This document shows positions 1 through 24,275 of a stretch of DNA of 24,275 nt, in pieces. This stretch comes from a virus (lineage: Duplodnaviria > Caudoviricetes), in IMG/VR virus record IMGVR_UViG_3300044267_003379, positions 1 through 24,275 of that record. One strand, given 5' to 3'. Below the pieces are notes generated by a model. That model was not told where the DNA came from. It was given only the letters and a program-made list of their open reading frames with translations, and did no database searches. The position numbers and the translations under genes were made by a program. Position 1 is the stretch's first letter; every line of letters starts with the position of its first letter.

Positions 1-1
1 A

Positions 2-145
2 GGGCTAGACGATAAAAACATTTTTAATGCACCAGTTACTATAATCGACCCACAATATGACGATGACGACAATAGGCTAATTACAACAATCTTTAGCCCC
101 TACGAAGCCGCCGAATATCTTACTTGGAAGAGAAGTAAGAAATAA
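2..145 (+). CDS. 3' end of a phage protein (partial, runs in from the left edge)
   Basis: Open frame from position 2 (GLDDKNIFNAPVTIIDPQYDDDDNRLITTIFSPYEAAEYLTWKRSKK) ending at TAA 143-145; function not assignable. Confidence 0.6.
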   Translation, partial: GLDDKNIFNAPVTIIDPQYDDDDNRLITTIFSPYEAAEYLTWKRSKK

Positions 146-150
146 AATAT

Positions 151-179
151 TTGTTTATTGTTGCAAACTGTCATAACTT
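151..179 (+). promoter_or_regulatory. Possible sigma70-like promoter for the replication block
   Basis: TTGTTT-N17-TAACTT in the intergenic gap, followed by an A/C-rich leader and AGAGG; weak consensus match. Confidence 0.3.
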
Positions 180-234
180 GCAATAACCACATACAAACAT
201 ACACAAACAACACAACAACAAAAGAGGTCTGAAA

Positions 235-423
235 TTGCAAGATTTTTTAACAGTTTCACAAGTGGCAGAAGAATTGAAGGTTACAAAAGGCACAATTAGG
301 CAATATATACAATCTGGCAAATTAAAAGCAAGTAAGCCTAATGGTAAAAATTTTATAATCATGAAGACAGAACTTTTAAATTTTATTTCTGACACTGAAT
401 ATAAGCCATTAGCAACCCTTTAA
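235..423 (+). CDS. Excisionase-like/MerR-type HTH DNA-binding protein (HTH_17)
   Basis: FLTVSQVAEELKVTKGTIRQYIQSGKLKASK is the typical Xis-like HTH pattern; TTG start after AGAGG. Confidence 0.85.
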   Translation: MQDFLTVSQVAEELKVTKGTIRQYIQSGKLKASKPNGKNFIIMKTELLNFISDTEYKPLATL

Positions 424-464
424 TTATTAGTTCTTGAACTTTAGTGAAAGAACTAATAATTAAA
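419..464 (+). repeat. 17-bp perfect inverted repeat with 12-nt loop (hairpin family copy 1)
   Basis: TTTAATTATTAGTTCTT (419-435), loop GAACTTTAGTGA, AAGAACTAATAATTAAA (448-464). Confidence 0.9.
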
Positions 465-472
465 AGGATGCA

Positions 473-679
473 ATGAAAAAACAAGAGTCACTAGCAAGGA
501 AGGAATGCGCCAATTACAACAGTGGAAAATGCTTAGGGGTTATGTTTTCAAGGGAAAACGGAAAACTCCTTACTAAATTAGATAAGGAATTTGCGGGTAA
601 GGATTGCATAGCAAATACTGGTAAGTGCGGTTATTTTAATCAAATCGTCATAAGGAGTTCGCAGAATGCAACTAGATAA
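473..679 (+). CDS. Hypothetical Cys-containing protein
   Basis: 68-aa ORF with AAGGA RBS and four cysteines, possibly metal-binding. Confidence 0.7.
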   Translation: MKKQESLARKECANYNSGKCLGVMFSRENGKLLTKLDKEFAGKDCIANTGKCGYFNQIVIRSSQNATR

Positions 680-866
680 CAATGAGACCTTAAAACTGAG
701 AATAGAGCGCACTGAGAAGACAAGCAGAGAAGATGTTAAGAGGTTTTATGTAAGGGTTTATAAAATGGCTGAAAATTTGGGTTTCAATGTTGTTTCCCGA
801 GAAGAAAACAACAAAATAATAGCACAAAAAGGAGACAAGGAAATTGAAGAAAAGAAGCGTATTTGA
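666..866 (+). CDS. Hypothetical protein
   Basis: AAGGAG RBS upstream; overlaps neighbours in the operon. Confidence 0.7.
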   Translation: MQLDNNETLKLRIERTEKTSREDVKRFYVRVYKMAENLGFNVVSREENNKIIAQKGDKEIEEKKRI

Positions 867-990
867 AGAGATGGTTAATGTTACAACTTCTATGGCGAAA
901 TTATTTGAGTCGCTTACAAAAGTTTTAACGCACCTAGTAACACACCTTAGCGACCTCGAAGAAAGAATTGAAAAAATGGAGTCGAAATGA
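844..990 (+). CDS. Small helical/coiled-coil hypothetical protein (48 aa, not in ORF track)
   Basis: TTG start after GGAGA; MKKRSVFEEMVNVTTSMAKLFESLTKVLTHLVTHLSDLEERIEKMESK; stop overlaps the next ATG (ATGA 987-990). Confidence 0.65.
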   Translation: MKKRSVFEEMVNVTTSMAKLFESLTKVLTHLVTHLSDLEERIEKMESK

Positions 991-1481
991 GCGAGGAATT
1001 TCAAAAGTTAGATGAGTTACACGAAGAGGTTGAGAATGACGATATATCGAATATACACGTTGACAGAATGCTTTGGAAGATAGGCGAACTTGAGAAGGAA
1101 ATTGAAGATATTAAGTACAAGCAGATGGAATCCAAGGAGTTTTATGACAGAAGAATAGATTCAATAAATAAGCAAATATCATACAGGGTTAACTTACTTG
1201 AGAGTTATATGCAATCCGAGTTGGCTAGAACAGGGAATAAGACCTCTAAACTACCTAATGGTACGCTAAAGATGACAACAAGGACAACGAGAGAGTTCGG
1301 AGAGGACGATGCTCTGATTAAGTTTTCTTATGACAACAACATACCCACAAGAGTAACAGAAAAACCCGATAAAAAACTAATATTATCATATATTCAAAAT
1401 ACGGCTGATACACCAAGCGGATATTTTGAGAAAAAAGAAACCACATTTTCATACAAAACAAACAACGAGGAGACAAAATGA
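987..1481 (+). CDS. Host-nuclease inhibitor Gam-like (Mu Gam/gp157-like) protein
   Basis: N-terminal coiled coil, then KTSKLPNGTLKM and IPTRVTEKPDKKLI motifs; directly upstream of the annealase. Confidence 0.65.
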   Translation: MSEEFQKLDELHEEVENDDISNIHVDRMLWKIGELEKEIEDIKYKQMESKEFYDRRIDSINKQISYRVNLLESYMQSELARTGNKTSKLPNGTLKMTTRTTREFGEDDALIKFSYDNNIPTRVTEKPDKKLILSYIQNTADTPSGYFEKKETTFSYKTNNEETK

Positions 1482-2311
1482 GTATACATAATAAACTAGG
1501 GCGGGTTCAAGCCAAACTCAAAGTTGGCAAAGGACACAGAAACGACTTTGGTAATTATAACTACAGAAATCTTGCCGATATATTTGAAGGGTTGAAGCCA
1601 ATACTAAGTGGAAGCGGTTGCTCTATTACCGTTAGCGACGAGATAGTATGTGTAAATGATTTTAATTACATTAAGGCAACTGCTACATTTAGCGACGGCA
1701 ATGAATCCATAACCACTACAGGATGGGCAAGGGAGTCTGTTCAAAAAAAGGGGATGGACGATAGCCAAATAACAGGTGCTACTTCATCTTATGCTAGAAA
1801 ATATGCATTAAATGGATTATTCGCAATTGACGATACCGAAGATGCTGATAGTATGGACAACAGAGACCATAAAACAGTTGTGGTTTCGCCGTCTCTAAGT
1901 AAAAAGCCAAACGAGGAAGTGCAACAAGCATCGGATGAATGGAATGAAGCGTCAAGAAATACAGGGATACCCTTTGGGAAATACAAAGGAACCCCTTGGA
2001 AAGATGTACCCGAAGATTACATAGGTTGGTTGATTAACAAGAGCGATAATGCTAATTGGAGGGCAATGGCGAATGCGGAACTTGTTGCTCGAATGACCGA
2101 GGGTGCTAGCGAAAAGCAGCAGGACGTGCAGCAGGGCGTAGAAGCGGATTCTAGCACAAAGGAAGCCGATAAGGGAACTGAAAAAGGTTGGGTGGTTGAG
2201 GATGATTCTAAAATTAGTCCTAAATTAGAAGACCAAATACAAGAAGGTAAGGAATTGATGGAAGAGTTTTCGGAGATTGCTGAAGGAGATGATGATGACC
2301 TACCATTCTAA
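1478..2311 (+). CDS. erf: ERF-family single-strand annealing protein with DUF3820-like domain and acidic tail
   Basis: NDFGNYNYRNLADI and GATSSYARKYALNGLFAIDDTEDAD are ERF hallmarks; IPFGKYKG..DVPEDYIGWL domain; ends DDDDLPF. Confidence 0.9.
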   Translation: MSIHNKLGRVQAKLKVGKGHRNDFGNYNYRNLADIFEGLKPILSGSGCSITVSDEIVCVNDFNYIKATATFSDGNESITTTGWARESVQKKGMDDSQITGATSSYARKYALNGLFAIDDTEDADSMDNRDHKTVVVSPSLSKKPNEEVQQASDEWNEASRNTGIPFGKYKGTPWKDVPEDYIGWLINKSDNANWRAMANAELVARMTEGASEKQQDVQQGVEADSSTKEADKGTEKGWVVEDDSKISPKLEDQIQEGKELMEEFSEIAEGDDDDLPF

Positions 2312-2567
2312 AAAAACAACTCAAAAAGATATTATTCTTGATTATCTTAGAAAGAATAAACGAATAACTTCTTGGTTTGCAATAGAAGAATTTGGGATTA
2401 CAAGATTGGCTGATATTGTACATAGGTTAAAACGAGAAGGACATCGGATAGGCACAACTATGATGACACATAAGAATGCTAGAACGGGCAAGGTTTCAAA
2501 CTTCGCTAAATACACCTATGAAGATGCTATAGACGTTGGCTCAAATTATGAACTTACCCTTGGTTAA
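2277..2567 (+). CDS. Winged-HTH protein (HTH_39-like); true start probably near 2289-2295
   Basis: TQKDIILDYLRKNKRITSWFAIEEFGITRLADIVHRLKREGHRI pattern; AAGGAG at about 2283. Confidence 0.8.
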   Translation: MLKEMMMTYHSKKTTQKDIILDYLRKNKRITSWFAIEEFGITRLADIVHRLKREGHRIGTTMMTHKNARTGKVSNFAKYTYEDAIDVGSNYELTLG

Positions 2568-2580
2568 TTGCCTCGGGGAA

Positions 2581-2625
2581 ATAAAGGGTGGGTCTTTCAT
2601 CCTCCTTCTTTCACCCACCCTTTAT
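2581..2625 (+). other. 13-bp GC-rich hairpin with a 19-nt pyrimidine-rich loop antisense to an SD+ATG
   Basis: ATAAAGGGTGGGT, loop CTTTCATCCTCCTTCTTTC, ACCCACCCTTTAT. Confidence 0.7.
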
Positions 2626-2642
2626 AAACTATAGGAGTTATC

Positions 2643-3053
2643 ATGCCCAGCAGAAGTAAGCAAAAAGGTAACAGATTTGAGAGAGAAGTTACAAATATTG
2701 CAAAAGAACATGACATAGACTCTCAAAGAGCCTATGCTAGTAATGGATTGTCTCTTGGACACGCTGAAGAGGTAGATGTTTTGCTAAAGACACCTGACAA
2801 GGATTGGAGAGTCCAATGCAAGGTTAGAAAAAATATTGCAAATTGGATTAAACCCGATTCTAGCGTTGTTGATTTACAAGTAGTAAAAGAAGACAGGGGG
2901 CAAATATATGCAATATTGCCATACGAAGATTTTTTAGAACTAATTGCAGATGAAGAAGAATATAGAAATTCAGGTCAGGAAAAATTAGATGAAGAGAGGG
3001 ATTTATATAGGGAAAGAATGAATGAGATAGAAAATGAAATCAAAAGATTATAG
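2643..3053 (+). CDS. Holliday junction resolvase-like PD-(D/E)XK nuclease
   Basis: SKQKGNRFEREV...VDV...VQCK motif; AGGAG RBS. Confidence 0.8.
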   Translation: MPSRSKQKGNRFEREVTNIAKEHDIDSQRAYASNGLSLGHAEEVDVLLKTPDKDWRVQCKVRKNIANWIKPDSSVVDLQVVKEDRGQIYAILPYEDFLELIADEEEYRNSGQEKLDEERDLYRERMNEIENEIKRL

Positions 3054-3225
3054 AAAAAACATAAAAATAGGGCAAAGCGTTACCGCTAAGTCGAAAAACA
3101 TAGATGGAGATACGGTCTTTGTGAGTGGTGAAATATCTTCCATTAACGAGGATATTGTATTTATTAGCAGAAGGTTCCCCAAGGTTGAACATTTTTCTGT
3201 AAAAATAAAAGATTTAATAATATAA
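3034..3225 (+). CDS. Hypothetical protein (small beta-rich)
   Basis: 63-aa ORF packed between the resolvase and initiator genes. Confidence 0.6.
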   Translation: MKSKDYRKNIKIGQSVTAKSKNIDGDTVFVSGEISSINEDIVFISRRFPKVEHFSVKIKDLII

Positions 3226-3235
3226 GGAGAGATAG

Positions 3236-4180
3236 ATGCGAAGTAAAATAAACAAGGCTCCCGCTTTTCAATTTTATGCGGGTGATTTTTTATCAGACCT
3301 CAACGTCCAAATAATGACAATGTCACAAAGGGGAATTTATATTACCCTACTTGCAATGGAGTGGATTGAGGGAAGTCTACCATCTGATATTAGAACCTTG
3401 AAAGTTCTGTGCGGTCAGCACCCAAATTTTGAAGAAGATTGGGGCGCTATTAAGCATTGTTTTTATGAAGAAAATGGTCGCATATATAACAGAAGACTCG
3501 AGTCTGAGAGAAGCAATATGATAAGTTACAGAGAAAGAATGTCCAACAATGGTAAGAAGGGTGCTAATGTACGGTGGAATGGCAAGGCTATAGCCAAGCC
3601 ATCCAATAAAGAAGTGGAAGTAGAAGTTAAAAGTAAAAATAAAAACGCTGTTAAAGTAAAACTTTATAATGATGAATTTGAAGATGATTTTTGGTCGCTA
3701 TACCCAAGACGAGATAATAAGAAACGAGCAAAGGACAAGTACGTTTCATTGCGAAAAAGTGGGGTAGGCAAAGATACTATTTTAGATGGGTTAAAGTCAT
3801 ACATTAAGCAGTGGAAAAAAGCGGGTACGGAGTCTGAATTTATACCTATGGCTAGCACTTGGTTGAATCAGGAGCGCTATGACGATGAATTAATTAGTAG
3901 TTCTAAAACAATAAACAACCTAAATGTAAAAAAAGAATATCATTGGATGTGCATTGAATGTAAAATAGAAAAAACAACGACAGAGGATTTGAGCGTTAAT
4001 GATAAACTATGCTCTTGTGGAGACGGTATACTTGAGACAAGGTCATCTGTTCTAGCACAACTTGCTATTAAAGATAATAAAGCAAGCGAAATTAAAATTA
4101 AAAGCAATGAAGAGTCTGAAGATAAAAAGGAATTTGAAAAGGCTTTTGGCAGTATGCTTAGTTCTATGGGAGCGCGTTAG
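3236..4180 (+). CDS. Phage replication initiator (DUF1376/YdaU-like N-terminus, FW..YP domain, C-terminal Zn ribbon)
   Basis: APAFQFYAGDFLSD..MTMSQRGIYITLL; FEDDFWSLYPRRDNKKRAK..FIPMASTWLNQERYDDE; CIEC...CSC; AAGGAG RBS. Confidence 0.8.
   Translation: MRSKINKAPAFQFYAGDFLSDLNVQIMTMSQRGIYITLLAMEWIEGSLPSDIRTLKVLCGQHPNFEEDWGAIKHCFYEENGRIYNRRLESERSNMISYRERMSNNGKKGANVRWNGKAIAKPSNKEVEVEVKSKNKNAVKVKLYNDEFEDDFWSLYPRRDNKKRAKDKYVSLRKSGVGKDTILDGLKSYIKQWKKAGTESEFIPMASTWLNQERYDDELISSSKTINNLNVKKEYHWMCIECKIEKTTTEDLSVNDKLCSCGDGILETRSSVLAQLAIKDNKASEIKIKSNEESEDKKEFEKAFGSMLSSMGAR
3579..3645. other. Putative replication origin inside the initiator gene
   Basis: Two overlapping ATRGC-N3-GCYAT palindromic boxes (3579-3591, 3590-3602), then AGAAGTGGAAGTAGAAGT and an A-rich tract, in the low-complexity linker where lambdoid initiators carry ori. 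Confidence 0.55.
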
Positions 4181-4247
4181 TAATAAAACGATGGTTGGCG
4201 CCTCTTTTAAATGTCAGTTTTTTTTAAAAAGGTTTTAAAAAAAAAGA

Positions 4248-4463
4248 ATGATGAGGCGCGCTCCTAAAATTAAAAAACAAAAAGTATCGTATGACGGAAA
4301 AAAAGCAGATAATGCAATTAAATACTGTGAAATTTGTAAAAGGTGTTGGGAAATGGACTATGTAAAAAAAAATATTAACCACTATGAAGATTTTCCCACA
4401 TATAAAAGACAAAGAAAAATTTGTAAAAATTGTTTAAAAAATACAGGCGCGCATGTCTCCTAG
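4248..4463 (+). CDS. Small Zn-finger-like basic protein
   Basis: CEIC...CKNC pairs. Confidence 0.7.
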   Translation: MMRRAPKIKKQKVSYDGKKADNAIKYCEICKRCWEMDYVKKNINHYEDFPTYKRQRKICKNCLKNTGAHVS

Positions 4464-4522
4464 GTTACTCACAACTACAAAAAACCTAGTTGCTCCGCAT
4501 CAGCAATCTCCCATGTGCGCCT
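4445..4522 (+). ncRNA. Candidate structured RNA (three-way junction)
   Basis: AGGCGCGCATG/CATGTGCGCCT closing stem with one G-U; inner stems CTAGGTT/AACCTAG and TTGCT/AGCAA; both linkers TCTC(C). Confidence 0.45.
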
Positions 4523-4547
4523 ATCTTTACAAAAAAGAGAGGTAGTT

Positions 4548-4700
4548 ATGATAGTAATGGACTTAGCAGATTGGATAATTAACCTATTTTTATTAGGTTC
4601 TACAATTGTCATTTGGTGCTTGGGGTTGTTTATGGTTCTTATGTTGTTGGAACTATATAAAAAATATATTAAACAGATAATAGGGGGCGACGATGCCTAG
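4548..4700 (+). CDS. Small single-pass membrane protein
   Basis: ATG at 4548 follows GAGGT; hydrophobic stretch WIINLFLLGSTIVIWCLGLFMVLMLL then basic residues. Confidence 0.65.
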   Translation: MIVMDLADWIINLFLLGSTIVIWCLGLFMVLMLLELYKKYIKQIIGGDDA

Positions 4701-4821
4701 AAAAAAGAAAAATATTGCAAATAATTACCGTGGAAAAGAGGACTTATTTTTTACAAAAATAAGAAAAGGTCTACTTCGTTTTCTAGCACCAGCCTCTAAG
4801 CACTCAAAGGATATAGGATGA
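4693..4821 (+). CDS. Small basic hypothetical protein (42 aa, not in ORF track)
   Basis: MPRKKKNIANNYRGKEDLFFTKIRKGLLRFLAPASKHSKDIG; fills the gap and its stop overlaps the next ATG. Confidence 0.55.
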   Translation: MPRKKKNIANNYRGKEDLFFTKIRKGLLRFLAPASKHSKDIG

Positions 4822-5060
4822 ATCAAATAGAAGAATTATTTGGAGTTCCAGTTAAGGATATAAACTATATATATCTAGCAGACAATGAATGGTATGAAAT
4901 TAATGGTAGTTTAGAAATAACTGGGAATTTTGGTAAAAAACCGCAGTATTTTTCCGCTTGGTGCTTAAGAGTAAAGGCTGATGAATTAGGTAGACAAAGG
5001 TCATTGAGAGTTGTTGGAAATATTAGTCAAATACTATTAGCAGAAGCGGAATATTCATAG
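4818..5060 (+). CDS. Hypothetical protein
   Basis: 80-aa ORF with AAGGA RBS. Confidence 0.65.
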   Translation: MNQIEELFGVPVKDINYIYLADNEWYEINGSLEITGNFGKKPQYFSAWCLRVKADELGRQRSLRVVGNISQILLAEAEYS

Positions 5061-5082
5061 GTAAAATAAAAGGAGAAACCAA

Positions 5083-5259
5083 ATGAGACACTACTGGGAA
5101 GTTTTATTTAGCGTGGAGTATTTCCCTTACTGGGAGTTTACGATGTTGATGATGCTAGCACTCCAAATCAGTCACCTTGTAAGACTTAATAGGACTGAAC
5201 GGAAAATAGACCTACTAACACAGGACAGTACAAAGTCAAATACAGGGTTGAAAAAGTGA
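5083..5259 (+). CDS. Small putative membrane protein (58 aa, not in ORF track)
   Basis: Strong AAGGAG RBS; MRHYWEVLFSVEYFPYWEFTMLMMLALQISHLVRL...; GTGA overlap with the next gene. Confidence 0.7.
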   Translation: MRHYWEVLFSVEYFPYWEFTMLMMLALQISHLVRLNRTERKIDLLTQDSTKSNTGLKK

Positions 5260-5444
5260 ATAAAAATAAACTTCAGAAACTAATTCATAAAGAATTAGAG
5301 AATATTGACGGAGTTGATTACGGAGAGTCTTTATTAATGGCAATAAATATCGCAAAAAAGGTTATCAGGCTTAGCGAACTAGAATCTTTAAAGGATTCTA
5401 GGCTACCAACCAGAGAAACTGCTAGCACAACGGAAGAGGAGTGA
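5256..5444 (+). CDS. Hypothetical protein
   Basis: GTG start coupled to the upstream stop. Confidence 0.6.
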   Translation: MNKNKLQKLIHKELENIDGVDYGESLLMAINIAKKVIRLSELESLKDSRLPTRETASTTEEE

Positions 5445-5806
5445 AAATGTTAAAGCAAGATTACTTAGAGCAACGAGACCATCTTGGGGCGCATTTAAAA
5501 AATAGCGTGAGTAAAGTGTATCAAATTACAGACGGTATTTTGCAAATATGCAAACTTGCCCGAACGGGAAAATTGGGAAAAGGAAAATCTTTTAAGGAAA
5601 TAGAGAAATTGGCGCTAGAATTGAAGTTTTGGAATGACGTACCCGCAAATATAAGTTATAAGTTCTCCCCTTTGGGTGTAATGGACAAAGAGGAGGAGTG
5701 GGTTAAAGAAAAAGACGAATCAAGTAAATTCATATTGTCTAAAGAAGACGCTGATAATAAAATATACCCCACGTTGAAAGACGTAAAAAAGGCATTGGTA
5801 AAATAG
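5441..5806 (+). CDS. Hypothetical protein
   Basis: 121-aa ORF, GAGGAG RBS; last gene of the + block. Confidence 0.7.
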   Translation: MKMLKQDYLEQRDHLGAHLKNSVSKVYQITDGILQICKLARTGKLGKGKSFKEIEKLALELKFWNDVPANISYKFSPLGVMDKEEEWVKEKDESSKFILSKEDADNKIYPTLKDVKKALVK

Positions 5807-5869
5807 TATTTAAAAATTGTAAATTATCACATCTAACAACGGTTTGTCTCCGCGTTAGTGTTTGGTGAC

Positions 5870-5899
5870 AGAAAGGGGAGGGTGCTATCTCCCCTTTCT
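5870..5899. terminator. Hairpin between convergent gene blocks (likely terminator)
   Basis: AGAAAGGGGAG-ggtgctat-CTCCCCTTTCT, 11-bp stem between the stops at 5806 (+) and 5909 (-). Confidence 0.7.
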
Positions 5900-5908
5900 A
5901 TTTATAGA

Positions 5909-6430
5909 TTATTTCAATCTAGCCTTTTTCATGCATACGGCAACATCGCCCACAATCACATCGTCCCACTTGTTCCTATCCTTACCTTTCCACATTTCAG
6001 TAGCAAGATAATTAATACCTTTACCCTTATTCTTGCCATCTTCATCCATAACAATATCCGCCTTTCCATCTTTGGACGTTACCACCTGTATATAACCACC
6101 GACACTTCCCTGAAGAGTTTCTAGCGTGGGTTCTTTGTCTGTGAATATCTCCATTTTATAATCAACCTCGCTTTCCCCGAGGGCAAGGGTTGGCATGACA
6201 CTAAACATAGATTGACCTTCTTTGTCCGCATTATAAAGCGCTAGCGCACCTCCGTCATTACCTTCGTCGTCCATCTGTGGGTATATTTCCGTACCATCAT
6301 CAAGAACAATTACCATTGGGCGCTTGTACCACCCAAAATCAACCGCCTCTTCAGTTGGCATATATTTTATGCTAGCAATCTTCCTACCAAGCAATATTTT
6401 ATTAGCAATTTCTATAAATCCATTTTTCAT
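5909..6430 (-). CDS. Two-domain protein with C-terminal DUF3846-like domain
   Basis: EPTLETLQGSVGGYIQVV..VMDEDGK..INYLAT..DVIVGDV matches DUF3846; the N-terminal domain ends in DDEGNDGGAL. Confidence 0.75.
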   Translation of the reverse strand: MKNGFIEIANKILLGRKIASIKYMPTEEAVDFGWYKRPMVIVLDDGTEIYPQMDDEGNDGGALALYNADKEGQSMFSVMPTLALGESEVDYKMEIFTDKEPTLETLQGSVGGYIQVVTSKDGKADIVMDEDGKNKGKGINYLATEMWKGKDRNKWDDVIVGDVAVCMKKARLK

Positions 6431-6432
6431 TT

Positions 6433-6972
6433 TTATTTCTCCTTTTTTGGTATTTCAAAATTACATTCTATGTGTACCCATCCATATTCGGTCATTCCAT
6501 CAACCATCCGATTGGTCATTCCGTACAATTGTTCTGATATTTCATCGTCTGTCATGTGGCTTATTTTTTCCCCAAACAAATTACGAACATCCTCTACGCA
6601 CCAATAAGTACCTGTAAAAATGCTAGCATCCTTTGGCGGGTTAAGGTTTATTTCGTAAGTGTCTAGCCTCGGATGTGTTTTTTCGAGCGATAGTTTAACA
6701 TCTGCCTCCATTTCGCCTACAGTATTCCACTTTTTTCTATCAAAAACAAGCCTGTCATTAATATCGGTAACAATTCGCTCTTTTAATTCCTCGTCCTCAC
6801 TTACTCCCGCCATCGCGGTCTCTATCATGTCTGACAACACAAAATGCTTGTCAAATAGCATCCCTATTATCTCATCTAAAACATCTTTCATCACGCTATC
6901 ATATAACTCTTGCTCATTGCAATCAAAGCACTCCGATTGTAGCGATGTGTCATGTTTACATACGTCACTCAT
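6433..6972 (-). CDS. Hypothetical acidic protein
   Basis: 179-aa ORF, GGGG RBS, tightly packed. Confidence 0.7.
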   Translation of the reverse strand: MSDVCKHDTSLQSECFDCNEQELYDSVMKDVLDEIIGMLFDKHFVLSDMIETAMAGVSEDEELKERIVTDINDRLVFDRKKWNTVGEMEADVKLSLEKTHPRLDTYEINLNPPKDASIFTGTYWCVEDVRNLFGEKISHMTDDEISEQLYGMTNRMVDGMTEYGWVHIECNFEIPKKEK

Positions 6973-6973
6973 T

Positions 6974-7204
6974 TTACCCCCTGTTTTCTGTTAATTTATC
7001 AATTGATTCAGCAAACTCTTCGTTTGCCCTTTCTTTTTCTTCGACTCTTTCAGCCTTAGTAAGAAAACCTATGCACCACATTAAGGATATTATCTCCCCA
7101 TGAATAACGGCTTTGGCTTCTTCTGTGTTAGCACGACTTTGCTGGTGAAACTTTTCGATGAGCCGAGTCATTATTTCGTCTTTATTTTTTATATTTAGTT
7201 TCAT
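6974..7204 (-). CDS. Hypothetical protein (start moved to MKLNIK)
   Basis: GAGGA RBS precedes the ATG at 7204. Confidence 0.65.
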   Translation of the reverse strand: MKLNIKNKDEIMTRLIEKFHQQSRANTEEAKAVIHGEIISLMWCIGFLTKAERVEEKERANEEFAESIDKLTENRG

Positions 7205-7238
7205 TTTTTCCTCGCATTTACTTTTTATTATTTTATGA

Positions 7239-7445
7239 TTAAGATAATTTTTTAATATCAATTGGTTGATTTATTCTCTCTGTATAAATCCTAAGCGCTA
7301 ATCCAATTTCCCTAATCTCATTTGATATACTAGAAAGTTCTTCTATGCACTCAGCAAGCCTAATCATTTCTTCTGAGCCAAGGGAGTTTTCAAAATCCTC
7401 ACACAACTGCTTTAATTCTCTAATAACTTTTTGAATATCTCTCAT
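7239..7445 (-). CDS. Hypothetical helical protein
   Basis: 68-aa ORF with GAGGAG RBS. Confidence 0.65.
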   Translation of the reverse strand: MRDIQKVIRELKQLCEDFENSLGSEEMIRLAECIEELSSISNEIREIGLALRIYTERINQPIDIKKLS

Positions 7446-7449
7446 CGCT

Positions 7450-7698
7450 TTATTTTTCTCCTCGCATTATTTTTAAAATATATTTCAGGGCATTCATATA
7501 GCCTATGTCATATGATATTATCTCGCTATCGTTTTCTGTTTCCCAAGAGTCGACGTCGAACGATTTTCCGTCCCCATAGTCTTCGTCTAGGTCATTTTGA
7601 ATGCTGTGAAGATTCTTATTTATCAAATCTTCCACCCTTTTCCTGTTTTTCATAAGAATTTTAAGTGTGTGTACGGCATTTTCTAATTTTTTAAGCAT
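7450..7698 (-). CDS. Hypothetical protein (start moved to MLKKLE)
   Basis: AAGGA RBS precedes the ATG at 7698. Confidence 0.65.
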   Translation of the reverse strand: MLKKLENAVHTLKILMKNRKRVEDLINKNLHSIQNDLDEDYGDGKSFDVDSWETENDSEIISYDIGYMNALKYILKIMRGEK

Positions 7699-7729
7699 TT
7701 TTAAATCCTTTCCTAATATTTTTAACAAG

Positions 7730-7761
7730 AGAGGGGCGGAGAACCATGAAACCGCCCCTCT
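7730..7761 (-). other. 10-bp GC-rich hairpin with loop antisense to SD+ATG (terminator or sRNA element)
   Basis: Transcript strand AGAGGGGCGG-tttcatggttct-CCGCCCCTCT. Confidence 0.6.
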
Positions 7762-7853
7762 GTGAGACCTGAGACATGTCAGGTATTTTTATCGCTAGAA
7801 TGGAATTTACGCATCCCTGCGGTCTGCCGTTTTATCAAGACAATCTTCAATGT

Positions 7854-8534
7854 CTAAGCCTCTCCACCACCCTCTTGGTCTTCGAGAGTTAAAAGTCCTT
7901 GGACAATCTCTCCTGTTTTTGACAAGTCGAAGGCAATCCCCTTTTTTGTGGGAACGTACTCGTCGTTGTTCTTTGGTTTTGTCCATACACGAACCTGACC
8001 AAATGTCTTTTCGTTAATCGTGTCCTTGGTTACAAGGATTTTTGTTGTTTCGGTTAGAGGTATTTCATGTAGTATCATACTATCTCCTGTTGTGTTTTTG
8101 TGTTTATGATGAGGGTTAAATGGATGAGTGATTTTTTTACCAAGAACTTTGCTAGCATAATCAACGCCTTCATTCCAATCATCCGCGTCTCCATCTGAAG
8201 ATATTTCAGGGATGACCGAGTGATGTTTTCCTAGCGCAAGTATGGCGGTTACTATTTTGTCGTATGGCTTTCCCGCGGTTTTGCAAAATTCAAAATCCGA
8301 ATCATCTTCGCGGTTTATTATGAATGTTTCATGTCCGTCTTCACCTATGCCGTTGAATTTTATTCGATTTTCTCCCACCTCGGGAATCATTTCTTGTCGG
8401 TTAAATTCTGCCCGAACCAACTGAAGAGATTCGTTTATCAGCAAGATGTCCTCGGCATCTTTGATAAACTCCTTCCAAGCGGGGTTGTGCTTGCTAAATG
8501 ATGGTTTGTTTTTCCAATAGTGTGTGTATCCCAA
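7854..8534 (-). CDS. MGYTHYW-type domain in frame with a PC4/YdbC-like ssDNA-binding domain (internal start at 8078)
   Basis: MGYTHYW..FCKTAGKPYD N-terminal domain; C-terminal GQVRVWTK..EYVPTKKGIAF is the PC4 signature; AGGAG before the internal ATG at 8078. Confidence 0.7.
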   Translation of the reverse strand: MGYTHYWKNKPSFSKHNPAWKEFIKDAEDILLINESLQLVRAEFNRQEMIPEVGENRIKFNGIGEDGHETFIINREDDSDFEFCKTAGKPYDKIVTAILALGKHHSVIPEISSDGDADDWNEGVDYASKVLGKKITHPFNPHHKHKNTTGDSMILHEIPLTETTKILVTKDTINEKTFGQVRVWTKPKNNDEYVPTKKGIAFDLSKTGEIVQGLLTLEDQEGGGEA

Positions 8535-8558
8535 TGCGATTGCTCCTTTTTTGTGCGA

Positions 8559-9023
8559 TTAAGCCTTTGCAACTACCGTCGCTAGTGTCATTTTTTCTAG
8601 TTTACTCTTAAGTTCGTCGTCAAGGTCTTCGAGGTCAACCTCAAGTCGCTTGCCCACAGATGTCTCAATCATTTGTCCGCCATTTTTATATTTTGCTTTT
8701 ACAACCATATGCAAATCCTCAGATATTGCCTTCATTTCCCTAGCGAACTCTGTTCCGTCAAATTCAAATCCCTTCTCGTCCTCATCTAAGCCGTCAATTA
8801 ATTTATGTAGGGGGATTATGATTTCATTTATATCAGCCGTTATCTTGCTAGCAATGTGAATCCTCGTATCTCTGTCTATCTCCTCGAGCGTTGCTTTTCC
8901 AATAATTGTTGCTATTGAGTGCAATATTGTATTTGAGACAATACACATAGCATCATGAAGAGCCTGTTTTGTGAGTCCATCACACTCCTCGAGCAATTTA
9001 TAAACCTTTTCAAAATTTGCCAT
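8559..9023 (-). CDS. Hypothetical protein
   Basis: 154-aa ORF with GGGAG RBS. Confidence 0.7.
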   Translation of the reverse strand: MANFEKVYKLLEECDGLTKQALHDAMCIVSNTILHSIATIIGKATLEEIDRDTRIHIASKITADINEIIIPLHKLIDGLDEDEKGFEFDGTEFAREMKAISEDLHMVVKAKYKNGGQMIETSVGKRLEVDLEDLDDELKSKLEKMTLATVVAKA

Positions 9024-9038
9024 CGCTACTCCCTTTAT

Positions 9039-9084
9039 TTATTTAATTATTGTTTTCACAAAAAAACAAACAATAATTAAATAA
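9039..9084 (-). repeat. 17-bp perfect inverted repeat with 12-nt loop (hairpin family copy 2)
   Basis: + strand TTATTTAATTATTGTTT, TCACAAAAAAAC, AAACAATAATTAAATAA. Confidence 0.85.
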
Positions 9085-9087
9085 TAT

Positions 9088-9372
9088 TTACCGAAATGTT
9101 TCAATTATCGTAATGGCATCCCTAGTGCCAATATGCTTAAGCCTATATTCTTCCACGTTTTCTTGGAATGTTTTATCTTTATCAAAATACTCCGAAATTT
9201 CGTCTTTATATTCATAGGCTTGGTTAGGTATGCCTTTGCGAGTAAACTCGTTTTTTTCGCTACAATTTCCGCATACAGCAGTACCGCTACCTATCAACAC
9301 CCCACCATGCGAATCAGCGCCTTCGTTACAAAAATCACACGCTACAAAGTTTTCTGTTCTAATTACTTCCAT
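9088..9372 (-). CDS. Zn-finger-like hypothetical protein
   Basis: CDFC...CGNC. Confidence 0.7.
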   Translation of the reverse strand: MEVIRTENFVACDFCNEGADSHGGVLIGSGTAVCGNCSEKNEFTRKGIPNQAYEYKDEISEYFDKDKTFQENVEEYRLKHIGTRDAITIIETFR

Positions 9373-9374
9373 TA

Positions 9375-10277
9375 TTACCCCCTAAACCATATTGGTTTGT
9401 TTGCTAGTTTTTGAAGTGTCTCTGCAAGTCCGTCAACCGCTTGTTCGGTTGTCTTGCAAAACCGTTGCTCTACCGTATGTAGTAGGTCGAGTTCTCTCTT
9501 GTACGCGTCTGTAGTTTCGCACTGCCACCCCATCCCACTACGGAACTCATATTGCTTGTCCATCAATCCAAAGCAATAGTCTCTAAATAGCCCCGACAAG
9601 CCCGCACTCATCAACCTATGTATGTCTAGTGGTTCGTTAGGCATTTTAATTGGTATTGATATTCCAAAGTAATCCCAATCATTATCGCCGTTGTATCTGA
9701 CGAAATTATACACCATCACCTCTACCGCATAACCCATTTTAGTTAGGACGTCACTAATCAGTGCTAGCGTGGCTCCTAGCCTAGCAAAATCCTTCTCCTT
9801 GTGTTGCCAAGACACCGCCATGTTCATTCCTATGCGGACATTTGAGCGTTGTGAATTTCGCTCTGTGGTCGACCAATATTGGTCTTGTCCGCCCATAAGC
9901 CTAGACATGCTTAGGTCATCGCCATCGTCCCTGACCACCCTTTTTCGTTTACAAGACAATCCCTTGCCGACAAACTTGGATATTCTCGAGTTCATGTCTA
10001 TCTCTGAGCGCATTTTTTGGTATAATCGAATTATCTTATCCGATGTTTGACCAACGGTCAATGCTCGTCTCAGATTCTCTCTTCCCACGATGTTTTTACC
10101 GTACGTCCAAGCCTCCCTATCTGTGTCAGGCTCTCCATTGTCGTGCCAAAATGAGCCTGTATTGTATATGCAATCAAGCATAGTTCTCATGTCAGGCATA
10201 TGAATAACCGCATGAGTACCTTCATTTTCGTCGTTAATGATTTTTGGTTCTAGTATTTTACTGTAAATGCTCTCCAT
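9375..10277 (-). CDS. Degenerate VWA/CobT-like partner of the AAA+ ATPase
   Basis: Coupled to the AAA gene; GDDLSMSR and VRIGMNMAVS..ALISDVLTKMGYAVEV resemble VWA-like topology without a clear DxSxS MIDAS. Confidence 0.55.
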   Translation of the reverse strand: MESIYSKILEPKIINDENEGTHAVIHMPDMRTMLDCIYNTGSFWHDNGEPDTDREAWTYGKNIVGRENLRRALTVGQTSDKIIRLYQKMRSEIDMNSRISKFVGKGLSCKRKRVVRDDGDDLSMSRLMGGQDQYWSTTERNSQRSNVRIGMNMAVSWQHKEKDFARLGATLALISDVLTKMGYAVEVMVYNFVRYNGDNDWDYFGISIPIKMPNEPLDIHRLMSAGLSGLFRDYCFGLMDKQYEFRSGMGWQCETTDAYKRELDLLHTVEQRFCKTTEQAVDGLAETLQKLANKPIWFRG

Positions 10278-11491
10278 TATTTGTACTCCCTTTTTAGTTC
10301 TCTGATATTGACCTTATCAAGTTCCTCTTTTGTCCAACCACAAGTTATCTTGTCAATTAACACCTTGTTCGACTTACCCGCCAATCTCCAAGTTTGACCG
10401 TCAATAAACAACCTAGTGCTGATAATCCTTTTAACGTGGTTGTCTTGTATGCGCTTTCTCAGGCTCCACAAACATTCTGCCATGTCTGTAAAATCTCCTG
10501 ATAGCGCTCTCTCGATGTTTTTGTCATAGTCAATGTGAACTTTTACGGCTTGCAATCTGTCTAGCGTTGCTCCGTCAATCTGTCCTCTACCCACATACTC
10601 GAAGTCTTGTCCATCACAAAGAGTATTGCTAGCAACCGCCACATTAAAGCCGTCCTTCTTAAGAACGTGTGGATTGTCTTTGTCGTTAGGTGTAGATAGA
10701 ACCCCTTGGTTATCTAGCACACTGTTGAACACCAATCCCGCATTAGCATCGAAGCCGTCAAATTCGTCAAGACATAGGAAGGTTCCATTTCTAAATGCCC
10801 TTGCTACGGAGCCGTCTATAAATGTTCCGTCAAAGGTCATTCTTCCTGTCATGTGCGATTCCGTCACTCCCGCTGAGCCTTTTAGATACTCATATGTGCC
10901 TTCTTCTTTGTCGAATCCCAAAGCCCTAGCACACTGTTCAATTAGAAAGGATTTTCCTGTGCCACTTGGACCGAAGGTCCAAACGCGACCAAAAAGTTTT
11001 AAACACTCCAAAACCTCTGCAAATTTCTCGTGTTTAAGACCCGACACCTCTTTTGTTTCTACGTCGTTAATGTAGACCTTGATTGGTCGCTGAAGACTTT
11101 CAATCTTTTTATCTACCCTCTTGGATAGATTTTCGGTCTCCTTGTGGAACGTAGAAATAAGAGTGTCCTCGGTCTCTTTGACCGCATTACCTATGCCATC
11201 TTCAATAAATGGCTGTACTCTAGTAAGCACTCCGTTTACAATGATGTCCTCTAAACTGCCGACAGTAGTTTGACCTGTGCTAGCAGGCTCCTTACTAGGA
11301 GCGGGAGGAGTTGGCGGAGGTGTTTTTGTGTCTTCTTTTGGCAATTCTCCTCCTAATATGTAGTCGATTAATTCATTTTTTGGGGTGGTCTGTACCCAAC
11401 TTCTTTTGTGACCGTTTTGCTTTGCCTTGGCAATAGCCAACTTCTTGACTCTGCCATGCGCCATTGCTTCGAGTTCATTTCTGTTATACAT
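10277..11491 (-). CDS. MoxR/CobS-like AAA+ ATPase
   Basis: Walker A GPSGTGKS, Walker B LCLDEFD, sensor VAVASNT, DGATLDR arginine finger, ISTR motif. Confidence 0.85.
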   Translation of the reverse strand: MYNRNELEAMAHGRVKKLAIAKAKQNGHKRSWVQTTPKNELIDYILGGELPKEDTKTPPPTPPAPSKEPASTGQTTVGSLEDIIVNGVLTRVQPFIEDGIGNAVKETEDTLISTFHKETENLSKRVDKKIESLQRPIKVYINDVETKEVSGLKHEKFAEVLECLKLFGRVWTFGPSGTGKSFLIEQCARALGFDKEEGTYEYLKGSAGVTESHMTGRMTFDGTFIDGSVARAFRNGTFLCLDEFDGFDANAGLVFNSVLDNQGVLSTPNDKDNPHVLKKDGFNVAVASNTLCDGQDFEYVGRGQIDGATLDRLQAVKVHIDYDKNIERALSGDFTDMAECLWSLRKRIQDNHVKRIISTRLFIDGQTWRLAGKSNKVLIDKITCGWTKEELDKVNIRELKREYK

Positions 11492-11531
11492 GGTTTCCCT
11501 TTTGCCGATTTCGGCGGTTGATTAATTGTTT

Positions 11532-11577
11532 TATTATTTCTAGCATTTTCACTAATGCTCAAATGCTAGAAATAATA
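11532..11577 (-). repeat. 17-bp perfect inverted repeat with 12-nt loop (hairpin family copy 3)
   Basis: + strand TATTATTTCTAGCATTT, TCACTAATGCTC, AAATGCTAGAAATAATA. Confidence 0.9.
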
Positions 11578-11694
11578 TTAAAGGACGGCTCTCAGTATTT
11601 GCAGTGCCAATCCAATTACCGCTAGCGCAATAATAAATCCTCCAAATTCGTCCGAGGATAAAAAATCCACTACGCGTTCAATAAAGTGTATCAT
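11578..11694 (-). CDS. Small membrane peptide (38 aa, not in ORF track)
   Basis: AGGAG RBS; MIHFIERVVDFLSSDEFGGFIIALAVIGLALQILRAVL. Confidence 0.7.
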   Translation of the reverse strand: MIHFIERVVDFLSSDEFGGFIIALAVIGLALQILRAVL

Positions 11695-11703
11695 TATTTT
11701 CTC

Positions 11704-11997
11704 CTATTTAATTAAAAATTCTGTATTATCCCAGTCTATCCAGTCGATATCTTGTAACTCATCACCAACACTCCATAAATGTGGATTAGGGAAGTTTTCA
11801 ACTAAGTGGACAGGGAACATTTCTAGCGCATCGTTTAAGCGGTCTTGGTAGCCAAATTCAAATTGCTCTCCATCCTTTAGAGACTCTACAACGTCATGTC
11901 CCAAATTATTAACCATTGACTCCTGTTCTTGGTCTGAACCCATTTCGTATAGCCAATGGATAAAGTTTCTTTTAGTGATATAAAAGTATTGTTTCAT
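11704..11997 (-). CDS. Hypothetical acidic protein
   Basis: AAGGAG RBS, 97 aa. Confidence 0.7.
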   Translation of the reverse strand: MKQYFYITKRNFIHWLYEMGSDQEQESMVNNLGHDVVESLKDGEQFEFGYQDRLNDALEMFPVHLVENFPNPHLWSVGDELQDIDWIDWDNTEFLIK

Positions 11998-12233
11998 TAC
12001 TTACTCCTTTGTTCTTTGGACATTTTTGTCCAATGTTTTTTTACACCAACTCCGCCAAACTTCTTTCTATTCGCATCACGCATTGGTTTCATCTTCACGA
12101 ATATGAGATGGTTCATTTCCTTGTCGGTAAATGGTGGCGGAACTATTCTTTTTCTTTTCCCTACCCTGACCGTAGGAAGATTTATCTTCCTTTCTAGTTC
12201 GGATATTTCTTTACTGCTTAGTGTCGGTAGCAT
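11997..12233 (-). CDS. Hypothetical basic protein
   Basis: GAGGT RBS; K/R-rich, 78 aa. Confidence 0.6.
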   Translation of the reverse strand: MLPTLSSKEISELERKINLPTVRVGKRKRIVPPPFTDKEMNHLIFVKMKPMRDANRKKFGGVGVKKHWTKMSKEQRSK

Positions 12234-12453
12234 TATTTACCTCATTGTATTTTTGTTCTAGTCTCATCAGATAATCCAATCTTGGATTATCAGTATAGTC
12301 TAGGACTTTGTCTAAACTGTTCAAGACTTGGTTCAAGTAGACCATATGGTCTATAAAACCGCGATTCTCTTTGTCGGGCATCTTCTTTGCGACTTTCTTT
12401 AGAAAGTCTTGCAAGTTAACAATTCCCTTCTTTAGTTCGCTGGGTCTCATCAT
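12211..12453 (-). CDS. Hypothetical protein
   Basis: AAGGAG RBS, coupled to the upstream stop. Confidence 0.65.
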   Translation of the reverse strand: MMRPSELKKGIVNLQDFLKKVAKKMPDKENRGFIDHMVYLNQVLNSLDKVLDYTDNPRLDYLMRLEQKYNEVNNATDTKQ

Positions 12454-13109
12454 TAATAATCTTCTCCTTCTGAGAATATTAAAGCCTCAGAACCCTTTCC
12501 CGATTGAGTCTCCACAGGAGACTTTATAAGGTCATTAAAATCATATTTAGATGAGAAGTAGTCTGACTCCCCATTCTCGTCGACAATGTTCCCTTTATGC
12601 GACCAAGATAACTCATATCCTTCAGATGGTCTGTTCACCACTTTGTGGTGTAGTGCTATCTTTTGCCCCTGTTCGTTAACTATCCTCCAATGGCTCGTCA
12701 TAAAGGTGACGGAATTATCAAGATAAAACTCGTCGGCTTTTATTCCCCAAACATCACATTCTTCTATGTTGATTCTAGTCTCCATGTCATTGACATAATT
12801 CCCTTCATCATTATGGCTCTCTAAGTGGTTTTCTAGCAAGACACTTGCTAGGTTATAAAGAGCCGTCCTTTCTTTGATATGATACCGACCATCATCACCG
12901 AAAAAGACGTCCTTCCTTAGTCTTTCGCTAGTTCTTTTATCGTCGGCAAAGGTTGTCAGGACTCTGTCGAATCCTTCGCATATCTCAAATCTCAGAGAGA
13001 TTTGACATGGTAACTCATCATCCAAAAGGATGAAAGGTTTTTGTTTTTTCAATTGGCTTATTTCGTTCATTTGCTCCTCTCTTGCTTTTAATAATTCTAG
13101 CATTTTCAC
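12453..13109 (-). CDS. Hypothetical protein (start uncertain)
   Basis: 218-aa ORF; the GTG start lies inside a hairpin; alternative ATG (MNEISQ) follows GAGGAG. Confidence 0.7.
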   Translation of the reverse strand: MKMLELLKAREEQMNEISQLKKQKPFILLDDELPCQISLRFEICEGFDRVLTTFADDKRTSERLRKDVFFGDDGRYHIKERTALYNLASVLLENHLESHNDEGNYVNDMETRINIEECDVWGIKADEFYLDNSVTFMTSHWRIVNEQGQKIALHHKVVNRPSEGYELSWSHKGNIVDENGESDYFSSKYDFNDLIKSPVETQSGKGSEALIFSEGEDY

Positions 13110-13134
13110 TTACAGTTCAATGCTAGAATTATTA
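13089..13134 (-). repeat. 16-bp perfect inverted repeat with 14-nt loop (hairpin family copy 4)
   Basis: + strand TAATAATTCTAGCATT, TTCACTTACAGTTC, AATGCTAGAATTATTA. Confidence 0.9.
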
Positions 13135-13457
13135 TTAGTTCTCACTTCTTGTTGGTTTGCTATATCCCATATAGCAAGTTCATTGTTGTCATTAGCAAGG
13201 CTAATGGCTCTTTTTACATCATCTACAATCTGTATTCTGTCAATATACAGTTTCCCTTCGTCCATCCAAAAACCTACGTTTTCCATATAGTGTTTTTCCA
13301 CTATATGCCAGACCTCTTTCTTACCATTGACAGTAATTGTCTCAATATTACCACATCCTACGACAAATCCACTGTTCCCTTGGAACAGTTCCCATCCCTG
13401 AATAGTGGCTCCATTCGTGTCGATAATGCACTTTGTTATTTGGTCAATTATACCCAT
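13110..13457 (-). CDS. Hypothetical protein, possibly SAM-lyase-like fold
   Basis: GFWMDEGKLYID...AISLANDNNELAIWD pattern; AGGA RBS. The ORF is well supported, the function is speculative. Confidence 0.6.
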   Translation of the reverse strand: MGIIDQITKCIIDTNGATIQGWELFQGNSGFVVGCGNIETITVNGKKEVWHIVEKHYMENVGFWMDEGKLYIDRIQIVDDVKRAISLANDNNELAIWDIANQQEVRTNNNSSIEL

Positions 13458-13475
13458 TTTTATCCTATTTTAGTT

Positions 13476-13940
13476 TTAGACGGTAACTAGGTTAATTTCG
13501 CCAATAGAGATTTCTAAAAATCTCTCTTCATGTTCTTCACAAAGGTCTCCATATTCGACGTTTATGAAAAAATAGTTCATTTTAGGATTTAACCAAGCGA
13601 AATAACCCTCTTTTCCAAAGAGATTCATCCCCCTTGATTTGCATAGATTTTCGTCACTATCTATCCCTTGCTTATCTACTCTAAAGAGTAGGCTGAAATC
13701 AAACCAACTTAATTGGCTTGCTTTATTATCCTTCGCGTCTGGTCTTATTCCAATTTGAAAATCAAAACAGAACCTTAAACCAAAGATATTTATATCTTTG
13801 GATATTTCAATTCCCTTGTAATGGCTCCTCCAAAACAGGGTTATACTGTCGGTTAACTCTTTCATTTGGGTGTTTACTCCATTTCGACGGCTATGGTTTT
13901 TATTCTTGCTAGAGTGTTCTATGCCGTCACTATAGGACAT
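13476..13940 (-). CDS. Hypothetical protein (likely start 13865, MKELTD)
   Basis: GGAG RBS upstream of the ATG at 13865. Confidence 0.6.
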   Translation of the reverse strand: MSYSDGIEHSSKNKNHSRRNGVNTQMKELTDSITLFWRSHYKGIEISKDINIFGLRFCFDFQIGIRPDAKDNKASQLSWFDFSLLFRVDKQGIDSDENLCKSRGMNLFGKEGYFAWLNPKMNYFFINVEYGDLCEEHEERFLEISIGEINLVTV

Positions 13941-14028
13941 TCTAGCACATAGGGTGTTTACTCTTATTCTACGCGTTCTTAGAGATTGCTCTAGGATGGT
14001 CTATTCCCGAAGGGAATAAGGCGCATTG

Positions 14029-14083
14029 AACCCTAGGTAGGACTCGAACCTACCTACCCCAAAGGGGTAGACCGTCTAGGGTT
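14029..14083 (-). ncRNA. D-armless tRNA-like RNA with UUU in the anticodon-equivalent loop
   Basis: Minus strand AACCCTAG-acggt-CTACC(CCTTTGG)GGTAG-GTAGG(TTCGAGT)CCTAC-CTAGGGTT: acceptor stem, anticodon-like arm and canonical T-arm. Confidence 0.65.
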
Positions 14084-14111
14084 TTTCGTTGTGTATCTCG
14101 TCGGTTACAGC

Positions 14112-14507
14112 CTACGCGCTTAGGTGCGCCCAGCGTTCCTGACCGTCGGAAGATTCGTCGATAGTGAAGCCCTGAGACAGCGCGCTATTCATCGCGTGGT
14201 CTAGCGCGTTCGGTACGTCGGACTCTTCTCGTCGTTGAAGTTCGTCTTCGAAGTCGTAGACGGCGGGCGTAATTACCGCGCGGTCTTGCGCACGAGACTC
14301 TTCTTCTTCCCAAATCTCCTCTTCGCGACTCTTCGCGGATGCGATAAAGTTCGCGAGCGCAGGCGAACGAAAGTCCTCCTCGTACACGAGGAGAGCAACT
14401 TCTTCTTCATGCGTAGGAATATCTACGCGTTCCATGTCTCCGACTAGGGTGTTTACGCTACCTTTGTCAACGACTACGTCGTTGGGTGTTATGATTGAAA
14501 TACTCAT
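14112..14507 (-). CDS. Highly acidic 131-aa protein, first gene of the early block
   Basis: AAGGAG RBS 8 nt before ATG; 31 D/E vs 10 K/R by manual count. Confidence 0.7.
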   Translation of the reverse strand: MSISIITPNDVVVDKGSVNTLVGDMERVDIPTHEEEVALLVYEEDFRSPALANFIASAKSREEEIWEEEESRAQDRAVITPAVYDFEDELQRREESDVPNALDHAMNSALSQGFTIDESSDGQERWAHLSA

Positions 14508-14512
14508 GGTTT

Positions 14513-14580
14513 GTCTCCTTCGCGAAGGGTGTCCTTCGCGTGTTTATATACGCACGTGCTATGCGTATGTGTTCAAAGCC
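14513..14580 (-). promoter_or_regulatory. Structured leader/promoter region of the early block
   Basis: Minus strand TTGAAC...TATATAAA with hairpin ATACGCA/TGCGTAT, then CGCGAAGG/CCTTCGCG and palindrome CCTTCGCGAAGG overlapping the RBS. Confidence 0.45.
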
Positions 14581-14689
14581 TTCGACGTTGTGCCGTCGGC
14601 GATGACCAAATTTAGCCATGGAATGATGCCAAACCTAGCCAAATCAGTATTACCGTCGGCAATAGGAGGCAAAGCGAGACAAAAAAAAG

Positions 14690-14860
14690 ATAAGGTACGT
14701 CTACGCGTAGGGAGACCGTCAACGCGAAACGCGTACTCAACGAAAATCGACAGAGCCGAACGCGTGCGGAGGGGGGTGTGCATACGTATGGTACGTCCCA
14801 TCCATTTTTTGCACAATTTTTCAATATAAACACACCTTATGTATATATAAACACATTAAA
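14690..14860. other. Candidate genome terminus/packaging-initiation region
   Basis: Divergence point between early and packaging genes; abrupt CG-rich to AT-rich switch; GGGGGG run, palindrome CATACGTATG (14781-14790) and T-tracts upstream of terS. Confidence 0.45.
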
Positions 14861-14905
14861 GAGAATATCTACAAAACCTCTATCCTTAACAATATTAACA
14901 CTTAA

Positions 14906-14990
14906 ATAGCCAAGCTATAGCCTTGCCATTTTTTTAAATGGCTAAGCTATGGCATTGCCATGCATATAGAAGTAGAAGTAGAAGTATATA
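14906..14990. repeat. Four ATRGC-N3-GCYAT boxes plus (AGAAGT)3: second copy of the origin-like element
   Basis: Boxes at 14906-14918, 14917-14929, 14938-14950, 14949-14961; AGAAGTAGAAGTAGAAGT at 14968-14985. Confidence 0.8.
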
Positions 14991-15006
14991 TTAATATAAA
15001 AAAATA

Positions 15007-15035
15007 TAAACCTTAGGTTAAGTAAACCTTAGGTT
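15007..15035. repeat. Tandem 13-bp direct repeat TAAACCTTAGGTT (operator-like)
   Basis: Copies at 15007-15019 and 15023-15035, each containing the palindrome AACCT-N-AGGTT. Confidence 0.7.
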
Positions 15036-15130
15036 GCGGATTCAACCTTTTTACTTTTAACTATGATTCGATTATGATTATATTTATTACGGGGCTTGAA
15101 ATTATTTTTTTAACCAATTCAGGAGTAACA

Positions 15131-15325
15131 ATGCCGTACGAACAAAAAGACGATACATTTTCAATATTTACCAATGAAAAAACAAGCGAAAAGCAACCAG
15201 ACTTTACAGGTCAAGGTAAAATTGGCGGTAGAGAGGTCAAGATAGCGGGGTGGAAAAAGGTTGGTAAGACAGGAACTGAATATGTGTCATTTAAAGTTGA
15301 AGATAAAAATAAAGCACCTTTTTAA
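15131..15325 (+). CDS. DUF736-like small putative ssDNA-binding protein
   Basis: AGGAG RBS before ATG 15131; EKQPDFTG..VKIAGWKK..YVSFKV motif, PF C-terminus. Confidence 0.7.
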   Translation: MPYEQKDDTFSIFTNEKTSEKQPDFTGQGKIGGREVKIAGWKKVGKTGTEYVSFKVEDKNKAPF

Positions 15326-15480
15326 TGAATTGTTGGAATTGTAAATATCAACAATTAGGTGGGATGACATTTTTGGGGTTTTGTAAGTATTTTGAAAAAT
15401 TAGGCAAGGAAAAAGAACATATTCCTTCAAATGTTGTTGATAAGGGTTGTAGGTTCTTTAAAATAAAAGATGAAAGTTGA
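15325..15480 (+). CDS. Small Cys-rich protein (51 aa, not in ORF track)
   Basis: MNCWNCKY...GFCKY...KGCRFF; TAATG coupling to the upstream gene. Confidence 0.6.
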   Translation: MNCWNCKYQQLGGMTFLGFCKYFEKLGKEKEHIPSNVVDKGCRFFKIKDES

Positions 15481-16279
15481 ATGTAGAGGTAAAACATTTG
15501 ATGTTTATACTAAAGAAGAATCAAAAAGTCTAAATATAACACCTGTAGATGACTGGAGAAAAGCTGAGGTAGGAGATTGGATACAGACTCAAGATGGAAA
15601 AGTTATACAGGTCATTGGCAGACGTACAGAAAATCACGCAAATTCTAAAAAACCTTATATTTTCATACGTACTGGTTACGGAGAATGCGGTGTTCATAAG
15701 AAACACGTTTATGCTCAAGAACAGCCAAATTATTATCGTGATAAATACTATTTTGGAAAAGATTTAGTAAAAAACGTAAGACCCACCGCAAAGCAAAGAA
15801 CATTCGTAGATGCTTTGTTCCTACATGGGAAAACAGATAAGTTAGGTATGTGGGACTCAGAGTCAATAATTCTTGCCTACCAATCAATATATAAAGACAA
15901 TAACCCTGAACAAGCGCTAAGGCGCGGCATGGGGATACTTAAAAGAAAACATATTAGGGAATATATTGCCATGAACATGAGAGATAAATTAAGCGCAATG
16001 GGGATTGATGATGACTATGTTGCCAACCAATATAAATCAATGATTGAAGACTTGGAAACTCCACCTGCGACGAAACTTAACGCACTCAATAGGGTTAGCG
16101 ATATGTTAGGTCATTTGACCAAAGAAAAGAAAGAAGAGCAAATAGAGGGAGTGTTTGCACTGTCTGATGGCGACATTAAAAGATTGTCTTCCGTAAGAAA
16201 AACAATAGCAGAGACCACCTATGGCTCGAAAACCGACAGAAACGAAAAACTACACACATCATCCACAATCCAAAAGTAG
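15470..16279 (+). CDS. Probable terminase small subunit with extra N-terminal domain
   Basis: TAKQRTFV..AYQSIY HTH-like segment and ATKLNALNRVSDMLG motif; upstream of TerL. Confidence 0.6.
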   Translation: MKVECRGKTFDVYTKEESKSLNITPVDDWRKAEVGDWIQTQDGKVIQVIGRRTENHANSKKPYIFIRTGYGECGVHKKHVYAQEQPNYYRDKYYFGKDLVKNVRPTAKQRTFVDALFLHGKTDKLGMWDSESIILAYQSIYKDNNPEQALRRGMGILKRKHIREYIAMNMRDKLSAMGIDDDYVANQYKSMIEDLETPPATKLNALNRVSDMLGHLTKEKKEEQIEGVFALSDGDIKRLSSVRKTIAETTYGSKTDRNEKLHTSSTIQK

Positions 16280-16445
16280 TGATGTAGATATTACCCAGCC
16301 GGGCGTAATTCATATTGATGAAGAACCATATTTCGTAGATGGAGTTGTTGCTAGATTTATATTAGAACTACTTGATGAAATAGAGGTGCAAAAAGAGCAA
16401 TTAAAAACACTAGAACTGTATATGGGTGAGCATGGAAAAGCATAA
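16221..16445 (+). CDS. Hypothetical protein
   Basis: 74-aa ORF bridging terS and terL. Confidence 0.55.
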   Translation: MARKPTETKNYTHHPQSKSSDVDITQPGVIHIDEEPYFVDGVVARFILELLDEIEVQKEQLKTLELYMGEHGKA

Positions 16446-18072
16446 AGATAAGCAAAAAATGTTAGAAGCCATGTATTTGGATATTTTCACATTTGCAGAA
16501 GTTTTGTTTGGAGACCCTGATAATTCAATGCATTATCACTGTCGCTCTAAATCGCCAGATTTTCATAAAGAAATAGCGAAAACCCTAATAGACATGAATA
16601 GCGGCGATAAATTAGCCGTTGTTGCCCCTAGAGACCATGCTAAATCTACATTCATAAATCTCATATACCCACTTCATCGTATTTTGTTTGGAGAAGAACG
16701 CTTTTTATTGCTTATTTCTGAATCTGAGATGCAGTCGAAGTACAATCTTGAGGCGATTGGTAATGAGATTGAGTTCAATCCTAAAATAAAGTATTTTTTT
16801 GGCGACAGGAAAGGCGCTGTATGGGGAAAAGAAGAAAAAGAGGTCATAGGGGCAGTTGACGAATATGGGAAGCCGAGCGTAATGTGCAAATGCCTTATTC
16901 GTGGTACTGGTCAAAAAGTTCGTGGATTAAAATATGGAGCCTATCGTCCAACCTTAACAATAATTGACGATGGAGAGGGTGAGTCAAATAGCACTACCCC
17001 TACAGCACGAGATAAATTTAGAAGATGGCTGAATGCAGCCGTAATTCCCGGTTCTGGAGATGCAAAGCTTGTATTTATAGGTACAATCGTGGATACAGAT
17101 GCTTATTTAAACAGAATTGCCGGTCCACTTGCTTACGATAAAGAAGGAAATTACAAGGTCAAGGGCTGGAGGTCGTTATTTTTTCAGGCAGTTCCGCAAG
17201 ATTTGCCAAGCGGAAAGTTTTCTACCTCTGGAAATGAATTTCTGGACAAAAAAGGGAACGTAAAAGTTCTTTGGAAGGATAGAAGACCGTATTCGTGGTT
17301 GATGGCTGAAAAAGAAAGATTGAAGTCAGAGGGGGACATAGCCTATTTTTATCAAGAATATCAAAATATCCCAGTTGATGATAGTTTTCGTATATTCAAA
17401 TCAACAGACATGAGATACTGGGAGGGTAGATACATGTATGAGGATGAGCAAAGTTTTATCATGAGAACTGACGAGGGAAGAAGAATAAAACTACCTGTTA
17501 ATATTTTTTTGGGAGTCGACCCTGCATCAAGCGAGAATGTAAAAGCAGATTATACTGTAATAATGGTAATTGCTGTAGATAAAGAGTATAATATTTATGT
17601 ACTTGATTACTTTAGAGGGCAAGTCGCACCGATGGACGGTGCTGATAAATTATTTGAGCTAGCAGACATGTATCATCCAAGAGATATAAAAATTGAAGAA
17701 ACTGGTCATGTCATGTTAGCGGATTATGTTCGTAGGCATTCAAAAGAAACAGGAAGATTTTATAATATCAATACTAGAAAGGCAATTAAGGCTAAATATT
17801 ACCGCATTAAACAAATGCAGCCACATTTTGCATCACATTCTGTTTTTTTAAAAGAAACCCATGAAGAATTAGAAACAGAACTTTTAAACTTTAAAGAACA
17901 TGGAACATTTAAAAAAGATACGCTAGATGCATTACGATGGGCAATAGACGATATATGGGCGCCAGATGTTGAACAGAATGAAAAAGGAGAATGGTTAGCA
18001 CCTCCGCCAGTTACGGAAGTGGATTGGGAGACCGGTCAAATGTTCAGCGCAGCAGACTTTGTTGAAGCGTAA
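16426..18072 (+). CDS. terL: Terminase large subunit
   Basis: Walker A APRDHAKST, Walker B IIDDGE, coupling motif FIGT, nuclease motifs LGVDPA..ADYT and DTLDAL. Confidence 0.93.
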   Translation: MSMEKHKDKQKMLEAMYLDIFTFAEVLFGDPDNSMHYHCRSKSPDFHKEIAKTLIDMNSGDKLAVVAPRDHAKSTFINLIYPLHRILFGEERFLLLISESEMQSKYNLEAIGNEIEFNPKIKYFFGDRKGAVWGKEEKEVIGAVDEYGKPSVMCKCLIRGTGQKVRGLKYGAYRPTLTIIDDGEGESNSTTPTARDKFRRWLNAAVIPGSGDAKLVFIGTIVDTDAYLNRIAGPLAYDKEGNYKVKGWRSLFFQAVPQDLPSGKFSTSGNEFLDKKGNVKVLWKDRRPYSWLMAEKERLKSEGDIAYFYQEYQNIPVDDSFRIFKSTDMRYWEGRYMYEDEQSFIMRTDEGRRIKLPVNIFLGVDPASSENVKADYTVIMVIAVDKEYNIYVLDYFRGQVAPMDGADKLFELADMYHPRDIKIEETGHVMLADYVRRHSKETGRFYNINTRKAIKAKYYRIKQMQPHFASHSVFLKETHEELETELLNFKEHGTFKKDTLDALRWAIDDIWAPDVEQNEKGEWLAPPPVTEVDWETGQMFSAADFVEA

Positions 18073-18075
18073 GAT

Positions 18076-18720
18076 ATGAAAATTTTAAATCTTTATGCTG
18101 GCGTTGGGGGTAATCGCAAATATTGGTCAGGTGAAAATCAAATTGTTGCTGTTGAAAAAAACAAAGAAATAGCAAGTATATATAAGTCATTTTTCCCAAA
18201 AGATAAGGTCATTGTTGGGGATGCGCATGAATACTTAGCAACGAATTGGAAAAAATTTGATTTTATTTGGAGTAGTCCACCTTGCCAATCACATAGCAAG
18301 GTTAGGATGATGGCAAGTAAATCAGGTAGTTATGACGCTGTTATGCCCGATATGAAACTGTGGGCAGAGATATTATTTCTTAAAAACTTTACAAAAAACA
18401 CAAATATCAAATGGGTGGTTGAAAATGTAAACCCTTATTACGAACCTTTAATACCTCCAAGCCAGAAACTGGGAAGGCATTTAATGTGGTCAAATTTTTA
18501 TATTCCGAATAAAGACTTTGGAGACAATCTTACCCACAATGAAAGAGGTTCTTCTAGGACTGGCGTATTTGACTTAACAGAAATTAAAACTAAGCATAGA
18601 AAAGACCAAATCATAAGAAATAGCGTGAATCCGGAAATCGGAAAATATATACTTCACATTGTTCACAATAAAGAAATAAGCACAGATAAAGACCAACTGA
18701 AGTTACAGTGGTTAAATTAA
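18076..18720 (+). CDS. Short C5-cytosine DNA methyltransferase
   Basis: Motif I LNLYAGVGG, motif IV SPPCQSHS, motif VI VVENV, motif X-like RNSVNP. Confidence 0.85.
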   Translation: MKILNLYAGVGGNRKYWSGENQIVAVEKNKEIASIYKSFFPKDKVIVGDAHEYLATNWKKFDFIWSSPPCQSHSKVRMMASKSGSYDAVMPDMKLWAEILFLKNFTKNTNIKWVVENVNPYYEPLIPPSQKLGRHLMWSNFYIPNKDFGDNLTHNERGSSRTGVFDLTEIKTKHRKDQIIRNSVNPEIGKYILHIVHNKEISTDKDQLKLQWLN

Positions 18721-19101
18721 ATGGGAAATTTTGATATAGACCTAGATTTTGGTCAAATATATGAAGAAAAGGTTAGAAAATTATTTGAGGGCGAAGGCTC
18801 AATTGAAGTAAAGACCGAAAGAGATATTTGGGCAGATACTGGAAATGCTGCAATAGAAATCAAGTCCAGAGGAAAACCGTCCGGTATTTCAACAACAGAA
18901 GCAAAATGGTGGATTCATGTCTTTACAATAGAAAGCGATGTAAAGTTCATGCTCATGTTTAGGGTTGATAAATTAAGAAAAGCTGTTAAGTATATGTATT
19001 TAAACGACTTAGCGCACAAAATAAACGGAGGTGACAATAATACTTCCGAGTTACTTCTTGTTCCAATATCTACATTAATTTTATTAAATAAAAAATTTTG
19101 A
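18721..19101 (+). CDS. PD-(D/E)XK-like phage protein
   Basis: FDIDLDFGQIYE..IEVKTER..TGN..IE..GKPSGISTTEAKWW. Confidence 0.65.
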   Translation: MGNFDIDLDFGQIYEEKVRKLFEGEGSIEVKTERDIWADTGNAAIEIKSRGKPSGISTTEAKWWIHVFTIESDVKFMLMFRVDKLRKAVKYMYLNDLAHKINGGDNNTSELLLVPISTLILLNKKF

Positions 19102-19126
19102 TTATTGCAAGACTGTTTTGTAAGAT
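19098..19126 (+). promoter_or_regulatory. Putative promoter for the portal gene
   Basis: TTGATT-N17-TAAGAT ending 13 nt before the portal ATG; no SD visible. Confidence 0.45.
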
Positions 19127-19139
19127 TACAACATAACAT

Positions 19140-21146
19140 ATGTTAGACTTACGTCAGCTTGAAACTAAGAAAATTTCAGCAGAGGAGGTAAGAGCAGACT
19201 ATCTGCTCTTTGAAAGCTCTTCTAGCGAATACCGCTATCAAATGGCGGAAGACCAAGAATTTTATCTTGGCTCTCAGTTGACCAAGTCACAAAAGAATTA
19301 CTTGCTCAGTGTGGGACAACCCCCAGAAGCTAATAACAAAATACGCCCCGCCGTCGAGCAGGTATTAGCGAATATCGCCGCATCTGCTCCTGAATGGGAT
19401 GTTCACGCTGTGGGCAAGACCGACAATGATGCGGCATTCGTTTTCGACCAACTCCTTGATAAGATTTGGTATGAATCGGACGCTGATGTTCATTTTAGGC
19501 AGGCTTGTAAGGATTTTATTGTAAAAGGTCTTGCATACATGTATATATATCCCGATTGGCAGGGGGATGGTGGTCTTGGCACTATAAAAGTAAAAAGAAT
19601 GCCACCTGAATCTATTTTTGTAGACCCCAATAGTTCAATGACAGACTTCTCAGATGCTAGCGCAATAATATATTCTGACCTTCATACAAAAGAACATTTA
19701 AAAATATTATTCCCTAAGTATGCAAAGCAAATAGAAGACGCCAAGGAAGACCATCAAAGGAATGAGATGGAGAGTGGCAAGTATTCAAGGGACCACATAG
19801 AGACAAGAGGAGGTCATGACCTTGACCATCAAAGTAGAGTAAGAAAGTATTGCTACTTTGTTAAAGTAAACATACCACACGCCTTAATACTTGATACAAA
19901 TACAGGAAGAAATCAATTATACACAAAAGATGAGTATAAGGAGCTTATTAAAGATAATAAGTATGAAGACTTTATAAAAGAAGGCATCATAACTGAACAA
20001 GTAGCATACCAAACGAGAGTTAGGGAAGTTTTTGTTGTTGGAGATACGGTCCTGTATGATGAGATACTTCCCATCTCTGAGTATCCCATTGCTGTCGCAT
20101 GTAACGAACATGCTGGCAATCCATTCCCAAGTGGAGATGTTAGGCATGCTAAGACACCTCAGCGTATGCTGAACAGGACCGAAGCATTGATTATATCTCA
20201 TACTAATGCTACAACAAATTTTAAACTTTTATATGAAGATGGGGCTATAGATGCTAGCGAAATACAGAAATGGCATATTCCAAATGCCATAATACGGGCT
20301 AATCCGGGTGCATTAGCAGCAGGAAAAATCAAAGAATTTGCTCCTCCAGCAGTCTCTTCAAGTTTATACGCAGAAAAGGGGAGATATGAGGTAGATATTG
20401 AAACTGTATTTGGGGCTTACAAGTTTCTACAGGGCAACGCCCAAGGCGCGCCGGGGACTGTTGGGGAAGCGCAAATAATGGACGAATCCTCCTCAAGAAA
20501 GCAAAACTGGAAAATCCTCCCTATATACGACATGCTAACAAGAACGGCTAAAGTTGTGACCCAGTGGATGCCTAGTGTTTATGACCAGCAAAGAACTTTA
20601 AGGATTGTAAGTCCGGTTGGCGACGAAAATGAAGTTAATTTAAATATACCCGTTATTGACGATAAAACAGGTGCGGTTAAAAAATTATATGATATGCAAA
20701 CATCACAATTTGATGTAAGAGTAGTAGTTGGCTCTACTCGTAGTAAATCTCCAATGGCTGAATTACAAAAAGATTTAACTCTCTTAAATGCAGGTATTTA
20801 TGATAAAACGCAAGTAATCATGAATATGAAAGGCGACATAGATAAGGCGTCGTTAATGCAAAGAATGGGAGAAATAGCAAATTTACAGGCGCAGTTGCAA
20901 CAGGCGCAGGAAGAACTCAAGAAAATGCAGGGTGACCTGCAAACTAGAGAGCGTGAAGTATTCCATGCAAATATGAGGGCTGAAATAAGTGAGGCTACCA
21001 AACCAGTTTCTGAGGCGGTAAGCAACATTAAGTCCAATTCAAAGCTGGAACTAGCGCGACAAAGAGACAAGACCCGCATGGTCGGTGAGGAATTGTCTAT
21101 TGCAAAACAAGCGATTAACTCAGAATCCAAAGCTCCGCAAGCATAG
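19140..21146 (+). CDS. Portal protein (P22-like)
   Basis: EDQEFYLGSQ..NKIRPAVEQV..IFVDP..KTPQRMLNR pattern, C-terminal coiled coil, position after TerL. Confidence 0.88.
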   Translation: MLDLRQLETKKISAEEVRADYLLFESSSSEYRYQMAEDQEFYLGSQLTKSQKNYLLSVGQPPEANNKIRPAVEQVLANIAASAPEWDVHAVGKTDNDAAFVFDQLLDKIWYESDADVHFRQACKDFIVKGLAYMYIYPDWQGDGGLGTIKVKRMPPESIFVDPNSSMTDFSDASAIIYSDLHTKEHLKILFPKYAKQIEDAKEDHQRNEMESGKYSRDHIETRGGHDLDHQSRVRKYCYFVKVNIPHALILDTNTGRNQLYTKDEYKELIKDNKYEDFIKEGIITEQVAYQTRVREVFVVGDTVLYDEILPISEYPIAVACNEHAGNPFPSGDVRHAKTPQRMLNRTEALIISHTNATTNFKLLYEDGAIDASEIQKWHIPNAIIRANPGALAAGKIKEFAPPAVSSSLYAEKGRYEVDIETVFGAYKFLQGNAQGAPGTVGEAQIMDESSSRKQNWKILPIYDMLTRTAKVVTQWMPSVYDQQRTLRIVSPVGDENEVNLNIPVIDDKTGAVKKLYDMQTSQFDVRVVVGSTRSKSPMAELQKDLTLLNAGIYDKTQVIMNMKGDIDKASLMQRMGEIANLQAQLQQAQEELKKMQGDLQTREREVFHANMRAEISEATKPVSEAVSNIKSNSKLELARQRDKTRMVGEELSIAKQAINSESKAPQA

Positions 21147-21170
21147 CGGATAACTTAAAAGGAGCATCGT

Positions 21171-22085
21171 ATGACAAATGAAGACCAGAAAAATCAGAAT
21201 GAAGAAATGAACGAAGATAACCTTATGGCTGAACTCGACGAGTTTAACGAAGGCTCTTCTCCAGAAGCTGAACAGGAACAGCCAGTTGAGACTCAACAGG
21301 CTTCCTCAGAAGCCGAACAAGTTCAAGAAGAGCAATCTGATGAGAAAACCGATAAAGAAGAACCAGAGAATGAATCTAAGGTTGAGCAATGGTTAATTGA
21401 GAATAAGTTTACAGATGACGAGGAAGGTAAGAAAAAACTAGCAGATGCTTATAAGCAACTTCAATCAAAGTCCGATAAGGAGCGTAACGAATGGAGTGGT
21501 GAAAAGCAAAAATATGAAAAGCTAGCGCAATTAGATGACTTTCTTGTGAACAATCCAGATGTGGTTCAAAAACTGACAGAGTCAGTTCAAGAGAAGCAGA
21601 AGGATTTAAACGCTCCACCTGTCAAGCCTGATGACTATGACATTCTTGATGAAAGCATTGATAACTCTAGCTCTGCAATATGGCGAGAAAAACACGATAA
21701 GTGGCTTATAAGCCAAGGTGCAACTCAAGCCATGGTGGAAGTTGAAAAACTAAAGTCTGAACTTTCAGAAGCTCAGGCGTTTGATGCAGAAACCGAAGAG
21801 TTACAGAAAATGGGGTTAAGCGATACGGAAGTTGTCGAATATAGGCAATTTATGGCTGACCCGAATAATGTATCTCAGGAGAACTTAGTTCAAATCTGGA
21901 AAACTTTATCGAACAAAGGGAATAATCCCCAAAAAGGGTCGTCTCAGCAGACTCCAAAGGTAAGGAATAAGCAAAATAGCGCTGCTGCCGTTACTGGTAA
22001 TGCGCCACAAGCAATTGAGCCTGAAGAAAAAACAGTAGATGACTTTTGGAAAGGGATTATGGAATTCAATAATACAAATACATAG
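21171..22085 (+). CDS. Capsid scaffolding protein
   Basis: Acidic low-complexity N-terminus, LADAYKQLQSK helix, located between portal and capsid; AAGGAG RBS. Confidence 0.75.
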   Translation: MTNEDQKNQNEEMNEDNLMAELDEFNEGSSPEAEQEQPVETQQASSEAEQVQEEQSDEKTDKEEPENESKVEQWLIENKFTDDEEGKKKLADAYKQLQSKSDKERNEWSGEKQKYEKLAQLDDFLVNNPDVVQKLTESVQEKQKDLNAPPVKPDDYDILDESIDNSSSAIWREKHDKWLISQGATQAMVEVEKLKSELSEAQAFDAETEELQKMGLSDTEVVEYRQFMADPNNVSQENLVQIWKTLSNKGNNPQKGSSQQTPKVRNKQNSAAAVTGNAPQAIEPEEKTVDDFWKGIMEFNNTNT

Positions 22086-22119
22086 TGTTATAATTCTGTA
22101 AGATGGATTGTAGCGCTAT
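22082..22119 (+). promoter_or_regulatory. Extended -10 promoter (TGTTATAAT) overlapping a 15-bp G-U-rich hairpin upstream of the capsid gene
   Basis: TG-T-TATAAT at 22086-22094; ATAGTGTTATAATTC-tgtaagat-GGATTGTAGCGCTAT. Confidence 0.55.
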
Positions 22120-22143
22120 TGTAACATAAATAGGAGGTATAAT

Positions 22144-23598
22144 ATGCCTACAAGTTACGGTACTGGTACAGCCCTTCAGTTCTCGGATTCGACACAAAGA
22201 CAAGTCCTTGAGCTAGGGTCTAAAATCCATTACTATAATCCTAACGCGACTCCCATTTTCTCTCTGTTTGGAATGAAGTCAGTAGTGACTCCAGTCCCTA
22301 TCTTTGAGTGGATGGAAGACGAGTACATGATTAAAAAGAGTGAGAAGTTTAACATAACATCTTCAGATGTTGCTGACACAGCAACAGGTGGTATAAACGG
22401 TCATCACACAATCTTAATAGCTGAAAGACAAGCCCAAATGGAAATGTTTGAGGTTGGTGGTATTTACAGCGCAAGTGTTGCTGGTGGCTCTGCGGCTTTA
22501 CAAACTGCTGTTACTCATTTCATTTGTATTGCGGTTGGCAAGGATGTAAACCATGCTAGTGCAACTGATAAAATGGCTCAGTTTCTTGGAGCGCATGCTC
22601 ATTCTAGCCTTGATGCTTATAACGTAGAAGCTTGTGCAGATGGTTCAGACCTGATAACAGCAGACGCATCTGGTGTTTTAACTTTAGAATATGTTGCTAA
22701 TGCAGGGTTGTTTTACGACAATGGAACTGCAACATCATACTATGGCTATCAAACACATAGCGCAACTAGCGGTTTTGGTGAAGTTACTTTTGCTGACGCT
22801 GATTACTTTATGCGTGAAAATGGCGTTGCAGGTATTGCTGAAGGTTCAGCAGTAGGAACTGAAACTCGTAAAAAAGTTCGTAGGTTGAAAAACTGTACGC
22901 AAATTTTTCGCGAGCCATACACAGTAACTGGAACTGCAAAAGCTGCAAAGCATTACGGTGGTTCGGAGTTAGCAAGGTTGCAAGCTAGAAAACTAGCAAA
23001 AATCAAAGGTGATGTTGAATGGGCTATTTTAACAAATGGCGCAATCTCTCTTGATGCAACCGCTGAAAATCCAAAGCGTACCTTTCAAGGCTTTGATGTT
23101 AGCAGCACCGGTGGTGCAGTTACATCCTTGAATGGTGCTAGTAATACCAATATGCAATGGGATGAAAGCGCTGGTCTTTCTAATTTAGACGGTGTTTCAG
23201 AATATCTATTCCATGATATGGTATCAGGTTCAATGAGAAAAACCGTATTTTGTTCTAATAAGTGGCTTGTTAAGCTTGTTGCGGCTACTAGAACTGCAGA
23301 TACAGGTTTTTATGACACTGGTGAAAAAACAGCAACTGGTCTAAGGGTTCGCTCTTACATGGGTCCAGTTGGTCAGTTAGACTTTGTCCCTCATCCGTAC
23401 CTAAATGGTTCTTTAGAAGATTATGCAGTGGCGATTGACCCAGCGAACTTTTCAGTTCGTCCTTTGGCTGGTCGCGATATGCAACTCCGTAAAGACATTG
23501 TTAAGGATGGTCGTGATGGTCAAACTGATGAATGGCTAATGGAAGTTGGCGTTGAGATTCGTAATGAACAGACTCACGCTATTTTAAAAATAGTCTAA
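22144..23598 (+). CDS. Major capsid protein (DUF5309/SU10-like)
   Basis: TPIFSL..FEWMED; N.TQIFREPYTVTGTA; KIKGDVEWAIL; E.GVEIRNEQTHAIL C-terminus; AGGAGG RBS. Confidence 0.88.
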   Translation: MPTSYGTGTALQFSDSTQRQVLELGSKIHYYNPNATPIFSLFGMKSVVTPVPIFEWMEDEYMIKKSEKFNITSSDVADTATGGINGHHTILIAERQAQMEMFEVGGIYSASVAGGSAALQTAVTHFICIAVGKDVNHASATDKMAQFLGAHAHSSLDAYNVEACADGSDLITADASGVLTLEYVANAGLFYDNGTATSYYGYQTHSATSGFGEVTFADADYFMRENGVAGIAEGSAVGTETRKKVRRLKNCTQIFREPYTVTGTAKAAKHYGGSELARLQARKLAKIKGDVEWAILTNGAISLDATAENPKRTFQGFDVSSTGGAVTSLNGASNTNMQWDESAGLSNLDGVSEYLFHDMVSGSMRKTVFCSNKWLVKLVAATRTADTGFYDTGEKTATGLRVRSYMGPVGQLDFVPHPYLNGSLEDYAVAIDPANFSVRPLAGRDMQLRKDIVKDGRDGQTDEWLMEVGVEIRNEQTHAILKIV

Positions 23599-23611
23599 AA
23601 CCAAACAATCG

Positions 23612-23637
23612 CTTGGGGGCGGGCAACCGCCCTCAAG
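23612..23637 (+). terminator. GC-rich GNRA-capped hairpin after the capsid gene
   Basis: CTTGGGGGCGG-GCAA-CCGCCCTCAAG; only a weak U-tract, so it may be a stabiliser or attenuator. Confidence 0.6.
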
Positions 23638-23649
23638 TTAGGAAAAAAC

Positions 23650-23772
23650 ATGAAAGAAACAACATACGGAACAGGGGCAACATCGTTTAGCGATGGCTCT
23701 ACGCGTTTAATAACGACGCTAAAAAAGAAATCCCGTGTTCGCAAAAAACGTAAAAAAAGAAAAGGATATTAA
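23650..23772 (+). CDS. 40-aa peptide: capsid-N-terminus-like segment plus polybasic tail (not in ORF track)
   Basis: AGGA RBS; MKETTYGTGATSFSDGSTRLITTLKKKSRVRKKRKKRKGY. Confidence 0.7.
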   Translation: MKETTYGTGATSFSDGSTRLITTLKKKSRVRKKRKKRKGY

Positions 23773-23774
23773 AT

Positions 23775-23873
23775 ATGCCTGTTGTGGATGGAGTAAAATT
23801 TTCCTATACGCCTGAGGGTATAAAGAAGGCAAGTAGGGCTAGAAAAAAATACAATAAAAATAAAAGAAAATAA
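23775..23873 (+). CDS. 32-aa basic peptide (not in ORF track)
   Basis: AAGGA RBS; MPVVDGVKFSYTPEGIKKASRARKKYNKNKRK. Confidence 0.65.
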   Translation: MPVVDGVKFSYTPEGIKKASRARKKYNKNKRK

Positions 23874-23875
23874 CA

Positions 23876-24275
23876 ATGCGCTATCAAGAAGCATATGAAC
23901 TTATTGACGCGGGTGTGATTGCCGGTGGTGTTGAGTTGCCTGTGTCTCACAATTTGATTGAGATATATTTTGACCAAGCCATTAAAGATATTGCCATGCG
24001 AGCAGTAAGAAAAAAAGCCTCAGAATCTTTTACTACAAGCAGTAAAGAGTATGTATTTACAAATTCAAATTACTCAGGACAAATCTACAAAGTAGAGTTA
24101 GATAAAGTAGATGTACCTTTTGTTGATGAGTCTGCGATAATATCTGATATAGCCGATGATGACGTCTCTAAGATTGGATACTACATAAAAACAGATACGT
24201 CAACTGGTTCAATAACTGCAATTACAAGCGCTTCTCCTTCGGAAGTGACATCTACGTCGCACGGTTTAGCCATCT
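23876..24275 (+). CDS. Probable head-tail adaptor/virion protein (partial, runs off the right edge)
   Basis: MRYQEAYELID..IEIYFDQAIKDIA helix pattern; ITAITSASPSEVTSTSHGL motif common in phage virion proteins; position after the capsid gene. Confidence 0.55.
   Translation, partial: MRYQEAYELIDAGVIAGGVELPVSHNLIEIYFDQAIKDIAMRAVRKKASESFTTSSKEYVFTNSNYSGQIYKVELDKVDVPFVDESAIISDIADDDVSKIGYYIKTDTSTGSITAITSASPSEVTSTSHGLAI

Follow-up and report, generated by a model that had tools for sequence, protein, structure and literature searches.

The 24,275-nt stretch of phage DNA analysed here (hereafter the window) encodes, downstream of a gene for a small acidic protein, a 55-nt tRNA-like RNA element whose fold is real and conserved. 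Judged from sequence comparisons, it belongs to an apparently uncatalogued family of mini-tRNAs without an anticodon arm, found in phages whose hosts differ and include bacteria of the sea, the gut and soil. The element is probably a tRNA-punctuation signal, a candidate substrate of host RNase P and/or 3'-processing enzymes; we infer cutting because the conserved features (the 12-bp acceptor/T stack, the T-loop, the GG and C74, with the anticodon arm dispensable) match what RNase P and RNase Z read. Punctuation of mRNAs by tRNAs is known from mitochondria; for a dedicated, repeated and anticodon-less phage version we found no description in the open full-text literature or in Rfam. The available parts of the catalogue of Fremin et al. 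mention five ARAGORN-overlapping tRNA-like candidates; a few family motifs had no match in 7 of its supplementary files, and its 10,006 candidates may still include the mini-tRNA motif (PMC10690425).

Fold of the 55-nt element and its conservation

The element begins 28 nt past the TAG of the acidic ORF (Table 1); its coordinates, this spacing and the fold are as described in an earlier, sequence-only reading of the same DNA. The minimum free energy structure consists of an 8-bp stem, a 5-nt linker, a 7-bp hairpin with a UUU triloop and a 5-bp T-arm, with a folding energy of -27.4 kcal/mol (z -2.9), which 2 of 200 shuffles equalled. Since the reverse strand is equally stable when folded, the energy does not give the strand. 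The paired T-arm motif has its sole instance in the 24-kb window here, and at the element ARAGORN and Rfam, both run on the window, returned 0 genes and 0 matches, respectively.

Table 1. Positions of the mini-tRNA element, its parts and neighbouring features in the window
Feature	Position	Strand	Remarks
Mini-tRNA element	14083-14029	-	13 stacked bp (12 + A-1:U73), mini D-arm, inserted hairpin, T-arm
Acceptor 5' strand	14077..14083	-	pairing and C-G/G-C swap in the lineage
Mini D-arm	14070..14076	-	2 bp around a YGG loop; covariation at both pairs among 36 family members
Inserted hairpin	14055..14069	-	6 bp, lineage-specific; stem covaries, cap varies
T-arm	14036..14054	-	canonical UUCGANU loop
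Acceptor 3' strand, U73 and C-A-A tail	14026..14035	-	
Acidic protein gene	14112..14507	-	131 aa; 31 D/E vs 10 K/R, pI 4.16
TAnnTTTG box	14607..14614	-	some 107 nt ahead of the acidic gene; same position in 15/16 sequences
Spacer hairpin	14092..14109	-	between stop codon and element; kept in close relatives, read from sequences
Hairpin with cUUCGg cap	14001..14020	-	immediately 3' of the element; found in some lineage members
Second conserved RNA element	13877..13947	-	hairpin; alignment of 15 loci

A search with the acidic protein identified 25 viral loci, 3 of which end too early to hold the element; it was present behind the acidic gene in 22/22 loci with downstream DNA, several of them near-identical. 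Farther relatives also carry it 3' of a homologue of the acidic gene (HH probability 97% for the one distant homologue tested). In an alignment of 20 distinct homologues from related marine phages, 99.7% of cells pair, and the covariation that the earlier reading had proposed to look for is found, with both-sided changes in each of the three helices. Neither the pairing percentage nor the covariation score was reached by any of 500 shuffles, and slid alignment controls were at most 58% paired.

The numbering used here is inferred from the copies in the cultured Gordonia phage VanLee (see below), which have 12 bp with -1 and 73 unpaired and so fix the scale as 12 bp plus an optional -1:73 pair. 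On this scale 14083 is -1 and 14082 is +1, the predicted RNase P cut lying between the two. The element had been called D-armless, and a full D-arm is indeed missing, but the linker region holds a 2-bp mini D-arm. Because this is the exact mini D-arm of the minimal family, the element can be described as the minimal form plus an inserted hairpin; across the lineage of the window 97.5% of cells agree with this pairing, and in its register the stems have 7 and 6 bp. The YGG is likely the G18-G19 partner of the T-loop in an elbow contact. The 3' tail lacks CCA, as had been noticed: when tested for an RCCA anchor, the window copy has U73-C-A-A, with C74 kept and no RCCA. About half of the lineage has C-U-A as the encoded tail, and an encoded CCA was not seen in it.

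The inserted hairpin occupies the place of a 4-5-nt spacer found in other family members. Its UUU cap (14063-14061, minus strand) had led to the proposal that a tRNA-Lys(UUU) decoy, aimed at PrrC or PARIS AriB, is expressed together with an Ocr-like DNA mimic. AriB does cut tRNA-Lys upon sensing Ocr (PMC11455837), the element always lies 3' of the acidic gene or a distant homologue, and 19 of 24 distinct lineage variants are capped by UUU. The remaining caps are UUC (2), AAA, UAAA and UUUA (1 each), to which locus L186, outside the regex count of 24 variants, adds GUA; the acceptor and T-arm are thus kept while the cap varies, even to loops of even length, the very outcome that had been named as speaking against a decoy. 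The bases flanking the cap, described before as able to pair and to leave a UUU triloop, are always paired in the lineage, and position 33 is C, not U. Without U33, a full D-arm or a 7/5 cloverleaf, and with nothing returned by ARAGORN or Rfam, the element is, as first supposed, not an ordinary decoding tRNA, and by its sequence the inserted hairpin is not an anticodon loop. Moreover, the arm is missing in at least about 60 relatives, the acidic protein has no similarity to Ocr, and the counter of T5 to PARIS is a cleavage-resistant working tRNA and not a decoy (PMC11455837). We therefore regard the cassette of decoy and DNA mimic as extremely unlikely; UUU, as the majority cap, may have a weak role. 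The processing signal for RNase P/Z, which the earlier reading had offered as its alternative, is favoured over the decoy by the evidence.

On its substitution pattern the acidic ORF is a real gene under purifying selection: in 15 pairs, which are not independent, codons with a single-base difference are synonymous in 343 cases and non-synonymous in 179, and the length changes among its homologues, which range from 82 to 151 aa through deletion of central blocks, are all in frame. The protein had no match in Pfam, PHROG, PADLOC or PDB, and comparison with T7 Ocr (gp0.3) gave an HH probability of 0.1% and a BLAST E of 2.0. Its AlphaFold model (pLDDT 58, pTM 0.21) was too poor to use and gave no Foldseek match, and the best Atlas score, 0.80, was uninformative. 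What stands of the label Ocr-like is a strongly acidic small protein that resembles Ocr in charge only and may or may not act as a DNA mimic. An ORF of the same operon (6433-6972) is equally acidic (22.3% D+E, net -21).

A wider family of anticodon-less mini-tRNAs

The model of the window's lineage also scored repeats of about 50 nt in unrelated phages, which have the same acceptor sequence and tail, lack the middle hairpin and stand after almost every gene. With a family pattern in which only the UGGA loop, the T-loop and CAA were fixed, 98 distinct pattern matches were obtained among the matches listed, 37 of which form all 13 stacked pairs; shuffled loci (5.4 Mb) gave 0 descriptor matches. 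Pooled with a metagenome scan, this yielded at least 61 distinct short-linker elements, one (L029) being dropped; this one and four long-linker rows (L087, L306, L344 and L366) are excluded from the member counts. The family comprises at least about 60 distinct elements of 44-46 nt, with an acceptor stem, a 2-bp D-arm with GG, a T-arm and C74, and with no anticodon arm. When 36 family members were aligned without gaps, both-sided changes appeared at 14 of 15 pairs; these rows were selected for pairing, and the count of 37/98 is the unbiased test. The 2-bp helix closing the YGG loop emerged from the alignment, unselected at position 8. A model built from hairpin-less relatives only scored the window copy at 35.7 bits (E 5e-6). 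Acceptor sequences vary freely in the family. Rfam, run on 30 loci, held no family for the element and gave only weak tmRNA T-arm or tRNA-Sec scores.

Several candidates were set aside. The first loose pattern gave mostly unrelated matches; of the 8 rows that passed the acceptor test, L038 lies outside the family. L203 and L211 were dropped as members, being positioned at the end of a permuted tmRNA; in the phage represented by L203, a Hatchet ribozyme, a RAGATH-9 RNA and the permuted tmRNA are clustered (303-473, 1332-1520 and 2660-3081). BLAST leads in SPO1, Miami, GE1 and PseuGesM_254 yielded no full-length member, and cr109_1 (24.2 bits) and P-GSP1 (21.9 bits) scored weakly and were not counted. 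The operon of L174 had no match among cultured phages.

Model matches numbered 6, 5 and 11 in three metagenomic phages and 7 in VanLee; these counts are lower bounds, as model R2 had no match at E<=0.001 in a further genome (G004) in which a window-type copy is present. Whole-record searches restricted the copies, in each genome, to one co-oriented run of small genes. The descriptor located 14 copies in VanLee over 9.3 kb, all between annotated small genes; the announcement of that genome does not mention them (PMC8320454). The VanLee copies have 6+6 bp, mostly with G1-C72, an unpaired -1, a purine at 73 and then C-G. C74 is present in 14/14 of them, where it was unselected, and in 104/107 distinct elements among the matches listed, where it was partly fixed by the search patterns; in the same listed elements C75 is found in 7/107. 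As side observations, most of the 11 copies in one metagenomic phage (G003; L550 1145-5125) end in G-1:C73 followed by CCA, presumably the tRNA-His identity pattern, which would make them candidates for aminoacylation; and VanLee gene 126 (L549 1-1368), about 5 kb from the nearest mini-tRNA copy, encodes a Ro60-like RNA-binding protein. tRNA finders overlook the elements entirely.

Proposed transcript processing and competing roles

We propose that a minimal tRNA mimic placed between small genes would recruit host tRNA-processing nucleases to a polycistronic, probably early, transcript. The GG of the D-loop would dock on the T-loop to form the elbow, from which RNase P would measure 12 bp and cut at +1 (14083/14082 in the window) with C74 as an anchor, and the lack of CCA in the tail may give RNase Z or 3' exonucleases access to the opposite side. 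Processing would yield separate cistrons, their new ends shielded by the element or by a frequent 3' hairpin. T7 RNase III sites are a functional parallel for the splitting of phage messages. According to the literature, RNase P cuts model substrates made of acceptor and T-arm and gauges a distance of 12 bp from the T-loop (PMC11143913; also PMC4919913), C74 pairs with G293 of RNase P and precursors without CCA are still cut, and RNase Z accepts CCA-less substrates, performs poorly when the 5' leader is long and is blocked by CCA (PMC1874595). A 3' hairpin starting at most 8 nt from position 72 follows 48% of elements vs 10% of shuffles; the window copy fails this test.

Several features count against punctuation. 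Pairing of -1 with 73 and a weak A-U first pair are poor features for RNase P; among the 107 elements listed, 83 have A-1:U73 and 67 a weak A-U first pair. A role for RNase Z is in turn weakened because long leaders are disliked by the enzyme and CCA blocks it, C74-C75 being present in the 7 listed elements mentioned above. Stop codons, for which ORFs were called mechanically, also count against it: among the matches listed, the stop of the upstream ORF lies inside the acceptor strand in 24/60 minimal copies, and 9 more stop exactly at the predicted cut. A 5' cut would remove the upstream stop in those 24, and which of the two sides is cut may vary with lineage; by their sequence, a cut at +1 in these listed copies would yield a non-stop mRNA. 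Stops placed in this way could reflect processing on the 3' side that leaves the element as a protective end, a deliberate inactivation of the message, or folding that is gated by ribosomes. Where the upstream stop lies 16-39 nt from the element, as in the lineage of the window, either cut would be harmless, and in the window copy the stop would stay intact after either predicted cut.

The same overlap might also be expected of an element that is never cut and instead binds a protein or blocks exonucleases while the transcript is being made or translated. It could serve antitermination or pausing, or be a switch that melts when a ribosome terminates at the overlapping stop; the stop overlaps the acceptor strand in 33/60 minimal copies among the matches listed, and in many VanLee copies a stop codon is 2-13 nt away, within the ribosome footprint. 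Such a role leaves the fixed 12-bp ruler and C74 unexplained and does not suit the stop distance in the window's lineage, and we consider both the uncut structure and the options listed for it unlikely.

Repetition invites a different account, in which the elements are excised mainly as small mimics of uncharged tRNA that titrate host readers of the acceptor end or elbow, message cutting being a by-product. The targets could be tRNA-end toxins, tRNA-sensing defences, RelA or the CCA enzyme, with repetition raising the dose. There are 5-14 copies per operon, the operons consist of small unknown genes typical of host takeover, the G003 copies end in G-1:C73 plus CCA, and the L5 Pleft region is toxic and yields abundant stable RNAs, according to the sections available (PMC5712189). 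However, the copies stand singly between genes, joined to the hairpin and ribosome site of the next gene, and form no tandem array; the window's lineage has one copy only; and the freely varying acceptor sequences mean that no single identity is mimicked. Titration as the main function is improbable in our judgement, and so is its action on any of the targets named.

A third account places the function in the DNA, the repeats being cassette boundaries for recombination and gene shuffling within the early region, and the fold a relic of a decayed tRNA. The gene 3' of the element differs among close relatives and copies within one genome are alike, as such boundaries would be; yet same-genome copies differ by compensatory stem changes, which lower homology while keeping the RNA fold, conservation of the T-loop and GG has no role in homologous recombination, and the window has a single copy. 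We think this quite unlikely. If punctuation is the true role, it would give phages a general means to set early-gene stability and stoichiometry via essential host enzymes. The family offers natural minimal candidate substrates of RNase P/Z with many compensatory variants, and with its 14 copies the cultured phage VanLee makes the punctuation reading testable.

Related tRNA-like RNAs and the surrounding operon

Among known systems, the t-elements of plant mitochondria fold like tRNAs and have a conserved T-arm but do not decode; through RNase P/RNase Z their borders define mRNA ends, including 3' ends within reading frames (PMC1920247). The phage elements, whose cutting is predicted, differ in their length of 44-55 nt, in an anticodon arm that is absent or replaced, in a 2-bp D-arm and in regular repetition through one operon. 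The mascRNA and MEN-beta RNAs, compared here by description, are likewise small tRNA mimics processed from a long transcript and RNase P substrates according to the part of PMC4919913 consulted, but are eukaryotic, single copy and four-armed. With the tRNA-like domain of tmRNA the element shares the acceptor and T-arm, a reduced D region with GG and a helix replacing the anticodon arm; it differs in having no G3-U70, CCA or tag reading frame, and ARAGORN finds no tmRNA. The bacterial Y RNA YrlA is a tRNA mimic with T and D loops, present in some phages, and a section heading of the source refers to RNase P cleavage and CCA addition (PMC4201824, in part); it is, however, circularly permuted and has a Ro60-binding motif, whereas the element runs acceptor-D-T-acceptor and has no Rfam YrlA match. 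T5 tRNA-Lys and T7 Ocr (PMC11455837) recall the UUU triplet in a hairpin and the acidic first gene of the operon, but there is no Ocr homology and the element is non-decoding, its triplet not conserved. The 8/4 and 9/3 tRNAs have anticodons, as stated in the part of PMC5389517 available.

A further analogue is the Pleft RNA of the mycobacteriophages L5 and D29. L5 (L553) has a 93-nt tRNA-like fold at 51,226-51,134 in the first early transcript, with a T-arm and acceptor; its T-stem differs from that of D29 (L541 1044-1149) by compensatory changes. In the parts available, Dedrick et al. place the 3' end of the abundant processed Pleft RNA at 51,140-51,190 and give no tRNA-like description (PMC5712189); the end of the fold at 51,134 is close to the published end, which lends the punctuation reading indirect support. 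Because the fold has 11 bp, alongside longer arms, and model R2 scores only its T-arm (17.7 bits), the L5 element is, on sequence grounds, an analogue of the mini-tRNA family and not a shown member. The family offers a structural way into the Pleft RNA of cluster A mycobacteriophages, which is toxic and unexplained. According to the same source, in the part available, a deletion that could not be made in L5 spans 51,195-51,407 (PMC5712189), an interval that includes the 5' acceptor strand of the fold. A second short, VanLee-like element with one mismatch, identified by eye and without an R2 score, lies at 50,472-50,426 of L5, downstream of gene 89.

One could join these points into a single picture, in which phages of very different hosts would share a hitherto undescribed class of mini-tRNAs, 44-55 nt long and ranking with the smallest elbow mimics in nature, that hijack host RNase P/Z to cut the host-takeover operon, gated by ribosomes at the acceptor-stem stop; released copies would be decoys for tRNA-sensing defences, and the L5 Pleft RNA would end in a larger version. 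As a whole, this joint picture is doubtful.

In the window, a rightward packaging/head module starts at 15074 and a leftward small-gene operon at 14507. Because the TAnnTTTG box, a candidate early promoter on its sequence, lies upstream of the acidic gene, this gene is likely the first of the operon; we take the box to resemble the Bacteroidota -7 box. In the second RNA element downstream of the mini-tRNA, loop 13928-13923 is complementary to 13891-13886, just before GGAG, the ribosome site of the following gene (which likely starts at 13865), and the two may form a pseudoknot or kissing loop, a pairing with little covariation. This second element adjoins the mini-tRNA directly in L007/L008 and has no Rfam match. 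Readings as an integron attC site or a hammerhead were rejected, the T-loop being conserved and the GAAA of the downstream element not.

The sequencing runs that hold half or more of the words of the region are seawater metagenomes. The window's terminase is less than 30% identical to those of cultured phages among the matches listed, and in a GTDB scan a small-terminase-like ORF had a single weak match, 17 residues long, and pointed to no host. Contig depth is higher in some runs but sums relatives, and was not taken as evidence of a terminal repeat. The promoter-proximal 800 bp (14100-14790) are strongly CG-rich, with the same trend in relatives; CGCG occurs 16 times in 14000-14800, in coding and non-coding sequence alike, vs 22 times in the remaining 23.5 kb. 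GATC and GGCC are absent from the 24 kb, and a DNA methyltransferase gene (18076-18720) lies between terminase and portal; together these likely reflect restriction avoidance. Within the small-gene operon, 9375-11491 (minus strand) holds an AAA ATPase gene (PHROG 249) followed by a 300-aa gene, a pair that we take to resemble the MoxR/vWA chaperone pair. Two imperfect 28-nt repeats form an inverted pair in the divergent promoter region (14902-14961), and similar repeats are found just 3' of the mini-tRNA in L009-L021.
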